Origin: Minisyncoccia bacterium
GTDB lineage: Bacteria > Patescibacteriota > Minisyncoccia > Phycocordibacterales > UBA918
NCBI GenBank assembly: GCA_041742075.1
Contig: JBGSJJ010000010.1
Coordinates: 165 to 64,164, forward strand
DNA length: 64,000 bases
Direction: 5' to 3'
Shown: positions 1 to 64,000 of the stretch, piece after piece
Layout of the letters: every line of letters starts with the position of its first letter
How positions within the stretch are numbered: the first letter of the stretch is position 1
Notes under the pieces: model-generated
Told to the model about the DNA's origin: nothing
The model's database searches: none
What the model saw: only the letters and a program-made list of their open reading frames with translations
Made by a program: the position numbers and the translations under genes

Positions 1-166
1 CCGTCACACATTACTGTGCACGCTGCGGTGCCAAACATTTGGTCTCTTTTTGGTTTGGTTTGGATTATCTCAGTCATTTCTGACCGAGAAGGTAACTATG
101 GCTAGGCTGCTTACCCTATAATCGTTCCAATCCGTCGAGTGCACTATTTATTAGATAGCGTACTCG
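1..166 (-). other. Insertion (probable intron) interrupting 23S just after the conserved ...ACTATAA.CG.TCTAAGGT block (about E. coli position 1930); runs off the window start
   Basis: After CTAAGGT (plus 167-173, read as reverse complement) the universally conserved AGCGAAATTCCTTGTCGGGTAAGTTCCGACC continuation is absent and unrelated sequence follows. Confidence 0.45.
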
Positions 167-374
167 ACCTTAGAACGATTATAGTTATCGCTGACATTTA
201 CCGGGGCTTATATAGTCCAGCAATACAATCCGAAGATCATATCACCCCCCATATTTAACCTTCCGGCATAGGTCAGGCGTCACCCCCTATACATCCTCTT
301 GCGAGTTCGCAGGGAGCTGTGTTTTTGGTAAACAGTCGGCAGGAAATCTTTCGCTGCGGCCCAATACACCACTT

Positions 375-625
375 TAGCCTCAACCCCGTGGGGGATGTGG
401 CCAAAGAGCTTGTTCACGGTGACGATGAGACGAGCTTGAGTTCGTCGTCACCGTAATTGATCATCATGACTCTCGTAGTCCTGTGTCTCTTATCGTAGTA
501 GAAGAGGTCCAGTCTGACGAGCTTGCCGTCAATCCTTACTTCTTCTACACTCGTGACTTCACCAACCATGAGGTCGATCATGTGTATTTTCTCCCACTTT
601 GTTGAGGACAAAGTGGTGTATTGGG
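375..625 (-). other. About 220-250 nt insertion/expansion segment in 23S between the 1650-like and 1770-like conserved blocks. It is closed by a 17-bp inverted repeat (cccaatacaccacttt) and contains a 55-codon ORF (414..581) with a GGGAGA Shine-Dalgarno.
   Basis: The two conserved blocks are about 70 nt apart in E. coli but about 290 nt apart here. The inverted repeat lies at 371-390 and 609-625. The ORF has a GC3-rich codon pattern. Confidence 0.45.
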
Positions 626-1847
626 CAGACCTTATCCCTAAGTTACGGTCGCTTTTTTGCCGAGTTCCTTGAGGACCTCTCACTCGTTCGCCTTAGTCTT
701 CTCGACTCTACCACCTGTGTCGGTTTGCGGTACGGAATCAATACGTTTATGCTTAGAAGTTTTTCTCGGAAGCGTGCTCCCCACATTCGCTTGGCCGAAG
801 CCGCACGTTCAGACTCACCTCGGAGTAATGCTACGCGGATTTGCCTACGTAACCTCCTCAATGCTCCAGCTCCAATCCAATAAGAAGCTGTGGATACAAC
901 GCTCCGTCCCTCCATCGCAACGCATCAATGTGCAGGAATATTAACCTGCTATCCATCGAGTCCCCCTATCGGGATTCCCTTAGGACCGACTAACCCTCCG
1001 CTGATCACCATAGCGGAGGAAACCTCGGTATTTCGGCGGACGGGGGTCTCACCCGTCTTGCGGTTACTTGTGCCGGCATTCTCACTTCTGTACGCTCCAG
1101 GTCGGGTCTCCCCTCCCATTCATCGCAAACAGAACGCTCTCCTACCACTTATATCTTACGATACAAATCCGCAGTTTCGGTAATATGCTTGAGCCCCGAT
1201 CATCTTCGGCGCAAGGACTCTCGATCAGTGAGCTGTTACGCTTTCTTTAAAAGATGGCTGCTTCTAAGCCAACTTCCTGATTGTCAGAGAATCCTCACCT
1301 CCTCATTTTGCACTGAGCATATATTTAGGGACCTTAACTGGCGATCTGGGCTGTTTCCCTTTCGACCAATGGAGCTTCTCCCCCATAGTCTAACTGCCGC
1401 GCTGTGGCCTACTGGTATTCGGAGTTTGATAAGAGTAACGAGATTTCTCCCTGTTTACTCTTTCCAGTGCTCTACCCCCAGAGGGAACACGCGACGCCAA
1501 CCCAAAAGCTGTTTCGGAGAGAACCAGCTATTACGGAATTCGATAAGCTTTTCACTCCTTACCACAAGTCATCCGATAGTTTTGTACGGCTAACCGGTTC
1601 GGGCCTCCACGAAGTATTACCTTCGCTTCACCCTGCTCATGGCAAGCTCATCCCGCTTCGGGTCGTACCCCTGCCCTATATTCGCGCTATTCACGCTCGC
1701 TTTCACTGTGCCTCCGTGGGGTTACCACTTAGACAAAGGACAAAGGTACACTCGCCGGCTCATTCTTCAATAGGCACGCCGTCGCAGCTTGCGCCGCTCC
1801 GACTCCTTGTAGATGTATGGTTTCAGATCTATTTCACTCCCCTCTCC

Positions 1848-1893
<46 letters not shown>

Positions 1894-2118
1894 TTCAAGA
1901 ATATTTAGCCTTAGGAGTTAGTGCTCCCAGATTCATTCGAGCCATTCATGTCTCGAACTACTCAGGAACGGAATCAGGAGAGTTGTATACATTTCGAATA
2001 CAGGACTATTACCTTCTGGGGTCGAGCTTCCCAACTCGTTTTCCTATATATACATTTTGTAACTCTCTGCAACTAAATGCAGACTCCGCCCTACAACCCC
2101 GTACATGTAAACACGTAC

Positions 2119-2150
<32 letters not shown>

Positions 2151-3189
2151 TTCAGGGAATCGCAAGAACCTTCTTCCTGACTACAATGGCACACGTATTG
2201 CTACGTGTAGTGTAAGTCAGAAAGAAAGTTCCCGATTTTGCTTTCTATTCCTCCAGGTACTGAGATGTTTCACTTCCCTGGGTGAGCTCCGACGTACGTC
2301 GGTTACTACTGATAGTAGTAGAGTTTCCTCATTCGGACATTTCCGGTTATAACGGTTGATTGGCACCTTACCGGAACTTATCGCAGCCATTCCACGTCCT
2401 TCATCGCTTCTTGAAGCCTAGGCATCCACCATACACCCTTACATTCCTGTAAGGAATGTTGTACACCGCTTTCGCAGTAACTTTCATTCACCTACATAAT
2501 GCTGTACACCGCTGTACAATTTTTTGAGTGTTTTGTCATTCGTTCTAAAAAATACGTAATTAGAATCGAACAACGGTTTGTTTTGCTTGTTGTGTGTTGC
2601 GGGACGAAAAGACCCGGTACGAATACCTAAAATCTAAACCGCAACACACTACCTACCTGCGCACTGTCGATGTGCGCAGGATTTTTATGAGTTGCACACC
2701 TGCTCTATCCTAGAGAACAGATGTGCGAGTATGCAATTGTATATTTTTCAATACAACCATTCGTCACGAAACTAAACGCCAAAGCGTCAAGCTAGTTTAG
2801 GAGTCTGTATGCAAAGCATACAGACAATCTTCGCTCGGTTATACGGAAGCGAATACGCTTCCCTTATCATCACTCGAATAAAAAATGAAAGTAAACTTTA
2901 ATTTTTTACTCTTGCTCGATAAGGCACAGGCTTCGCTTGTGCAACCCTCGCTCAAAATGTCTGTCAAATAAACAATTGTTCCGTTGCAAATCTAGTACTT
3001 AAAAACCCGCGAATCGCGGGCGCACGAAGTTAATCCGTATTTCCGCGAAAACTAGGTGATTAAGGTGAAATGCATAAACAAGTGCTCGCTATTCTATAGG
3101 AAGTGAAAAATAAGTCAAGCGTCCTTACTGGATAGAACAGTAACTGATACTGATGGCAGGAAACCCGTAGTAGTTTCTGGCACATTTAA

Positions 3190-3218
3190 TTGACAAATGT
3201 GTTAATATATGCTATTAT
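3190..3218 (+). promoter_or_regulatory. Near-consensus sigma70-type promoter TTGACA-N17-TATTAT
   Basis: ttgaca 3190-3195, 17-nt spacer, tattat 3213-3218. An SD (gggag, 3233-3237) and ATG at 3245 follow. Confidence 0.55.
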
Positions 3219-3244
3219 ATTATAGTCAAACAGGGAGTTCAGAC

Positions 3245-3343
3245 ATGAAAAAGATTCGGTTCCTTCTGGTCGCTGTTGCCGTCACAGCGCTCTTCGCCAT
3301 CCCCTTCGCGATGGACGGCATGCGGGGCGTCATCTTCGGCTGA
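3245..3343 (+). CDS. Small hydrophobic peptide (32 aa: MKKIRFLLVAVAVTALFAIPFAMDGMRGVIFG); self-contained unit with promoter, SD and terminator
   Basis: ATG at 3245 sits 7 nt after GGGAG. GC3-rich codons in an AT-rich region. Not in the ORF track (too short). Its own hairpin terminator lies at 3351-3394. Confidence 0.4.
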   Translation: MKKIRFLLVAVAVTALFAIPFAMDGMRGVIFG

Positions 3344-3350
3344 CGCCTTC

Positions 3351-3394
3351 CGGCGCGGGCACACACTTCAGTGTTGCCCGCGCCGAATTTTTTA
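3351..3394 (+). terminator. Rho-independent terminator: 11-bp stem cggcgcgggca/tgcccgcgccg followed by a T-run
   Basis: Stem 3351-3361 / 3375-3385, then aatttttta. Confidence 0.6.
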
Positions 3395-3396
3395 CT

Positions 3397-3430
3397 TTAT
3401 AAAAAGCGGGGCGGCCAAAGGCCGCCCCGC
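3397..3430 (-). terminator. Terminator of the mscS gene: gcggggcggcc/ggccgccccgc stem with a T-run on the minus strand
   Basis: GC-rich 11-bp stem 3406-3416 / 3420-3430. The plus strand shows ttataaaaa 3397-3405. Confidence 0.7.
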
Positions 3431-3440
3431 TCTTACCCTC

Positions 3441-4352
3441 CTACTCACCACTCACGCGCCTACCAGCCTGTATACCTGTGATTTCACTTCTATGCTCTGC
3501 TTCATGAGCAAGAACTTCGCTATAGATAACCTTTACAATTATGTCTTCTGCCTTAACGGTGTAGTGTTCAAGCGTTACCTCAAGCTGACAGTCAGTATGC
3601 CACTGCTTCATAGTGAGTACCCGTAGAAATATTTTTTCCTTAGAGACAAGCGAGCCACAACTCGTGAGAAGTGCTTCCTTAAGTCTCTCTTCGAGCGAAG
3701 ACAACGGATGCATCGCTTCGTTCGGGAGAGAAAACGGAATAATGAGACAACGACTTTTTGTCTTACTGTAATTAATTACTTCACTGCCAATGAAGCGGGT
3801 GTTTGGAATGAAAAGCAAATTACCATCATCAGTCTTGATGGTGGTCGCCCTGAAAGAAATATTTATGATGGTACCGCGCGCTGTCTCCCCCACCTTCACG
3901 TAGTTTCCAATCCGATAATCCGGCGAAAACATAAGCCGGAAGCTATCCAAATAGTTTGAGATGTGATCTCTAAAGATAAGAACCAGGGCAACTGCTACCA
4001 AGCTAATTGAAGTCAAAAACTCTTGGAATGCTATGTCGAGTATGACAAGTGCACCGATAAATGTCACAAACACCGTCACGAGTTTTTCAAGTGAATCAGT
4101 GCCTAAAATAAAGTTGTCCCGGTCGCTGATAGCAAGCTTATTGCGGGTTCGGTACGAACTCACCATAAATGACCGTATGACACCGAGTATGAGTGCGGCA
4201 GACAGGTAGAGTTGGACTACCTCCCAAAACTCAATTGGTAAGTAGTTACCGAGTAGGTTGAAAGCCATAGCAAAGGTAACAGCTACGAGTATCAGTAACT
4301 GCACAAACAGCTTAAACTTTCGACGCGGACTGATGAGTAAAAAAGAATTCAT
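3441..4352 (-). CDS. mscS: Small-conductance mechanosensitive channel, MscS family
   Basis: N-terminal TM helices. Conserved MscS beta-domain motif GNYVKVGETARGTIINISFRATTIKTDDGNLLFIPNTRF. Confidence 0.85.
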   Translation of the reverse strand: MNSFLLISPRRKFKLFVQLLILVAVTFAMAFNLLGNYLPIEFWEVVQLYLSAALILGVIRSFMVSSYRTRNKLAISDRDNFILGTDSLEKLVTVFVTFIGALVILDIAFQEFLTSISLVAVALVLIFRDHISNYLDSFRLMFSPDYRIGNYVKVGETARGTIINISFRATTIKTDDGNLLFIPNTRFIGSEVINYSKTKSRCLIIPFSLPNEAMHPLSSLEERLKEALLTSCGSLVSKEKIFLRVLTMKQWHTDCQLEVTLEHYTVKAEDIIVKVIYSEVLAHEAEHRSEITGIQAGRRVSGE

Positions 4353-4494
4353 ACAATGAATACCATTGTACTACATCTACTCATGACCTATCGATATGGT
4401 CGGTGACCAGTAATTTACATATACCTGCAGACTTGCTAGTATCAAAACCAATTGCTCACCTGTTCCTTGTAAATAAATCCGAAGGAGGACCGTT

Positions 4495-5712
4495 ATGGAA
4501 GACACTACTGGTTATGTCGTCAGACTGCCCGATGGCAAGTATGTCACTATCCACCACACACCGCAGCATTGGTGGAATGAACCAAGACACGTCGGCTACA
4601 TTGCTCCCGAGTTGCTGGCTCCAGACCTTGACCAGCCGCGACAGGAAATGGTTGAAAGCGAGCTCGAAGAACTTCAGATCGCTATAGCTGCAGCCGGAGT
4701 GCGTGAACCCATCACGGTAACTTTGCGTCAGTGCGCACCGTGGATTCGCGTCGAACCACAGTACGAAAACCGACCGTTCGCAATCGTGAGCGGCCACCGA
4801 CGCCACCTGAGCGCAACGAGAGCTGGCGTCCCGGCGGTACCGGTTAGAGTCGTACTCTACGACAACGAGACGCAACACCGCGACGATGCGGTGTTGCTCA
4901 ATGGGCAACGTCACGACATGTCGCCTATGGATGAAGCCCGGGACATCAAGCGCCGACTGACGCTCGGTGAAAGACCAGAAGCTATTGCGCGCTCATACGG
5001 CAAGAACAACGTTTCGTGGGTGCATAGCCGAAACGCGCTCAACAACCTAGCTCCAGCACTCCAAGCACTGCTCAACCCAACGCTAACTCGAGAGAAGCAG
5101 CTGCCGGTTGTTGTGGCTATCAGGCTCGGCAGCATCAAGAAGCCCTCCCCCGCCAGCATCGCTGAATTCTGCGACGAGTACGACCTCACCCAGCCCAGAG
5201 AGCTCGGTGACACCGAAGAAGAGCTGGCACACACCATGCAACTCCTCATGTACGAAGTGATACAGGGACAGAAGATGACGGCCATCGTCGCGTGCCATTT
5301 CGTCGAGAATACTCGGCGAGCTACCGGGTCTGGAGCTCGTGCGACTCACAAGAGTGAGAAGTACGAGCCTCGCAAGCGTGTGGAGGCACTCCTCAACTAC
5401 CTCAAGTCAATATCCCAAGGACTGCCAACGACGTGGAGCGGCGCTGAGTTTACTCGTATCTGCGCTGGGCAGACGAGACTACAAATGGGTGAACACCTCG
5501 CTCTCGCCCTCGAGGCAGGAAAAAGCCTCGTCGAGATCATCGAGCACCTCGAAACAATCGAACGGAGCAAGCCTCACTTCGACGAGAGAATCACGGCGTT
5601 GCTGACTGCACCGGTTGCACCTGTACAGAAGTTCACACCGCGCGCAAGAACTATGGCTGACATGCCTCCCGAGGAGGTGGCAGCTATCAAGGCTCGCCTC
5701 GGCCTCAGGTAA
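4495..5712 (+). CDS. ParB/Srx-like nuclease N-terminal domain protein (405 aa), GC-rich foreign-looking gene
   Basis: FAIVSGHRRHLSATRAGVPAVPVRVV matches the ParB N-domain GxRR box. SD ggagga sits before the ATG. About 60% GC versus about 40% in the flanks. Confidence 0.75.
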   Translation: MEDTTGYVVRLPDGKYVTIHHTPQHWWNEPRHVGYIAPELLAPDLDQPRQEMVESELEELQIAIAAAGVREPITVTLRQCAPWIRVEPQYENRPFAIVSGHRRHLSATRAGVPAVPVRVVLYDNETQHRDDAVLLNGQRHDMSPMDEARDIKRRLTLGERPEAIARSYGKNNVSWVHSRNALNNLAPALQALLNPTLTREKQLPVVVAIRLGSIKKPSPASIAEFCDEYDLTQPRELGDTEEELAHTMQLLMYEVIQGQKMTAIVACHFVENTRRATGSGARATHKSEKYEPRKRVEALLNYLKSISQGLPTTWSGAEFTRICAGQTRLQMGEHLALALEAGKSLVEIIEHLETIERSKPHFDERITALLTAPVAPVQKFTPRARTMADMPPEEVAAIKARLGLR

Positions 5713-5726
5713 GCGGCACAAAGCAA

Positions 5727-5765
5727 GGCGTGGACGACTCATAGTCGTCCACGCCGCTTTTTATT
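5727..5765 (+). terminator. Rho-independent terminator: ggcgtggacgact/agtcgtccacgcc stem plus gcttttta
   Basis: 13-bp perfect stem 5727-5755 with a T-run 5758-5765. Confidence 0.8.
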
Positions 5766-5776
5766 TATACTTGTTT

Positions 5777-5963
5777 AACGACGAGGTAGTTCGTCTTTAA
5801 CGCCGATTTTATTGAATGAAGAAATGAGCGCCAGCGATTATTCTGAATTTATGTCCTGATTTTTTCTTCCCAGAGAAAATCACTGGACCAAGACAAGTAA
5901 AGCTATATTAATGAATCCAATAGGGTTACCGACGCGGTAGTTCGTCTTTAACCCCGATTTTAT
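5777..5963. repeat. Imperfect direct repeat (34 nt, 2 mismatches; 5779-5812 and 5930-5963) that duplicates the last 11 codons plus stop of the HTH-regulator gene
   Basis: Both copies translate on the minus strand to KIGVKDELPRR-stop. All differences are synonymous third-position changes (GGG/GGC, CCG/CCT, CGG/CGT). Confidence 0.7.
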
Positions 5964-6606
5964 CTGTCAAAATCTGATGTGGGTAGTCAAACACATCACG
6001 CGTGAGTTTGTCGTACATACCAACTCGGTACTTCAAGTCCTCTGACTCCATCGCCGAATAACGGATTTCTACTCCAAGCTCTGACTCAAGGGAACGTATT
6101 GCAGTTTCGACTTTTGATTGTGATAGTTTTTTTGTAGCGAGGAGTAAATCAAGCCGTTGGTCAAAGTCACGTAAGAAAATTCCTGACACCACCACAAAAT
6201 CAACTTTACCGAGCTTGCGTAAATGGTTCATCACGGTCTTCCCATTTATCGGCGCAGTTTCAAACAGGAATGTTTGAAGGGCCTGGAGTTCTGGAAAACT
6301 TTTATCAAGCGCGTAGCCTTGGGCTTTTCGCTTTTTTTCGGTGTCTGGCTCAGTGATGATGATTTGCTTCTTCTTAATCACGCCGGCTCGTTCGAGCGCA
6401 TTCATCTCCGTCCGGGCAGTTCGGCGCACCAACTTTGCCCGACGAGAAATTTCGTCAAAGGTGAAATCTTTTGATGGGTTAAAGAGAAAAAACCGCAGAA
6501 GTTTAACTCGGGCTTGGCTTCCAAACAGGATTGTAAGCGGATCGGCTACCATACAAGAAATAGTGTCTGGATTATAGCATGCAGAGGTTTTCCCCAGTCT
6601 GGACAC
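5926..6606 (-). CDS. Winged-helix (MarR/ArsR-like) transcriptional regulator with an uncharacterised C-terminal domain
   Basis: FTFDEISRRAKLVRRTARTEMNALERAGVIKK is a typical wHTH. The true start may be the internal Met (MVADPL...). Confidence 0.55.
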   Translation of the reverse strand: MSRLGKTSACYNPDTISCMVADPLTILFGSQARVKLLRFFLFNPSKDFTFDEISRRAKLVRRTARTEMNALERAGVIKKKQIIITEPDTEKKRKAQGYALDKSFPELQALQTFLFETAPINGKTVMNHLRKLGKVDFVVVSGIFLRDFDQRLDLLLATKKLSQSKVETAIRSLESELGVEIRYSAMESEDLKYRVGMYDKLTRDVFDYPHQILTDKIGVKDELPRR

Positions 6607-6919
6607 ATTTTAGACGTGTGTTGCAGTCAACACACGATGTTGTATAGTTGGCTAAGATAGACGAAGAAAAGGATGCCCAATGCAAGGCAATACTCTTAAT
6701 CGCACCAAATCGACCGCCGGGAGCGCGAAATTATCGCTCGAACGCTCGCCAACACATCAAAACCGAGAGACATGCAGGACTTGGAATGGCTCAGACACCT
6801 CTGGATTCAGACCTTCTGCAATCTAGATAAGTTTTCGCGACACAGCAAGTCCGCGCAAGAACACAGGCGACAAAGGCGAAAAAGGTTCTTAGGGCTTTGA
6901 AGCACAGCACGCAGAATGA

Positions 6920-6958
6920 AACGAAAAAACCGGGAGCGTTTGCGCCTCCGGTTTTCAC
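6920..6958. terminator. Bidirectional hairpin terminator ccgggagcg-tttg-cgcctccgg flanked by A and T runs
   Basis: The stem is flanked by aaaaaa on one side and ttttcac on the other. Confidence 0.5.
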
Positions 6959-6968
6959 TTGCCAAAAT

Positions 6969-6995
6969 AAAAACCCCTATTCGGGGTTCTTATTT
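6969..6995 (-). terminator. rplL terminator (ccccgaatagggg plus a T-run on the minus strand)
   Basis: The plus strand reads aaaaacccctattcggggttcttatttt. Confidence 0.6.
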
Positions 6996-7169
6996 TGGAC
7001 TAAGAAATTTATTTCAATGTCACCTTAGCTCCTCGCAAGTTACTAAGTGTTCTCAGTAGCTTTGCTACCTGCGAGCACTAAGTACTTGTCGACACGGCTC
7101 GCTGTTCGTTGCTCTAGGAAAAGAGCAACTCACAACGCTCCGCCCCTGGAGCCTTGGTAACCCTTAAAA

Positions 7170-7598
7170 CTATTTAAGGGTTACCTTGGCTCCAGCTTCT
7201 TCGAGCTTTGCCTTGAGAGCTTCAGCGTCTTCCTTCTTCATTCCTTCCTTTACGATAGCTGGAGCACCGTCTACCATGTCCTTCGCTTCTTTAAGGCCGA
7301 GACTAAGTACTTCCTTAACTACCTTGATAACAGCAATCTTCTGAGCGCCACCGTCTGTAAGTTCTACAGCGAATTCTGACTGCTCTTCTGCTGCCTCACC
7401 TGCTGCTGCTGGACCGGCTACTGCTACTGCAGCTGCTGATACACCGAACTTCTTCTCAAATACCTTTACGAGTTCGTGTAGTTCAAGCACACTCATGTTT
7501 TCTACTTCTTCTACAATCTTCTTGAACTTCGCTGGTACTTCTACTGTTTCTTCTGCTACTACTTCTGGAGTAGTTTCTACTGTTGTTTCTTCTGACAT
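7170..7598 (-). CDS. rplL: 50S ribosomal protein L7/L12
   Basis: Ala/Glu-rich linker. C-terminal domain [56 protein letters not shown]. Confidence 0.95.
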
Positions 7599-7760
7599 AA
7601 GAATTTATTTAAGCTTCTGAATATATAATTTTCTAAAATTTATAAATTAGCAGATTGCCCGAGATGCGCGAAGCACAAAGAAATTTTTTGCGAGTCGTAT
7701 AAAAATACGGTGAGAAAAAATTTCTGTAGTGCGACAAAGCAGATTGGGTAATATGATAAT

Positions 7761-8303
7761 TTATGCCTTTTTTTCTGCCACCGCGTTGAGTGCAAGTACC
7801 AATCCCTGAATCGGTGAGTTGATTACATTGACGAACATGCCTCGGAGTACTGGAAGAGCTGGAATAGACGCGATTTCGGTCATTTCTGCCTGGTTCTTGT
7901 ATACACCCTGAAACACACCACCAACAATCGCAATATTTTCCTTGTACTTTGCACTAAACTCCTTCACGTTTTGTGCGGGAGCAATTGCGTCAGTACTGTA
8001 GGCTACAGCGATTTCACCATCAAGCGTTGGAATAGTTCCAGTGAACTTTCCATCAAATGCTCGAGCGATAAGTGTCTTCTTTGCTACGAAGTAGCCAACA
8101 CCTTCTGAACGCAACTTAGCGCGCATGCCAGTATTGTCCTTACCTTTCATTCCCTTGAACTTTACAAACACGATTGAGTCAGACTCATTCTTGATTGTTT
8201 CTAGCTTAGCGAGAATATCGGTCTTTTTTGCTTTTGTAATTGCCACAGTAAATTTTTGTTTTCGTGATAAATAACAGGCCCAAAGTTGTGTCAGAACTGA
8301 CAC
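7761..8303 (-). CDS. rplJ: 50S ribosomal protein L10. The N-terminus is uncertain; an alternative GTG start near 8246 gives VAITKAKK...
   Basis: L10-like sequence placed upstream of rplL. The first 19 residues of the annotated ORF are atypical. A 10-bp perfect hairpin (8283-8306) overlaps the annotated ATG. Confidence 0.85.
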   Translation of the reverse strand: MSVLTQLWACYLSRKQKFTVAITKAKKTDILAKLETIKNESDSIVFVKFKGMKGKDNTGMRAKLRSEGVGYFVAKKTLIARAFDGKFTGTIPTLDGEIAVAYSTDAIAPAQNVKEFSAKYKENIAIVGGVFQGVYKNQAEMTEIASIPALPVLRGMFVNVINSPIQGLVLALNAVAEKKA

Positions 8304-8440
8304 AACGTTAGGCTTCGACCTTCCACTATCAATAAGAGATATATGGACCTCGGCGGGTATACCTACGGCTGTAGGTGGATTACGGTAGAGCGACCCTCTA
8401 CCACCAGCTGTCTTGAGCCTGCGTACGCGCTACTATACCA
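8304..8440 (-). promoter_or_regulatory. Putative structured rplJ leader (L10 autoregulatory region)
   Basis: A long untranslated GC-richer segment upstream of rplJ with several stem possibilities. The call is by position only. Confidence 0.25.
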
Positions 8441-8446
8441 GAAATG

Positions 8447-8490
8447 TAAAAAAATCCAACCCCTATCCCGAGGTCGGACCTCGGGATAAA
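8447..8490 (-). terminator. Hairpin atcccgagg-tcgga-cctcgggat with a downstream T-run (minus strand), after the 8494..8979 gene
   Basis: 9-bp perfect stem. The plus strand shows gtaaaaaaatcc. Confidence 0.5.
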
Positions 8491-8493
8491 TTA

Positions 8494-8979
8494 CTAACCT
8501 TCTACCTCCTTTTTTAACTGTTCAGCTTTCCAGCCAACCATATTTGCGAGGAGTTGAATAAAAGTCGCCACACCAGCCACAGCGAGCACCAGCGTCGGGA
8601 AGTGCGCGACAGGTGTGAGTAGATAGAAAAAAGCTATAGTCGAAGCCGACCAAACACCAAAGCACCATGGGCAAGAAAAGAGGTCAGCCAGAGTCCGTCT
8701 CGGACCTGTCTTTGGCTTTACGAGCGAAACCTTCCCTCCTCTGGCAGACACTTCGGCGTCGAGAAATTGTTCACGGATAAACTTTGTCATAGCGTCATAG
8801 ACAAACAGTCGCGTCATACGAAACGAAGCCAGGGTGATTAGTGCGATGTCGTAAATAGTCAGTGTCTCGCGTGTCAGGTACGCTTCAGTATCAAGAATTA
8901 TCATACCCATCACAAACAGCCCGAGGAAAAAAGCTCCAAACACGACATTCCAAAAGTACTGATCAGTGATACGAATCAT
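8494..8979 (-). CDS. Small membrane protein with a CPWCFGVW motif (DUF1360-like)
   Basis: Several TM segments and a conserved-looking CxWC motif. Confidence 0.5.
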   Translation of the reverse strand: MIRITDQYFWNVVFGAFFLGLFVMGMIILDTEAYLTRETLTIYDIALITLASFRMTRLFVYDAMTKFIREQFLDAEVSARGGKVSLVKPKTGPRRTLADLFSCPWCFGVWSASTIAFFYLLTPVAHFPTLVLAVAGVATFIQLLANMVGWKAEQLKKEVEG

Positions 8980-9127
8980 AAAAAATGCTAGGACATGAAC
9001 CTTCCTACCAGGAGAATCAAACCAAGCGTTACCGTAATAATAGCAATAAACCGGAACAATTGGCTATAGAAGTTCTTGTTCAATATTTTCACACTAGTAG
9101 TATACCGTAGATTAGATTAATTTTAAT

Positions 9128-10453
9128 CTACGGTTGAGTGTTTGGCTGGTACTGAAGATTAATAAGTAACTCAGAAATTATTGATTTTACTTGATGAAGT
9201 TTTAAATCAGACTCAAGGCCTTGCAATAAAAACAATATTTCGTTTAACTGTTCAACCTGAGTACTAGTACTTTTAGTTGGAATATCAGATAGTATCTTGC
9301 GGAGTGCTAACTCCTGAACAGGATCTATTTCGGATTGAGAAACTAGAATATGTAGAATATTAGTAATATCTCTAATATAGTCTCTTTCTTCAATCCAGCT
9401 TATTTCGCTATCTAGTAAACCATCTCCGTTCCAATCATACTGTAATTTATTTAAATGTATTTTAGAAGTATCATCAATTGAAATTTCTATATCAATCTTT
9501 GTTTCAGGAAAAATAAGCAAAGATTCAATTTTGCTTAACACTGTATCAGTCTCACTTATAAATTTTATATCTGTAATACCTAACTTCTTACCAAGAATTT
9601 GGTATCTAAAAGGTGGTCTGTCAAATCCTGCATTAATAATTCCTTTTTCAACATAGTAATTTTGCTTATTTGAAAGCCACTTATCAGTATGACCTTTTGC
9701 GGTTACTTGATTTAAAAATCTTGGTGCTTGCAGATTGTTTTTATTATCGATCACAAGAATTTCAACAAGTTCATGGCTGGCAGTCAATCGCGACGACTTA
9801 TAACTATTTCTTGAAAGACTAAATTCATCTTCACCAATCCGTGGAATTAAAATCGTTGGGTCCTTCAAACTCTCAACGGTGTTTAAGTACTTATGTAATT
9901 TTATATCAGAAATTAAATCAATTGCTTTCACTGATCCAAAAAGTAAAAGTGGGGTAAGTAAAGTAAATACAATTGTTACAATAAACGAATCAAATCGTTC
10001 CCAATTATCTCTTTTTGAATATTTTAAAAAAATTAACTCAAAATATAGCTGCGATAAAACCAAAAACACAACTGTGAATGGTATAAATATGGGCCACAAA
10101 TAAAATGATGAACATCCTAAGAATCCTAAGCAAAATTCTAACTCTACAAAACCAAATGCATTGAGTGGAATAAGAAATATCGAGACATGTTTAACAAATT
10201 TCAAATAACAAACTCTAAGTTTGATTTTATTCTTAAAATATAAATAGACACTTGAAAAAACCCATACTAGTAAAGTTATAAATATTGATAAAAGAAATAA
10301 ACCACTACGGATTATCTCACAAGTACTTTCACTTAAAATAGGGTTATGTCCAAAGCATAGTATATATCTTCCAGCTGCTTCTATATAATAAATTAATGCA
10401 AAAAATATTAATAATGATGTATAACTTGCATAGATTATAAATTTATCAATCAT
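9128..10453 (-). CDS. Polytopic membrane protein with a C-terminal soluble domain containing a DWNGDGLLD Ca-binding/dockerin-like motif
   Basis: About 6 N-terminal TM helices. Very AT-rich (about 30% GC). DxNGDGxxD motif near the C-terminus. Confidence 0.55.
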   Translation of the reverse strand: MIDKFIIYASYTSLLIFFALIYYIEAAGRYILCFGHNPILSESTCEIIRSGLFLLSIFITLLVWVFSSVYLYFKNKIKLRVCYLKFVKHVSIFLIPLNAFGFVELEFCLGFLGCSSFYLWPIFIPFTVVFLVLSQLYFELIFLKYSKRDNWERFDSFIVTIVFTLLTPLLLFGSVKAIDLISDIKLHKYLNTVESLKDPTILIPRIGEDEFSLSRNSYKSSRLTASHELVEILVIDNKNNLQAPRFLNQVTAKGHTDKWLSNKQNYYVEKGIINAGFDRPPFRYQILGKKLGITDIKFISETDTVLSKIESLLIFPETKIDIEISIDDTSKIHLNKLQYDWNGDGLLDSEISWIEERDYIRDITNILHILVSQSEIDPVQELALRKILSDIPTKSTSTQVEQLNEILFLLQGLESDLKLHQVKSIISELLINLQYQPNTQP

Positions 10454-10456
10454 TTT

Positions 10457-10906
10457 CTAACTATTTTTCACACTCCTTTTTGTTTTTTGTCTCCAATCCA
10501 AAAAAAGATGCACCCATACAAACATAAATGTGACCGCGCCTAAGAAATACATTCCAAGTTGGGCCATGTTAGCGCGAGTAAACTGCATTACGTTTGATGA
10601 ATAGACAGAAATATCAATAACTAGAAAGTAGGTGGCGATAATAACTAGTGGAGCTACGTAGAAAAGCCATTTTCTAAAAATATGTGCTGGCACGAGAAGC
10701 AGACCTCCAAGAATAACTGAGAGTATAAACCCACTAAAATATAATGGGTCATATACCTTATCGTAAAAATTATAGTAACAGTAAATGTCTTCATCAAGAC
10801 AATAATTACTATAGTTATAATTTAAATATAGAGTGGCATTTGCTGTAAAAAGAAGCAGGATAACATTTAAATATTTGTATATATTTATTTTTTTTAAATA
10901 ATTCAT
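10457..10906 (-). CDS. Small membrane protein (4 TM)
   Basis: Hydrophobic ORF of 149 aa in the AT-rich island, co-directional and tightly spaced with its neighbours. Confidence 0.45.
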   Translation of the reverse strand: MNYLKKINIYKYLNVILLLFTANATLYLNYNYSNYCLDEDIYCYYNFYDKVYDPLYFSGFILSVILGGLLLVPAHIFRKWLFYVAPLVIIATYFLVIDISVYSSNVMQFTRANMAQLGMYFLGAVTFMFVWVHLFLDWRQKTKRSVKNS

Positions 10907-10915
10907 ACTATTACT

Positions 10916-13441
10916 TTAATTGCTAATCGACTTAATAATTTTTTCTAAAGCTGTGGCTTCTGTTTGGATAAATAGTCTCTTTTGAGTATACAGCTTCACT
11001 AACTGGGAAATCTGTTTTAATAACAAATCTTCTAGTTTGCCTAAAATTGGTAATTTAGCTTTTCGTTTAGAGGCTTCTTGCGCTGCATTTATTAATTCTA
11101 GAAGAACTTTTTCAGGAGCACGACTTAAATTGGTATCTTTAACAGCCTGCTTTAAGTCAGCGTATGTATAAACAATAGGCATTCCATCTATAGTAGTCTC
11201 TCTGTCTATTACCCCATCTCCGTTTAAATCAGTGCTCAAAGTTGAATACCCATCAGAATCTTTTGAGTAGGTTGCAATCATCTGTGGTGTGACTGTTGCA
11301 TTTACAAGTTGATGCTCTAATTCTTGTTCGTCACTACTGCCAAGCTTTGCAACAGTGAGGGTATAGTTACCACTTTCTTCACCGTACAATTTAACTGTAC
11401 GCTTAGTTTCTGCAGGAGTAACAAGGTACTTGGTATCGGCAAACTCAAAGTACTGGCTACCAGGTATTTCTTCCTTGATAACCTTAATACCCTCTTCTAT
11501 AACAACTCCACTTATATTACCCTCTTCGTCTTCGGCAACTATCCGCACCGGTGAATCGATAATCTCTACTTCGTATTCATCAGCAAACGTAATTTCGTTG
11601 ATACTTATAAACTGAATAGTATCTGGGGTTGTTGAGCTTATCATTTTCGCTAAAAGAATTTGGACTTGTAGAATTTCCATCATGTTGTAGTGTTCGTACT
11701 TCTTTTCTCGATTTATCTTCCTAAGCTCCCCAAGATCCAAAAAAAACTTCTCCTTTTCACCTTCATACGCATCTGCAGAACGTTGTACTACCGTCTGATC
11801 ACCATACTTTGTTAACAGGGCATAAGCCTTAAGGATTCTATTTGGTGTACAAGTGTTCTGTCCACCGACACTAATACAATTTTCACCTTCTAAAATCTCT
11901 CGGTACTCAATTGCTTTTGGAGTCGGCAAGCCAGTCCCTATTACTTCGATCACCTTAATGCCATCTGGAGCGAGCCAGTTATCAAGTTTATTTCGATTTT
12001 CAAGCGCTTCGGTAAAGAGAGTCTCATTTACCTTGGCTGGTGTTGAAATAGGATCTGAAAGGCTTCGGGCTGGACCCACAGAGCCAGTTAGAAAGTTTTT
12101 ATATTGATCAAAGCTGGAAATGTTGCCGCTAAAAGCTAGCTTGTATGGCGAGGTAGTGAACGAACTGTCAAATTGAATGATGGGTTCTTGACTCGAGGAC
12201 AGGTATTTTTCTGCTGGCAAAAGACCGTAAGCACCTGGCATATTATTTATTACTTCTCGAGCCGTACTGTCATTGAGTATTAAGCCATACAACAAATCCT
12301 GATCATATGCATGAAGGATGCTCCCAATTGATTTTGGTGTACCAAGTTGAGGTACAGCAACCATGATAAATGTATCAATTAAATCCGCTTTCCCTATACG
12401 TTCAAGCTCTGAAATAAGCGCCTTGCCTACCAATCCTCCATTTGAATGCCCAATTATAGTCACCTTACCAGTATGGGAAGCTGATGCTAATCGCTCCACT
12501 TCTGATACAGCACTTTTTATTTCATTTTCATACTGAGTACCATTTTCCACTATATCGTATACATCAAAACGCCAGTCATACGCAAAAGCTGTGTAGTCTT
12601 TAATTGGTTCTGGTAGAAATTTCAATCCGTGTAAGAATTGTAAAAATCCTTTATATACCGTACCTAATCCAACCACTTCATCAATAACGTCTCTGGTATA
12701 TACATCGTTTATACTTTCTCCAGTTAAAGTATGAGCAAGTTGTTGCACATCTTGATTAAAAGTTGGTGTCCATAGTTGATCCTCAAAGCCAAACAAGCCA
12801 TCTTTATATAACCGACTAGCTTGAATCCCCGGCAAGAAAAGTACACTAGAAGCACCAGTTGGTTCTGGTACTACCTCCTCCCTCGTAACAGTAAAGTTTA
12901 TAACTCTCACTTGAACATATGACGGATAATAGGCATACGCGGTTGGAATGATATAGGCTAGAAATTTCTCAAAATAATTCTGGTGTTCATAGTTAAGAAT
13001 TGGTGGTTCTTCATAGGTAAATACTGCAGAGTAAGTACCTGAAGGTAATGATTCAAGAGACGTTGTTGATGGTGGACCCCAATATGATAACGAGTAATCT
13101 TGTCCGTCTTTTTTAAATAAACTAAAGGAATCTCCCCACGAGGATGGCTGCATGACACTGGCTACTTCAGTGGGAAGTTCCGATTCAGGAATAATAATTT
13201 CAGCACCCTCGGTAACTGGAATCCCAGCAATACTGAGTGACGCTGAAAATCCCACATTTTCATCTTCATTAAATGGATTATCACAATCTTCAATTTCGGT
13301 GATTTCTTGTTCGGAACCAGGACCATAAAATGATTCTGGAATGATTATATTTCCGCATGGTGGAGTAGTCTGAGCGTAAGAAAAAGCGAAAGGAACAAAT
13401 AGGAAGAGTGCGGATAGAAGAAAATTCGTGAAAACCTTCAT
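10916..13441 (-). CDS. Secreted alpha/beta-hydrolase (lipase/esterase-like, GHSNGG nucleophile elbow) with a C-terminal DLNGDGVID dockerin-like motif, 841 aa
   Basis: Signal peptide MKVFTNFLLSALFLFVPFAFSYAQT. The VTIIGHSNGGLVGKALI GxSxG motif. Low GC. Confidence 0.7.
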   Translation of the reverse strand: MKVFTNFLLSALFLFVPFAFSYAQTTPPCGNIIIPESFYGPGSEQEITEIEDCDNPFNEDENVGFSASLSIAGIPVTEGAEIIIPESELPTEVASVMQPSSWGDSFSLFKKDGQDYSLSYWGPPSTTSLESLPSGTYSAVFTYEEPPILNYEHQNYFEKFLAYIIPTAYAYYPSYVQVRVINFTVTREEVVPEPTGASSVLFLPGIQASRLYKDGLFGFEDQLWTPTFNQDVQQLAHTLTGESINDVYTRDVIDEVVGLGTVYKGFLQFLHGLKFLPEPIKDYTAFAYDWRFDVYDIVENGTQYENEIKSAVSEVERLASASHTGKVTIIGHSNGGLVGKALISELERIGKADLIDTFIMVAVPQLGTPKSIGSILHAYDQDLLYGLILNDSTAREVINNMPGAYGLLPAEKYLSSSQEPIIQFDSSFTTSPYKLAFSGNISSFDQYKNFLTGSVGPARSLSDPISTPAKVNETLFTEALENRNKLDNWLAPDGIKVIEVIGTGLPTPKAIEYREILEGENCISVGGQNTCTPNRILKAYALLTKYGDQTVVQRSADAYEGEKEKFFLDLGELRKINREKKYEHYNMMEILQVQILLAKMISSTTPDTIQFISINEITFADEYEVEIIDSPVRIVAEDEEGNISGVVIEEGIKVIKEEIPGSQYFEFADTKYLVTPAETKRTVKLYGEESGNYTLTVAKLGSSDEQELEHQLVNATVTPQMIATYSKDSDGYSTLSTDLNGDGVIDRETTIDGMPIVYTYADLKQAVKDTNLSRAPEKVLLELINAAQEASKRKAKLPILGKLEDLLLKQISQLVKLYTQKRLFIQTEATALEKIIKSISN

Positions 13442-13569
13442 AGAGCTTTAGCTAACTAGATTATATTACTTAGGGTACTCCCACTTGAATAATCACACAA
13501 ATACCATTTTGCATAACTTTTTACCCAACTTTACCCAATTAAGAACCCCGACTACCTAGTTGCCTATAT

Positions 13570-14340
13570 AAAACCCTTTACAAAAGGCCACCCTTCGCTA
13601 GATTGATAACTTTAGGTTTGAAAGCTAGCCATTCAAATAATTCATTTTGCATACTTGCTTCAGTTACAAAATATTCTGGAAACAACGATGTGTTTAAAAT
13701 CACTTGTTCTGGGCGTGCGCTACCAAAATAATGAGCCAAGCTAGAGAATCGGTAATCCTTCGCATATAAATACGCTTTTTCAAAATCAGCTATTCCCTGC
13801 TCTTTCCAATCTGATTGAATTAATTTCACTGGATTGAGATGGATGTAGGCGTATAAGTACTTTAAATATTGGTCAGTATCAGCCCACTCAGCTTTAAATT
13901 TTCCCTCAAACAAAGTACCTGACCGTAGATATTTTTTATTAAAATACATTGAATAACTTGTGCACAGTTTATTCATATACTTTGTGACTCCTCCCTCAAT
14001 AACAGGAGTCAATAATAAGTGAAAATGATTTGGCATGAGGCAGTACGCTCCAATAGCAACCAACTCGTCTCCTCGTTCATACTCATATACATTTATTTCG
14101 TCTCTTTTAATTTCACGAAGATCTATAGAATTTTTAGAATTTGTTAGATAGAGTAAGTTTACAAAACGTTCATAATCTTTTGCATCTTGAAAGATTGTTC
14201 TTTTATCTACACCACGATTATAAACGTGATAGAACTCATTATGAGAAAAGCTGAGCTTTCGTGTGGTCATTAATTTATTTTAGCATGACTACAAAGGGCC
14301 ACCCTTCGCAAAGTTGCGAAGGGTGGCCCTTTGTTAATCT
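13570..14340 (-). mobile_element. Putative IS200-like unit: transposase gene bounded by a 42-nt perfect palindrome (14291-14332, caaagggccacccttcgcaa/ttgcgaagggtggccctttg) and a partial copy of the same motif (13583-13598)
   Basis: Subterminal hairpins are characteristic of IS200/IS605 ends. The unit size, about 770 bp, fits. Confidence 0.45.
13578..14270 (-). CDS. IS200/IS605-family Y1 HUH transposase / RAYT-like protein (230 aa)
   Basis: The N-terminal YHVYNRG motif, the HUH motif PNHFHLLL and a downstream Tyr-containing region fit PF01797-type transposases. Confidence 0.7.
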   Translation of the reverse strand: MTTRKLSFSHNEFYHVYNRGVDKRTIFQDAKDYERFVNLLYLTNSKNSIDLREIKRDEINVYEYERGDELVAIGAYCLMPNHFHLLLTPVIEGGVTKYMNKLCTSYSMYFNKKYLRSGTLFEGKFKAEWADTDQYLKYLYAYIHLNPVKLIQSDWKEQGIADFEKAYLYAKDYRFSSLAHYFGSARPEQVILNTSLFPEYFVTEASMQNELFEWLAFKPKVINLAKGGLL

Positions 14341-14371
14341 TGTAGATTTAATTATTTTTTGGGGAAAAGAA

Positions 14372-14407
14372 AAAACCCCTAGCGGGTTACCGCGTCGGGG
14401 TTTTTTC
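14372..14407. terminator. Bidirectional terminator aaaaaacccctagcggg..ccgcgtcggggtttttt
   Basis: GC stem flanked by A6 and T6; lies after the 14464..16500 gene. Confidence 0.6.
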
Positions 14408-14463
14408 TTTTGCTTTAACTCTAAACTGTTACGTTTGAGCTAACCTTAGTTAATCTAGAAAGA

Positions 14464-16500
14464 TTAAATTGAGTTAACTTGTTGGTATGCAGTGTCGAAG
14501 TCAGAAGCTGGGGTTGGAACATACGGTAGTGCGTTTTCACCATCGTCATCTACTGAGTACCATACTTCTTGAAGTACAACTCGGAATAGACCAGATGTAG
14601 TAGCTGCGAATGTCACATCGAGTGTGAATTCTTCAGTTTCTCCATCGTCAATTGTGAATGCACCGTTTGTTGCTACATCACCATCTGATGAAAGTGTTGC
14701 AGACACTGTAGTTGCTACTCCTGCGTCAGACTGAATCGCGAACTGTACACCGCCGAGCAATGCTGTTGCATCACCAGCTGTTGTAGTTGCGAGGTTGTTG
14801 ACGTAGAAAGTACCTTCTACTGCAGTAACGTCAAAGGTGATTGAGAATTGACCAGTTGTGTCATTGTCACCTGAAGCGTCAGCTTCGGTTACAACACTAT
14901 CAATTGGAATAACAATACCTTCAGCTACTAGTGTGTGTTGTTCACCGTTTGCTGTACCTGAGATGTCAGCAGCAAGAATATCAGTAGAACCTTCAGCATC
15001 TGTAAGCTTCGCTTCTACTGAAGTTACATCTGCTTCGATCGTTGTACCGTTGGCATAACGAGGCTGATTGTTACTGATTTCTTGTGCTCGGAAGTCAACC
15101 ATAACTTTTACAGTAACTTCTTCGTCTTCGTCAATCATGACGTCACCGTCAATGTCGAATTCGAATGTTGTACTAGTTACAGTTGATGAAGCTGAGTTTT
15201 CAGCGTCAAATTCCTCACCGTCAATGTCGATAGTAACTTCATCAATAGCTTGAGCTGATGTAGTTGAAGTCGTAATCTTTACGAAGAGGGTATTAAGCTC
15301 AACGTCAGCATCTTCTGCTTCGATTGTGTATTCAAGAACAGTTACTCCGTCAGTCTTTGAGTCAGTGTCTACGACAATGTCAGTAGCATCTGGGTTACTT
15401 GAGCCAGTAGCGAACTTAAGTCCTTCACCGTCACCTTCTTCAACAATTTCGAAGGTAGCTGATCCAGTTGGAAGTTCATCTGTTGTACTGTCGTTTTCAG
15501 CTACATCATCAGCATCGAAGTATCGTACTTCTGTAGCTGTAAGCTTCCAACCTGCCTTTGTAGAGTCACCAGCGTCATCTACGTTGCTTGCAACAGTAGC
15601 ACCGACGAGGATTTCAACTTCTTCGTCTTCTTGGAGAACGAGACCAAGACCTGAGAATCGGAATTCACCTTCATCTTCGTCTAGGTAAGCGTCTTCATCA
15701 GAAGCGTCAAATGATGCTACTTCTTCACCATCTACCCAAAGTGTAATCTCATCGAATACATCCCATGGGTCTTCTTCGCTGTTGTCTGCACTATCACTGT
15801 CAGCAATCTTGAAAGTCATTCGATCTACTTCAATATCACCTTCAGCAGCTTCGACTGTAATTTCAGCAATCACTTCGTCTTCAGCACCTTCTTGGATGTC
15901 TGTGTCTGAAGCATCATCAACTTCGAATACATCAAGTTCACCTTCACCTGAAAGTTCCATTGATTCTTCTTCTTCAGCTTCTTCACCTTCTTCTTCACCT
16001 GGGTCTACTGGAGTAGAAGCACTTGAACAAAGCATGTTGGCCTTAGCGATTGAAGCTGGACCAAAGTAGCCAGTTGGGTTCACGAGACCGCCTGGTGAAA
16101 GGATGTCTGCGCGGTACTTAACTTGGAACTTTGATACTGCAGCTGCAGTAGCTGGACCGTAGTACATAGTTTCAGCACCTACTGAACCTGCGCCTGACAT
16201 AGCGACTCGAGTCTCTTCGTCAGCGTTGAGGAACATTTGGAGCTTCATTACATCATCACCAGTTGAACCTGATGAAAGTGAACGAGTCCATGAGTAAGGG
16301 CAGATACCTGAAGCTACTGAAGTAGCTCCTTGTCCTACTTGTGATTGTAGTGTGTTGATCGTGGCCATAAGCTCAGCGATCTGTGCTTGAAGCTCTTCAG
16401 CTGTTTGCGCCTGTGCTAGAGGAGCGATAGCTGAAAGCATCATAGCGATTGCTACGAAAGCTACAGTGAGCTTTGAAGCAAAAGTATTTGTTTGAGTCAT
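14464..16500 (-). CDS. Large acidic (Asp/Glu/Thr-rich) secreted/surface protein with an N-terminal peptidoglycan-binding (PG_binding_1-like) domain
   Basis: Signal/TM MTQTNTFASKLTVAFVAIAMMLSAIAPLAQA. GDDVMKLQMFL...GYFGPATAAAVSKFQ motif. A long low-complexity acidic region. Confidence 0.7.
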   Translation of the reverse strand: MTQTNTFASKLTVAFVAIAMMLSAIAPLAQAQTAEELQAQIAELMATINTLQSQVGQGATSVASGICPYSWTRSLSSGSTGDDVMKLQMFLNADEETRVAMSGAGSVGAETMYYGPATAAAVSKFQVKYRADILSPGGLVNPTGYFGPASIAKANMLCSSASTPVDPGEEEGEEAEEEESMELSGEGELDVFEVDDASDTDIQEGAEDEVIAEITVEAAEGDIEVDRMTFKIADSDSADNSEEDPWDVFDEITLWVDGEEVASFDASDEDAYLDEDEGEFRFSGLGLVLQEDEEVEILVGATVASNVDDAGDSTKAGWKLTATEVRYFDADDVAENDSTTDELPTGSATFEIVEEGDGEGLKFATGSSNPDATDIVVDTDSKTDGVTVLEYTIEAEDADVELNTLFVKITTSTTSAQAIDEVTIDIDGEEFDAENSASSTVTSTTFEFDIDGDVMIDEDEEVTVKVMVDFRAQEISNNQPRYANGTTIEADVTSVEAKLTDAEGSTDILAADISGTANGEQHTLVAEGIVIPIDSVVTEADASGDNDTTGQFSITFDVTAVEGTFYVNNLATTTAGDATALLGGVQFAIQSDAGVATTVSATLSSDGDVATNGAFTIDDGETEEFTLDVTFAATTSGLFRVVLQEVWYSVDDDGENALPYVPTPASDFDTAYQQVNSI

Positions 16501-17342
16501 AATTGTAATTACTTTTTGTTTGCAGGTATTTCAACCTACAGGGTGCTCCATTAGCGGAGCGTTCTAAAACTGATAATATGAATTAATTCATATTCGCAAC
16601 CATCTCTGGTTACGTAATATCACTAACTCCACATATACATCTGTTTTAGAGAGACATATATATGAAGGTTAGCTGTAAGGTGGGACTGAGTTTCAGCGTA
16701 TCAACCATGACGGGAAAAGGTGGGGCGGGAAAGAACTTTCCAAAATCGCGATCTGCTTTGTTAAGCTTCATAAAATAACACTCAAAGAACAATGACGTTC
16801 ATCTCGTATTATTTTTCTTGCTTATCTCGCATCTCATCGATTGTGATAAGTTCTAGAGTAATTAGCTTTGTAGTTGCCTTATAGGCCCCATTGTAAACGA
16901 ACAATACCTCAGGCTTGCTCACTTAATTTTGCTAGAAAAAAAGCGTGCAAGTGGCACTCCTACAGTATAGCGTATTTTTTATTAATTTGGTGCACATCTC
17001 TTTGTGGATAGTGCTCCGTATTTTTAAAGCGCTCTACTACATCAGTGCCAAAAAAGGATACGTGGGCATGACCGTAAAGTCAACCAAATAACCTTATCTC
17101 TACCTACAGATGAAGACGTGGTGGTGATAGGCTTCTTACTACGTATCCATGAGTAGGCAACGAATTGTGAGTTGTGGCAAGTGATCAATTTAAGACTCAG
17201 GTGAGCTACTCTGATGCGCCCAGACTTCGTCTTTTACACCTTATGATGCTTTGTCTTAGACAATGTCTTATAGACTCGTTGTCTTTTATAAAGGACAACG
17301 AACGCTCATGTACTAACCGGTTCTAAAAAATGCTGAACGCTA

Positions 17343-18062
17343 TTAAAACAAAGAGTACTTTGACCAGCGACGTTCACCTTGTCTTTTTACTATGTTGTCC
17401 TCAATCATTGACTGTAACTCTCGTTGGATTGTCTTTTCACTTACGTCGCCGACAATTTCAGAAATGTCTTTAATAGTGGCTTCACCTTTGGCTTCGATAA
17501 TGGTCTTGATTCGTTCACGTCTATCGACACTTGGGGGCACTTTAGGGGCTTCACTACCAGCCTCACTTTTGCCTTCAGCCAGACGACTTCTAGCAACAGT
17601 TCTCCTGGGAGACACCGGAGCCACGCGAAACGACTGGTCGCTCTGGAAAGACTCATCGAGTCTTTGTTCTTCTCCGATATACGTCCGGAGACCCCTTAAG
17701 ACCGTATCGATTTCAGTCACAACGGTACGTAAGACTTCGCTCGAAATGAGCGTAGTTGCACCGGCTACCCTGAAGGTGCTTTCCAGTGCTATGAGGGATT
17801 GGGCAAACTGCTCGAGTACCTCCTTCCCCCCAGCTCGTTTTACCTCAAGCGTACGCAAAGAATGCTCATGGACAAGGTGAGCCTTGCCAGCAATGTTGCC
17901 CACGTGCGTTTGTGTCTTTAAGTCAGAATCGACGTTGTTGAGGATGTAAAAGACAACTCCGACAATTTTTTCTGTCTTTTTAAAAATATACTTGTAATAG
18001 TTCTCATCATTGACGAGCTTTCTAAAGTTTATGTCTGATATGCTGTTGTCTTTTGGATTCAT
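17343..18062 (-). CDS. Transcriptional regulator with a C-terminal DeoR/winged-helix HTH
   Basis: ATIKDISEIVGDVSEKTIQRELQSMIEDNIVKRQGERRWSKYSL. Confidence 0.55.
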   Translation of the reverse strand: MNPKDNSISDINFRKLVNDENYYKYIFKKTEKIVGVVFYILNNVDSDLKTQTHVGNIAGKAHLVHEHSLRTLEVKRAGGKEVLEQFAQSLIALESTFRVAGATTLISSEVLRTVVTEIDTVLRGLRTYIGEEQRLDESFQSDQSFRVAPVSPRRTVARSRLAEGKSEAGSEAPKVPPSVDRRERIKTIIEAKGEATIKDISEIVGDVSEKTIQRELQSMIEDNIVKRQGERRWSKYSLF

Positions 18063-18284
18063 AGTAGTGTCTTTTAAGTGCGCTATCGTCGGTCAGAGAC
18101 ATTTCAGTTTGTACTATATACCTTTGGTGACTTTTATCAATCTGTACAGGACGTCTTTTTGGTGTCCGAGGAGGCCCCCATCTGTCACACAAACTACCAA
18201 GTTAGCCTGGTGTGCTCTCGTGGTATGATTGAGGTTATACCGACTTATATTACAGATTACCGAAATTGATACGCAGTACTTCTT

Positions 18285-20546
18285 ATGGCAAAACCGACAA
18301 AACGAAAAGCGAAAAAAGTTGAACGGGATCCGATGTTTAACGACCTCTCTCCGCACGCAAAGCAATCTATTACCGCACTAGCTATCGGTTCTTTGGGTAT
18401 TTTCTTTGTACTGGCTTTAACTGCGTACGCCGGTATGGTGGGGGTTTGGACTCAGATTGGCCTTACCTACCTCTTTGGGGCTGGGGCATACTTGGCGCCG
18501 GTCGCGTGTGCGTTTTTTGTGTACGCTTTTTTGAAGCCTAAGGAAGACAGTCGGGTCAGTGGTTCAAAGCTCTTTGGTATCACCCTGCTCTTCTTGGCCC
18601 TTCTCGGGAGTTTCGAGCTCTACACTGAAACCTATGGTGGACTGTTTGGACTGATTGTAAAGTGGCCACTTGCGTTTCTCATGGGCAACGTGGCAACCGG
18701 AGTTTTTCTCTTTGCTTTTTTCCTCACGGGTATCTTTCTTACCTTTAACACCGGCTTAGGAGTGCCCGCATTTATGCGAAGCAAAAAAGACAAAGAGGTG
18801 GCACCTTCAAGTGATATTGCCAACCTGAAGCTTCCGGATAGTTTTGATGACGATGAAACGGAAGACCCGACTGAAGCAGACACAGAAAAGGAAACACCGG
18901 CCACTGACACCAAAAAGAAAACGGTCTCCGAACGACTTGGCTTAGCACCGGCTAAGGCGAGTTCGGACGAATTTACCGTCACCAACTTTGTTGGCTCGTA
19001 CGACCCACCTCCACTGTCGCTCCTGTCTAAGGACAAAGGCAAGGCTAAGACTGGCGACGTGAAGGCTAACGCCAACACGATTAAAAGGGTCCTGAAAGAA
19101 TTCGGCATCGACGTCGAGATGGACACGGTGGAAATCGGTCCGACTGTCGCCCGCTACGCGCTTAAGCCGGCGCAAGGAGTGAAGATTGCGCGGATTGTTG
19201 GTCTCCAGCGCGAGCTTGAACTTAACCTCGCTTCTGGCACTATCCGCATCGAAGCCCCTATCCCGGGCAAGTCACTCGTGGGTATCGAAGTGCCCAACAT
19301 CGAAAAGTCTTCCGTTGGTCTGGCTTCCCTGCTTACTTCACCGGAATACACCGATTCACCGAAGCCACTGTTGGTCGCGCTTGGTAAAGACATCACGGGT
19401 AAGGTGCACTTCTCGAACGTCGCGCGGATGCCCCACGGGCTTATCGCGGGTACGACCGGTTCTGGAAAGTCTATCTTTATTCACAACTTAGTCGCTTCAC
19501 TCCTCTTCCGCAATAGTCCGGAACAACTCCGCTTCCTGATGGTGGACCCAAAGCGGGTAGAACTTACCTTGTATGACGGTATCCCGCATCTCCTCGCTCC
19601 CGTTATTACCGACGCCAAGCGTGCCTTAAAAGCACTCAAGTGGGCAGTTACCGAAATGGAACGACGGTACAACATACTCCAAACTGAAAAAGTGCAGAAC
19701 ATCGACTCGTACCACAGCACTGTCTATCAGCCGGCTAAAGATGCCTGGGTAGCTGATGGCGAACCAGAGGAGGAAAAAGTAAACCTGCCTGAATCGCTTC
19801 CCTACATCGTGATAATTATGGATGAGCTCGCCGACCTCATGCATACCTACCCACGCGAACTCGAGGCGCTTATCGTCCGACTGGCCCAGATGAGTCGCGC
19901 CGTGGGTATTCACCTCCTGTTGGCGACCCAGCGACCGTCGGTAAACGTCATCACCGGAACCATTAAGGCCAACATTCCAACTAGAATTGCGCTCCAGGTA
20001 AACTCCCAGATAGACTCGCGGACCATTCTCGACCAAGTGGGAGCCGAAAAACTCCTTGGTAAAGGCGATATGCTTTATATGTCATCTGACTCAGGTAAAC
20101 CAACCCGACTACAATCGGCGTTTATTTCCGAAGATGAAATTAAAAATGTGGTGGAGTACCTCAAGAAACAAGGTGACGCCCATGAACTTGATTGGATTGA
20201 CCTCGATTCAAATGGCCCAGCTGAACCAGGTGGGTTTGCCGGAAACCTGGGTGACGAAGATGATGACGAGCTCTATGAAGAAGCCAAACAAGCAGTGCTC
20301 GAAGCGGGCAAAGCTTCGACGTCGTACCTCCAGCGTAAACTGAGGATAGGTTACTCCCGCGCAGCCAGGCTTATTGATACACTAGAAGAACGCGGAGTGA
20401 TTGGCTCGGCTGACGGCGCAAAGCAACGCGAAATCCTCCTTGGTCGGAATACCGGTGGTGGTACACCAAGCGATACTGACGAACCGACTGATGCAGACTT
20501 TGACGGCACTGACCAGGACCGCGAAGATAACCGCACTCATTTCTAA
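18285..20546 (+). CDS. ftsK: DNA translocase FtsK/SpoIIIE
   Basis: N-terminal TM domain, Walker A GTTGSGKS, LLLATQRPS, and a C-terminal gamma wHTH domain (STSYLQRKLRIGYSRAARLIDTLEERGVIG). Confidence 0.95.
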   Translation: MAKPTKRKAKKVERDPMFNDLSPHAKQSITALAIGSLGIFFVLALTAYAGMVGVWTQIGLTYLFGAGAYLAPVACAFFVYAFLKPKEDSRVSGSKLFGITLLFLALLGSFELYTETYGGLFGLIVKWPLAFLMGNVATGVFLFAFFLTGIFLTFNTGLGVPAFMRSKKDKEVAPSSDIANLKLPDSFDDDETEDPTEADTEKETPATDTKKKTVSERLGLAPAKASSDEFTVTNFVGSYDPPPLSLLSKDKGKAKTGDVKANANTIKRVLKEFGIDVEMDTVEIGPTVARYALKPAQGVKIARIVGLQRELELNLASGTIRIEAPIPGKSLVGIEVPNIEKSSVGLASLLTSPEYTDSPKPLLVALGKDITGKVHFSNVARMPHGLIAGTTGSGKSIFIHNLVASLLFRNSPEQLRFLMVDPKRVELTLYDGIPHLLAPVITDAKRALKALKWAVTEMERRYNILQTEKVQNIDSYHSTVYQPAKDAWVADGEPEEEKVNLPESLPYIVIIMDELADLMHTYPRELEALIVRLAQMSRAVGIHLLLATQRPSVNVITGTIKANIPTRIALQVNSQIDSRTILDQVGAEKLLGKGDMLYMSSDSGKPTRLQSAFISEDEIKNVVEYLKKQGDAHELDWIDLDSNGPAEPGGFAGNLGDEDDDELYEEAKQAVLEAGKASTSYLQRKLRIGYSRAARLIDTLEERGVIGSADGAKQREILLGRNTGGGTPSDTDEPTDADFDGTDQDREDNRTHF

Positions 20547-20555
20547 AGCCTCCGT

Positions 20556-20978
20556 ATGTCACCCTTATCACTACCCCAGAGACACGTCACCCTCCGCTCG
20601 GTTTTACTCGTGTGTGCTGGCATAGTGCTTTTACTCTGCTTCCTTGGTTATACCGGTTACCAAGCACGCTTTCTTTTGGCTGGACCGCAAGTATCAGTCT
20701 CTACATCAGAGGCAACCAGTATTCACACTGAACGCATCGTCGAGGTGGCAGGGGTAGCGCAAAACATAACCCGCATGAGCTTAAACGGCCGACAGATATA
20801 TACTGACGAGACTGGGCATTTCGCTGAGGCGATTGTGCTCGAAAACGGGTATACTACTGCTACCCTACGGGCAGAAGACCGCTACGGCCGTACCACTGTG
20901 GTCTCGCGTAGTTTTATCTACGTACCACAAACACCCGAAGAACCAACCGAAGAGATGGCTTTATCAAATATCCAATAA
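20556..20978 (+). CDS. Small membrane-anchored hypothetical protein
   Basis: One TM helix ([20 protein letters not shown]). Fills the gap between ftsK and recA. Confidence 0.45.
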
Positions 20979-20988
20979 GACAGAGCGT

Positions 20989-22065
20989 ATGGTAAAAAAG
21001 AAAGTTCCAAAAGTATTAAAATCACAAGTAATTCCCGACGAGAAAAGCGCGCCGAAGGGAGCGGCTGATATTGCTGAAACACTCCGGAGTATCAAAACAA
21101 AGTTTGGTGACGATTCCATCATGATGCTTGGTGACACGAGGAAAGTGGACATCGACTCCGTGCCAACTGGCTCGATTGGTCTTGATGACGCGCTGGGGAT
21201 TGGTGGTTTCCCTCGAGGAAGGATTATTGAAATCTTTGGACCAGAATCCTCTGGTAAGACTACCCTCTCACTGCATGCTATCGCTGAAGCGCAGAAGATG
21301 AATGGTATCTGTGCGTTTATTGACGCTGAACACGCGATGGATCCCGAGTACGCCAAAAACCTAGGCGTAAAGCTCGACGAACTACTTGTCTCTCAGCCAA
21401 GTAACGGTGAACAAGCCCTCGAGATTGTGGAGTCACTCGTCCGCTCAGGAAAGATAGACGTTATCGTCATCGACTCGGTAGCCGCCCTCACTCCAAAAGA
21501 CGAAATCGAAGGTGAGATGGGTGCTCACCACGTCGGCAAGCAAGCTAGACTCATGAGTCAGGCGCTTCGAAAGCTGACAGGGATTGTGTCTAAGAGTAAG
21601 ACTGTGGTTATCTTTATTAACCAAATCCGTATGCAGGTGGGAGTGATGTTTGGTAACCCAGAAACCACACCAGGTGGAAAGGCGCTTAAGTTCTACACCT
21701 CTATTCGTCTTGATATTCGTCGCATTGCCCAAATTAAAAAGGGTGAAGAGGTAGTTGGTGGTCGGCACCGCGTTAAGGTGGTAAAGAACAAAGTGGCTGC
21801 TCCTTTCCGCTCAACTGAGTTTGATCTTATCTATAATGAAGGCATCTCAATGGAGGGCGAGCTGCTCGCGCTTGGAGAAAAATACAAGTATGTCGCAAAG
21901 TCAGGTGCTTCCTACACCTACACTCCGCCTGGTGGTGATGCTTCTACCGAAGTAAAGCTAGGTCGAGGCTACGACGCTGCGCGTACCTTCCTTAAAGAAA
22001 ATCCAAAAGTGCAGACTGAACTTTTGAAGCACATTCGAAAGGCGCTTAAAGAAGAAGGTAAATAG
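20989..22065 (+). CDS. recA: Recombinase RecA
   Basis: Walker [10 protein letters not shown], loops L1/L2 and a conserved RecA core. Start chosen at MVKKKV (20989) rather than the track's upstream in-frame Met. Confidence 0.95.
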
Positions 22066-22077
22066 TTAGTTCGTAAA

Positions 22078-22116
22078 GACAAAGGCCCCGACAGCTTCGC
22101 TGTCGGGGCCTTTGTC
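22078..22116. terminator. 18-bp stem terminator gacaaaggccccgacagc-ttcg-gctgtcggggcctttgtc
   Basis: Perfect long palindrome immediately after the recA stop. Confidence 0.75.
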
Positions 22117-22122
22117 ACTACT

Positions 22123-22449
22123 TTAAATAGTCTGCAGGCGCTTTACCCTGACCGTCTTAATGGTCACCCCAAAGGAAAGGATGGTAAACACCACGGCGCC
22201 AAGCAGTAAGAGCACGAACGTCTCGGTCTTAAGACTCGAGTAAATAAGGTAGGTGGGCACCATACCAACTGGCGTAGCTGAGAGGTTGGCTAAAATAGCC
22301 GGAATTGACACCGCCTGCGCGAGGAGAGCGACACTCATCGAAAGCGCCATGCCGTGTGGGAAGGCCGGGTGACTGAAGATTTGGAGCGTATAGGCGTAAT
22401 ACACCCGGCGCATAATCTGTCTTTTTAGGTTTTTGTTTACTGTTTTCAT
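22123..22449 (-). CDS. Small membrane protein downstream of the ECF sigma factor (candidate anti-sigma factor)
   Basis: Position immediately 3' of the sigma gene; two TM segments. Confidence 0.45.
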   Translation of the reverse strand: MKTVNKNLKRQIMRRVYYAYTLQIFSHPAFPHGMALSMSVALLAQAVSIPAILANLSATPVGMVPTYLIYSSLKTETFVLLLLGAVVFTILSFGVTIKTVRVKRLQTI

Positions 22450-22486
22450 GGTTTCATCTCCTATAACTCACTCTACTGCAACTTAG

Positions 22487-23089
22487 TTACAGCACAACGT
22501 CAATCTCCCCCACTTTAGTTTCCTTCTTAAAGGCCAATTTTGCTCGGTGAATACGCGCCTTAATCGTACCCACATTCTCACCCGTCTCGCGAGCAATGTC
22601 TTCGTGAGTATAGCGTTCTAAGTAATGGAGACGAAGCACATAGACAAAGTGTCCGGGTAGTCGAACTAAAATACGCTCAATAGCGTCACGCCTATCTTCA
22701 AAACCACTATGAAGACTGGCCTCACCGATAAACTCTTCAAACTCAGGGTCAAGGGCGGTAAAGCGCTGTCCTTGCTTAATGAGTTTTTGATACCGCGTAA
22801 ATGCAGTATTCATAAGAATCCGATACGCCCAGGATGAAAAGCTGGCTCCTTCTTGGGGAGTGAAGGTGTGCGCATTCAAATAAATCTTGGTAAACGTGTC
22901 TTGTACTATCTCTTCAGCATCTCGCTCGTCTCGCACAATACCTCTCGCTTTACGCAGGAAAGCATCTTGGTATCTATCAAGTAAAACAGCAAAGAGCCAA
23001 GGCTGACCTTGCGAGCGAATCAATAAGTCAGCGTCAGACAATTCTCCTGCATTATCACTAGTTGTAAGTCCAAGCATATGTGATACCAT
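22487..23089 (-). CDS. ECF-type RNA polymerase sigma-70 family factor
   Basis: Region 2 (YQDAFLRKARGIV..EEIVQDTFTKIY) and region 4 HTH (THEDIARETGENVGTIKARIHRAKLAFKK). Confidence 0.85.
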   Translation of the reverse strand: MVSHMLGLTTSDNAGELSDADLLIRSQGQPWLFAVLLDRYQDAFLRKARGIVRDERDAEEIVQDTFTKIYLNAHTFTPQEGASFSSWAYRILMNTAFTRYQKLIKQGQRFTALDPEFEEFIGEASLHSGFEDRRDAIERILVRLPGHFVYVLRLHYLERYTHEDIARETGENVGTIKARIHRAKLAFKKETKVGEIDVVL

Positions 23090-23131
23090 TCTTCCTTACA
23101 TTGTAGCATCTATTCATAATTCAAAGAATGT

Positions 23132-23707
23132 ATGGCTGTCTTAGCATATAACGAAATTACCCCGAAAAAAGTTATTATTTTCAACGATGAACCGTGCATC
23201 GTTATTAGTCATCACGTATTTAGAAAGCAACAACGCAAGCCTGTCAACATCACCAAGCTTAAAGGACTAAAGTCAGGCCGAGCCTACGAAAACACCTTCC
23301 ACGTAAACGAAACGGCTGACGAAGCGGAGCTTGAATCTAAGCAGATTGTGTTTATCTACCGCAAGGGTGACGAGTATATGTTCCATATGGCTGGCACGCC
23401 GGCTGAACGCTTCTCTCTTTCAGCTGACCTCATCGGTGACGGCGGAAAATACATCAAGGAGCGGAGCGAACTCGATGCGATGATTTATGACGAAGAAGTG
23501 ATTGGTGTTCGGGTTCCCATTAAAGTCGAACTCAAAGTTACCCAAGCGATGGAGGCGGTTAAAGGTAACAGTTCAGGTGGTGCACTCAAAGAAGTGACCC
23601 TTGAAACCGGCGCAACGATGATGGTGCCTATGTTTATTGGTGAAGGCGACGTTATCGCCATCAACACCGAGAGTGGTCTCTATGCCGAGCGCGTGAGTAA
23701 GTCGTAA
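23132..23707 (+). CDS. efp: Elongation factor P (non-canonical beta3-beta4 loop)
   Basis: Full-length collinearity with EF-P (C-terminal VPMFIGEGDVIAINTESGLYAERV). The KPGKG loop is replaced by FRKQQRKP. Confidence 0.8.
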   Translation: MAVLAYNEITPKKVIIFNDEPCIVISHHVFRKQQRKPVNITKLKGLKSGRAYENTFHVNETADEAELESKQIVFIYRKGDEYMFHMAGTPAERFSLSADLIGDGGKYIKERSELDAMIYDEEVIGVRVPIKVELKVTQAMEAVKGNSSGGALKEVTLETGATMMVPMFIGEGDVIAINTESGLYAERVSKS

Positions 23708-23710
23708 CTA

Positions 23711-23751
23711 CTCTTTATAAAAGGGCCAGCTTTCGTTCATACGAATGCTGG
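23711..23751 (+). terminator. Hairpin aaagggccagc...gctggcccttt after efp
   Basis: 9-bp stem with an internal sub-stem and a short T-run. Confidence 0.5.
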
Positions 23752-23772
23752 CCCTTTGTAATCTTGAACCGT

Positions 23773-24078
23773 CTAAAAAAGAGCAATCAATACTATGATA
23801 GTCGCAAGAAGAACGAGGGCTGCAAGAACCCTGGGCCGAGAAGCATCCATATGGGCTTGTTCGGTTGGTGAAGCATTTTTATAGTAGCGACTCTGGTACC
23901 AACGTACTTTTGGTTTATTAGTTTCCTCGGGACCTCGTTTTAAAAAGAGTTTTCGAAACCAGGGCATACTTAAGAGTGACAAAAGTCCGGCAATTCCTCC
24001 CATCATAGGTGCTCCATGTTGTGTACTTCTATCATCATTCATACCACAATCATGGTGGCCTGCGCTACGGCTTTCCAA
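23773..24078 (-). CDS. Hypothetical protein with a C-terminal TM helix
   Basis: ORF only. Confidence 0.35.
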   Translation of the reverse strand: MESRSAGHHDCGMNDDRSTQHGAPMMGGIAGLLSLLSMPWFRKLFLKRGPEETNKPKVRWYQSRYYKNASPTEQAHMDASRPRVLAALVLLATIIVLIALF

Positions 24079-24150
24079 TAAAAAAGACCGATGAACGAGT
24101 CATCGGCCATTGTCCCAGCGACCAATATGTCGCTGGGGCCTACGTTTGGG

Positions 24151-24369
24151 TCATTTGCGAAAGTACTTCCGTGCTTCACTGATGACAATTGGCACAACTT
24201 CTGGCGCTACAACAGCGACCAGCACGAGCACTGCCACTAGACTAGCCAGAGCAAAGGTGAGGAATATGAGATAGATATTCCAACCTGCCTCATAGGCTTC
24301 GAAGGCCATCGTTATCGCCACGGCGAACGAGACGATACGGATGAGGAGTATAGACTCAAGATCAGTCAT
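24151..24369 (-). CDS. Small membrane protein (72 aa)
   Basis: Two TM helices. Overlaps the start of the next gene by 4 nt. Confidence 0.4.
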   Translation of the reverse strand: MTDLESILLIRIVSFAVAITMAFEAYEAGWNIYLIFLTFALASLVAVLVLVAVVAPEVVPIVISEARKYFRK

Positions 24370-24995
24370 TTTACGTTCAACTTTCTCTGTTCAAGTTTCT
24401 TGGAGCTCCAAGGTGAGATTAAACTACCCCGGTACCCCATTTGTTTCGGCACGAGATTGTACCGCCGAATCATGCGCTCTTTATGCGCTTCTCGCTTCTT
24501 TAAGCTTCCCCAGGCTGGGTCCTTTTCGAAGTACTGGTGACTACTGGCCTCTAGGATAAGTACCCTCCGGTAACCCAGAGTACGCGCAATGGCTTCCGCA
24601 CACTCAAGGAAGAATCGGTCGGCGTCTTTGATCCCGAGCTTGCTCAGGTACACCCCTTTCACGCCCTGCATCTGGACCACATGCATCCCGTACGGGGTGC
24701 AATCAAGACCAATGTTGCCAATAATCTTGCCCTGGTGATGAAGGACAACGGTCAAGTTGCCACCGGCCTTTTGCACAACTCCATCCGCGACTAGATCGGT
24801 GTGGTATTTGGTCGCCGAGACCGAATGAACGAATTCGAGCTCGCTCAGCGCTACCCACTTTTCAGTCCGCTTGGCGAACTTTTGAGCGAACCTTTGCCGA
24901 AACCAATGCGGGATGGTGAACTGGTAAACTTTAAAGAGAAAAAAGAAGAAAGTAACGGTCACGATGACCGCGTACCAGTAGAGTACAGTGGCCAT
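24366..24995 (-). CDS. Membrane-anchored hypothetical protein (209 aa)
   Basis: N-terminal TM helix and a soluble domain with no recognised motif. Confidence 0.45.
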   Translation of the reverse strand: MATVLYWYAVIVTVTFFFFLFKVYQFTIPHWFRQRFAQKFAKRTEKWVALSELEFVHSVSATKYHTDLVADGVVQKAGGNLTVVLHHQGKIIGNIGLDCTPYGMHVVQMQGVKGVYLSKLGIKDADRFFLECAEAIARTLGYRRVLILEASSHQYFEKDPAWGSLKKREAHKERMIRRYNLVPKQMGYRGSLISPWSSKKLEQRKLNVK

Positions 24996-25263
24996 TATAA
25001 CCTCCTATGACAAAGTACACATTCAATTATTATTATAGCACACTTTTATGTAAAAATCAATGTTTTTGCACTACTAGCCTTAGTTTAAAGATAATATAAG
25101 CCCCGCGCGTAGCGCGGGGCCAAAGATGACTGATTCAAAATATCCAGCGAATCAGGAGGTCAAGCGTGCCGAGCACGAGCACGTGGAGCAAAAGTGAATA
25201 GAACAATGCTTCTTTACTTGGAACGATACGCGGAAGAACGAGTGCTCGCAATCGCAACATTTT

Positions 25264-25617
25264 TTACTCCTTTGCTGGTTTTTCTCTTGGCGGTATGTGT
25301 GGGTAGATGAGGATTAGCAGAGCAATACTGCTCGCAACAAGTACAACCAGAGCTTCGTACGATTGTTTGTATGGCTCATTGAATTGAAGTCTATCGCCGA
25401 GCGTATAGAAGCCAATACCGAGGTAGCCTATCAGTAACAGCAAGACTGACTGGTTAATAAACCAGAGTCCGACCACAAACATAGGGCGATTTCCAGACCA
25501 CGTTAGGCGAGCAATAACCCACCTTATCGGTATCACCACTCCATACAATACACACGTAGTCAGAACGAGTAGAAATAGATTTATCACATCACCAATGTAA
25601 TGCTTATTTTTACTCAT
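25264..25617 (-). CDS. Small polytopic membrane protein
   Basis: Four predicted TM segments. Confidence 0.45.
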   Translation of the reverse strand: MSKNKHYIGDVINLFLLVLTTCVLYGVVIPIRWVIARLTWSGNRPMFVVGLWFINQSVLLLLIGYLGIGFYTLGDRLQFNEPYKQSYEALVVLVASSIALLILIYPHIPPREKPAKE

Positions 25618-25696
25618 GAGCTCGGACTCCCTTGTGAACGATTTTCTTCAGCAAGAATGCCATAGATAGAATGTAAGTCAAGGTTAGGTGCTTCTC

Positions 25697-25744
25697 CTAG
25701 GCACAAAAAAGACCAGACGTGTGTCTGGTCTTTTTTGTGCCTAG
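25697..25744. terminator. 48-nt perfect palindrome ctaggcacaaaaaagaccagac-gtgt-gtctggtcttttttgtgcctag; terminator of the rpsF-ssb-rpsR operon
   Basis: 22-bp arms with T/A runs built into the arms. Confidence 0.75.
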
Positions 25745-25766
25745 ATTGGCCAAGTTGTAATAAAAC

Positions 25767-25967
25767 TTAATGTTTTATAAACGGCATCAGTGCCATAAAC
25801 CGGGCTCGCTTGATTGCTCGAGCAAAGTCTCGTTGTCCTTTGGCGGTAAGCTTGGTTCGACGTCGGTTCATCATACGAGCGTGTGGGTTGATGTAGGCAC
25901 CAAGTCGGGTGATGTCTTTGTAATCAATATGATTGTGATTACTATTTTTTGTTTGCTTTTCGTCCAT
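25767..25967 (-). CDS. rpsR: 30S ribosomal protein S18 (start at the internal MDEKQTK)
   Basis: IDYKDITRLGAYINPHARMMNRRRTKLTAKGQRDFARAIKRARFMALMPF matches the S18 core. The track ORF extends to 26060. Confidence 0.9.
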   Translation of the reverse strand: MDEKQTKNSNHNHIDYKDITRLGAYINPHARMMNRRRTKLTAKGQRDFARAIKRARFMALMPFIKH

Positions 25968-26143
25968 AGTTCTCAGCGTTAGGGTTGATAATGTTTCGAA
26001 ATTTAAAATCACGATGTCTACAGATTTTAAGGAACGAATTGCCTCAGATGCGAGGCGCAACGATAGCTTGGAGGAAGCGGTAGATAACTACCGTGACCAA
26101 CAAGCTTGAAGTTGCAACAAAGCAGCTGGGGTAAGTTCGTTTC

Positions 26144-26590
26144 TTAAAATGGGATATCGTCTGGGTTGATATCTTCTTCTGGATACTCAGGCGCCGGCGG
26201 AATCGCACTATCTTGTGGATTATTGCCACCACTGTAGTTACTACTTGAACCGCCTCCACCACCATCAGTTCGTGGACCAAACTGTACCCTATCAGCAACA
26301 ATCTCGGTGCGGTACTGCTTCACACCATCTTTATCCCAACTTCGTGTTTGTAGTCGGCCTTCGATGTACGCTCCACTACCCTTTTTGAGGTACTTGGCAC
26401 TCGTATCCGCTTGCTTACCAAAAACGACCACGTTGTGATAATCAGCCTGCTCCTGTCGCTTACCGTCTCGGTCTGTAAAAACACGATTAGTCGCAATTGA
26501 AAATGAACACACATTCATTCCGCTTGGGAGGGCTTTTAATTCTGGATCTCTCGTAAGATTTCCGTAGATCATTGCTTTGTTAAGGTACAT
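26144..26590 (-). CDS. ssb: Single-stranded DNA-binding protein
   Basis: OB fold, a Gly-rich tail and the C-terminal acidic DDIPF tip. Confidence 0.95.
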   Translation of the reverse strand: MYLNKAMIYGNLTRDPELKALPSGMNVCSFSIATNRVFTDRDGKRQEQADYHNVVVFGKQADTSAKYLKKGSGAYIEGRLQTRSWDKDGVKQYRTEIVADRVQFGPRTDGGGGGSSSNYSGGNNPQDSAIPPAPEYPEEDINPDDIPF

Positions 26591-26609
26591 AATTTATTTG
26601 GTTACTTAA

Positions 26610-27137
26610 TTAAGACTTTACTTCGTCTTCTGCTTCCACCACCGCTACCACTTCTTCGACTGCCTCAGCTTCTTCTGGTGCAAGCTCACTCGCGAGTACC
26701 TCATCGACGTCGATAGCCATTGCTGGTTGTTTTTCAAGAGCTTCGTGGAAGTAAAACGGCATCGCTTCTTCAGACTTCGTCAGACGAGTCAGAAGAGTAC
26801 GTAGGATATCGGTTCGTCCTTCAAGCTCTTCGAGAATGTGCTCAATTTTTCCGCTTTCTATGTGGAAACGAACCCATCCGAAGTACGCGCTTTTGAACTT
26901 TCGATTTTTACCTTCAATGTGCTTTTCGATTTCGTAGGCTAGTTCGAATCGCTCTGGATTTTCACTAACACCCACTTCACCGCCTTGGCTTGTAATAAGT
27001 GCTTTGACTTCGTCAAAAACACGAGACACTTCCCCTTCAGCAATCGTTGGAAGAACGTGGAAAGCAAGTTCGTAGGCGCCCTTTTCAGTTGGCTCTACCG
27101 CAACCGCTTCGACTGCTGGCATTGTTGTTTCTGACAT
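26610..27137 (-). CDS. rpsF: 30S ribosomal protein S6 with an acidic C-terminal extension
   Basis: YELAFHVLP...ERFELAYEIEKH resembles S6. Classic rpsF-ssb-rpsR order. Confidence 0.8.
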   Translation of the reverse strand: MSETTMPAVEAVAVEPTEKGAYELAFHVLPTIAEGEVSRVFDEVKALITSQGGEVGVSENPERFELAYEIEKHIEGKNRKFKSAYFGWVRFHIESGKIEHILEELEGRTDILRTLLTRLTKSEEAMPFYFHEALEKQPAMAIDVDEVLASELAPEEAEAVEEVVAVVEAEDEVKS

Positions 27138-27235
27138 GTTGTTACGTCATTACTGATAACCCGCTTACACTACAACAAATATTCCTATTTATCAACATAG
27201 ACACCTCATTGCTTCAAGGTGCTATACTTTGGGGA

Positions 27236-28174
27236 ATGCACCCAAAAAAAGCTTCTCTCTCCAAGATAATTTTGCCCCTACTCGGCTTACTCCTTCTCAT
27301 AGCAGTCGGAAGTACCGGCTACCTTTTTTATAAAACCGAACAGCTTCAAGCTGAGGTCTTGATGCTTCAAGAAGAGCGAAATTTTTTCTTACTGGCAACC
27401 GCTTCTTCTACCGAGCAACTGGCACTTAAAGAAGCTGAGATTACCAAACTGGGCGATATGCTTGAACTAACCGAAGAGGAGCGTGAGGATATCGAGCGTG
27501 ACCTCAAGCGTGAAAAAAACAAGAACGAGGAGTTTGAAGACCAAATTAAGGAAATAGCCGGCACCGTAGGGATTCTGGATAAACTTTCCAAAACAGACGA
27601 GGAGTTGCTCCAGAAATACTCAAAAGTCTACTTCCTTAACGAAAACTTCCGGCCTGACAAACTCACCAAAATTGATAGTGAGTACGTACAAGAAGGTCGC
27701 CGTGACCAGTACTTCCACACAAGCGCGTGGCCTTATTTAGAAGAGATGATTCAAGATGCCAAAGATGACGGTATCGACCTCAAAGTCACTTCAGCCTTTC
27801 GTTCTTTTGAAGAGCAGGCAGAACTCAAAGGCCAGTACACCATTCAGTATGGGAGTGGGGCAAACGCTTTCTCGGCCGACCAAGGCTACTCAGAGCACCA
27901 GCTTGGTACGACGCTCGACCTTACCACACCCTCAGTTGGTGGCCCATACACAAGTTTTGAAAATACCGAAGCCTTCGCCTGGCTCCAAAAGAATGCCTAT
28001 AAGTACGGATTCATTCTCTCTTACCCACAAGGAAACGGATTTTACGTGTACGAGCCATGGCACTGGCGGTTTGTTGGAACCAAGCTTGCAGACTTTATGA
28101 AAGATGAAGGGGTGACATTTTACGACCTTGACCAAAGAGTTATCAATGAATACTTAGTGAATATATTTGACTAG
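27236..28174 (+). CDS. Peptidase M15 (VanY-like D,D-carboxypeptidase) with an N-terminal TM helix and coiled coil
   Basis: SAFRSFEEQ, HQLGTTLDL and YEPWHWRFVG motifs. Start chosen at MHPKK (27236) to avoid overlapping rpsF. Confidence 0.75.
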   Translation: MHPKKASLSKIILPLLGLLLLIAVGSTGYLFYKTEQLQAEVLMLQEERNFFLLATASSTEQLALKEAEITKLGDMLELTEEEREDIERDLKREKNKNEEFEDQIKEIAGTVGILDKLSKTDEELLQKYSKVYFLNENFRPDKLTKIDSEYVQEGRRDQYFHTSAWPYLEEMIQDAKDDGIDLKVTSAFRSFEEQAELKGQYTIQYGSGANAFSADQGYSEHQLGTTLDLTTPSVGGPYTSFENTEAFAWLQKNAYKYGFILSYPQGNGFYVYEPWHWRFVGTKLADFMKDEGVTFYDLDQRVINEYLVNIFD

Positions 28175-28235
28175 CTCGCTTGCCTAGTCGTCACCTTAAG
28201 AAAATTACCGGTACCTAGGTACAGGTTATTTTGGT

Positions 28236-29072
28236 TTAGAGTCTATAGAGTTTTTGGGCATTCAGTCGAAGTTCCGTGGCAACTTCCTCCAGCGGAAGTT
28301 TTTTAATGGAGGCTATCTTTTTTACCACCTCCATGACGTGCCATGGCTCAGCGCGAGTCCCCCGGTATGGTACTGGGGCCACGTACGGACAATCAGTCTC
28401 GGCGTGCATCAGGTCAAGCGGGATAGCCTTCACTAACTCTTCATACATCTTCGCAAAGGTAATCACGCCGGTAAAAGATACGGTACAGCCAATATCGAAA
28501 AATTTCTTCGCTTGCTCGTATGTACCGGCGTAAAAGTGAATATTGGCTGGAACTTTCGCATTAGCTTTTAAAACGGTATACACATCATCATACGCATCCA
28601 CCCCCGCTACTACTTCTTTGGCATTGCGGGTATGAATCATGAGGGGTAGCCCAAGCTCATTGGCAAGTTCAATTTGCGCAACAAACGCCATTTCTTGAAT
28701 GTCTCTTGTCGAGGCATCATGATGAAAGTAATCAAAACCGCACTCACCAATCCCAATTACTTTTTTACTAGTGGCTAGTTGGCGGTAGAAATCCGGGTTA
28801 AATACTTCACCGCGCGAGGTAAAAGGTTGTGCGCCCTCGCCTACTTCGTCCTCATCATGGATACCGGGTGCGGTTTGGATTGGGTGTAAGCCAACAATCG
28901 CATACATGTTTGCGTGGGTTTCAGCTATTTCTACCGCTCGCTTGCTCGTCGATTCTTTCGTGCCGACATTAGTGACCGCGACACTTTCTTCCGCACAACG
29001 ACTCACAACAGAAGCCAGGTCGTCATTGAAGGCTTGGAGGTTTAAATGCGCATGAGTATCAATCCATTTCAT
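28236..29072 (-). CDS. tatD: TatD-family metal-dependent DNase/hydrolase
   Basis: IDTHAHL, GECGFDYFHH, PLMIHTRNA, HFYAGT and AETDCPYVAPVPYRG. Start at MKWIDTHAHL; the upstream Met codons fall inside a palindrome. Confidence 0.85.
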   Translation of the reverse strand: MKWIDTHAHLNLQAFNDDLASVVSRCAEESVAVTNVGTKESTSKRAVEIAETHANMYAIVGLHPIQTAPGIHDEDEVGEGAQPFTSRGEVFNPDFYRQLATSKKVIGIGECGFDYFHHDASTRDIQEMAFVAQIELANELGLPLMIHTRNAKEVVAGVDAYDDVYTVLKANAKVPANIHFYAGTYEQAKKFFDIGCTVSFTGVITFAKMYEELVKAIPLDLMHAETDCPYVAPVPYRGTRAEPWHVMEVVKKIASIKKLPLEEVATELRLNAQKLYRL

Positions 29073-29088
29073 GAACATATAGTACCAC

Positions 29089-29116
29089 ATCAAACCTTTC
29101 ATTCGAATGAAAGGTT
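29089..29116. repeat. Perfect palindrome caaacctttcattcgaatgaaaggtttg (copy 1)
   Basis: The 24-nt core aacctttcattcgaatgaaaggtt recurs identically at 29541-29568. Confidence 0.8.
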
Positions 29117-29131
29117 TGATATTGTTTTAAT

Positions 29132-29539
29132 ATGGTTCGTCTCAACAAAAATTTATTATCTACAAATCAACTTGAGGAATTATTTATACAGTTCACACAT
29201 GTTGCGCACACTAAGTCAGCTCTAGAAACTGGTTTGATTTTACAAGAAGTCCTAGGAAAAGAAGAGCGTGTCATGGTTGCAAAGCGTATTGCGATAATAG
29301 TCCTCATTGCTGAAGGAAGATCTCTCTACAATATTGCGAATGTTCTCAAAGTCAGTCCAGCTACAGCTGAAAAAATCAAAAAGAATTTAGATTCTGGAAG
29401 TTATGATTCTATTCTAAAGAAATTAGGTAAATCTAAAAAAAGCTACTTCGAAATACTAAACACCATTGACTCCATTCTTCATCTTGGGGGAATACTACCT
29501 CACTACAATGGTCTAGAACGCTACAAAGGAGTCCGCTAA
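29132..29539 (+). CDS. TrpR/YerC-like helix-turn-helix protein (135 aa)
   Basis: RIAIIVLIAEGRSLYNIANVLKVSPATAEKIKKNL HTH. Lower GC than the neighbours. Confidence 0.55.
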   Translation: MVRLNKNLLSTNQLEELFIQFTHVAHTKSALETGLILQEVLGKEERVMVAKRIAIIVLIAEGRSLYNIANVLKVSPATAEKIKKNLDSGSYDSILKKLGKSKKSYFEILNTIDSILHLGGILPHYNGLERYKGVR

Positions 29540-29540
29540 A

Positions 29541-29568
29541 ACCTTTCATTCGAATGAAAGGTTTTGGT
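29541..29568. repeat. Perfect palindrome aaacctttcattcgaatgaaaggttt (copy 2)
   Basis: Identical core to 29089-29116; lies immediately after the stop of the HTH gene. Confidence 0.8.
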
Positions 29569-29614
29569 TATGATTTTGCATTGATTTTTTATCATGTGCT
29601 TATTATAAAAATTG

Positions 29615-29640
29615 GTCGACGCTAAAGCGTCGACCGTTGC
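29615..29640 (-). terminator. Hairpin ggtcgacgc-taaa-gcgtcgacc with a minus-strand T-run
   Basis: 9-bp stem. The plus strand has ataaaaatt upstream. Confidence 0.55.
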
Positions 29641-29655
29641 TCCTTAAATAATATG

Positions 29656-30084
29656 TTATACAAAATGAACGACGATGCCTTCACTGCAAAGACGAGTATA
29701 AAAATCATCAAGTTGCGTAAAGGGGCTGAATTGGTGCCAATCTTCAACTTCGATAATCCCCTCGGCACTTGTATCCTCTTCCGGACACCACTCATACTCT
29801 AAGTCGAGCGCAGCGTGAAGTGGGACGAAGACTTCTTTTACAAAAGTTTTTTTTAAGATACTGATTGCTTGTTCATCCGTATCAAATTCGTCTCGGGCGC
29901 AAAACCCCGAAAGAGGCAGGTCATCTACCCCGCGGATTGTGTGCCGTTTACTATCTTCAATGAAGTAAATCAAACACCAATCCCGCGTGTGTCCGTGTAA
30001 GGACTCGGTGAACTTCACGATCACAATTTTGCCTTCAAGATCAGGTTCGTCTGACATTTCAAGACCTCTTCCCCAGATGCACAA
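29656..30084 (-). CDS. Hypothetical acidic protein (likely start MSDEPDLEG)
   Basis: ORF only. Confidence 0.4.
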   Translation of the reverse strand: MCIWGRGLEMSDEPDLEGKIVIVKFTESLHGHTRDWCLIYFIEDSKRHTIRGVDDLPLSGFCARDEFDTDEQAISILKKTFVKEVFVPLHAALDLEYEWCPEEDTSAEGIIEVEDWHQFSPFTQLDDFYTRLCSEGIVVHFV

Positions 30085-30119
30085 ACTACATCTATCCTAC
30101 AACAAACACGCCGAGAAAA

Positions 30120-31559
30120 CTAGTCTAGGCGACCAAAGAGATTTTCCGGTTTTTTATTGGTACGAACAGCTTCTTTGATGATTGTGCTTGTGTCAGGCAT
30201 AAGTGGGCTAAGATGACGTCCAATCAGATACAGATCGCGCACTAATGCCCGTATCAGTTCTTTGGCTTTTTCAGGTTCCGTCTTAATCAGTTTAAATGGT
30301 TCAGTGGTGGCAATCTGTTCATCAAGCTCACCAACCTTTTTCCACACACTGTCGCACGCCGTTTGTAGGTTATACGAATCAAAGGCTTCAGAAAAGTCAG
30401 TCTCGAACTGCCCTGATTCTGAACATTCGATGGGTGTTTCAAGATGCGTCTCGGCCATCTTCATAATACGCGCAACAAGGTTACCTAAGCCATTTACTAA
30501 GTTAGCTGTATACCACTCATCCATCCGCTCCCAGGTTAGGTCGGTATCCTCAAAGGGGTGTACGTGTCGTAAAAGAATATAACGCGTAGCGTCAGTGCCG
30601 TAACGAGCAATCAGTTCGTACGGAGAAATAACGTTGCCCAGGGACTTGCTCATCTTCTGTCCACCCGAGTTTATAAAACCATGATAATTCACCTGCTTGG
30701 TAGCTAGGACATCAGCACTTTTGAGCATCGCCTGCCACATAATAGACTGAAAACGTACTTGGTCTTTTCCACCCAGCTGAAGGGTGTGTCCATCAACCCA
30801 AAATTTCTTAAAGGTACCCTGTACATCCTCTGGCCAACCGAGGGTACTAATGTAGTTTGTAAGCGCATCAAACCATACGTACATCACTTGATTGACATCC
30901 CCTGGCACTGGCACTCCCCAATTGAGGCGTGTGCGTTCACGCGAAATACTAAAGTCTTCAAGTCCATTTTTAACAAACTCCAGTGCCCAGGTTCGTTGCC
31001 AGGCAGGTAAGATAACTGACTCATCGCTCAAGTATTCCTCAAGATAGCTTTGGTACTTAGAAAGAGCGAAGAAATAATTCTCTTCCTCTATCACTTGCGG
31101 CTCCATAGTTGGGTGGTTCGGACAACGACCTGCAACTAAATCACTATCGCGGAGAAACATCTCATCCCCCACACAATAGAGCCCCTTATAGGATTTTTTA
31201 TAGATGTCTCCTTTATCCAAACATTTCTGCCAAATAGCTTGCGCGGCCTTTTTGTGGTCAGCGTCAGTTGTTCTGATAAACCGGTCATAAGAAAGGTTGA
31301 GTCCGTCTTGTAACTTTCCAAACTCAGACGCAAAGTGATCAACATACGCTTGTCGATCCTGTCCAGCCTCGTCAGCCTTACCAGCTATCTTCTGACCATG
31401 CTCATCGGTACCGGTGTTGAAAAATACCTCATGACCAATGAGACGCCAGTAGCGAGCCAGTGCGTCTGCTACTACCACCTCATAGGCAAAACCAACATGC
31501 GGGTCAGCGTTGACGTATGGCAGAGTGGTAGTGATATAGCGGGATTGTTTATTGATCAT
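30120..31559 (-). CDS. metG: Methionine--tRNA ligase
   Basis: PYVNADPHVGF (HIGH-type) and KMSKSLGNV. Start at MINKQSRY. Confidence 0.9.
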   Translation of the reverse strand: MINKQSRYITTTLPYVNADPHVGFAYEVVVADALARYWRLIGHEVFFNTGTDEHGQKIAGKADEAGQDRQAYVDHFASEFGKLQDGLNLSYDRFIRTTDADHKKAAQAIWQKCLDKGDIYKKSYKGLYCVGDEMFLRDSDLVAGRCPNHPTMEPQVIEEENYFFALSKYQSYLEEYLSDESVILPAWQRTWALEFVKNGLEDFSISRERTRLNWGVPVPGDVNQVMYVWFDALTNYISTLGWPEDVQGTFKKFWVDGHTLQLGGKDQVRFQSIMWQAMLKSADVLATKQVNYHGFINSGGQKMSKSLGNVISPYELIARYGTDATRYILLRHVHPFEDTDLTWERMDEWYTANLVNGLGNLVARIMKMAETHLETPIECSESGQFETDFSEAFDSYNLQTACDSVWKKVGELDEQIATTEPFKLIKTEPEKAKELIRALVRDLYLIGRHLSPLMPDTSTIIKEAVRTNKKPENLFGRLD

Positions 31560-31721
31560 AATTTGATTTAAGCACATTGTACTATAGCAATAACACCGCC
31601 TTAGAGACAGGGCGAATTGCGAGACAGCTTCAATATAGCCCCAGCGCTCTTTATTTCATTCAACTCTAGCATATTTTTGCGTGGGTGGTATCGTAAATGA
31701 TGAAGGAGAAAGGAGGAGTTC

Positions 31722-32066
31722 ATGTCAAGAAAAGAGGTGTTGGAACAAGTACACAATTCAAGCATAGCCGAAGACGGCCTCGGTGTCGGCAGTATGATAA
31801 CCAAAATGAAGAAATATGGGCGTCTGATTGCAGTGCCACTTATCCTTCATAAAGGGCTTTATGCAGCCAATATCTGTCTCATTGAACACACCGACTTGGC
31901 GGGATGGTACAAGGTTCGCCTACTCAGCTTAGAAGAGTTCGATATGCTTCTTCGTACCGAGCGGATTAAAGAATCGTATACCAATGCACATTTACTGACA
32001 GAAGTTGCCCTCCTAAAAGGTTATTACAAGGTATTTCAAGCAGTACGGTTGGAAGCGAGCCACTAA
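31722..32066 (+). CDS. Hypothetical protein (114 aa) with a strong SD (aaggagaaaggagg)
   Basis: SD and terminator present; no recognised domain. Confidence 0.5.
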   Translation: MSRKEVLEQVHNSSIAEDGLGVGSMITKMKKYGRLIAVPLILHKGLYAANICLIEHTDLAGWYKVRLLSLEEFDMLLRTERIKESYTNAHLLTEVALLKGYYKVFQAVRLEASH

Positions 32067-32086
32067 GTTTGGCTCGCTTTTTATTA
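32054..32086 (+). terminator. Hairpin agcgagcca-ctaagtt-tggctcgct followed by ttttat
   Basis: 9-bp stem spanning the stop codon. Confidence 0.6.
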
Positions 32087-33466
32087 TTTTAGCAAAATGG
32101 CCAAGGTGTCGATACGGACTCGTTCCTGAGTACCTGTATCACGGTGTCGGACCGTGACCGTATCAAGGAGTGCTGGATTTTCACCGAGCGTATCAAAGTC
32201 AATGACGATGCAGTACGGGGTACCAATTTCGTCTTGACGACGGTAGCGCTTACCAATGTTGCCGTTGTCGTCGAAGGCTACATTTCCAAACTCTTTCTTG
32301 AGTAGCGAAAATACCTCGCGCGCTTTGGCTACCAGCTCTGGTTTATTCTTGAGAAGTGGTGAGACACACACCCGGTACGGAGCGAGGTGGACAGGCAACT
32401 TCAAGTAGGTACGTACTTCCCCGCCCATTTCGTCTTCGGTGTACGCTTCGCAGAGAACTGCCGTCAGCGCTCGTCCAACGCCAAACGAAGGTTCGAGCAC
32501 ATGTGGAATGAAGCGAGTGCCATCTGATTCTATATACTCTAAGCTCACTCCACTGGCTTCCTGATGACTCTTGAGGTCATGGTCAGTGCGGTACGCAAAA
32601 CCGGCAAGCTCATCGAAACCCTTGCCCGGATAATTGTACTCAAAGTCTATTGTCCGCTTACTGTAGTGGGCAAGATCATTTTCTGGTACCTCGTATTCTT
32701 TGACGTTTTGTCGAGCTAAACCAAGGTGGTCAAACCAAGTCCACATGTCTTTTCGGAGTGACTCAAAATACGTTTCCCAATCTTCTTCTTTAACAAAGTA
32801 CTCAATTTCCATTTGTTCAAACTCTCGCACTCGAAACAGAAACTCTCTTGGCGCTATTTCATTTCGAAACGCCTTACCAATCTGAGCTATGCCAAATGGC
32901 ATTTTTGGGCTCATGGAATCGACAACATTTTTGAAGTTCACAAAAATACCCTGTGCTGTCTCAGGTCGAAGGTACACTTTTCCATCAGGACCCGAAGTGG
33001 CACCAATAGTTGTCTCAAACATCATATTGAACTGCCGAGCCTTACTTAAAGGATTACCTTTCGGACTCTTAATACCATTTTCAGAAATGAGCGTGTCGAT
33101 TGCTTCCGGCGTAAGACCTTCAGCCGATATTCCAGCGTCTTTAAGAAGATGGTCGGCTCGAAAGCGTTCACCGGTTTCCGTATCTTCAACGAGTGGGTCA
33201 CAAAAACCAGCGCCAGTATGGCCAGAGGCTTCCCATACTTTTGCGTTCATTAAAATGGCGGCATTGAGGCCATACATGTCTTCCCTGTCGCTCACAAACA
33301 TTTTCCACCACTCACTCTTTATTTTGTCATTGAGGGCCGTACCAAGTGGACCTAAGTCCCAGGTACCTTTAAGGCCACCATATATATCACTACCTTGAAA
33401 CACAAAACCACGTCGCTTACACAGCGATACTACTTTCTCCATCACGTCAGGATTTTTTTCTGTCAT
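32084..33466 (-). CDS. glyQS: Glycine--tRNA ligase (alpha2 dimeric type)
   Basis: MEKVVSLCKRRGFVFQGSDIYGGLKGTWDLGPLG N-terminal signature and class II motifs. Confidence 0.9.
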   Translation of the reverse strand: MTEKNPDVMEKVVSLCKRRGFVFQGSDIYGGLKGTWDLGPLGTALNDKIKSEWWKMFVSDREDMYGLNAAILMNAKVWEASGHTGAGFCDPLVEDTETGERFRADHLLKDAGISAEGLTPEAIDTLISENGIKSPKGNPLSKARQFNMMFETTIGATSGPDGKVYLRPETAQGIFVNFKNVVDSMSPKMPFGIAQIGKAFRNEIAPREFLFRVREFEQMEIEYFVKEEDWETYFESLRKDMWTWFDHLGLARQNVKEYEVPENDLAHYSKRTIDFEYNYPGKGFDELAGFAYRTDHDLKSHQEASGVSLEYIESDGTRFIPHVLEPSFGVGRALTAVLCEAYTEDEMGGEVRTYLKLPVHLAPYRVCVSPLLKNKPELVAKAREVFSLLKKEFGNVAFDDNGNIGKRYRRQDEIGTPYCIVIDFDTLGENPALLDTVTVRHRDTGTQERVRIDTLAILLK

Positions 33467-33477
33467 ACAATCGTGAA

Positions 33478-35508
33478 TTATTCTTCAGCAACCACTTCTC
33501 CATTTTTTTCACCGAACCCAGCTTCAGCCGAAAGCGTCGTTGTGCGCTCACTAGCTACCGCCTGGACTGGCTTACCAGTAAACACATCAGTAGCTTGCAG
33601 GGTCTGGCGACTAAACAATACTGGTGTTGTACCAATTTGTGACACGCTTGGCAATATCGATACCTGGAAAGTAGCAGTTGCGTCTGTGTTGGCGCCAACT
33701 TCTCCCGGGGTCCAGGTTACTTGCTTGTTGGTTTGATTATATTCAAACTTACCATCACCAGAGGTTTTGTTTAGCCAGTTTACGTAAATTGGCAAATTCC
33801 CTATCACTCTCGTGGCGCGGATGTCATTTGTTTCATTATCAATACGGAGGGCAATGGTATACGTGGTCGTCTCGCCAACTTGTGGTGGTACCGGTCCAGT
33901 ATCTACCAAACCTTGTGTCTTTCGTTCAACGGCAGACACTAGACTCGTGACTCCGCCTACTCGAGCTGTTCGCTCTACGCTACCGAGTAGTTCTTCTGCC
34001 ACATTTGCTTCAGATACTCTTCTGGCAAAGACGTCAACTTTCACGTCAACAAAAGGATTTTTGAGAATGGCCGAATTGGGAAGAATATCGAACGAGAGAG
34101 TGATGTCATCACCCGGCTTTATTTCGGAAAATCGATTCATGTTCGCGACGTCCCATACCATGCGGTCAGCTTGTGACTCAAAGAAACCACTACCTCGTAT
34201 ACCTGAGTCTAAAAATGCATTACCTGAGAAGGTTGCAACCGCCCGCATGTCGTAGACTGAATCAGTAAGCGTGTTCCTTACATTTATTTTTCCAGAGACA
34301 TCAAGATCTCGACTAACACTAACTGTCCGGTCAGGCGATGAATTGAGTCTAACGTCGATGTCGATAAACGACGGCTCGATAGCAAACTCAGTGGCAGCGT
34401 TTGCAAACACTGAAGCGAAGGTATTTTTATCTCGATCATTTGGGATTCCAGCACTAAAGTTCATCACGTAGGTGTCATTATCTTGGCCGTCAATAACTCC
34501 GGTAATCGTAATGGTGTGACTAGAGCCTGGTTCAACGTTAGGAATCATCCAGGTATTGTTTCCGTCACTTGTTTCTGGAGTAGACCGCTTAAACTGAAAA
34601 CCAACTGGATATTCGGCTTTTACCAACACCTCGGAAACAGGTGACAAAGAGTTAGAGACCACGGTTAACGTGAGGCTTGTTTCTTGGCCTGAGGAAATAC
34701 TCTTCACTCCATCTACTTTAAAGGAAATCGGGGCAGAACTAATTCTAAAGGACTGCGGGTCAGCTTCTTTAAAGAAGCGCGCACCTGAACCTTGTACTTG
34801 GTACTCAATCGAAGCTTTGATTATTTTCTCCTCATTCTCTTCACCAAAGACAGCAATTTTAAGGGGCATATTGAGTGTCTCACCTGCCTTAATGGTTTCA
34901 AGCGGAATTCGTTCGGTAAACAGGTCACGCTTTTCATCGTCAGCTGACTTCGTACCGAGTGGGTATTCGATAATCAAGGTGGCTGACTCCATCGGGACAC
35001 TGTTGTCGTTCCGGACACCAACCTGAATCGGGAGTTCTTCACCACCACCAATCGTAAACGGAATGGTGAGGACAAGTGAAATGTTGTCACCAGAGATGCT
35101 GTTTCTTCCAAACACCAAAAAGAAACTCGACACGACCATAGCTAAGCCAAAAAATGCTACTCCGAGGAGCGCCAACTTCAATCGATAACCTCTTTTTTTT
35201 GGACCTTTCATAGAAAGCGTAGCTAGTGAAGGAGCATAGGTTTCAGGAACAATCTCAGCAATCGGAATTTCGTTGGCTGACTCTGATTCAGGAACAACAT
35301 GCCAGTCTGTCGGGACAGATTTATTTTCTTCTTGCTTTAGCTCGTGGTGCACATTACCGATACCAGAAGTACCACGTTGGTACAAACGATTGCGAAGCGC
35401 TTCTATGTTGTCAGAGTCTTTTATGCCACTCATACCACTATGGATTAAGTATACCTTATAAATGACTGGCCTCAGAAGCCGTCGCAGTGAGTTTAGTAAT
35501 GAGCGCAA
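33478..35508 (-). CDS. Large membrane-anchored surface protein with repeated beta-rich domains (start probably near 35433)
   Basis: N-terminal TM helix (LALLGVAFFGLAMVVSSFFLVF) and a long Thr/Ser/Val-rich ectodomain. The annotated 5' end overlaps recO. Confidence 0.55.
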   Translation of the reverse strand: MRSLLNSLRRLLRPVIYKVYLIHSGMSGIKDSDNIEALRNRLYQRGTSGIGNVHHELKQEENKSVPTDWHVVPESESANEIPIAEIVPETYAPSLATLSMKGPKKRGYRLKLALLGVAFFGLAMVVSSFFLVFGRNSISGDNISLVLTIPFTIGGGEELPIQVGVRNDNSVPMESATLIIEYPLGTKSADDEKRDLFTERIPLETIKAGETLNMPLKIAVFGEENEEKIIKASIEYQVQGSGARFFKEADPQSFRISSAPISFKVDGVKSISSGQETSLTLTVVSNSLSPVSEVLVKAEYPVGFQFKRSTPETSDGNNTWMIPNVEPGSSHTITITGVIDGQDNDTYVMNFSAGIPNDRDKNTFASVFANAATEFAIEPSFIDIDVRLNSSPDRTVSVSRDLDVSGKINVRNTLTDSVYDMRAVATFSGNAFLDSGIRGSGFFESQADRMVWDVANMNRFSEIKPGDDITLSFDILPNSAILKNPFVDVKVDVFARRVSEANVAEELLGSVERTARVGGVTSLVSAVERKTQGLVDTGPVPPQVGETTTYTIALRIDNETNDIRATRVIGNLPIYVNWLNKTSGDGKFEYNQTNKQVTWTPGEVGANTDATATFQVSILPSVSQIGTTPVLFSRQTLQATDVFTGKPVQAVASERTTTLSAEAGFGEKNGEVVAEE

Positions 35509-36040
35509 GGTCTTTTACTGAGGCATATTCATAGGCTTCTTTTATGGTGTTAGCTTGAATAATAGCCTGGAGCAATTCATGTTCTGCAATATAGCCCAAT
35601 TCCATTAAGGCGCGAAAATCTAAAAGGGTGGTAACGGTACGAGCATCAACGTCTGGTTCAGCCAAAATGAGCGCACAGCATTCTTCTATATCTCGGTAGA
35701 GTCGAGGAAGAGCAGATTCTCCATGTACAAAGCGACGGAGCAATTTCACCACATGCACTACCGCTGTCCGACGTACTCTATCGGTACTGGCGAAAAATGG
35801 ATTCTGCATTGCTTCCACACTCCCCACCCGCCAACCGCTTTTTCCTTTTACGAGCGATACCCGTACAAAAGAAAAATCTTGCAGGGCATGTCTCTGCCTA
35901 CTGCGCTCTTCACGAACACTCCTAGCAGTTGCCCAGAGCATACCGGCTTCTTTCGTAAAAAGCAGAAACGACTTGTCGGAAGTGTTATTCGGACGACTGC
36001 CACACACGAGTGCTTCAGTTGTATAGATTGCGTATGACAT
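35456..36040 (-). CDS. recO: DNA repair protein RecO (short form)
   Basis: N-terminal OB-fold pattern (ALVCGSRPNNTSDKSFLLFTKEAGMLWATARSVRE...LQDFSFVRVSL). Low-identity call. Confidence 0.6.
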   Translation of the reverse strand: MSYAIYTTEALVCGSRPNNTSDKSFLLFTKEAGMLWATARSVREERSRQRHALQDFSFVRVSLVKGKSGWRVGSVEAMQNPFFASTDRVRRTAVVHVVKLLRRFVHGESALPRLYRDIEECCALILAEPDVDARTVTTLLDFRALMELGYIAEHELLQAIIQANTIKEAYEYASVKDLALITKLTATASEASHL

Positions 36041-36064
36041 GAGAATTACTTCCAGGCCTAGACG

Positions 36065-39000
36065 TTATTTTTTGGAGATGGCAATTGTAAATGAGTGTTC
36101 ACCCGCTAGGACTTCACTACCCGAGGTACTTTGAAACACCACATCGTCAGCACCAACTACTTTTTGGATTTCTGCTTTAAACTGGGTTATGAGTGATTCC
36201 CCACCTTCACTAGTTTGTACTGCCAGTACTATTCTGTCTTGTGGCTCCAGGCCAGCTGTCTTACGCGCCTCTTGAATAGCACGAATAAACTCACGAACAT
36301 CGCCTTCGTCTTTGAGCTCTGGGGTAATGGTCGTGTCTATTTCAACCATGTTGTGATCATCACCACGATAAGCAATTCCTTTTACATTGACCTCGCTCAT
36401 GATTATTTCTTCAAACAGTGGGTCAAACGGCGTCGCGACCGGTATCGTAATTTTAAGAAGTGGTTGCCTGACTTTTATGTTGGCTTTGGTACGAGCTTCA
36501 AGCGCACTTGAAACAGTAGTCCGCACTTCTTTCATGTGCATGAGGAGTTCAGAATCAATTAGACCGCCCTCTGGCCACGCCGAAAGGTGAACACTCTCTG
36601 CTTCATTCTCATCCTTTACTCTTTGCCAAAGGTACTCCGCATAAAACGGCATAGCCGGAGCCATCACGAGCGCAAGCTCTTTGAGCACAAAGCGAAGGGT
36701 GGCAAGAGCACGCGCTTTGTCTCCGGCGTCGTCAGACTTAACACGGTCGCGACTACGGCGCAGATACCAAACCGAGAGATCGTCGATGAAATCAGCAATT
36801 GGCCTGGTGGCTTTATCAAGTTCGTAATTTTGGTAACCAGCTGTAGACTCAGCGATGAGTTGGTAAAGGCGAGTGATAATCCACCTATCGAGTACGTTGT
36901 TCGAAGTAGCACTTGCTTTTGTGCCGTCCATGAACAACTCATACATAGCGAGCACGTTGTGCAGTCTACCGATATTTTTTCGTTGCAGTTCAAGGACTTC
37001 TTTCTCAGAAAAATTGAGGTCTTCACCGCGGATGATTGGTGAGGAGAGGAGGTAGTACCTCATGGCGTCAACCCCCACCCGGTCAGCAAGCTCCATCGGG
37101 TCGGGATAGTTCTTAAGTGACTTGCTCATTTTTTTGCCGTCTTCAGCTAACACCAACCCGTTGGTGATGACGTTCTTAAATGGTGCTCTGTCGAACAGAC
37201 CAACACCAAGCACCATCATGGAGTAGAACCAGCCGCGGGTTTGATCAACACTTTCTGAGATAAAGTTCGCGGGAAATCGAACTCCCTTAGCCGGGTTCGC
37301 TACTTCAAGATTTTCAAACGGATAGTGTGTCTCCGCGTACGGCATTGAGCCTGATTCAAACCAACAATCAAACACGTCGGGCACGCGTTCTAGCTTTGTG
37401 CCATCTGTATCGAAGAGTTCGATGTCGTCGATGTACGGTCGATGGTAATCGAGTTCAAAGTAATCATTATGAGGTACTGGCACAAACGGCAGTGGTCGCA
37501 CTTCAGCGTTTTTGAGGTAGCCGGCTTCTTTGAGCGCTACTGTCCGCACCATATCAGCACCCTCAGCCACACACTGCAGTCCGAAAACGGAGCTACCGTG
37601 ACCAATTAAGAGCGTGGTTTCGTTTTGGTGTGTAGCGTCATAGGTATAGAGAAAATCTCCCACGCGTTTTATTAGGTCACGGCGTAATTCCACACCGGGC
37701 AAGTGCTTAGTGAACTTCTCGGCCTCAGTCGCAAAGTTGGCGTTAAACTCAGCCCACGTCTTTCCTTCCCAAGTAGGGCCCACTTGAAACTCAATAATGC
37801 GCGCATCTTCAACAATCGCTTCAGCAGGCAAGCCGAGCTTACTCGCAACGAACTCCGCAGTCTCCCGACCTCGTTGTAATCCAGAATGGACAATTTTCGT
37901 TATTCCCTCATTTTTGAGTGTCTCTGCAATTGCTTCCGCCTGCTCCCGACCTTTTTCTGTCAAACCGTTTTCTGTACCTACTATCGAGTTTATCGCCCCA
38001 GTTAAGTTACTTTGTGCTTCGGCGTGTCGCGCGACGAAGTAGCGGTTATTTCGCTTTGGCAAATTCGCTTGTAACTCGGTCAATGAACCAAACACCTTAT
38101 ACTCACCAGTAGTTGGATTTTTCCAAATCGGAAGTGGTGCGCCCCAGTACCGTTGACGACTGACCGCCCAGTCACGTGCACCTTCAAGCCATTTTCCAAA
38201 ACGGTTACTGCCGACATGTTCGGGTACCCATGTCACTATATCGTTTTCTGCAACGAGTTTGTCTTTAAAGTCTGTTACGCGCACAAACCAAGAGGTAGTC
38301 GCGTAATTCAAAAGCGGTGTATCACAGCGCCAACAGTGAGGGTAGCTGTGTGTTATATTTTCCTTTTTGAATACTTTCCCGGCGTCTTGTAGTTTCTTCA
38401 AGACTTCAATGTCTGCATCAAGGTGCGAAACACCGGAGGACTCATCGTCCTTTGGCTTTACCAGACGGCAATTGAAGCCTTCGACAAATTCCAAAAAATG
38501 ACCGGAGTTATCGACGTGGTGCTTAATCGGCACATTGTTGGCCTGAGCCAGCTTCATGTCATCGTCACCATAGGCTGGCGCAATATGCACCGCTCCCGTT
38601 CCCTCAGAACCTAGCTCAACATAGTCTGCATGATAAATTTTCCAAGCATTTTCTTTACCTTCAAACTCCTGCTTTGTAAGGTACTCGAATGGTGGTTGAT
38701 AAGATTTGCCCACCAAATCGGCACCCATAATAGTTTCCAGTACCTCATGACTTTCATCACCTAAAAAAGCTAACCGCTCTTTGGCAATCACGAGCACCTC
38801 ATTTCCTACTTGGACTTTTACATACTCAAAATCATTATGGACGGCAGCCGCAAAGTTGCCTGGGAGTGTCCACGGTGTCGTTGTCCACACCAGCAGTGCG
38901 GTATTGGTAGCATTCCCTGACTCATCAAGCAGGGGTAGCTTTATCGTTACCGCTATATCCTTAATATCTTTGTACCCTTGGTTTACCTCAAAGTTTGACA

Positions 39001-39634
39001 ATGTGGTACCACAACGAGGACAGAGGTGCATCGTCTTGAACCCTTCATAGACGAGACCCTTTTTATTGAGTTCAGAAAATACCCACCAGACACTTTCGGT
39101 ATATGTACTATCCATCGTTTTATAATCATCTTCCATGTCTGCCCACCGACCCATGCGCGGAACCACCTTCTTCCACTCATCAGCGTACTCCATCACCGTG
39201 TCCCTGGCCGCTTCGTTAAAATTCTTTACGCCATATTCTTCAATGTCGCGCTTGGTCGCTAAACCAAGTTTTTTCTCAATCAAGTTCTCAAGCGGAAGTC
39301 CGTGACAATCCCAACCCCACTTCCGCCTGACGCTGTATCCCTGCATGGTCCAAAACCGCGGGATGGCATCCTTAATAGTACCCGCCAAAATATGTCCGTA
39401 GTGCGGTGTACCGGTGGCAAATGGCGGTCCATCATAAAAAACAAAATCACCTTTAGGCGAACTGCCTGCTGGTGTTTCAAGACTCTTCTTAAATGTATCG
39501 TGCTCAACCCAAAACTGCTGTATCGCTTCTTCACGAAGAGCTACTTCACTTTTGGTGCTGTTAGGTTCTACAGCAACCGTATCGTTTTCTCGATTTAATT
39601 GTTTACTCATACAATACGAATGTGTATCAGACAT
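36065..39634 (-). CDS. ileS: Isoleucine--tRNA ligase (type 2-like, 1189 aa) with an inserted histidine-phosphatase domain
   Basis: HYGH, the CP1 editing domain, WAVSRQRYWGAPLPIW and KMSKS. The stretch between PIW and KMSKS is about 330 aa against about 150 in typical IleS. Confidence 0.95.
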   Translation of the reverse strand: MSDTHSYCMSKQLNRENDTVAVEPNSTKSEVALREEAIQQFWVEHDTFKKSLETPAGSSPKGDFVFYDGPPFATGTPHYGHILAGTIKDAIPRFWTMQGYSVRRKWGWDCHGLPLENLIEKKLGLATKRDIEEYGVKNFNEAARDTVMEYADEWKKVVPRMGRWADMEDDYKTMDSTYTESVWWVFSELNKKGLVYEGFKTMHLCPRCGTTLSNFEVNQGYKDIKDIAVTIKLPLLDESGNATNTALLVWTTTPWTLPGNFAAAVHNDFEYVKVQVGNEVLVIAKERLAFLGDESHEVLETIMGADLVGKSYQPPFEYLTKQEFEGKENAWKIYHADYVELGSEGTGAVHIAPAYGDDDMKLAQANNVPIKHHVDNSGHFLEFVEGFNCRLVKPKDDESSGVSHLDADIEVLKKLQDAGKVFKKENITHSYPHCWRCDTPLLNYATTSWFVRVTDFKDKLVAENDIVTWVPEHVGSNRFGKWLEGARDWAVSRQRYWGAPLPIWKNPTTGEYKVFGSLTELQANLPKRNNRYFVARHAEAQSNLTGAINSIVGTENGLTEKGREQAEAIAETLKNEGITKIVHSGLQRGRETAEFVASKLGLPAEAIVEDARIIEFQVGPTWEGKTWAEFNANFATEAEKFTKHLPGVELRRDLIKRVGDFLYTYDATHQNETTLLIGHGSSVFGLQCVAEGADMVRTVALKEAGYLKNAEVRPLPFVPVPHNDYFELDYHRPYIDDIELFDTDGTKLERVPDVFDCWFESGSMPYAETHYPFENLEVANPAKGVRFPANFISESVDQTRGWFYSMMVLGVGLFDRAPFKNVITNGLVLAEDGKKMSKSLKNYPDPMELADRVGVDAMRYYLLSSPIIRGEDLNFSEKEVLELQRKNIGRLHNVLAMYELFMDGTKASATSNNVLDRWIITRLYQLIAESTAGYQNYELDKATRPIADFIDDLSVWYLRRSRDRVKSDDAGDKARALATLRFVLKELALVMAPAMPFYAEYLWQRVKDENEAESVHLSAWPEGGLIDSELLMHMKEVRTTVSSALEARTKANIKVRQPLLKITIPVATPFDPLFEEIIMSEVNVKGIAYRGDDHNMVEIDTTITPELKDEGDVREFIRAIQEARKTAGLEPQDRIVLAVQTSEGGESLITQFKAEIQKVVGADDVVFQSTSGSEVLAGEHSFTIAISKK
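37460..38050 (-). other. Histidine phosphatase (phosphoglycerate-mutase/GpmB-like) domain inserted in ileS (about residues 529-725)
   Basis: YFVARHAEAQSN (RHG-type catalytic His), LTEKGREQAEAIAETLKNEGITKIVHSGLQRGRETAEFVA and LLIGHGSSVFGL align colinearly with GpmB/SixA-family motifs. Confidence 0.75.
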
Positions 39635-39872
39635 TACTAATAGACGTACATGTATCAGACGTACAATTGTATCCTACCATTTTCTGACTGTATGAAAAGA
39701 AAGCGACCGCCTCAAGAGGAGGCGGTCGGTCGACGATTGGTTCGCACGTTTCGGGAGGTGGTGGCGGAGGCTCCAGCTGGCTTAAGAGTCGCCAGAACAA
39801 AAGTAGGTGCTCAAGCGTCACTTGGTAGAGCGAGTCGAGCACGCGAACAAGCACGCGAACGAATAGTTTCAT
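39627..39872 (-). CDS. Upstream ORF (81 aa) overlapping the ileS start. It contains PPPPPP and PPP runs and an embedded terminator hairpin.
   Basis: GGAGG sits 5 nt before the ATG. The stop overlaps the ileS ATG (ATGTCTGA). GC3-rich. Confidence 0.35.
   Translation of the reverse strand: MKLFVRVLVRVLDSLYQVTLEHLLLFWRLLSQLEPPPPPPETCEPIVDRPPPLEAVAFFSYSQKMVGYNCTSDTCTSISNV
39690..39726 (-). terminator. Intrinsic terminator (gaccgcctc/gaggcggtc 9-bp stem plus gctttcttttc) about 60-100 nt upstream of the ileS start codon, inside the uORF
   Basis: GC-rich stem followed by a T-run on the minus strand. Confidence 0.5.
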
Positions 39873-39903
39873 GGTGACCTCCGTTTTGGGTTGTGTATGT
39901 GTA

Positions 39904-40098
39904 TCACGCAACCTCGCGCAGGCGTGGATGAAGTACCACCTTCCCTTCGCGCACCCCTGCTCTCACCCTGGCTTCAAAGCGAGAGCGTTCGATCGCCTCT
40001 CGCTCTCTTTTGTTCAAGACACGAAAGATAACAACGGCACCAATACCTGCAAACCCAAGCAGGCACCATTCAAAAAACGATAACCCTTCTGCTTTCAT
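39904..40098 (-). CDS. Small TM protein with a basic tail (64 aa)
   Basis: The SD gggaga precedes it; one TM helix. Confidence 0.3.
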   Translation of the reverse strand: MKAEGLSFFEWCLLGFAGIGAVVIFRVLNKREREAIERSRFEARVRAGVREGKVVLHPRLREVA

Positions 40099-40290
40099 GT
40101 TCTGTCTCCCGGTAAGGTACGAGTACTCTCAAAAGATACGGCACCAAACCAGCAATGTCAAAGTCCGTTTAAAGTAAAAATAGGAAGAAACAAATGTTTA
40201 CTGATTCTTTTACGTTGTGCACTTTTACCCTATTGCCAGATACAATATTAGGAGTAGTATGTCACCCGGACAGTTCAGGAGACCAGATAG

Positions 40291-40817
40291 TGACTAAGAC
40301 GAAACGAACAGAAGTACTGAAAATTCGTTGTTCAGACGGCCGAAGCCGAAAACCAGGAGATATACGTGACAAATGGGTTCATGAAATTCGACTTCCCGGA
40401 GGAATTCTCTTCCCAAACCTTTGTGCACAATCTTTCCTAGAAAGATGTGAGCAGACTTTTGAGATGAGTGCTCTGGTTGACGATGAGATACAAAGCCGAT
40501 TCCACATCCTCATAGAATCCATCACACCAGAAACTGGACTGGTGATTGGCGAGATAATTGTTTTGCTCGCTATAAAAACCATGATGGATTTGAAGCAGGT
40601 CGAAGAAATTATTCTTGTGTACCATACCCATTGTGGAGCTGGCGACGCACTTGGTTTGAAAGAGTCAGATATCTACGACATCTGTCTCAAGTGGCAGTTT
40701 CTACTGTGTAAGCTGTATCCCGTTAGGATTCGGATTCTTAAGGAAGAGCATTCTGTCTGTGGCGAACATCACTTTGGCCACAGTGAGCTTAACCAAAGCT
40801 ACCCTGAAGTAGCTTAG
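40291..40817 (+). CDS. Beta-carbonic-anhydrase-like protein (possible GTG start; track ORF begins at 40194)
   Basis: CSDGR (compare CxDxR) and VYHTHCGAG (compare HxxCG) motifs. Adjacent SulP transporter. Confidence 0.45.
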
Positions 40818-40874
40818 GATTGAGTGCACCTCATTCTTTATTTAAACTAGAAATTATTTACTCTTATATTTTTT

Positions 40875-42566
40875 ATGATGACACTAGCTGTTGTGAAAGG
40901 ACACATTAAAGCCAATTGGCAACCAGCGCTCACTGTTGCTCTTATTTCGGTACCACTTTCAATCGCACTTTCAATCGCTTCAGGTGCTGGACCATTACCT
41001 GGTCTTATTGCAGGCATCTGGGGTACCGTAATAGGAAGTATCTTCATTGGAAGCAATTACAACATCATTGGTGCAGCTGGGGCTCTCACTACAGTACTCT
41101 TTGGTGCCACTCTAGCAGCACCACTCGGTCTAGGGTCAGCAGTATTACCAATTCTTGCCCTCACGACTGGACTTATTGTATTTGCTGTCTGGCTTCTCAA
41201 GCTTGACCGTTATTTATACTATATACCCTCAAGTGTCATGTATGGTTTTGCTGGAGGAGTAGCTATTTTAATAGCAGCTTCACAGCTTTTTGATGCTACC
41301 GGACTTTCTACCCTGGCCCGCACAGGTCATTTAGTTGGTGATGTCGAGAAATTTATTGAAAATAGCGCCCTTATTCATACCCCTTCACTCAGTGTCTTTT
41401 TTGTATTTTTAGCTGGAATCCTAGTTTGGAAACGATTTATTAAGAAAGTTCCCGCCGTAATTCCAGCTGCTCTTTTGGGTATCTTATTTGGGTATCTCGA
41501 ATCAACTCGTTTTAGTTTCGACATTTTTTCTCTACAAGATAAATTTGGTACCTTTACTGCTACACTACAACTCCCGGTGGCCTGGTCAGCGATTCCTGAA
41601 CTTGTTTCAAACGCAACGGCTCTCAGTTGGATTGTGAGTATTTCAGGCACGATTGCACTCATAGCTGTTCTTGAAACACTGATCACCGCCAAACTAGGAG
41701 ACAAGCTTACAAAAACTGAGTCTTCTTCTTCTCGTGAACTACTAGGACTAGCACTGGCCAATCTTGGTTCTGGCGCTATGGGAGGACTACCTGCAACAGG
41801 GGTATTTATTCGAACTGGCGCCAACATCAAGGCAGGTGCTACACATCGAACCAGTGGAATCCTAGCGGCACTCTTTACTGGTGGTATTGCTCTTTTAGTA
41901 CTACCATTTTTCTCCTACGTACCGATGCCTGTCATTGCTGCAATTTTGGTAAATACCGCGCTCGGACTACTTGAAATAGATAAATTTGTTGAGTACTGGC
42001 AACACGAGCGTGAAAGTTTTGTGGTAGCTATTTTAGTTGCTCTGGTAACTATCTTTCACGACGCAGGACTAGGTGTAGCACTTGGTGCAGTAGTAGCACT
42101 ACTCTTATTTGCTAAACGCGTTGCCCATGGACGTTTTGATATTACTTGGAATTTTAACGATGGAACAATTGAAACTCATCGTGGTAAGAAAACCCTCACA
42201 TTTTCAACCAGCGAAAAAACTATCACTGTCGTTACCTATAGTATTGCCGGAAACTTTGGCTACATTGATGCCAATCAACACCTACTGAATTTGAAGAAAT
42301 TAGCTCACGAAAAAAGTGTACCCGCAGTTATCATTAGATTGCGTGATCTTTTTTCTCTTGATTTTGAAGGATGTGAGGCGCTAGGAGAAGCGGTAACTGA
42401 ACTGCAGGCAAAAAATACGACTGTTTTTATAAGTTCTACTTCTACCCATATTGAAGAAACGCTTACTGCCTTTCCAGTCTTTGCTAAGCTTCAAGAAGCT
42501 AGCTACTTTACAAAAAAAACAAGTGATGCATTGGCACGAGCGAAAGCTTTATACAATCACCAATAA
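40875..42566 (+). CDS. SulP-family anion (sulfate/bicarbonate) transporter with a C-terminal STAS domain
   Basis: Polytopic N-terminus and a STAS-like C-terminus (TVVTYSIAGNFGYIDANQHLLNLKKLAH...). Confidence 0.85.
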   Translation: MMTLAVVKGHIKANWQPALTVALISVPLSIALSIASGAGPLPGLIAGIWGTVIGSIFIGSNYNIIGAAGALTTVLFGATLAAPLGLGSAVLPILALTTGLIVFAVWLLKLDRYLYYIPSSVMYGFAGGVAILIAASQLFDATGLSTLARTGHLVGDVEKFIENSALIHTPSLSVFFVFLAGILVWKRFIKKVPAVIPAALLGILFGYLESTRFSFDIFSLQDKFGTFTATLQLPVAWSAIPELVSNATALSWIVSISGTIALIAVLETLITAKLGDKLTKTESSSSRELLGLALANLGSGAMGGLPATGVFIRTGANIKAGATHRTSGILAALFTGGIALLVLPFFSYVPMPVIAAILVNTALGLLEIDKFVEYWQHERESFVVAILVALVTIFHDAGLGVALGAVVALLLFAKRVAHGRFDITWNFNDGTIETHRGKKTLTFSTSEKTITVVTYSIAGNFGYIDANQHLLNLKKLAHEKSVPAVIIRLRDLFSLDFEGCEALGEAVTELQAKNTTVFISSTSTHIEETLTAFPVFAKLQEASYFTKKTSDALARAKALYNHQ

Positions 42567-42862
42567 TAATTTAGTCATAAGAAAACCGCACCTTAGTCAG
42601 GTGCGGGTAGTTGCTCTTCTGAGGTAGTGATCGCTGCCTCAAAGCCACTCGTGCGAAGCGGTGCCTTGACCACGAGCAGTGCCATGACTATGAGAGCGAG
42701 GCACGTCAGCACAATACCCCAGGTCTGATCGTTATTCGGATATCTTTTGTCTTTTGGCATTTGATCCTCCATGATCTCAGAATTTGCCAGTAGAAACTGT
42801 AGTACTTATTAGTGTTATTGTCAATAGTAGCGCCCTTGTTTCGTGTAGCTTATTGATTATAA

Positions 42863-44548
42863 CTACATCCGTTCGGGAGCTTTGATGGCGAGTGCCCAAA
42901 GACCGTTTTTAAGGGTTAGACGGACGGCATCAGCGACCATTGCCTTGTAGGGTGCATAGGTGTCAGTCGCGTCAGCAATTTTTTCGTGTGCGTAAAAAGT
43001 ATTAAAGGAGCCTGCCAGCTCAGTTAAATACCCTACCACCTTGTGCGGGGCTCTTTCGTTCCAGGCTTCGGTAACTACCTCTTCGAACCTATACAAAAGT
43101 TTTTCTACCTCGTAGGCTTCTTCCGGAGCAATGATGCTTATAAGTGACACACCAGACACCTCGGCTTTTTCTAAAACAGAAACAATCCGCGCATGGGTAT
43201 ACATGAGGTAGGGTCCAGAGTCACCCTCAAAGGAAAGGGCTCGTTCTTTGTCAAAGACTGAATCCTGCAAAATACTCCCCCGAAGTGTCGCGTACTTAAT
43301 TGCCCCAAGCGCTATTGCCTCACTGAGCTCAGGACTAGCGTCAGTAAAACCAGTACTCACGATTTTCTCGTGCGCTGTCTCGGCTATCTCTTGTATAAAC
43401 TCGAGAGCCGGAATCACGTCACCGGTTCGAGAAGACATCTTACCGGTTGCGAGCCGCACCGTGCCGTGTCCGATGTGTTCAGTTTTCATAGCGAGCTCAG
43501 GATACACAAAACTCATGGCCATCTTGAGCACCTTAAAGTATTCAGTTATTTCGTTTGAGGTAGAAATGATGGAATGGTCGTAGCCACCCAGTCGCTCGGC
43601 TTTTTCATTGGCTAAAGCGAGTTCTTTCGCTTCATAGGTCGGCAAGCCTTCTTTGTTTAAAAACACCCGCGTATGGAGTCCGTACTTTTCACCTTGAAAA
43701 ACATGCGCTCCTTCACTTTCGGTAAATACTTCCGGGTGGGCGAGCACGAGCTCCTTACCCTTAGGGCCAGTTTCGCTTTCAAAAAAGTACTCATCAAACT
43801 GGGTGTCGATAACCTTATAAATTGTTTCAAAGTACGCGAGTGAAATTGCCCGACCGGCATCATAGAGTGCATTAACACCGTCGTCGGTCCGGTCGTAGAT
43901 TTTTTTGTTGAGAGCTCTAATGGCTTCAGCCGGTTCACCACCCTCTTTGTAGGCATTTGCACCATACGCATACGCGCGTCCTAAGTCTTTGGCTGTAAAC
44001 GCACTGTCAGTACTGATACCAAGCGCCTGCATGCCGTAGATGGCATGCGCAACATGAAGCCCAACGTCACCTTGATAGTTTACCCGCTTCACCTCAGCAC
44101 CTTGCATCATTGCCAACCTTGCAATACTCTCACCAACGGAGTTGGTAAAAAGATGTCCGATATGAAACTCTTTAAATGGATTCGGGTCAGTGTATTCAAC
44201 CACGATCCGCTTCCCTGCCCACTCTTTATTGGTACCCCACGCGTCACCCATTTCACGTGCTCGTGCAATTTCAGCCGTAAAAAAATCACGCGTGAGATAG
44301 AAGTTTAAAAACCCTGGACCAGCTACTTCTACCCGATCAACATACTCGATTTGACCAGCGATTATACCGGCAATTTGTTCCGCAATCACCCGCGGTGGCT
44401 GACCTATATCGCTCGCCAAAACCAAAGCGACATTGCACGCGAAATCTCCATGGTGAAGATCGCTGGGGTGCGATACGGTAAAAGCCACATCGGGAAAACC
44501 GAGCTCACCTAGTGTGTCTTTAATTGCTGTGGCGATAACCTGCTTCAT
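42863..44548 (-). CDS. argS: Arginine--tRNA ligase
   Basis: Add-1 N-domain, FHIGHL, and the C-terminal anticodon-binding end ...PERM. Start at MKQVIATAIKD. Confidence 0.9.
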   Translation of the reverse strand: MKQVIATAIKDTLGELGFPDVAFTVSHPSDLHHGDFACNVALVLASDIGQPPRVIAEQIAGIIAGQIEYVDRVEVAGPGFLNFYLTRDFFTAEIARAREMGDAWGTNKEWAGKRIVVEYTDPNPFKEFHIGHLFTNSVGESIARLAMMQGAEVKRVNYQGDVGLHVAHAIYGMQALGISTDSAFTAKDLGRAYAYGANAYKEGGEPAEAIRALNKKIYDRTDDGVNALYDAGRAISLAYFETIYKVIDTQFDEYFFESETGPKGKELVLAHPEVFTESEGAHVFQGEKYGLHTRVFLNKEGLPTYEAKELALANEKAERLGGYDHSIISTSNEITEYFKVLKMAMSFVYPELAMKTEHIGHGTVRLATGKMSSRTGDVIPALEFIQEIAETAHEKIVSTGFTDASPELSEAIALGAIKYATLRGSILQDSVFDKERALSFEGDSGPYLMYTHARIVSVLEKAEVSGVSLISIIAPEEAYEVEKLLYRFEEVVTEAWNERAPHKVVGYLTELAGSFNTFYAHEKIADATDTYAPYKAMVADAVRLTLKNGLWALAIKAPERM

Positions 44549-44647
44549 ATCGACCACTATAGCAAAAGAAAATAAAAAACGCTCACACAAGGTTTGTGTG
44601 GCGGTTTCAGGATGCGAGCGGAGACGCTGTCTCCGCTCGCAACTGGT

Positions 44648-44965
44648 TCAGGCGTTGGCCTCGGATGACCCCTCGGTGGGGCGAGGCGGGTTGATGCGCT
44701 TCTTTTTGCGCACCTCCACCACCGTTCCGCACCGGAGTCTGCCGGTCCGGACCCCATGCCCATCGGCGGTGACCCAGTGGGTCGGAGTCGCGGTGTCGCG
44801 AGGCCTCTCGGGGAGCGTGACCCCTAGCTTTTCAGCTGCCCTACGGAGCTGACGCTCCTTGAGCTCGTCGGCCGACAGCGTCGGCGCGAGCTTGGGCGTG
44901 ACCCCTCGCTCGCTTCCGTGGCATCTGGGCATATCGCAGTAGCGGTGGCTCTTCAGTCCGGGCAT
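44648..44965 (-). CDS. GC-rich (about 66%) small Cys-containing basic protein, 105 aa, possible zinc-ribbon
   Basis: The SD aagggagag precedes it and the terminator hairpin cacacaaggtttgtgtg plus a T-run follows. Composition is foreign to the flanks. Confidence 0.4.
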   Translation of the reverse strand: MPGLKSHRYCDMPRCHGSERGVTPKLAPTLSADELKERQLRRAAEKLGVTLPERPRDTATPTHWVTADGHGVRTGRLRCGTVVEVRKKKRINPPRPTEGSSEANA

Positions 44966-45037
44966 CGTCTCTCCCTTCAGGTATAGAACTTTTACTTAGC
45001 TGTTACTATACCATACATTATCTAAAATAGCAATAGC

Positions 45038-46204
45038 CTACTCTACCCTTGAAATAAGCCCGCGTTTCGGGGTTTCCCCACTGCCAGCCACAGTAAAGGT
45101 TTCGTGACCGAGCACCTGCCCGCGTCCGGTCTCCACACTACAACGCCAGGTACCTGGCTGATGACTCGTTACAAAACTATAGCCTCGATACCCACCGTCT
45201 CCTCCACCGAAGATCGGGTACTCTACTTTGGCATGCTCTACCCAGTCTCCATCAGCATTTTTGTATTCCCAGGTATGGAAGATTTTGGTATTAAGTTTGG
45301 TAGGCGCAAACACACTCGCAAAGCAGTACACGCTTGGTGCCTGACTCGGATAAAAGGTGGTATCAGAATTCGTAAACGGCTTCCACCAGACTGGATCAAC
45401 CCACTTGAGTTGGTACGTATTATTTTCAAACTTGACCACACTGTGGTACACCCCGAGTTCCTTGAGTGAGAGTGGTATGGGAGGGATGATGTTGGCAAAA
45501 TAGAGAAAATTAAAACCCACAAAAATTGCTCCTAAAGTAAGTACGACTGCCCGTGTCTGCAACTCCATAAAACGCGGTATCACTCGGTAGAGTAATTGGA
45601 TAAACCAGTACATGAGAGTGAGCGCGATAAATCCACTCCCCACAAACACCCAGGCTCCCATATAGCCCGTGACTACCGGCACCAACAGTACGATGTATGA
45701 CATCAGACCAACAAACAAAATCGCCAGGTTGTAAATCAGTCGTGACGCACGGTCTTTAATGACTTCGTTTCCAATAATAGCCGCCAGTATCATGAGGAGA
45801 AATGGCCAGCTCTCAAGCCACGCACCGCTTCGACCATAAAAAATAAGCATACCGGAAAGCAACCCACCAAAAGAAAATTGCACCAACAGAGGTAGGTACC
45901 TCCGTCCATAGTGAGAAAGCTTTTCTGGAAGTTTTCCTGCCACGCTGGCGTACAAAAGTAGGATAGACACCATTGAAAGCAACACGTAGGAAGCAAGAAT
46001 AAAATTATCAAACGCTTCGTCAACACGATTCAGCGTAAGATTGTCAACCAAAAATCCAAAAAAGAACGACAGACTCATCCAATGGCGTCGTAGCTGAGCT
46101 AAACGGTTTGAAGACTTTTTAGGTGTTTCTTCTTCTGTAGTAAGAACCGGTGTATCCATAGTTGTCATTGTACTAGAAAGTACCCAATAAAAAAAAGGCC
46201 GCAC
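45038..46204 (-). CDS. Polytopic membrane protein with a C-terminal extracytoplasmic beta-rich domain
   Basis: About 8 TM helices, then a soluble C-terminus. Confidence 0.55.
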   Translation of the reverse strand: MRPFFYWVLSSTMTTMDTPVLTTEEETPKKSSNRLAQLRRHWMSLSFFFGFLVDNLTLNRVDEAFDNFILASYVLLSMVSILLLYASVAGKLPEKLSHYGRRYLPLLVQFSFGGLLSGMLIFYGRSGAWLESWPFLLMILAAIIGNEVIKDRASRLIYNLAILFVGLMSYIVLLVPVVTGYMGAWVFVGSGFIALTLMYWFIQLLYRVIPRFMELQTRAVVLTLGAIFVGFNFLYFANIIPPIPLSLKELGVYHSVVKFENNTYQLKWVDPVWWKPFTNSDTTFYPSQAPSVYCFASVFAPTKLNTKIFHTWEYKNADGDWVEHAKVEYPIFGGGDGGYRGYSFVTSHQPGTWRCSVETGRGQVLGHETFTVAGSGETPKRGLISRVE

Positions 46205-46405
46205 GCAAGCGCACGGCCGAAGTTTAGGGAGGAAACGCCCGTAGGGCGTATATGATGCACCGCATCACGTCTGTACCATATACCAATTTTAATTCCTTGG
46301 CAAGAAAATAGACCACCGTGGTCACCCTACTCAAAAAGGTATACAGGGAACGGGACGGGCGAGACAAAGTCTCGCCCGTCCCGTTCCAGCCTTTGCGCCC
46401 GCTCT

Positions 46406-47674
46406 TTAGGTATGTACCTCCGGTACCGGAAACGCTTCACACATGGCTTGTACTTCTTTTTGTAGAGTAGCCTTTTTAGCACTATCATCTTTGGCTCTCA
46501 TGGTTTCAATCATAATTTCTGCCAACCGCGTCGCTTCTTTCTCCATCATCTTCCGCGTGGTCATCGCTGGAGTACCAAACCGAATTCCCGACGGATCCAT
46601 GGCTGTTCGCGTGTCGCCCGCAATCATGTTTTTGTTAAGCGTAATACCCACCTCATCGAGTACCGTCTCTGCTTCAACTCCGGTCACCCCGAGTGAGCTA
46701 TACACGTCTGCTAACAATAAGTGATTATCAGTACCGCCACACAGTAAGCGTACGCCCTCGTTCTTAAACACTGCTTCCATCGCTTTAGCGTTTTTAAGTA
46801 TCTGACCGGCATACGTTTTAAAGACTGGCGTGAGCGCCTCGCCAAACGCCACTCCCTTAGCAGCGATAATGTGCATGTGCGGGCCACCTTGAATACCTGG
46901 AAACACTGCCTTGTTTACTCGCTTAGCAATATCTTCATTTTCTCGAACGAGAATCATTCCGCCCCGTGGACCACGCAGTGTCTTGTGGGTAGTAGTCGTT
47001 ATCACATCAAAACCATAATCAAACGGATTTTTCGCGACTCCCCCAGCGATAAGACCGGCGATGTGCGCCATGTCAGCTACCGCGTAGGCTCCCACTTCCC
47101 GTGCAATGTCGACAAACTTTTGGTAATCGAGTTCGCGACTATAGGCAGAAAAACCAGCTAAGATAATCTTTGGCTTATGCTCGAGCGCGGTCGCCCTGAG
47201 TGCCTCAAAGTCAATCTCTCCAGTATCGGCGTCTTTCATCTGATAGCGCACGAACTTGAAGATTTTGTTTATCCACGTCGTTGGGTGTCCATGTGTGAGG
47301 TGTCCGCCGTGTGAGAGATCCATCCCGAGCACCGTATCCCCCGGTTCCATAAGTGCAAAGTACATGGCCATATTGGCAGCCGCACCACCGAGCGGTTGCA
47401 CGTTGGCAAACTTTGCTTTAAAAAGTTCTTTCGCTCGCTCAATCGTGATGGTCTCCATAAGGTCGGTGAATTCTTGTCCACCATAGTAGCGACGGCCCGG
47501 GTACCCTTCGGAATACTTGTTGGTAAAAATGGAACCATTGGCTTCGAGCACTGCTCTTGAGACATAGTTTTCACTCGGAATAAGTTCTATCCCTCGCGCT
47601 TCTCGTGCCTCTTCGCCGAGTAGAGTCGCGTATAGTTCTGGGTCTTGGGCCTTTATGAATTTGTAGTTTTGCAT
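46406..47674 (-). CDS. glyA: Serine hydroxymethyltransferase
   Basis: PLP-lysine region TTTHKTLRGPRGG and overall SHMT collinearity. Confidence 0.95.
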   Translation of the reverse strand: MQNYKFIKAQDPELYATLLGEEAREARGIELIPSENYVSRAVLEANGSIFTNKYSEGYPGRRYYGGQEFTDLMETITIERAKELFKAKFANVQPLGGAAANMAMYFALMEPGDTVLGMDLSHGGHLTHGHPTTWINKIFKFVRYQMKDADTGEIDFEALRATALEHKPKIILAGFSAYSRELDYQKFVDIAREVGAYAVADMAHIAGLIAGGVAKNPFDYGFDVITTTTHKTLRGPRGGMILVRENEDIAKRVNKAVFPGIQGGPHMHIIAAKGVAFGEALTPVFKTYAGQILKNAKAMEAVFKNEGVRLLCGGTDNHLLLADVYSSLGVTGVEAETVLDEVGITLNKNMIAGDTRTAMDPSGIRFGTPAMTTRKMMEKEATRLAEIMIETMRAKDDSAKKATLQKEVQAMCEAFPVPEVHT

Positions 47675-47679
47675 AGTAT

Positions 47680-48021
47680 TTACCTATTATCGCCCGCCCC
47701 TTGAGTAACTCCCCTATTCACCCTGTCTGCCACTTTTTCTAAATTCTTTTCTGCCACCTCATTCAAGGTAACTCCTAATTCACTGGCGAGTGCCGACAAA
47801 TACCAAAGCTCATCACCCATCTCAATTATCACCTTACTTTTATCTTCTTCATTTAAGTCTGCAGGGGTAAATTTATTTTGGTTACGTATCAACTTTTTAA
47901 TCTTTCCGGTTACCTCACCGGCTTCTTCAACTAAGCCGAGGGTAGGAAAAATAAAGTTGTTACCGATGTCTGGATACTTTGCATCTTTGCGAGTGATTTG
48001 TTGGTAAGTATTAAAATCCAT
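47680..48021 (-). CDS. MazG-like nucleoside triphosphate pyrophosphohydrolase domain protein
   Basis: LGLVEEAGEV ... EMGDELWYL EExxE/D motifs. Confidence 0.75.
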   Translation of the reverse strand: MDFNTYQQITRKDAKYPDIGNNFIFPTLGLVEEAGEVTGKIKKLIRNQNKFTPADLNEEDKSKVIIEMGDELWYLSALASELGVTLNEVAEKNLEKVADRVNRGVTQGAGDNR

Positions 48022-48078
48022 ACATAAAAATTATTTCTGAATAAACGTCTTCGGTTGTAGAGTGTGTCAGATCATAGT

Positions 48079-48501
48079 TTATATACCAGTACTACCAAAA
48101 GCTCCTTCTCCCCGCTCTGTCTGTCCTAACTCTGTCACCTCAATGATTTCTGGTTGCTCAATTTTTTGAATCAAGATTTGAGCTACTTTGTCACCAACAT
48201 TAAACGCGTGTGCTGTATCAGAGGTATTATACAACCCTACAAAGACTTCACCACGATAGCCGGCGTCGATAACACCACCGAGACTCTTCAGTCCATTTTT
48301 TTGTGAAATACCGCTCTTGTCCCAAATGAGCCCAACAAAGCCCTCTGGAATAGCGAACGCAATTCCAGTCGGTATTTGTGCCCGTTCTCCTGGCAAAATT
48401 GTGATCGTCTCACTCGCACACAAGTCCATGCCTGCGTCACTCGCGTGAGCAAACGCTGGCAACCTTGCCTTGTCATGTAGTTTTTTAACCTCAAGCTTCA
48501 T
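48079..48501 (-). CDS. dut: dUTP diphosphatase
   Basis: dUTPase motifs AGMDL, GLIWDKSG, IDAGYRGE and the C-terminal FGSTG. Confidence 0.9.
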   Translation of the reverse strand: MKLEVKKLHDKARLPAFAHASDAGMDLCASETITILPGERAQIPTGIAFAIPEGFVGLIWDKSGISQKNGLKSLGGVIDAGYRGEVFVGLYNTSDTAHAFNVGDKVAQILIQKIEQPEIIEVTELGQTERGEGAFGSTGI

Positions 48502-48585
48502 AGTGGAGTCAGTATAACAAATTGTAAAACAGAGAGAAATGCAAATACTTTTCTCTCTGCTAGCTAGTATTTTGTGAGTTTCAAT

Positions 48586-49257
48586 TTACCAATTGAATGC
48601 TTTTTTCATTGTCCTGTACACATCCTCATGAATCTGACTACGTTCACGCATCTGATTATTTGAAACACACGAAATTTGATACCAATATGATAGCAATTCA
48701 TTAAGATGAGTTGCCGCTGCTTCGTGAGCCGTTTGATACGCCTCATTGACTTCCACAGTATCAAGCTGGGACCGAGAACTATCTGACTCTAGTAATTTTT
48801 TACGAACACTGTATGGTGCATCCAAATAAACAATAATATCTGGCCTTGGAATCGCAAAAACTTCAAACTCTGTTACATCCAGCCAATCAAAAAAGACTTT
48901 ACGCTCATCTTTATCAACAATCTTTGCGCCCTGATGAAGCATATTTGCACTAACATATCGATCGGCAACAACATCAATTCCTGACTCAAGCCAATGTCTA
49001 ATTTGTTTTGAGGATTCAAAACGATCTGCTGCATATATTAATGATGTTATCTTCGGATCAAGTGTAAGAAAATCACCATGTGCACCGTCTAAACATTCTC
49101 GCAAAAGTCGGCCAAAATGATTCTCCTTATATCTTGGAAAATCAATTTTTTCTACCTGACGACCTTCATTGCGTAGCCTGTCCACAAGCAAAGTGGTCTG
49201 AGTGGCCTTTCCTGCACCGTCACTTCCGTCAATGACCAAAAATTTTCCCATTTCCAT
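48586..49257 (-). CDS. tmk: Thymidylate kinase
   Basis: VIDGSDGAGKATQ P-loop and DRY-like region. Confidence 0.9.
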   Translation of the reverse strand: MEMGKFLVIDGSDGAGKATQTTLLVDRLRNEGRQVEKIDFPRYKENHFGRLLRECLDGAHGDFLTLDPKITSLIYAADRFESSKQIRHWLESGIDVVADRYVSANMLHQGAKIVDKDERKVFFDWLDVTEFEVFAIPRPDIIVYLDAPYSVRKKLLESDSSRSQLDTVEVNEAYQTAHEAAATHLNELLSYWYQISCVSNNQMRERSQIHEDVYRTMKKAFNW

Positions 49258-49433
49258 ACATCTTTCATATCATGAGTTAAGAGCTTCCTAAAGCTTAGTA
49301 AACCACACTTTAAATACTCATCAAGTATATGAAACATCAACAGCACTGAGTCAATATATACAAACAATCGTACCTGTTATCCTATGACAGAATAACAGTC
49401 CTTACGTACCTTACAACCAGAAAGGTTGCTACA

Positions 49434-50807
49434 ATGTCAGCTATGAAAGCTATCCATGAACTAGAACATCACACCGTCAAACTGAGCGGCGGTGGAAAAA
49501 TCGTTATCCTCGATCCAGGCGCAATTCTTACAGCTGAAGCAATTGCCATGCTTCAAGCTTTGCATTCTCGTTCTGTGGGCGGAGTTGATGAACATCTTAA
49601 GGTGCTGGCAGAACGTGGCGCTGAGAAATTTATGTCCACCTACTACGTGGGTTACGGGCACAAATCAATCGGTGACTGTGGTACTGCGGTTGTGTTTATT
49701 GAAGGGATTTCGATGCTTGCCGCAAAGGCAATCCAAGATTCAAAACTCTACAATGGACAGGAAGCCTCAACGCGATATATCGACTTTGCGAATCAACCAT
49801 TCCTGAATCCGCTTGGCACTCAAGCTGGGACAGACGTGCTTGAAACCTGGAGAACGTTTTATCTTAAAGCGGTATCAGAGATGAAATTGGCTCTCCCGTC
49901 ACGATACCCTATAGCCGAAGGGGAAAAAGAATCAACGTATGAAAAAGCTATCGCTGCAAGAGCGTTTGATATTACCCGCGGGTTTCTACCAGCCGGAGCC
50001 AGTACCAACCTCGCGTGGACCAGCACCTTGCGCCAATTTGCTGACAGAGTATCACAGCTCCGTCACCATCCACTTCCGGAAGTACAGGAAATTGCAGACA
50101 AGCTTGAAGATGCACTGATCGCAACATATCCAAACTCTTTCAACAACGAAAAGAAGCGGTATGAAGGAACAGAGGCCTATGTAGAAGCGACAATGGGTCA
50201 CTACTACTATCACGACGTACAGTCGCCAGCCCTTGCTCTAGTTCGTGACGGAGTAGATGCTACAGCTCTTGCTGAATACCGTGTCCTACTTTCAAGTCGA
50301 CCGCCAAAAACTGAACTGCCAAAATGGCTCGGTGCGTACGGGGAAGCGGCGTTTGCGTTCACGCTTGATTTCGGTTCATTTCGGGATATTCAACGTCATC
50401 GTGCAGTCACACAACGAATGCCCCTCCTCACAGCCGATATTGGCTTCAATACGTGGTACTTGTCAGAATTAACTGAGAGTCTAAAGGATGAAGCAATTGC
50501 ACTGATCGAATCGCAGAATAAGGCGACTTTAGCGCTAACAGACAATACTGCGCTTCGGCAATACTATCTACCGATGGGCTATAACATCAGTAACTACCTT
50601 TCTGGAGACCTGCCTGCCCTCGTCTACCTGGTAGAACTTCGCGCGACCAGTCTCGTCCATCCGACGCTCGCAATGCGTGCAGGTGAAATGGCCACACTGT
50701 TACAAGATACGTACGGTGATTTGGGACTTGTGCTTCACATGGACCCGAATCCCGGTCGCTTCAATATCAAACGAGGTGAACAGGATATTGTGAAAAAAGA
50801 AATCTAA
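49434..50807 (+). CDS. thyX: Flavin-dependent thymidylate synthase ThyX-like, tandem-duplicated (pseudo-dimeric) 457-aa form
   Basis: Two ThyX-like halves. The C-terminal half keeps the RHR motif (FAFTLDFGSFRDIQRHRAVTQ). The N-terminal half keeps the HSRS/YNGQEASTRY region but lacks RHR. Confidence 0.6.
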   Translation: MSAMKAIHELEHHTVKLSGGGKIVILDPGAILTAEAIAMLQALHSRSVGGVDEHLKVLAERGAEKFMSTYYVGYGHKSIGDCGTAVVFIEGISMLAAKAIQDSKLYNGQEASTRYIDFANQPFLNPLGTQAGTDVLETWRTFYLKAVSEMKLALPSRYPIAEGEKESTYEKAIAARAFDITRGFLPAGASTNLAWTSTLRQFADRVSQLRHHPLPEVQEIADKLEDALIATYPNSFNNEKKRYEGTEAYVEATMGHYYYHDVQSPALALVRDGVDATALAEYRVLLSSRPPKTELPKWLGAYGEAAFAFTLDFGSFRDIQRHRAVTQRMPLLTADIGFNTWYLSELTESLKDEAIALIESQNKATLALTDNTALRQYYLPMGYNISNYLSGDLPALVYLVELRATSLVHPTLAMRAGEMATLLQDTYGDLGLVLHMDPNPGRFNIKRGEQDIVKKEI

Positions 50808-50849
50808 GCACTGTGCCGTAGACCACCTTGGTCTACGGCACTTTTTAAT

Positions 50850-51968
50850 TTATCGAAATTGCTTTCCGAGTTTAGGACCAGACTGCTTGAGATAATTTGA
50901 GTCTTTCATATCATAGTGCACATCAGGCACTTCGCTCATACACTCAAAGCGAATCTTGGCAATTGGCTGACCTTTTCGAACCACCAAATCCTCAAATGGT
51001 CTGACTTCAAGAGTAAACGGCCTACCCTTACCCTCGCCATTTTTTCCATACCCCCACCCCGGATCGAGAAAACCAGCGTAGTGTGATCTAAAGTCACCAC
51101 TCCGTTCATCCATAGGAACCATTTCAGAAGCTAGTTCTGGTGGAATACGAACTGACTCTGCTCCCGAAAGAATGTAAAATTTGTCACGCTCTAAACGTAA
51201 CGCACCATCTTGAATGTGAATTGCGGTAAAAAAATCAGAGCCTTCATATCCACCTACATTGGCCACATCTAATACTTGGTCAGGTTTTGCTGTACAAACA
51301 TAACCACACATCCCCGCCTCAACGAGTGCTGTCAGAACTACCGTACCGTCTTGATCGTTCGTTACCAAATCAGTGTATAAGAGTGCCTTCATTCCACCTT
51401 GGTCATACACCAGACCGCTTTTCATGGCTATCTCTAAATCAAGCTCATTGAACCTCGTATCAGCTGTAAATAATCGAAGTTGAGTGAGTGGTGTACCTGG
51501 GTGAAGGAGAATGGCAAAAGATTTTGCATGCATCGCAACCCAAAGCTCACCTTTAAATCCTTTTGGAGTAACTGAATCAAAGCGTGGCACACCGTCAGCT
51601 AGTACCCGAACATGCATGTCGAGCCTGCCAGTTGAAGACTTTGGATTGCAGTAACCATACACATGAGTTGGAAGTGCGAGCGATTCGTTCAGCTTAGCAA
51701 GATACAAAGTGCCTGCCTGTAGCGGTTCATTAAACGATGCTTGCTTCGCTTCCATAAGTGGAAGCAGTTCACGAATGGTCTCACCGACTTTTGGAAGAAT
51801 GAGTCCTCGAATCGTATAGAGTTCATCCGTAAGTGTCAGGTCGAGAGAAGCTGGAGAAATATGCTTGGAATCAGCTCCTAAAATAAAGCCACTTTGCATT
51901 AGCATACGAAGCATCTGTGAAGGTAATGCACCCTGTTTTGACATACCGGGTACTATAACATGTATCAC
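50850..51968 (-). CDS. Long-form dCTP deaminase-like protein (tandem dUTPase-fold, DCD family)
   Basis: Two repeats resembling the Dcd core (PKSSTGRLDMHV..VTPKGFKGELW and FLDPGWGYG). Confidence 0.55.
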   Translation of the reverse strand: MIHVIVPGMSKQGALPSQMLRMLMQSGFILGADSKHISPASLDLTLTDELYTIRGLILPKVGETIRELLPLMEAKQASFNEPLQAGTLYLAKLNESLALPTHVYGYCNPKSSTGRLDMHVRVLADGVPRFDSVTPKGFKGELWVAMHAKSFAILLHPGTPLTQLRLFTADTRFNELDLEIAMKSGLVYDQGGMKALLYTDLVTNDQDGTVVLTALVEAGMCGYVCTAKPDQVLDVANVGGYEGSDFFTAIHIQDGALRLERDKFYILSGAESVRIPPELASEMVPMDERSGDFRSHYAGFLDPGWGYGKNGEGKGRPFTLEVRPFEDLVVRKGQPIAKIRFECMSEVPDVHYDMKDSNYLKQSGPKLGKQFR

Positions 51969-52001
51969 TTTTAAATAAAAAAATGAGGCGACTGTATCGC
52001 C

Positions 52002-52424
52002 TCATTCCCGCAGGAAGTCTTCAAAATTTCGGACCAGTCTAGTATCGAGAACTGGTTTCACCACTCCTTTTAATAAGCTGTACTGAACCCAATTTACTTC
52101 GTATGCAAAACTCTTTCTAAGCAAAGCTGACGGTAGACACTCAGCAACCACGAGTATGACGTCTTCTTTATTATCGTAATGATACGTATGCAGGTAGGTA
52201 ATCGTTGCTTTTGCTACCTCAACCCCGTAACTCGCAAGCAACTCGTTAACCCTTACCGAAACCGTTCTCTGACGAGTGACTGGTTCACGACACAAAACGA
52301 CATTTGAGATTTTGTTTTTCTGCCACACTGGCAGTGGTACAACCCAACTTTTCTTTTCCACAGCGGAAACGATAAGGAGGGCTATTTTGAAGTCCGTACT
52401 ACTTCTCCGAAGAGAGCTGGTCAC
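52002..52424 (-). CDS. Hypothetical protein P0 (140 aa), first gene of a GC-elevated array
   Basis: ORF with a terminator hairpin (51981-52007) at its 3' end. Confidence 0.45.
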   Translation of the reverse strand: MTSSLRRSSTDFKIALLIVSAVEKKSWVVPLPVWQKNKISNVVLCREPVTRQRTVSVRVNELLASYGVEVAKATITYLHTYHYDNKEDVILVVAECLPSALLRKSFAYEVNWVQYSLLKGVVKPVLDTRLVRNFEDFLRE

Positions 52425-52543
52425 GTTGGTCTCCTGTTGGCGCTAAATTCTGACCGACGGCTAGTATAGCATTAATCAATAAATCTGTGTTTGCAAAATA
52501 AAAGACGAAGCGCGAACGCTTCGTCTTGCTGTGGTGGGTCATC

Positions 52544-52984
52544 TCAGAACGCGGTGACCAGGTTGTAGTTGGGGTGTCGCATGCGCGACTTCGGCTCACG
52601 CAATTCGATGTTGCGAAAACGCGGATTCTTGATAAGCATCAGCTCGTCGGCACTTACTCGCACCAGAGCACGGTAGGTTGTGACCCGACCGTCCTGCTTA
52701 GTCTGGTAGAACGTGACCTGCTCCGGGTCGAATATGAAGCCAGGAATCGACTCCAAAACATACTGAAGGGCGCGCTCGCGACCCTTAAACAGAAGAAGCA
52801 TAAGCAGGCACAGCCGTTCAAACAGGAACATGCCCTCAGTGGTGAGGATTCCAGAGTCCTGATTTTTCTCCACGAGAATGCCGGCGGGTTGGTATTCGTG
52901 CTGCGAAGTCTTTGTCCCGAACTGTTTCGGTGCACAGACCACGATAGAAAACCTGACGTGCGGAAGCTTCGGAAAGCTGAACAT
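52544..52984 (-). CDS. Hypothetical protein P1 (146 aa), paralog of P2
   Basis: The minus frame has much stronger GC3 than the antisense ORF. YRALVRVSADELML in P1 aligns with YRAILVRDADGLFV in P2. Confidence 0.5.
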   Translation of the reverse strand: MFSFPKLPHVRFSIVVCAPKQFGTKTSQHEYQPAGILVEKNQDSGILTTEGMFLFERLCLLMLLLFKGRERALQYVLESIPGFIFDPEQVTFYQTKQDGRVTTYRALVRVSADELMLIKNPRFRNIELREPKSRMRHPNYNLVTAF

Positions 52985-53111
52985 GTGGTAGCCTTTCGTA
53001 GATTGTAGATTGGTGGAACTGTCTCTTTTCCTTAAGACGTGTGTAGTCTTTGTTTCTTACAAAAGAATACAGGGCCGTCCGAGGACGGCCCTGTCTGGGC
53101 TTGGGGCGGTT

Positions 53112-53612
53112 TTACACCACCAATTTTGCTTCAACGATCGCGCTGAGAATCTTCCACAGTACAACAGGTTGTGTAGAAAGCTGAACGAACAGGCCGTCAG
53201 CATCCCTCACTAGGATTGCGCGATAGTCCTGTTCATACTCAAGCGGTACCTTAACCACCTCGACATAGACATAGTGGCGCTTACGGGCAGCGAGGCCATA
53301 CTCCCGTTTACCGAGACATATACAAGACGAGACTGCCTCTAGACAAATGAAGGCCTTTTTCCGAAAAGCCTTCCTACAGAGTGATGCTGCATGCGCAAAT
53401 AGTGGATACCACTCATCGCCAGCATTGACCACCCTGTTCGTGAACTTCTCGCTCAGTACCCAATACTGACCAGTACTCCGCTCATACACGATGACACAAA
53501 TCGAATCACCCCGAAACAGGCCAAATAGCCTTGTCGCGGGATTGCTCAACCGAATCGGTTTCAGACCCGGTACAGATACGTCGACACTCGACATGATAGG
53601 TTCCTCTCGCAA
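53112..53612 (-). CDS. Hypothetical protein P2 (166 aa), paralog of P1 and P3
   Basis: Terminator hairpin cagggccgtc-cgag-gacggccctg at 53071-53096. Shares motifs with P1 and P3. Confidence 0.5.
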   Translation of the reverse strand: MREEPIMSSVDVSVPGLKPIRLSNPATRLFGLFRGDSICVIVYERSTGQYWVLSEKFTNRVVNAGDEWYPLFAHAASLCRKAFRKKAFICLEAVSSCICLGKREYGLAARKRHYVYVEVVKVPLEYEQDYRAILVRDADGLFVQLSTQPVVLWKILSAIVEAKLVV

Positions 53613-53657
53613 GTTTTCTTGAACACCTTTCGGAGTCCACTAGGTTAGGTGGCCGCC

Positions 53658-54131
53658 TTAGGCGACCACTTGGTTACTTCTGTTGCCGATTTCGAGCGCT
53701 TGCTCTGCGGCCATTACTGTCCACTGAATGGACGGCTTGTTGCCGCGCTCCAGCAGTTCGTAGTGGATTATAGTGCGACTAGGGTGAAACGGGAAACGAT
53801 CTACCGCACAATATACAAAGTAGTAGTCTGTACCTCGAAAGATAGTCTGGCCAATTCCAGGCAAGAAGATCTGCCGAACGGATTTTAGATCAGGCCTTCT
53901 GATCAGGCCTTTTTTCTCAAATTCCTCCAGCTTACTTCTTGAAAAACCCAGAATGTTATCGCCATCAAAGATGGTGTTTTCATTCCATGGATTTATAGCG
54001 AATACTTGTCTTGTAGCGATGTCGTATAGCACGAGCACAACGAGACGAGTGTTAACTGTTTGTTCTGGTAGAGCAGGCTCACGTACCTTGATTTTCAGTT
54101 TCAGTTGCCGGCCACGGCTGGTTCCGAACAT
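53658..54131 (-). CDS. Hypothetical protein P3 (157 aa), paralog of P2
   Basis: VLVLYDIATRQVFAINPW aligns with CVIVYERSTGQYWVLSEK in P2, and YYFVYCAVD with HYVYVEVV. Confidence 0.5.
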   Translation of the reverse strand: MFGTSRGRQLKLKIKVREPALPEQTVNTRLVVLVLYDIATRQVFAINPWNENTIFDGDNILGFSRSKLEEFEKKGLIRRPDLKSVRQIFLPGIGQTIFRGTDYYFVYCAVDRFPFHPSRTIIHYELLERGNKPSIQWTVMAAEQALEIGNRSNQVVA

Positions 54132-54232
54132 GGTCTCTCCTTACGTTTGAGGCGTCATTTGACGCAATAAGATGAACTTCCTGCCCCCTATGACGGAGTA
54201 AGACTGGCTTTCTTACAAAGAATTTATAAAGT

Positions 54233-54262
54233 ACGAAAAAACGCCACTTTTGTGGCGTTTTT
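54233..54262. terminator. Bidirectional terminator aaaaaacgccac-tttt-gtggcgtttttt
   Basis: Perfect stem with A6/T6 flanks. Confidence 0.75.
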
Positions 54263-54285
54263 TCAAGGTCTTAAGGTATGTATAC

Positions 54286-54396
54286 TTATTCCTTCACTGT
54301 TACATCTTACAGATGCTGTACACCTTTTGGATGGATTATCCTTTCAGTCAAATCCATCTCAAAAGGTTGGTAACAGCTTATTCCTTCACTGTTACC
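54286..54396. repeat. 19-nt direct repeat cttattccttcactgttac (54286-54304 and 54377-54395) duplicating the last 5 codons plus stop of rplK. The copies flank a 15-bp-arm hairpin (54321-54364).
   Basis: On the minus strand both copies read VTVKE-stop. The inverted repeat between them is ccttttggatggatt / aatccatctcaaaagg. Confidence 0.7.
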
Positions 54397-54803
54397 CCCA
54401 TACTGCGGGCAGTACCAGCGATAATCTTCATGGCTGCTTCGACTGAAGCGGCATTGAGGTCTGACATCTTCGTTTCAGCAATTTGTCGAAGTTGCTCTTG
54501 GTTAAGTTCACCAATCTTTTGTGCTGGCGCCTTACTTGAACCCTTGTCCTTACCAATTGCCTTCAAGATAAGTCGTGAAGCTGGTGAGGTCTTCAAGATA
54601 AACGTAAACGTACGGTCATCGTAGACAGTAAGTTCTACTGGGACGACTTCGCCCATTCGTTCGCGTGTCTGCTCATTGAACTGATTTACGAACTCGCCGA
54701 TATTTATACCAGCTTGTCCAAGTACCGGACCAAGTGGTGGTGCTGGAGTTGCCTTACCACCTGTAGCCTGTACCTTGATTTTCTTTGTAATTTTCTTTGC
54801 CAT
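54378..54803 (-). CDS. rplK: 50S ribosomal protein L11
   Basis: [26 protein letters not shown] and overall L11 collinearity. Confidence 0.95.
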
Positions 54804-55140
54804 GTTGTTTTGATTATATTTTTGTCAGGGCAGGCGGTCCATAGCCACCTTTGTAGTACCCTTTGAAGCCCGCGTATTGTACAAGAAATTAAGGGTTTTG
54901 CAAGATACTCTGTATCATCCTCCCCTTTCGTAAGAAGGCGGAAATTTGACGTAGATACAAGGCGTACAAAAGAAATAATTTGAGGCGTACTTTATTGTAC
55001 GATGACGAATAATTTTCCCGATACGCAAGGAGTTCGCCAATTTATACTTTTTTGGGCCGGGTGCAAACGCGGTTCCTCCCTCTGGGGTCGGAACCGCTAA
55101 GCATCGGCATAAGAAAATATTAGTCGTAGCTTTGCTACTC

Positions 55141-55686
55141 TTATATTTTCTTAATTTGGAGGAAGTCGAGCTCGACGGGTGTCTCCCGTCCAAACATACT
55201 CACCAGCACCTTCACCTTACCACTACTTTCATCTACCTCCCCTACCTTACCTTCAAGGTCTTTAAATGGACCGTCTACAATCACGACTGAATCGTCAGGA
55301 CTGAGGTCAACCTTATGCTTGACTGTGTCAACTGACATTCGTTTTACGAGAGAGTTATATTCTTCATCTGTAAGTGGCACTGGTTGTGTTCCACTACCAA
55401 CAAAGCCAGTTACCCGAGGCGTGTTTCGTACCACGTACCAAGACTCATCGTTTACCACCATTTCTACCAACACGTAGCCAGGGTAAATACGCTCCTCTTC
55501 GGTAACGCGCTTGCCACCCTTTACGCGAATCTTTTTCTCGGTCGGTACCACCACGTCAAAAATCTGGTTTTGCATACCGAGCGAATCAATGCGCTGACGA
55601 AGGTTACGCGCTACCGCGTTCTCATAGCCAGAGTAGGTGTGAATCGCAAACCAACGTCGTTCGCCGTCTGTTATTTGTTTAGCCAT
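55141..55686 (-). CDS. nusG: Transcription termination/antitermination factor NusG
   Basis: NGN domain (WFAIHTYSGYENAV) and KOW (GDSVVIVDGPFKDLEGKVGEVD). Confidence 0.95.
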   Translation of the reverse strand: MAKQITDGERRWFAIHTYSGYENAVARNLRQRIDSLGMQNQIFDVVVPTEKKIRVKGGKRVTEEERIYPGYVLVEMVVNDESWYVVRNTPRVTGFVGSGTQPVPLTDEEYNSLVKRMSVDTVKHKVDLSPDDSVVIVDGPFKDLEGKVGEVDESSGKVKVLVSMFGRETPVELDFLQIKKI

Positions 55687-55712
55687 AGTGTATTGGTGAA
55701 ATTAATGAATAA

Positions 55713-55970
55713 TTAAAGACCGAGTAAAAAACGATCTAGTACTTGTGTAAACAGGTAGTCAAAAGCACCCAAGAAAAGGGCGGCGAAGACAGAGATACCG
55801 ATCACGAGAGCAGTATAGACAAGTGCCTGTGTACGGGTTGGCCATGACACATGCTTCATTTCGGCAGCGGTGTCACTGAAATATTTTCCAAGTCGGGTCA
55901 TATATTGAGATAAATATGCGGGTAAAATTAAAACGCCTCGGGGGCGATTTCCATACATTATACGCTTCAC
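55713..55970 (-). CDS. secE: Preprotein translocase subunit SecE
   Basis: MKHVSWPTRTQALVYTALVIGISVFAALFLGAFD and the conserved secE-nusG order. Confidence 0.85.
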   Translation of the reverse strand: MKRIMYGNRPRGVLILPAYLSQYMTRLGKYFSDTAAEMKHVSWPTRTQALVYTALVIGISVFAALFLGAFDYLFTQVLDRFLLGL

Positions 55971-56055
55971 TGTAAAAAAGTCAAAGCCCGGGCAAACGCT
56001 GTTTGCCCGGGCACGGTTTCCTCATTTCAGAGCAGACAACTAACTGTTGACTGAC

Positions 56056-56229
56056 TTAGGAATGCAAGCCAACAATCAGCCAGTCCGGTTCGTTTTCTTC
56101 GGGCGAAAGCTCGAATGCCTTAGCATCGAAAACTTCAAGGGCATCCGGAGTGGAGCCCCTTTTCCTGCCGGAGTGCACCACAACCGGTGGGGCAACCGGA
56201 ACGTTTCTTTTTCGCAAACGGGCTGGCAT
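56056..56229 (-). CDS. Small basic protein (57 aa, MPARLRKRNVPVAPPVVVHSGRKRGS...) with a consensus SD (gaggagg)
   Basis: Strong SD 7 nt before the ATG. Promoter-like TTGCTT-N17-ATAAT upstream. Sits where rpmG/tRNA-Trp is often found, but the sequence is not L33-like. Confidence 0.4.
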   Translation of the reverse strand: MPARLRKRNVPVAPPVVVHSGRKRGSTPDALEVFDAKAFELSPEENEPDWLIVGLHS

Positions 56230-56344
56230 TTGAAACCTCCTCGTTTCAAGAGTGAACTCTGTTTAGATTATGACATATTTATAATAAAAAGCAAGTATAC
56301 GTGTTCTGGTTGCCTGAGAATCTTAGGCAGTAGTGACACAAAAG

Positions 56345-56375
56345 CGCGGCCGAAGGCCGCGTTTTTGTGTCCGTA
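56345..56375. terminator. Hairpin gcgcggcc-gaa-ggccgcgc with flanking A/T runs
   Basis: Lies after the SIMPL gene stop. Confidence 0.65.
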
Positions 56376-56386
56376 AACCGTACCTT

Positions 56387-57172
56387 TTACTCGAGTTCAA
56401 ATACAATCGTCACAACACTTCGAATAGTGTTTTCTCCCACCGGAAGCGACGGTGCCATCATCGCGTCTTTCGCGACAGCACTTTCCATCATCGCTCCTCC
56501 GTAGTACGGCATCGGGGTTCCTTCATGCTCATAAAAGTTAATCACCTTGCCGAGTCTCACCTCAAGGTTATTAGCTATCTTTTGTGCCTTAGCTTTAGCA
56601 TCCACAATCGCTTCGGCTTGTGCTTCAGCTTTGAGTGCACTTTCGTCATCAATCGTAAACTCTAGTCCACTTAAGTTTGTAGCGCCCTTACTTCCCACCT
56701 CAGAGATAAGTGTCCCAGCTTTGTCTAGATCGCGAACCTTTACCGAAATAGTCTGACTGACTTCGTATCCATCGAGAATTGGTTCACCTGGGTTACAAAA
56801 CATACCTGGTGCACAGGCGCGGTCTTCATAGCGATAGCGTGGAGCTAGGTTATAGCCTTGGGTTTTGATATCCTTCTCCGCAACACCGGCTTCACCTAGA
56901 TAAGCCAAAATAGCGTTCACTGCTTCAGCCGACTTTGTTTGCGCCTCAGCTGCATCGACTCCATTTGCATTGACTGAGAAAGAAAACTGACCAATATCAG
57001 GCTTGGCAAAAATCTCAGCTTCTCCGGTAATAGAGATGGTCGTTGGACCCATCATCCCCATTTTTGCTTGCTTGAAGGTCAATTGAGCATACGCACCAAG
57101 CGCAATAATGAAGGTGAGGAGTGACAGGGCTATTAAAAACTGTACATACGGTCGATTAAAAAAAGATTGCAT
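56387..57172 (-). CDS. SIMPL-domain (DUF541 / YggE-like) secreted protein
   Basis: Signal/TM N-terminus, then ISITGEAEIFAKPDIGQFSFSV...GKVINF typical of SIMPL proteins. Confidence 0.6.
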   Translation of the reverse strand: MQSFFNRPYVQFLIALSLLTFIIALGAYAQLTFKQAKMGMMGPTTISITGEAEIFAKPDIGQFSFSVNANGVDAAEAQTKSAEAVNAILAYLGEAGVAEKDIKTQGYNLAPRYRYEDRACAPGMFCNPGEPILDGYEVSQTISVKVRDLDKAGTLISEVGSKGATNLSGLEFTIDDESALKAEAQAEAIVDAKAKAQKIANNLEVRLGKVINFYEHEGTPMPYYGGAMMESAVAKDAMMAPSLPVGENTIRSVVTIVFELE

Positions 57173-57182
57173 ACGATATAAA

Positions 57183-58115
57183 TTATCCTAATAAGTCTCG
57201 GAGACTTCTTGTAAGTGTATCCCAGACTGATTTTTCTGTACACACAGTTGTGAGAGCTGACATATCGTACTCTGAAAGCTTTAGGTCAGCTGGTTGCTCT
57301 CCGATGAGGTAATACATGATTGATTGTCTACCTTCAACATGGTCAATCCCCAGGGCATGCCCGAGTTCATGGGCGAGAACCAGCACTAATTCAGCTTCAT
57401 TGGTAAACGTATACACGTTTATTTCGTTACCGCGGTAATCACCTTGGGTAAACTCGCGTGACCTCCCAAACGTCTCGTTGTACTCTCCCACCCCTCGGTT
57501 GTACGTCTCAACCAGGACATTGGCTTCTTTCCCTACCTGGTTTATGTTGTCGACTAGTTGATTAAGTTCACGCGCAGTACTACCTAACTCCCTTTGTTCT
57601 CGGTCAAGCTTAGTTCGCATGCGCTCAAGATCCTCATACACCTCAGGCGGTGCACCGCCATCGTTGTTATATGAAGCTACCAGGTTGTTGTACTTTGTGA
57701 GCTCTGCTTCGTATTCCGCGGAACGCGCTTCATACGCTCCTTTGAGGTCATCGTACTCAGCGGTCAGGGACTGGTACTTTTCCTGCAAGGCTTCGTTTAC
57801 ACTCTCCGCTTGGTTGAGTTTTTCTTGAAAACCAAACTCAGCCTCAGCTTGTTCCTGACGCTCATCAAATACAAAATTCACTTTGAAAGAACTTTCGGCG
57901 TCATAGGTAAACAATTCTTCCGAACCCATTTCCCAAACAGCTTCTGCTTCCCTCAGAACACTAAGTACGGCATCATTTGAAAGATTAAACCGCTCATCTA
58001 CCACACCTAGGCTATACGTAATCGGTACCTGACAAGGCACAAACCGACTGGCGTGAAAATACAGCGCAGACAAAATGACTGCAACTAAAAGTACGATTGA
58101 TAAGGACTGACGCAT
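57183..58115 (-). CDS. Membrane-anchored zinc metalloprotease (metzincin, HExxHxxGxxH) with a coiled-coil region
   Basis: VLAHELGHALGIDHV plus a Met-turn candidate SIMYY. Confidence 0.7.
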   Translation of the reverse strand: MRQSLSIVLLVAVILSALYFHASRFVPCQVPITYSLGVVDERFNLSNDAVLSVLREAEAVWEMGSEELFTYDAESSFKVNFVFDERQEQAEAEFGFQEKLNQAESVNEALQEKYQSLTAEYDDLKGAYEARSAEYEAELTKYNNLVASYNNDGGAPPEVYEDLERMRTKLDREQRELGSTARELNQLVDNINQVGKEANVLVETYNRGVGEYNETFGRSREFTQGDYRGNEINVYTFTNEAELVLVLAHELGHALGIDHVEGRQSIMYYLIGEQPADLKLSEYDMSALTTVCTEKSVWDTLTRSLRDLLG

Positions 58116-58278
58116 AGGCTTCTATAATACCAAGAAGAGTGGGGTTCGACATAACAAAAGCGGCGGCGAGCGGGGACCGTGAGTCGCGTCTCACAATCCC
58201 GGCTCGCCGCCGCTTCCCTCTAACTTACCTAGTATACCGTACTTTAAACAACCACATATGCCTGGGGTGTATAAATGA

Positions 58279-59973
58279 TTACTTATCGTTCAGTCGTTCC
58301 TGAATCTTCTTTCTCGAAAGCTGTTGGGCGGCGTTCATGCTGTGCTGGTAATAGAGTGACTTAATACCAAGCTTCCACGCCTTGATGTAGAGCTGGTTAA
58401 TGTCTTTTACCGGCGTGTCTGGTGGCACCATGACGTTGAGTGACTGGCCCTGGTCAATATAAGGCTGACGTTCAGCTGCTTGTTCAATGATCGCGTTTTG
58501 GTCAATCTCAGCAAAAGTTCTAAACACACTTTTTTCAACATCACTCAAACATTCAAGGTGTTGCACTGAGCCGTCATTATCGCGGATACTATCCCAAATC
58601 TCTTTCTTATCTTCCCCTTTTTCTTTGAGGAGGTCTTCGAGAAATGGGTTCTTAAGCGTCGTCTTCATCTTCTGTACATCTTTGGTGTAGCAGTTACTCC
58701 AGACTGGTTCAATCCCTTGTGATACTTGACCAAGAATAAATGCTGAGGAAGTCGTTGGGGCAATAGCGAGCAAGGTCGTGTTTCTTCGACCATACCCCTT
58801 AAGTACTTCTGGTTCACCAAACTGAGTGGCAAGTGCTTTGGTGGCTTCGTCGGCTTGGGCGCGAATTGTCTTAAACATTTCTACGTTCACCTTCTTAGCT
58901 TCAGCACTTTCAAACGGAATCAGGTTTGCTTGGAGGTACGAGTGGTACCCCAGTACACCAAGACCAAGTGCTCGGTTCGCTTTCGCAAAGTTGTACGCTC
59001 GCTCCATAAAAGTAAAGGCGAGGCGCTTTTCTTTATCTTCACTGTCACGCATCGCCTCGAGCTTTTCAATGAAGTCGGTCATGACCGTATCAAGGAATGA
59101 CACCATAGTTTCAATCAAGTCAGTGTCTTTCCAGGCGTCATAGTGGAGGAGGTTCACTGACGAGAGACAACAGACGAAGGACCATTCTGGTGAACTCGGG
59201 AGCATAATCTCACTGCACATGTTACTTGCGTGAATACGAAGCTTTTTGTCTTTATAGACATCCACCGTATTGTTGTTGGCATTGTCTGTATACAAAATAT
59301 ATGGATACCCCATCTGGCCCCGGCGCTGAATAACTTTTGCCCAGATACCACGCTTCTCTTCGTCGCCGTCAATCATCGACTGCAGCCACTCGTCTCCCAC
59401 CGTCACGCCGTGGGTGAGCTTTTGAATCGGGTTTCCCTCCATACCGATTTCCAAAAACTCGTGCACGTCAGGGTGCTCAAGTGGAAGGTATGGTGAAAGG
59501 TGTCCGCGACGAATGTGTCCCTGACTCACGACATCAACCAGCGTTTCAAACAGTTGCATGAAGTGTACCGAGCCAGAAGATTGACCGTTATCTGAAATGG
59601 ACTTCCCTCGGCCACGCAGTGCTCCAAAGTAGCCAGAACAACCACCACCAAACTTTGTCATCATGCCCACCTCTGCTTCGGTAAACAAAATACTCCCCAT
59701 GTTGTCGTCGACATAGGAACCAAAACAGCTGATAGGTAGTCCTCGCTTAGCACCAAAGTTTGACCACACTGGTGACGCCGGCGAAATCCAACCTTTTGAA
59801 AGATACTCGGTAAACTTTAGAGCAAAACCGGGACGATCTAAAATTTCCTCAGCGCGTTTAGCAATAATCGCAATCCGCTCGTCCGGTGTTTGCCCTTCAA
59901 GCAGGTAGCCACGCTCTAGAAAAAGCCGACTATTATCATTCAACCAGTACCACGGCTCAGTTCGGTTTTTCAT
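58279..59973 (-). CDS. nrdA: Ribonucleoside-diphosphate reductase alpha subunit, short form lacking an N-terminal ATP-cone
   Basis: Catalytic ASNMCSEI, AIAPTTSS and the C-terminal YY pair (SLYYQ). Confidence 0.9.
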   Translation of the reverse strand: MKNRTEPWYWLNDNSRLFLERGYLLEGQTPDERIAIIAKRAEEILDRPGFALKFTEYLSKGWISPASPVWSNFGAKRGLPISCFGSYVDDNMGSILFTEAEVGMMTKFGGGCSGYFGALRGRGKSISDNGQSSGSVHFMQLFETLVDVVSQGHIRRGHLSPYLPLEHPDVHEFLEIGMEGNPIQKLTHGVTVGDEWLQSMIDGDEEKRGIWAKVIQRRGQMGYPYILYTDNANNNTVDVYKDKKLRIHASNMCSEIMLPSSPEWSFVCCLSSVNLLHYDAWKDTDLIETMVSFLDTVMTDFIEKLEAMRDSEDKEKRLAFTFMERAYNFAKANRALGLGVLGYHSYLQANLIPFESAEAKKVNVEMFKTIRAQADEATKALATQFGEPEVLKGYGRRNTTLLAIAPTTSSAFILGQVSQGIEPVWSNCYTKDVQKMKTTLKNPFLEDLLKEKGEDKKEIWDSIRDNDGSVQHLECLSDVEKSVFRTFAEIDQNAIIEQAAERQPYIDQGQSLNVMVPPDTPVKDINQLYIKAWKLGIKSLYYQHSMNAAQQLSRKKIQERLNDK

Positions 59974-60000
59974 AAGACAATCAGAAAGAAATAATAATCG

Positions 60001-61314
60001 TTAGAACAAATCAGCACTTGTAACACTCGTACTTCGCTTGTTGTAGTTAATTGAACGCTTGTTAAAGAAATCAGTGTGCTTGGTAGCAATAACTTCGTTA
60101 TCAAACCAATCTGTTTCTTCAAGAAGAGCTTGGTTCACATCGAAGATACGTGGAAGACCAATAGACGCCAGCGAGTTATTGAAACGATGCTTCACAAACT
60201 CTTTGACGTTGGTTGACGGTAAGAAATCAAGTTCACCAGCTTCATAAATCCAGTCAATTACCTTGCTTTCAGACCGAAACGCTTCTTCACAGGCTTCGAC
60301 AATCTTCGCCTTTGCTTCATCATCAAACCACCCTGGGTGTTCCTTTTTAATGATGTTAATAATATCGATTCCAAACAAGCCGTGAATTTGTTCTTCTTTA
60401 GAAGTCGCCTCAACCGCATTGCTGATTCCTTTGAAGATATCTTTATGTTTATTAAAAGACATAATCACCAGAAACTGTGAGAACAACGACACATGCTCAA
60501 TGAAGAGAGAAAACAAAAGCACGGAGTGCGCGTACTGCTTATTTTCGTCAGTGCGTGAGAGTGAAATCATCTTATCAAGATACGTCACCCGTTCTTGTAA
60601 AACTGGAATTTCTTTTATCTTGGCAAACTCGTCGTTCAGACCCAGTATCTCGAGTAAGTGTGAGTAGGCTTCCATGTGGCGCACTTCACTTTCTGCAAAT
60701 GTTGCCCCGACTGCACCAATTTCAGCCTTCGGCATTTTTTTATAGATGTCTCCCCAAAATGTTTTTACCGCCACCTCAATCTGCGCAATCGCGAGCATCG
60801 CGTTTTTGATAGCACTTCGCTCAACATCAGTCACGTTGACGTGGAAATCCTGTACGTCACTCGTGAATTTAAATTCAGTATGAATCCAGTATGAATGCCT
60901 GATAGCGTCAACGTATTCATGGAGCTCTGGATACTCATACGGCTTCATATGTACACGCTTCTTGAAAATGTCTCGTTCGCGTAACTTCTTACGTTCGTTA
61001 CGATAAATGATGTACGCCTTAGCGGTATCAAAGTAGCCAAGCTCCATCAGAGCTTCTTCGACTAGATCTTGAATCTCTTCCACAGAGGGATAGCCGTCCA
61101 CACACTTCTTTGCTTGCGGATCCCCTGCCTCTGCCGTGCCAGCTTGTACACACATGGCTACAACTTTTTGGTGTACGAGTTCGGCGACTTTGGCTGCATC
61201 TACTTCACCGCCCGCACTTGTTTCTTGAAGGGCTTTAAGGATTGCGTTTTCTACTTTTTTTATCGTGAACGGCTGAACTGAGCCATCTCGTTTTCGTATG
61301 TGTTGGATTTCCAT
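60001..61314 (-). CDS. nrdB: Ribonucleotide reductase beta subunit (ferritin-like R2) with an N-terminal ATP-cone domain
   Basis: ATP-cone MEIQHIRKRDGSVQPFTIKKVENAILKAL, followed by di-iron ligand motifs (SEVRHMEAYSHLLE, FIEHVSLFSQF). Confidence 0.9.
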   Translation of the reverse strand: MEIQHIRKRDGSVQPFTIKKVENAILKALQETSAGGEVDAAKVAELVHQKVVAMCVQAGTAEAGDPQAKKCVDGYPSVEEIQDLVEEALMELGYFDTAKAYIIYRNERKKLRERDIFKKRVHMKPYEYPELHEYVDAIRHSYWIHTEFKFTSDVQDFHVNVTDVERSAIKNAMLAIAQIEVAVKTFWGDIYKKMPKAEIGAVGATFAESEVRHMEAYSHLLEILGLNDEFAKIKEIPVLQERVTYLDKMISLSRTDENKQYAHSVLLFSLFIEHVSLFSQFLVIMSFNKHKDIFKGISNAVEATSKEEQIHGLFGIDIINIIKKEHPGWFDDEAKAKIVEACEEAFRSESKVIDWIYEAGELDFLPSTNVKEFVKHRFNNSLASIGLPRIFDVNQALLEETDWFDNEVIATKHTDFFNKRSINYNKRSTSVTSADLF

Positions 61315-61797
61315 ATGAATGTTGAGTTGCTACTACTTAATAATCGTTATACTCGGTACCCGATTCAAGAAGGCTCTCTCACAAAAAGAACAGTATGGTG
61401 TATGTCCGTTTTTTTTAAGAAAGAATCCGACTGACTGTATTTTGGGTCGGGGCAACAACACACCATGTGGCTGAACATGGCTTTTGTAGTGCTCGCCGGC
61501 ACTACTCTGCGTGTCACCTCCCACTGACACACTCGTTGTGGAGTTAGCGAGTGATACCTAGATTGTAACGTGCTTAGTCAGCTTTTAAAAATAGCGCTCT
61601 AGTGTGCGGTTTTTAGCTTATTTAGCTCTACCGAGTATTAAAAAGTGAGTAAAATAAACCTTTTTATGAACACCCGTAAGAATTGGTCTGCTTGTCCGTC
61701 TGTGGATAGCAATTTACTATCCACCCCCGCAAGTCTTGCGCTCACAATTATAATTATGCATAGTACTGGCAAACCAGTTATTTGAGAGGAGCATGTC

Positions 61798-62235
61798 GTG
61801 AATCAGATGCGGACTATAAGCGACCCGCGCGTGGTATGCGAAGGGTTTGGAGTAGGTTTTCGCCGTGACAAAGACGGCGTAATCGTGTTTCCGCCTCGTG
61901 GTACACGAGGCTTGATTACTCGAAAGTATGACGGCCATGACGAGTTTATGCGCCGTCTCGCAACCACGGACGAATTCGATGACTGCCTCAGGCACGCGCA
62001 CCGCTATGAAAGCCCTCCCCCGGGCATTCTACCTCCGCCTTTTCCGCTTTTGGTGGTGCAATGTTTCTTTCTCCGAAATCTTCTCTGGCGCCACCAGGAA
62101 ACTCCAGGAGACAACTCACTCGCGCAGGCTATAGCGCGTATCTCAACCGCGCTTGGCGATGAGTACAGTCATGTGTTTGAGACCTGCTTCACGTCTGCAA
62201 CAGTTGAAATTAGCACGAGATTGTTAGCTCGGTGA
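61798..62235 (+). CDS. GC-elevated hypothetical protein (145 aa, GTG start) with a proline-rich segment
   Basis: The SD gagaggagc precedes it and a strong terminator follows. Preferred over the antisense ORF 61717..62001. Confidence 0.45.
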   Translation: MNQMRTISDPRVVCEGFGVGFRRDKDGVIVFPPRGTRGLITRKYDGHDEFMRRLATTDEFDDCLRHAHRYESPPPGILPPPFPLLVVQCFFLRNLLWRHQETPGDNSLAQAIARISTALGDEYSHVFETCFTSATVEISTRLLAR

Positions 62236-62243
62236 ACGAGAAC

Positions 62244-62280
62244 GGCCGAAGCGGGTCCCCCCGCTTCGGCCATTTTTTTA
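62244..62280 (+). terminator. Hairpin ggccgaagcggg-tccc-cccgcttcggcc plus T8
   Basis: 12-bp perfect stem and a T-run. Confidence 0.85.
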
Positions 62281-62303
62281 GCACGCGTAGGGTACGAATG
62301 TTT

Positions 62304-62702
62304 TTACTCAGCCTCTTGCCGACGCAGACTATCGCGTATCTCCATCAGGAGTTTCACTTCATCAGACGGTTCTGTTGCTTTTTCAATACTCTCCTTTTGC
62401 GCTTCAGATTTTTTCAATCGAGCTAACAGTTTAATGGCCAGGAAAATTACGAGGGCGACAATAACGAAATCAATCACACTCTGAATAAACACCCCATATT
62501 TTATAACTGCCCCATCGATAGAAAAAGCTTGGCCCGAAAAATCGATACCGCCCATCAGCAACCCCATACTCGGGGTAATAATATTTTCAACCAGTGACGT
62601 GACGATCTTTCCAAACGCCGCTCCAATCACGACCGCTACCGCTAAGTCGACTACGTTGCCTTTTACCGCAAAGGCTTTAAACTCTTGAATAAATTCTTTC
62701 AT
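62304..62702 (-). CDS. mscL: Large-conductance mechanosensitive channel
   Basis: [29 protein letters not shown]1 signature. Confidence 0.9.
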
Positions 62703-62936
62703 AAATATTTCTGTACCGATTACTCTACACTAAAAAATAAGCTTGGCTACATAAAAACCAATCCCTGCCCCCAACACAAAGGTAAAAAAAACCGCTACCA
62801 TGAGTGCTTCTTTGTCCATAGTTGTATTGTAGCGCACTCAAAAAACTTTTACACGACAGGCTCGACTTTTTGACTAAAAATAGGTATAACTGTCCACGAC
62901 GTGAAGTCAGCCGTCGGCAGACCTCACCGAACAAAC

Positions 62937-63012
62937 TGGCGGCTATCGTATAACGGTTATTACTTCGGTTTGTGGTACCGGAAACCAGGGTTCGATTCCC
63001 TGTAGCCGCCCC
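62937..63012 (+). tRNA. tRNA-His (anticodon GTG) with G-1 and an encoded CCA
   Basis: Cloverleaf: G-1, acceptor GCGGCTA/TAGCCGC, anticodon arm TCGGT-TTGTGGT-ACCGG, T arm CAGGG-TTCGATT-CCCTG, discriminator C, then CCA. Confidence 0.85.
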
Positions 63013-63928
63013 AAGATAGAATGAGCTCAGCATAACGAGCATTTCGTGTTGCTACATCAAGGTTTTCTTCCAGTTCGATCCGCTTAAACTCAACTTCGAG
63101 AGCTGGATAGGCTTTTTCTATTGGAACGAACCAATCGTTCTTTGTTATCAACACATTTTTGTCTTTCAAGATATAGTTCTGACCAAGCGCAGCAAATATC
63201 TCACGCTTCTGCTGAATTGTTCCTACATAGAATTCTTTACGAGCATATCGTGCAAAGTTAAATGTTAGCTCAGTTAGTTCAAGCCACTTCTCTGCTCGAC
63301 ACTCTGTTGATTCAAGACCAAGTTTGAGCGTAACCAATTGACTCTTCAACGAATCACGCTGGCGAATAAACTCCTCATCATCAATTAAATTTCGGTAACG
63401 CATCTGTGTTAGCGTATCAAGCTCTTTTTGTGTTTGATTATAGGTACGCTGTTGCTGTTCGTATATTTTGGTCCGATCTGTTATCTCTTTATCGTTCTCA
63501 CGACTAATGATTTCAATCGCCCACTCCTGAAACTTTGGCAAGATCGTGAAGCGTTCCAATTCGATATCAACCTGACGCTCAAACTCATCCAATGTCAGTC
63601 TGTCTTGAGTACAGGTGTTTTTTCCTGCCTCATTCTTTTTCTTTCCTGTGCAGTGATAGTAGCTGTATGTCTTTAATTCTCCAGTCTTCTTCACAATCTT
63701 CTGCTTCACGGTACAAGTACACATACTGCCGCACTCACCGCACAATACGATGCCTGTAAATGCTGAATCATGCACTTGTCTTCGTGGCTTTCCCTTACGA
63801 CCAAGAATGATTTGTGCCTTGTCATACTCCTCAATACTAATCATCGGCTTGTGATTGCCTTTATACAGCGTCCCAGACCACTCAAAAAGTCCAGTGTAGA
63901 ACTGAAAGGTACCCCTTTCTTTGCACAC
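62960..63928 (-). pseudogene. N-terminally truncated large serine recombinase (zinc-ribbon plus coiled-coil C-terminal half only); its 3' end reads antisense through tRNA-His
   Basis: CGECGSMCTCT...YYHCTG zinc ribbon, then a long coiled coil. There is an in-frame stop 27 nt upstream of the GTG start. No resolvase catalytic domain is found in any frame before the window end. Confidence 0.6.
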
Positions 63929-64000
63929 AGTTTCTAAAGTATTATCATTTAGAAACTAACTATGGCAAAGCAAGGATTTAGAATTGCAAAAGAAATTAAG

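Follow-up and report, generated by a model that had tools for sequence, protein, structure and literature searches.

A stand-alone ParB relative from Paceibacteria that probably binds DNA under the control of a nucleotide switch

The open reading frame at 4495-5712 of the window (the whole 64,000-nucleotide stretch of DNA analysed here) is a genuine gene, and its product, P0001, is an uncharacterised variant of the orphan ParB proteins. P0001 is probably a nucleotide-switched DNA-binding protein, and neither a nuclease nor a recently imported mobile or defence gene. It belongs to a small, fast-evolving family of stand-alone ParB relatives confined to Paceibacteria, which are ultra-small Patescibacteria, and what has been observed is how its proteins are built, which motifs they conserve, where the genes lie, how fast they evolve and what their base composition is. 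The reading we favour, with moderate confidence, is that the family is a lineage-specific orphan ParB-family DNA clamp of Paceibacteria.

The gene is a self-contained transcription unit whose promoter and conserved leader motif are candidates and whose remaining signals are a Shine-Dalgarno sequence and a terminator:

4414-4442, + strand: promoter-like site, TTTACA-17 nt-TAGTAT with a TG extension (9/12 matches in a sigma-70-like consensus scan)
4459-4473, + strand: leader motif CCTGTTCCTTGTAAA, with its core TGTTCCTTG at 4461-4469, 34 nt before the start codon
4484-4488, + strand: Shine-Dalgarno sequence GGAGG, read directly from the sequence, with the ATG 6 nt on
4495-5712, + strand: coding sequence of the orphan ParB-family protein P0001 (open reading frame of 405 aa)
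5727-5755, + strand: intrinsic terminator with a 13-bp stem, a 3-nt loop and a T run (-27.7 kcal/mol)

A preliminary description of this DNA had already read the gene as a monocistronic unit with its own Shine-Dalgarno sequence and a strong terminator, and both signals are as it described them. Nine of the 13 pairs in the terminator hairpin are G-C, and a homologous hairpin lies 3' of the ParB-like gene at locus L050, where 11214-11300 corresponds to 5721-5807 of the window at 77%. Promoter-like sites in the region are no more numerous than in shuffled sequence, and the site at 4414-4442 is a consensus match only. The gene's position between mscS and a regulator gene was likewise confirmed by annotation of the flanks, which are an MscS-type channel gene (3441-4352, - strand) and a winged-HTH-like gene (5926-6606, - strand), with rplL and rplJ also among the neighbours.

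Within P0001, four regions can be distinguished:

4495-4596, + strand: family-specific N-terminal extension, residues 1-34 (family alignment and AlphaFold2 model)
4597-4884, + strand: ParB-CTPase fold, residues 35-130 (PF02195; alignment to Caulobacter ParB, B. subtilis Spo0J and Thermus Spo0J)
4885-5109, + strand: Box III (N136..R139.D141, 'LLNxxRxDL') and helix-turn-helix (HTH) domain, residues 131-205 (PDB profile and Foldseek)
5110-5709, + strand: all-helical C-terminal domain, residues 206-405 (AlphaFold2 model, pLDDT 87)

The ParB_N profile (PF02195) matches residues 35-125, scoring 35.6 bits where the cut-off is 26.3 bits (E-value 1e-8), in agreement with the initial assignment to ParB/Srx-like proteins with a ParB-N domain. 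Box I is Q47-P48-R49, and the GHRR sequence to which attention had been drawn is found at residues 100-103 (nt 4792-4803) as Box II, G100-H101-R102-R103, with histidine where canonical ParB has glutamate. The fold also carries a family-specific insertion with an invariant P82-W83, and the N-terminal extension, a beta-hairpin (V.LPDG..V..) followed by a WW motif, stands where canonical ParB has its ParA-binding peptide. A profile search of the PDB found ParB, Spo0J, Noc and KorB over residues 33-205, with QPR, GxRR and N.QR.DL aligned, the matches to ParB, Noc and KorB reaching residues about 197-206 of P0001. Similarly, the AlphaFold2 model (mean pLDDT 90.6) matches ParB, Noc, KorB and Spo0J in Foldseek at E-values of 2e-10 to 1e-6 with a probability of 1.00, CTP/CDP-bound structures of ParB, Noc and KorB among them; weak matches, at E-values of 0.01-0.04, were to Srx, SerK and SbnI. 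P0001 is a member of the ParB/Srx superfamily with a ParB-CTPase fold, its three-dimensional fold being that of the predicted structure. The preliminary description had called the protein a nuclease, a label not supported by its best sequence and fold matches, which are the CTP-binding clamps ParB/Spo0J, Noc and KorB, not Srx or nuclease-type members, and include the HTH domain; no HNH or other nuclease domain was found in P0001.

The C-terminal region had been described as roughly 250 residues with no recognisable domain. No domain was found, but the length is nearer 200 residues, since residues 131-205 form the HTH domain. The region has no Pfam match and no PDB sequence match, and, searched alone, it matched no fold in the PDB (best E-value 4.4) or among viral proteins (BFVD, best E-value 0.33); the ParB C-terminal dimerisation family is absent from the Pfam matches of P0001. 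A 31-residue helix spans residues 328-358, and a subfamily-specific tail, ..QKFTPR..M.PEE.AAIKARLG, is common to P0001, P0040, P0044, P0045, P0050, P0066 and the L003 fragment.

The extent of the family became apparent in an exhaustive HMMER search, which returned 77 representatives matched over their full length at E < 1e-30, counted as clusters at 50% identity among 1.84 billion representatives, and past these only N-terminal matches. A word-indexed search with the single protein had found P0001 itself, one 34% relative, one canonical ParB and nothing else, and the same kind of search with a 47-member profile found eight members. All members are roughly 370-400 aa long, and all were found in Paceibacteria/Minisyncoccia. 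Across 47 members, Q47, P48, R49, G100, R102, R103 and N136 are invariant or nearly so, and conservation across the family is also high in the HTH domain and Box III.

These conserved features bear on an alternative that we regard as unlikely, namely that the family is a highly diverged chromosomal segregation ParB acting with an unlinked ParA or with SMC on parS-like sites elsewhere on the chromosome. Such a role is suggested by the chromosomal location, the three CTP-binding boxes and the ParB-type HTH, by a TIGR00180 (parB_part) score of 55.4 bits, just under the 58.45-bit cut-off, and by the name 'ParB/RepB/Spo0J family partition protein' that database annotators have given to members; in addition, tblastn with the canonical ParB P0003 against 824 kb of Paceibacteria DNA, a small sample, returned family genes only. 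Set against this, the ParA-binding motif (L/F/I)G(K/R)G(L/F/I) occurs in none of the 68 members scanned, P0001 included, and no parA adjoins the gene in any of the 13 family loci examined, in all of which it is solitary and mostly in housekeeping surroundings. A single locus, L045, has one unlinked CbiA/ParA-like gene 2.5 kb from the family gene, and the 64-kb window holds neither a second ParB nor a ParA-type Walker A box. Nor are parS-like sites in the window above chance: the canonical consensus TGTTNCACGTGAAACA, with up to 3 mismatches, is matched at 4083-4098 only, once per strand (2 matches against 2.5 expected). Moreover, L010 has no such gene at the syntenic position and most relatives lack it, its rate of evolution far exceeds that of its housekeeping neighbours, and some 77 clusters are too few for a core gene of so diverse a class. 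A vertically inherited chromosomal ParB with a parA elsewhere was the outcome that the preliminary description had set against its own proposal; only half of this was observed, in that the gene appears to be passed on for the most part vertically inside sublineages, while a parA partner was not seen.

A second alternative, which we consider very unlikely, is that P0001, with its ParB fold, takes ATP or GTP as its nucleotide or acts as an enzyme in the manner of SerK, Srx or SbnI, with the helical C-terminus as effector and DNA binding secondary or lost. The GHRR sequence of Box II in place of GERR is compatible with this reading, as are the weak Foldseek matches to the three enzymes, and some orphan ParB folds are described as binding ATP or GTP in a recent survey (PMC12704722), which also finds that for ParB folds neither sequence nor AlphaFold can predict which nucleotide is bound. 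The ParB, Noc and KorB matches, however, surpass the enzyme matches by 6-8 orders of magnitude, and the family has kept the HTH and Box III well, whereas non-canonical orphans, according to the same survey, often lose Box III.

The base composition of the gene gave rise to a different interpretation. The preliminary description had reported a 60% GC gene in a 40% GC context; the peak is real, but the values are 57.2% for the gene (GC3 63%) and 45.4% for the window, with 43.8% for mscS and 45.7% for the regulator gene. The gene lies 12 points in GC and 18 points in GC3 above the 64-kb host reference and is the GC-richest 1218-bp stretch of the window (z = 2.8), where other genes reach 51-53%. 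About 5 points of the excess come from an amino-acid composition rich in R, P, A and H, and about 6 from synonymous codon choice (z = 2.3), this synonymous part being equal to that of the window's most extreme ordinary gene. The family gene is GC-richer than its local background in 13/13 family loci, including syntenic pairs only 45% identical, and it is intrinsically GC-richer than its hosts. Because all 13 loci show the excess and about half of it here stems from amino-acid composition, the compositional island is largely a family trait and not proof of recent transfer. A sharp GC peak over a single gene can belong to the gene family, as it largely does here, and need not signal that the gene arrived recently.

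The reading built on that peak, in which the gene is a recently acquired single-gene island and its product a ParB/Srx-like nuclease serving a mobile element, phage defence or anti-defence, is in our judgement highly improbable. To its credit are the position of the gene as the GC-richest of the window, with synonymous-codon GC at the top of the host range, its variable presence (L010 has the regulator-mscS arrangement without it), and one family locus, L048, that has an IS200-type transposase, an excisionase-like HTH_17 gene and a HicA toxin gene for neighbours; orphan ParBs in general are also often tied to mobile elements, as stated in the survey (PMC12704722). Against it, besides the family-wide GC excess and structural relatives that are DNA clamps with an HTH domain, PADLOC defence models returned nothing for P0001 at E <= 1, and tblastn found no family match in 50,697 phage records or in 72,556 plasmid records. 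No integrase or transposase adjoins the gene in the window, no att sites bound it and no partner genes accompany it; in all 13 loci it stands alone. The same site is occupied in several relatives at deep divergence, and the nearby direct repeat, which lies wholly downstream of the gene, is part of another element, present in L010 without the gene and missing from L050 with it.

The distribution among relatives, which the preliminary description had proposed to check, is that of a patchily distributed accessory gene, present in some and absent from L010, a close relative that carries the regulator and mscS alone at the syntenic site; only 2 of 42 species-representative loci have the ParB-like gene beside the regulator. 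Where relatives have a homologue at the same site it is 33-44% identical, against 76-90% for the flanking genes; between the window and L050 the 23S gene is 93% identical, the regulator C-terminus 90% and the ParB-like protein 33%. A comparable disparity is seen at L065 and L067, which share the order rpsL, ParB-like gene and CYTH, the ParB-like proteins being 45% identical and S12, S7, EF-G and CYTH 92%, 87%, 90% and 63%, respectively. Divergence of the gene runs at several times the rate seen in its neighbours. In the family tree, members from the same locus group together, and the gene appears to be inherited mostly vertically within sublineages, although its synonymous-codon GC excess and patchy distribution are compatible with a degree of horizontal transfer inside Paceibacteria.

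The leader motif, a putative operator or 5'-UTR element, would travel with the gene family. Of the first 9 family loci, 6 carry a degenerate form, TGTTCYTY[GT], on the coding strand between -34 and -56, against a background of 6.8e-5 per nt, and L051 and L055, whose proteins are 42% identical and whose DNA has no other detectable similarity, share an identical 22-mer at the leader. In a prospective position-weight-matrix test on 4 new loci the p-values were 0.006, 0.05, 0.09 and 0.95, the last from L065, and the motif thus fails in some loci. The case for the motif consists of the degenerate 9-mer count, the 22-mer identity and this partly successful test; an unbiased enumeration of 11-mers in 9 upstream regions gave 5/9 against 3-5 in shuffles, with no clear excess, and further copies in the window are not above chance. 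The exact 20-mer AGCCTGTTCTTCGACAGGTT had 7 matches in metagenome contigs, none beside a family gene and most without intergenic features nearby, and is uninformative on the motif. In the window the motif is not palindromic and partly complements the Shine-Dalgarno sequence, and it could therefore be an RNA-level element.

Downstream of the gene lie two further features that are its neighbours and are independent of it:

5775-5812, no strand assigned: second copy of the last 38 nt of the regulator gene (first copy 5926-5963, 35/38 identical)
5804-5900, + strand: two-hairpin structured multi-copy element between the repeat copies (covariance model R1)

That the 3' end of the regulator gene is duplicated beside the ParB-like gene had been reported earlier; the repeat exists, with 35 of 38 nt identical, but it flanks a separate element. 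The R1 model has 7 strong copies in 5 genomes, and in its alignment 98.5% of cells are paired and 15 pairs are changed on both sides, a result reached in 0/500 shuffles; Rfam gave no match for 5804-5900. Independence from the ParB-like gene follows from the presence of the same duplication and element in L010, which lacks the gene, and from the absence of the element in L050, which has it. The flanking 38-40-nt 3'-end duplications are identical within a genome and diverge between genomes, and a speculative, rather improbable reading would make the structured element a new type of small RNA or DNA element that moves or undergoes gene conversion. Three explanations of the repeats were rejected. 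A template/variable repeat of the DGR type is at odds with the 38-nt length, with mismatches that run from G to C/T and do not fall at adenines, and with the lack of a reverse transcriptase among the annotated genes or open reading frames beside the repeat; a tandem duplication of 151 bp is at odds with similarity confined to 38 nt; and att sites bounding the ParB-like gene are at odds with the location of both copies downstream of it and with the same arrangement in L010 without the gene.

For the favoured reading of P0001 as an orphan DNA clamp, a mechanism can be proposed in which nucleotide binding, clamp closure, DNA target and cellular role are taken by homology from its structural relatives. 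The N-terminal ParB-CTPase fold would bind a nucleoside triphosphate, most likely CTP, and dimerise, the HTH domain would recognise a specific DNA site, and the dimer would close on DNA as a clamp in the manner of ParB, Noc and KorB, with the new helical C-terminal domain assumed to hold the dimer together. The change of Box II from GERR to GHRR may alter switch kinetics or nucleotide preference, because histidine replaces the residue that canonical ParB needs for CTP hydrolysis, and the leader motif would be a candidate autoregulatory operator. No DNA target of the protein was found in the analysis. A function in gene regulation or nucleoid organisation, like that of Noc, KorB or VirB, seems likelier than ParA-driven segregation, because the ParA-binding peptide and a parA neighbour are absent. 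In a more speculative and rather improbable extension, the protein would be an NTP-switched Paceibacteria clamp whose C-terminus recruits an effector and whose fast evolution reflects conflict or co-evolution, for example in silencing invading DNA or in a 'centromere-drive'-like race with its own binding sites; if that were true, the ParB switch family would have gained a new branch of function, in organisms with minimal genomes.

ParB-type CTP switches have been recognised as a class of molecular switch only recently, most of their orphan members have no known role, and the chromosome biology of the Patescibacteria that host this family is almost unknown. The family offers a compact, well-defined example in which the nucleotide pocket is intact, the hydrolysis residue has changed naturally from Glu to His and the HTH is of the ParB type, and the C-terminal domain of P0001 is confidently modelled and unmatched. 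Practical value is modest unless a new activity emerges.

Noc and KorB are paralogues of ParB that do not activate ParA and that clamp DNA in a CTP-dependent way to organise the nucleoid or control transcription. Their structures (Noc, PDB 7NFU and 7OL9; KorB, the RK2 repressor, PDB 8QA8/8QA9) and those of ParB/Spo0J (PDB 6SDK, 6T1F/7BM8, 1VZ0 and 7BNK) give comparable fold matches to P0001, with Foldseek E-values of about 1e-9 and, over the nucleotide-binding domain and HTH, about 1e-10, respectively. Canonical ParB/Spo0J proteins are 20-27% identical to P0001, with QPR, GxRR and N..R.DL aligned. P0001 differs from them in lacking a ParA-binding peptide, a parA and nearby parS, in having, in Box II, histidine for the glutamate on which CTP hydrolysis depends, in an N-terminal domain lengthened by an insertion of about 10 residues, in a C-terminus of about 200 residues that is helical and unrelated, with no match to the short dimerisation domain, and in falling under the TIGR00180 cut-off given above. 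Its C-terminal domain is also unrelated to those of Noc and KorB; compared with Noc it scores 41.9 bits on TIGR04285, whose cut-off is 315 bits, and compared with KorB it has no adjacent small co-transcribed gene and hence no KorA-like partner by position. Any likeness in role to Noc and KorB would be one of analogy.

The closest comparison is with the orphan ParBs carrying unannotated extra domains, a class described by Kaljevic et al. (PNAS 2025, PMC12704722). In the sections of that survey that were searched, the present family is not singled out. The surveyed proteins share with the family the ParB-CTPase fold, the absence of a parA neighbour and of the ParA-binding motif, and a long, Pfam single-domain architecture with extra non-Pfam domains and rapid diversification. 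The family differs from them in keeping Box III and the ParB-type HTH and in residing on chromosomes among housekeeping genes, not on plasmids or prophages. Its own features are the restriction to Paceibacteria, the N-terminal extension, the P-W insertion, the GHRR form of Box II and the helical C-terminus.

The ParB-like gene lies, as the preliminary description had it, between an MscS-type channel gene and a regulator gene, and it has the Shine-Dalgarno sequence and strong terminator of its own with which it was credited. The features of this stretch are as follows.

3441-4352, minus strand: MscS-type channel gene (PF00924)
4414-4442, upstream of the ParB-like gene: promoter-like site TTTACA-17-TAGTAT
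4461-4469, coding strand, upstream of the ParB-like gene: leader motif TGTTCYTY[GT]
6 nt before the ATG, plus strand: Shine-Dalgarno GGAGG, read from the sequence
4495-5712, plus strand: ParB-like ORF, 405 aa (product P0001)
5727-5755: terminator-type hairpin, 13-bp G+C-rich stem followed by a T run
5926-6606, minus strand: regulator gene, 226 aa, weak winged-HTH matches

The computed energy of the hairpin is -27.7 kcal/mol. Because the window begins inside a 23S rRNA gene and also holds rplL, rplJ, ftsK and recA, the stretch is chromosomal; the nearest relatives of the neighbouring genes are in MAGs labelled Kaiserbacteria, Paceibacterota, Minisyncoccia or Patescibacteria.

The expected ParB-N domain is present in P0001, where ParB_N is the sole Pfam match (residues 35-125, above cut-off, with the GHRR box there). 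Among NCBIfam models parB_part falls slightly under its cut-off and Noc, PRTRC-ParB and RepB far under theirs, and PHROGs ParB-like partition proteins match the N-terminal part only. In a profile search of PDB sequences, residues 33-205 align with Caulobacter and Myxococcus ParB, the Spo0J proteins of B. subtilis and Thermus, Noc and KorB, and each of the three nucleotide-binding boxes lines up with its counterpart in ParB, Spo0J, Noc and KorB. The first box reads QPR; where canonical ParB has GERR, P0001 has GHRR, and ENLQR.DL is replaced by LLN..R.DL. A family-specific insertion of ~10 residues contains an invariant Pro-Trp. An AlphaFold2 model built from a 47-member alignment (mean pLDDT 90.6) matched nucleotide-bound ParB, Noc and KorB in Foldseek at E 2e-10 to 1e-6, and sulfiredoxin, the serine kinase SerK and SbnI at E 0.01-0.04 only. 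These profile and fold matches place P0001 with the ParB/Noc/KorB clamp type with HTH, not with the Srx type, and the designation as a nuclease is therefore abandoned. That the fold instead uses ATP or GTP, or is enzymatic, as the faint SerK and sulfiredoxin matches might suggest, seems improbable beside the far stronger clamp matches. The C-terminal region said to lack a domain, some 250 aa, is shorter than proposed, since the alignment to ParB, Noc and KorB runs to residue 205; residues 206-405, all-helical and with a pLDDT of 87 when modelled alone, do lack any match, whether in Pfam, among PDB sequences or PDB folds, or among viral folds.

Word-indexed searches came close to missing the family to which P0001 belongs. 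HMMER, run exhaustively over 1.84 billion representatives, returned 77 proteins at E < 1e-30, each of ~370-400 aa and aligning end to end, a few with an extra C-terminal module; next below them came generic ParBs that match the first ~200 positions only. Those with a source name come from Minisyncoccia or Paceibacterota MAGs and are called 'ParB/RepB/Spo0J family partition protein' or 'ParB N-terminal domain-containing protein'. Between P0001 and any other member identity is 25-36%, and P0001 itself is otherwise seen only in the same organism, in two Logan assemblies. Across the family, mean pairwise identity falls from 44% for the ParB-N fold through 37% for the HTH region and 30% for the N-terminal extension to 24% for the C-terminal domain. 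The extra module, ~50 conserved residues after the helical domain (..Y..LWE.G.L.FQ..G..KP..LP.L.EA..), occurs in a subset of members (P0019, P0024, P0025, P0026, P0031, P0032, P0034, P0037, P0043, P0047, P0048, P0055 and P0065) and is lacking in P0001.

The gene had been described as a 60% GC island in a 40% GC context. It is indeed the GC-richest 1218-bp stretch of the window, yet with z = 2.8 only, and the contrast was overstated: its GC is 57.2% (GC3 63%) against 45.4% for the window, other genes of which reach 51-53%. Recoded with the window's codon preferences, P0001 would be expected at 51.5% GC, the top value among window genes, which reflects an abundance of R, P, A and H in the protein. 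The synonymous excess, +5.9 points, is the same as in gene 24366-24995, the most extreme of the ordinary genes. At 13 of 13 independent family loci the gene exceeds its local background, by +0.4 to +12 points, and we read GC-richness as a trait of the family.

At all 13 of these loci the gene is solitary amid housekeeping genes, and mostly has a promoter region and terminator to itself; it is divergent from the ATP-synthase operon or from rpsL-rpsG-fusA, for example, or adjoins tRNA-synthetase, MFS or ABC transporter genes. Only one locus (L048) adjoins IS200-type transposase, excisionase-like and HicA genes. That the gene encodes a nuclease of mobile or defence origin and arrived recently is a reading to be given slight credence: PADLOC returned no match to P0001, and tblastn found no match in 50,697 phage and 72,556 plasmid records. 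A divergent segregation ParB working with an unlinked ParA would fit the fold and the partition-protein names, and is unlikely, if somewhat less so; none of the 13 loci has an adjacent parA, the ParA-binding motif of Kaljevic et al. (PMC12704722) occurs in 0 of 68 members, and the 64-kb window holds neither a second ParB nor a ParA-type Walker box, nor parS above chance.

Comparison of neighbouring genomes found the gene at some related loci (L050, L003, L008, L049) and not at another (L010). L050, 93% identical to the window in 23S rRNA and 90% in the regulator C-terminus, has a ParB-like gene at the equivalent site and orientation with a homologous terminator, its protein 33% identical to P0001. 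L003 (regulator 84% identical) has a fragment with 44% identity and the C-terminal tail in common, L008 (76%) has a member from another subclade, and L049 has one at one gene's distance; in L010 (85%) the regulator is directly followed by mscS, with no ParB-like gene between. A member adjoins the regulator in only 2 of 42 species-representative loci. In the syntenic pair L065/L067 the ParB-like proteins are 45% identical, as against 92% for S12, 87% for S7, 90% for EF-G and 63% for CYTH, and a neighbour-joining tree is star-like except that same-locus members group together. In our reading the gene is accessory, mostly vertical within sublineages, often lost, and evolves several times faster than its neighbours; some horizontal transfer within Paceibacteria is possible.

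The regulator is itself a conserved protein of ~208-226 aa with weak winged-HTH matches (window 5926-6606, loci L003-L044). In most of 42 Patescibacteria species representatives it follows rplJ-rplL and shares their strand; the DNA 3' of it is strongly variable between genomes, holding either of two MS-channel families, a ParB-like gene, or others. The ParB-like gene recurs beside mechanosensitive-channel genes in this sublineage (window 3441-4352, L049 and L050; L010 has the channel gene without it), in three different arrangements and with two different channel families (the window's gene is of MS_channel_2nd, those of L049 and L050 of MS_channel_1st_1). The adjacency probably reflects rearranged local synteny and not a functional pairing, since elsewhere in the family no channel gene lies beside the ParB-like gene.

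The leader motif was found on the coding strand, 34-56 nt upstream of the start codon, at six of the first nine loci, against a background rate of 6.8e-5 per nt. L051 and L055, whose proteins are 42% identical, share an identical 22-mer there, CAGCCTGTTCTTCGACAGGTTT, and no other detectable DNA similarity. A PWM trained on the first sites gave p = 0.006, 0.05, 0.09 and 0.95 at four later-fetched loci (Fisher's combined p ~0.007, our own calculation). The motif is a moderately supported candidate operator or 5'-UTR element, and a candidate cis element travelling with the gene; since the window's copy is partly complementary to the SD, an RNA-level role is possible.

The duplicated 3' end of the regulator noted earlier is real, and unrelated to the ParB-like gene. 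A 38-nt repeat (5775-5812 and 5926-5963) encloses a 113-nt insert, the core of which is a two-hairpin element of ~95 nt with copies as follows.

Window 5804-5900, plus strand
L010 8088-8184 and 10037-10133
L021 15043-15137
L005 17547-17639
L009 15154-15250
L007 2926-3024

Four copies served to build a covariance model, which found seven strong ones (E < 1e-11) in five Paceibacteria genomes, besides weaker or partial ones; 98.5% of alignment cells are paired, 15 pairs are changed on both sides, the observed values were reached by 0 of 500 shuffles, and slid controls collapse. Rfam gave no match. In L010 the element occupies the equivalent site, flanked by a duplication of that genome's own regulator 3' end (39/40 identical), and the ParB-like gene is absent; L050 has the gene and neither element nor duplication. 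The duplication is thus uninformative on the gene's arrival. Within the window and within L010 the two repeat copies agree at 92-97%, and orthologous copies of the two genomes at 23/36 (~64%, our own count), which argues for gene conversion or else for separate insertions; elsewhere the element has no such flanking duplications. It could be an ncRNA, or else a small element that is mobile or gene-converting.

Elsewhere in the window, a low-GC stretch (29-39% vs 45%; 9128-13441 and 13578-14270, both minus strand) holds ORFs of 441 and 149 aa, neither with a Pfam match, encodes an LCAT/lipase-like protein of 841 aa, and directly adjoins an IS200-type Y1 transposase gene. As a candidate acquired island this stretch is more conventional than the ParB-like gene, and the transposase could mobilise hairpin elements. 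The partial 23S rRNA gene (1-2452, minus strand) spans 2452 nt for model positions 1-2007 only, so that ~445 nt are surplus, as insertions or expansion segments; upstream of its 5' end there is no 16S gene, and the L050 23S region holds LAGLIDADG and GIY-YIG homing-endonuclease ORFs. An Rfam suhB/mmgR match (RF00519; 46182-46254, minus strand; 58.8 bits vs a gathering score of 41) lies just upstream of gene 45038-46204. This is a family known from alphaproteobacteria, and unexpected in a Patescibacteria genome.

Taken as a whole, P0001 is rather likely to be an orphan clamp of the ParB type that binds DNA under an NTP switch and serves some purpose other than segregation. Its architecture, motifs, orphan status and evolution are matters of observation. 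From its boxes and fold we infer that it binds nucleotide and closes as a clamp on a DNA target; it would dimerise via the new C-terminal domain, might autoregulate at the leader motif, and its role would be of the Noc, KorB or VirB kind. Orphan ParBs with domains absent from Pfam are a class already described (PMC12704722). The P0001 family, uncharacterised and unsurprising in kind, is a new lineage-restricted variant of this class, with an N-terminal extension, the P-W insertion, the GHRR box, a novel helical C-terminal domain, and Box III and HTH kept.

Follow-up and report, generated by a model that had tools for sequence, protein, structure and literature searches.

Genes and features of the locus

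The window analysed here, a stretch of DNA 64,000 nucleotides long, is an ordinary segment of a Patescibacteria chromosome, with genes for RecA, FtsK, SSB, ribonucleotide reductase, tRNA synthetases and ribosomal proteins. The site of interest lies at the end of a gene for a helix-turn-helix (HTH) regulator, which gives weak matches to the HTH families of Pfam and is a winged-helix, Lrp-like protein going by the source names. The gene, for which 1293 homologues have been found, is conserved beside rplL-rplJ in Patescibacteria, and the order DUF1360-L10-L12-HTH-orf258, with a variable segment between the last two, holds across 40 species loci. In the window the HTH open reading frame runs on the minus strand from 5926 to 6552 counted from an ATG, or to 6606 from a GTG. 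The features of the site are as follows; E is the element described in the next section.

5727..5755, no strand assigned: bidirectional intrinsic terminator common to the ParB and HTH genes; native flank, conserved in the related locus L164
5775..5812, minus strand: orphan gene end (copy 1), with KIGVKDELPRR and TAA after 2 nt left from the codon before them; one side adjoins the 5' end of E without a gap, and the other appears to run on into the native spacer and terminator, judging from the empty-site locus L164
5813..5889, plus strand: element E, ~77 nt, TGAATGA...CTGGAC(C); folding strand antisense to HTH
5813..5851, plus strand: hairpin 1 of E, with outer UGAAU/AUUUA, apparent tandem G.A pairs, AGAA/UUCU, an inner 2-bp helix and a GUA loop
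5853..5888, plus strand: hairpin 2 of E, in which a GUCC/GGAC base is followed by a conserved CU bulge of 2 nt in the 3' strand and a 10-11 bp helix
5890..5925, no strand assigned: tail between E and the functional gene end, 36 nt, with no counterpart in the empty site
5926..5963, minus strand: functional gene end (copy 2), comprising the stop and the 11 codons before it, joined to the body of the HTH gene
5926..6552, minus strand: HTH regulator gene, with the insertion point inside an Asp codon, 11 codons before the stop

On the plus strand of the window the layout thus reads native terminator, copy 1, E, 36-nt foreign tail, copy 2 and gene body. The two gene ends form a direct repeat of 38 nt, identical at 35 of the 38 positions, with a start-to-start spacing of 151 nt and 113 nt of intervening DNA. 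This pair ranks top among the direct repeats of the window; with up to 3 mismatches allowed, the 38-mer occurs at these two sites only, and matches were seen in 0 of 100 shuffles. Read on the minus strand, both copies give KIGVKDELPRR-stop. Copy 2 terminates the HTH frame as ...DKIGVKDELPRR and stop, while copy 1 reads ..NKIGVKDELPRR and stop and is an orphan, since an in-frame stop lies 9 codons upstream of its K. The differences between copy 1 and copy 2 (GGG/GGC, CCG/CCT and CGG/CGT) are in all three cases synonymous changes of the third position. A preliminary description of this DNA had reported the last 11 codons and stop as duplicated with only synonymous changes, and had taken copy 2 for the real end of the HTH gene; both statements have been confirmed, the limits of the repeat being slightly wider than first given.

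Mis-joined contigs can create short repeats, and two of the retrieved contigs (L162 and L163) have their ends at 5749, within the terminator, which makes it reasonable to ask whether an assembly error or a chimera produced the duplicated end. Against this, the sequence from one copy through the spacer to the other is the same, at 100% identity, in three independent Logan assemblies built from other runs, so that the duplication is not an assembly artefact, and an independent metagenome-assembled genome, L008, has the homologous structure; the chance of an artefact is negligible. The repeated gene end is real.

A two-hairpin element between the repeats

The spacer between the repeats holds one discrete element of ~77 nt that forms two hairpins, here called E (plus strand). 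The copy in the window scores 78 bits with nhmmer and 93.9 bits (E-value 1.2e-16) with covariance model R1, and is the only good copy in the window. A weak, divergent relative of E lies at 31573-31665 on the minus strand, just upstream of metG (covariance model 21 bits, E-value 0.03), and retains the hairpin 1 motif TGAATGAAATAAAGAGCG..CTATATTGAAG.

The core of the spacer recurs in unrelated places (L003, L004, L006, L008 and L018). Retrieval of further copies, by a metagenome scan with an 18-nt core pattern followed by nhmmer on the fetched genome and metagenome loci, gave ~75 full-length copies in Patescibacteria. Their boundaries are sharp: copies 94-97% identical to each other sit amid wholly unrelated flanks, which marks E as a discrete unit of ~77 nt. 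It is intergenic at 66 of 72 sites, and its distribution is patchy, with 13 covariance-model hits in 5 of the 46 HTH-centred loci and several copies in some of them. Some copies are joined or clustered. Head-to-tail dimers with 0-1 nt between the units occur at L091 400-561 and L062 1371-1507, the second unit of the latter being identical to the first except that it is truncated at its 3' end, and L008 10040-10550 contains at least 4 copies or fragments of E, in both orientations, interleaved with a 40-nt repeat, CCTAGGACAAGGGGGCGGATTCGGAACCAAGTTCGCAATA.

The fold of E has been worked out from an alignment (A3) of 56 distinct copies, using RNAalifold and pair counts. It comprises two hairpins with 25 base pairs; 98.3% of the cells are paired and 14 of the 25 pairs are compensatory. 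Double-change cells number 146 as against 34 in shuffles (0/500), and the signal is destroyed by sliding the partners. In hairpin 1, the pairs 12-37, 13-36 and 14-35 each show 3-4 pair types; in hairpin 2, covariation is seen at 50-77 (CG in 40 sequences, UA in 15) and 56-71 (UA in 28, GC in 21, CG in 3). Pair 6-43 of hairpin 1 is a G.U in 35 of the 56 sequences, and hairpin 2 has U.G at 58-70 (46/56) and 59-69 (22/56). These pairs are strand-specific, since they would be A.C mismatches on the opposite strand, so the folding strand is the plus strand of the window, antisense to HTH. Conservation is biased at the 18 alignment columns that were fixed by the retrieval pattern, though the covarying partners are free of this. 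Pairing of the hairpin 1 loop with the 3' strand of hairpin 2, as a pseudoknot, was considered and set aside, the apparent complementarity being explained by the inner helix, with no independent covariation seen in A3. The fold of E is supported by covariation.

No Rfam match to E was obtained at E-values up to 10 for the window region and up to 1 for eight other loci, and E has accordingly been rejected as a member of a known Rfam family, be it a ribozyme, an omega/HEARO-type transposon guide RNA, a leader or an sRNA. Nor is there a conserved ORF among the copies. On its antisense strand, the L008 spacer can be read as a small ORF (MSKAIIENLCPDFF..); in the window this frame is interrupted by a frameshift or stop, and its start and frame are inconsistent elsewhere; the apparent conservation of its peptide arises because the hairpin arms are conserved. 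E is absent from viral contigs: six pattern matches in IMG/VR are chance and none of them fits the covariance model, which disposes of a viral origin. When the 668 ORFs within 2.5 kb of 75 copies of E were clustered, no recurrent recombinase, transposase or reverse transcriptase was detected, so that it is the distribution of E that argues for its mobility. A literature search found no description of such an element. E is thus a well-supported structured nucleic-acid motif without an Rfam family, and the family, widespread in the ultra-small Patescibacteria, has apparently not been described before.

Targets and flank repeats of the E copies

Significant flank repeats accompany E at ~15 of 73 distinct sites and are not detectable at ~58. 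In the top 13 of the flank-repeat ranking, the gap between the upstream repeat copy and the 5' end of E is zero, while the downstream copy lies a short stretch after E, as part of an intact target. The length of the flank repeat, or orphan, varies from about 10 to 46 nt. Targets include the 3' ends of protein genes on the opposite strand (HTH in the window and L008, a dockerin-like protein in L104 and a vWA-like protein in L003), the 5' parts of tRNAs on the same strand (L125, the L049 group, L101, L158 and L073/L064) and, in L140, a 5' UTR with its ribosome-binding site; the orphan is antisense for the protein-gene targets and sense for the tRNA targets.

The 6-8 nt directly 3' of E match the continuation of the target past the insertion point (CAGAGTG, TAGAGCA and CGCTAC, for example). 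The general layout can be written u-D-E-g-u'-D-g-G, where D is the repeated target segment, G the intact target past the insertion point, g the first 6-8 nt of G, and u and u' the less conserved sequence that precedes each D. In other words, a target unit of 41-75 nt is present in tandem duplicate, the first copy being split by E at a point that coincides exactly with the 5' end of the element. In the window the remnant of the target is weak (local score 8), though the E-proximal bases of the 36-nt tail may, by analogy with the other sites, derive in degenerate form from the target sequence past the insertion point. This tail shows no similarity to the native spacer or to the DNA downstream of HTH in 28 relatives, and since it has no counterpart in the empty site it is foreign.

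Two different elements are found on one target in L140, L049 and L101. In L049 (~4790-4930) and L101 (~13640-13740), the tRNA targeted by E also has another kind of small element nested after its nucleotide 18, which starts with a hairpin right at the junction (GGATGAATTGAGG..CCTCAATTCATCC) and likewise comes with a duplicated tRNA 5' part.

Filled and empty sites, and the ParB neighbour

Exact-protein look-ups with the HTH regulator returned only contigs that are 100% identical to the window; the next relative, P0002 (L164/L165), has 88% identity in the HTH protein, and there the site is empty. In L164, 18 nt separate the HTH stop from the terminator hairpin known from the window, beyond which a ParB homologue lies in convergent orientation. 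This is exactly the order of the DNA after the orphan in the window, which differs from L164 by a 151-nt insertion. The empty-site junction expected for the window locus is ...TTTTGACAG/ATAAAATCGG..TAAACAAGTAT, where the slash marks the insertion point. The site is filled in the window and L008; it is empty in P0002/L164, P0004/L167, P0006/L168 and the other 38 species loci. L008, which is Kaiserbacteria-like, has the same arrangement with a repeat of its own (RIGVADELPRR, 44 nt, 2 mismatches, spacing 150) and a spacer homologous to that of the window, and it lacks ParB. L008 and the window share the insertion point to the nucleotide, within the Asp codon, and in each the orphan matches the gene end of its own genome.

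The two filled lineages do not come out as sisters in the HTH tree, where empty ones interleave with them. Their E copies are 76% identical and rank only 47th and 32nd of 55 with respect to each other, each being closer to copies elsewhere. This suggests either repeated hits at one nucleotide or a single gain followed by several precise losses.

The preliminary description had explained the repeats as the attL and attR of a decayed or minimal integrase-type island, with a GC-rich ParB-nuclease gene as the likely surviving cargo. Such islands do typically show direct repeats of a gene end that differ at synonymous positions, the ParB gene has a GC content of 57% in a window of 45%, and it is extremely divergent, with 30% identity to its counterpart in L164 (3683-4627), although the HTH proteins are 88% identical and the shared terminator is conserved. 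However, the ParB gene lies at 4495-5712, beyond the interval bounded by the repeats (5775-5963); L164 already has the terminator and ParB beside the HTH stop at its empty site, so that ParB is a native neighbour and not cargo; its homologues flank HTH in L001 and L005 without any repeat, while in L008 the repeat and E occur in the absence of ParB. The interval between the two copies is just 113 nt long, with an intact member of a sharply bounded ~77-nt family in place of a decayed island, and a Pfam scan of the ORFs from 1 to 22 kb found no integrase within 15 kb. The relatives of ParB are all GC-rich too (54-57% versus 45-49%), and the gene itself may be hypervariable or often replaced. The island model is already contradicted, and we give it very little credence. 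The broader proposal, that an inserted element came with a replacement 3' end, has fared better in part: there is an insert beside a spare gene end, at a site filled in some relatives and empty in others, but it is not an att island of the integrase type.

It had also been proposed that copy 1 was the gene end from elsewhere. That assignment is probably to be reversed: because copy 1 runs on into the native terminator and ParB, it is probably the displaced native end, copy 2 having arrived with the insert, although the two readings are formally symmetric.

Coding constraint on both copies

In the four protein-gene cases, the differences between orphan and functional copy are synonymous third-position changes in 14 of 14 instances, one of them being TAG versus TAA (L104). 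Under random substitution the joint probability of this is ~6e-10; if the orphan alone were decaying neutrally, ~40% of the differences would be expected to be synonymous, which by our calculation gives a probability of roughly 3e-6. The non-coding part of the duplicated unit is unalignable, whereas the coding part is 92% identical. Both copies have therefore evolved as working gene ends, and the earlier suggestion that copy 1 was once a functional end under constraint is borne out. The pattern fits the view that one copy came from the working gene of a different lineage.

These data bear on a simpler explanation, according to which the locus is an old local tandem duplication to which mobility need not be ascribed, its copies having been kept alike by gene conversion and its spacer being merely conserved intergenic DNA. 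The nearly equal spacing of the two copies in L008 and the window (150 and 151) and the match of each orphan to the gene end of its own genome are what such a duplication would give. It does not account for a spacer that belongs to a family dispersed over unrelated loci, for the interleaving of filled and empty lineages, or for E copies in the window and L008 that are not each other's closest relatives; and neither neutral decay of a target-site duplication nor intragenomic gene conversion predicts synonymous differences only, both leading one to expect mostly non-synonymous ones, or a non-coding part that has lost all alignability beside a well-preserved coding part. We consider this explanation improbable. 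The preliminary description had held that the same two copies, if found in relatives without ParB and without variability, would speak for an old duplication; L008 does have both copies without ParB, yet the site is variable, and the duplication is not an old, fixed one.

Possible function for the host

In four species E stands at an identical place, directly before the start codon of rpsS, and in L003 it is placed at the ATG of another gene. Such positions raise the possibility of a host function rather than selfish mobility. In L043 (~7690-7800), L068 (~8320-8440) and L080 (~3400-3520), a conserved non-coding block (GGGAATCTC..TAAGGCCGGCCGTTACCTGTCTTT..CCCACCACCGC) is seen upstream of rpsS; E follows it and abuts the rpsS ATG, and a Shine-Dalgarno sequence is absent.

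E might accordingly be a structured RNA that benefits the host, as an antisense or guide-like regulator or as a processing or stability element, with the orphan kept for its complementarity or identity to the target and mobility being secondary. The strong covariation, the apparent tandem G.A motifs, the strand-specific G.U pairs, the position at start codons and the way in which the orphan tracks the gene end of its own genome are all in keeping with this. The orphan, however, has no fixed length, most copies of E have none, and it is antisense to protein-gene targets but sense to tRNA targets; moreover, selection for pairing would leave unexplained why a stop codon and reading frame are kept, as in the TAG versus TAA of L104. 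On the folding strand of the window, the orphan and E are immediately preceded by a strong terminator, and no sigma-70-like promoter was found within or beside E, manual inspection being likewise unconvincing. As this terminator lies beyond the orphan copy, the HTH mRNA must cross the antisense strand of E and the orphan. On balance, a primary role as a host RNA seems unlikely, though it is the alternative that we take most seriously.

Comparison with known systems

Mobile inserts that bring a replacement gene end and displace the native one as an orphan are a known phenomenon. Integrase islands, which target the 3' ends of tRNA, tmRNA or protein genes and bring a replacement for the end, share with the E locus the direct repeat of a gene end, an orphan beside native DNA and a functional copy joined to foreign DNA, both copies that look like working gene ends, and sites that are filled or empty among relatives. 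The insert with E, in contrast, is 151 nt long, encodes nothing and has no integrase nearby; E has many targets, including the 5' parts of tRNAs and a 5' UTR; and the 6-8 nt of target continuation after E are not predicted by a simple att-core model. Homing-endonuclease or mobile ORF insertions in organelle and phage genes, such as that in Allomyces atp6, which carry a foreign C-terminal coding copy with the displaced native end downstream, resemble it in the replacement of a gene end by a foreign one, the native orphan and the orthologue-like differences, but they encode an endonuclease and use one site, whereas E encodes nothing and has many targets.

Like MITEs, REP/REPIN-RAYT systems and PATEs, E is small, multi-copy, mostly intergenic and patchy, its strand-specific hairpins would suit a single-stranded intermediate, and a gene for a Y1 HUH transposase is present in the genome. 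It differs from MITEs in that its ends (TGAATGA... and ...CTGGACC) are not complementary, so that there are no terminal inverted repeats, and in lacking a short target duplication of fixed length, its flank repeats being 13 to 46 nt or absent and the duplicated unit 41-75 nt. PATEs, derived from IS200/IS605, and REP/REPIN elements insert 3' of a conserved tetra- or pentanucleotide and do not duplicate the target, whereas the columns before E are unconserved and give no target motif, and ~15 sites have long flank repeats. The hairpins of E, although strand-specific as in PATEs and REP/REPIN, are dissimilar to each other and unrelated to the palindrome of the Y1 gene, and gene-preserving duplications of 41-75 nt are not a feature of any of these families.

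The Y1 HUH transposase-like ORF just mentioned lies 8 kb away, at 13578-14270 on the minus strand (230 aa, motif NHFHLL, Pfam Y1_Tnp E-value 2.9e-8). A GC-rich palindrome, GCGAAGGGTGGCCCTTTGT, flanks the ORF (13577-13605 and 14284-14337), with a half copy inside its last codons; another half palindrome is found at 23742-23766. A homologue with 60% identity in L067 is flanked by the same palindrome, and the arrangement looks like that of RAYT and REP. With its own, unrelated REP-like palindrome in both the window and L067, the Y1 protein gives no sign of a link to E and was rejected as its partner. Other repeats in the window include a perfect 26-nt palindrome, AAACCTTTCATTCGAATGAAAGGTTT, at 29092-29117 and 29539-29564, bracketing a small ORF (29132-29539), a 37-nt inverted repeat at 359-395 and 590-626, with arms 84% complementary and 194 nt apart, and a 58-nt GC-rich near-palindrome at 58158-58215.

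A diversity-generating retroelement would also have a gene end repeated a short distance downstream, and the phylum is rich in such elements. Here, however, the repeat is 38 nt long and the third-position changes are G to C and G to T; with differences that are not adenine-specific and no reverse transcriptase in the neighbouring ORFs, this candidate was rejected. SINE-like, target-primed retroposons have in common with E a precise 5' end at which a structured region starts, flank repeats and 3' sequence of variable length, and a non-autonomous nature. E differs from them in having no associated reverse transcriptase in the available flanks and no A-rich or partner-derived 3' tail, and in interrupting the first copy of the duplicate instead of lying between the two. 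No SINE-like retroposon is known to be established in bacteria.

The vehicle of E thus lacks at least some of the defining features of each of these: MITEs, REP/REPIN, PATEs, diversity-generating retroelements and integrase islands. What sets it apart is the combination of a protein-less two-hairpin unit of ~77 nt, many targets, long gene-sparing duplications, an exact 5' junction and a 3' remnant of the target. That E belongs to a class of its own is a genuine, though unproven, possibility.

How the element may have arrived

E is discrete, multi-copy and patchy, its site in HTH is filled or empty according to lineage, its 5' flank repeats are gapless, and both copies of the gene end are under coding constraint. 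Taken together, these observations make it likely that E is a small, non-autonomous mobile element that entered the HTH gene 11 codons short of its stop, together with a duplicate gene end by which the gene was kept intact. For its movement we infer the following outline. One copy of the gene end would have come from a different lineage: a unit bearing E would pass among related lineages and integrate when the homologous gene ends recombine, formally through a single crossover between the intact target and a circle or fragment made up of E and its flanks or, alternatively, through homologous recombination that takes up a filled allele; RecA is among the proteins that the window encodes. The recipient's own gene end would then be left as the orphan, which would thereby be refreshed with the formerly functional end. 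The recognised entity would be the single-stranded form of the non-autonomous E, whether RNA or DNA, and insertions into a needed target would survive only if an intact copy of the target unit came along.

A fuller reading, which we put forward tentatively and hold to be possible rather than probable, is that E exemplifies a new class in which a protein-less unit of ~77 nt moves as RNA or single-stranded DNA, enters essential targets (gene ends, tRNAs and 5' UTRs) without destroying them by bringing along or generating a 41-75 nt copy of the target, re-homes to the same nucleotide in related lineages by homology and is mobilised by an enzyme acting in trans.

Patescibacteria have tiny genomes with little room for selfish DNA. 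E, which encodes no protein, is present in many of their lineages, within gene ends and tRNA genes that stay intact because it comes with a spare copy of the target. For annotation, this means that 'duplicated gene ends' and partial copies of tRNAs here can be explained by E, with no need for islands. If it is truly mobile, it would provide a new model for the way in which minimal elements invade essential targets and, because orphan and functional ends differ as orthologues do, a natural marker of DNA exchange between uncultivated lineages.
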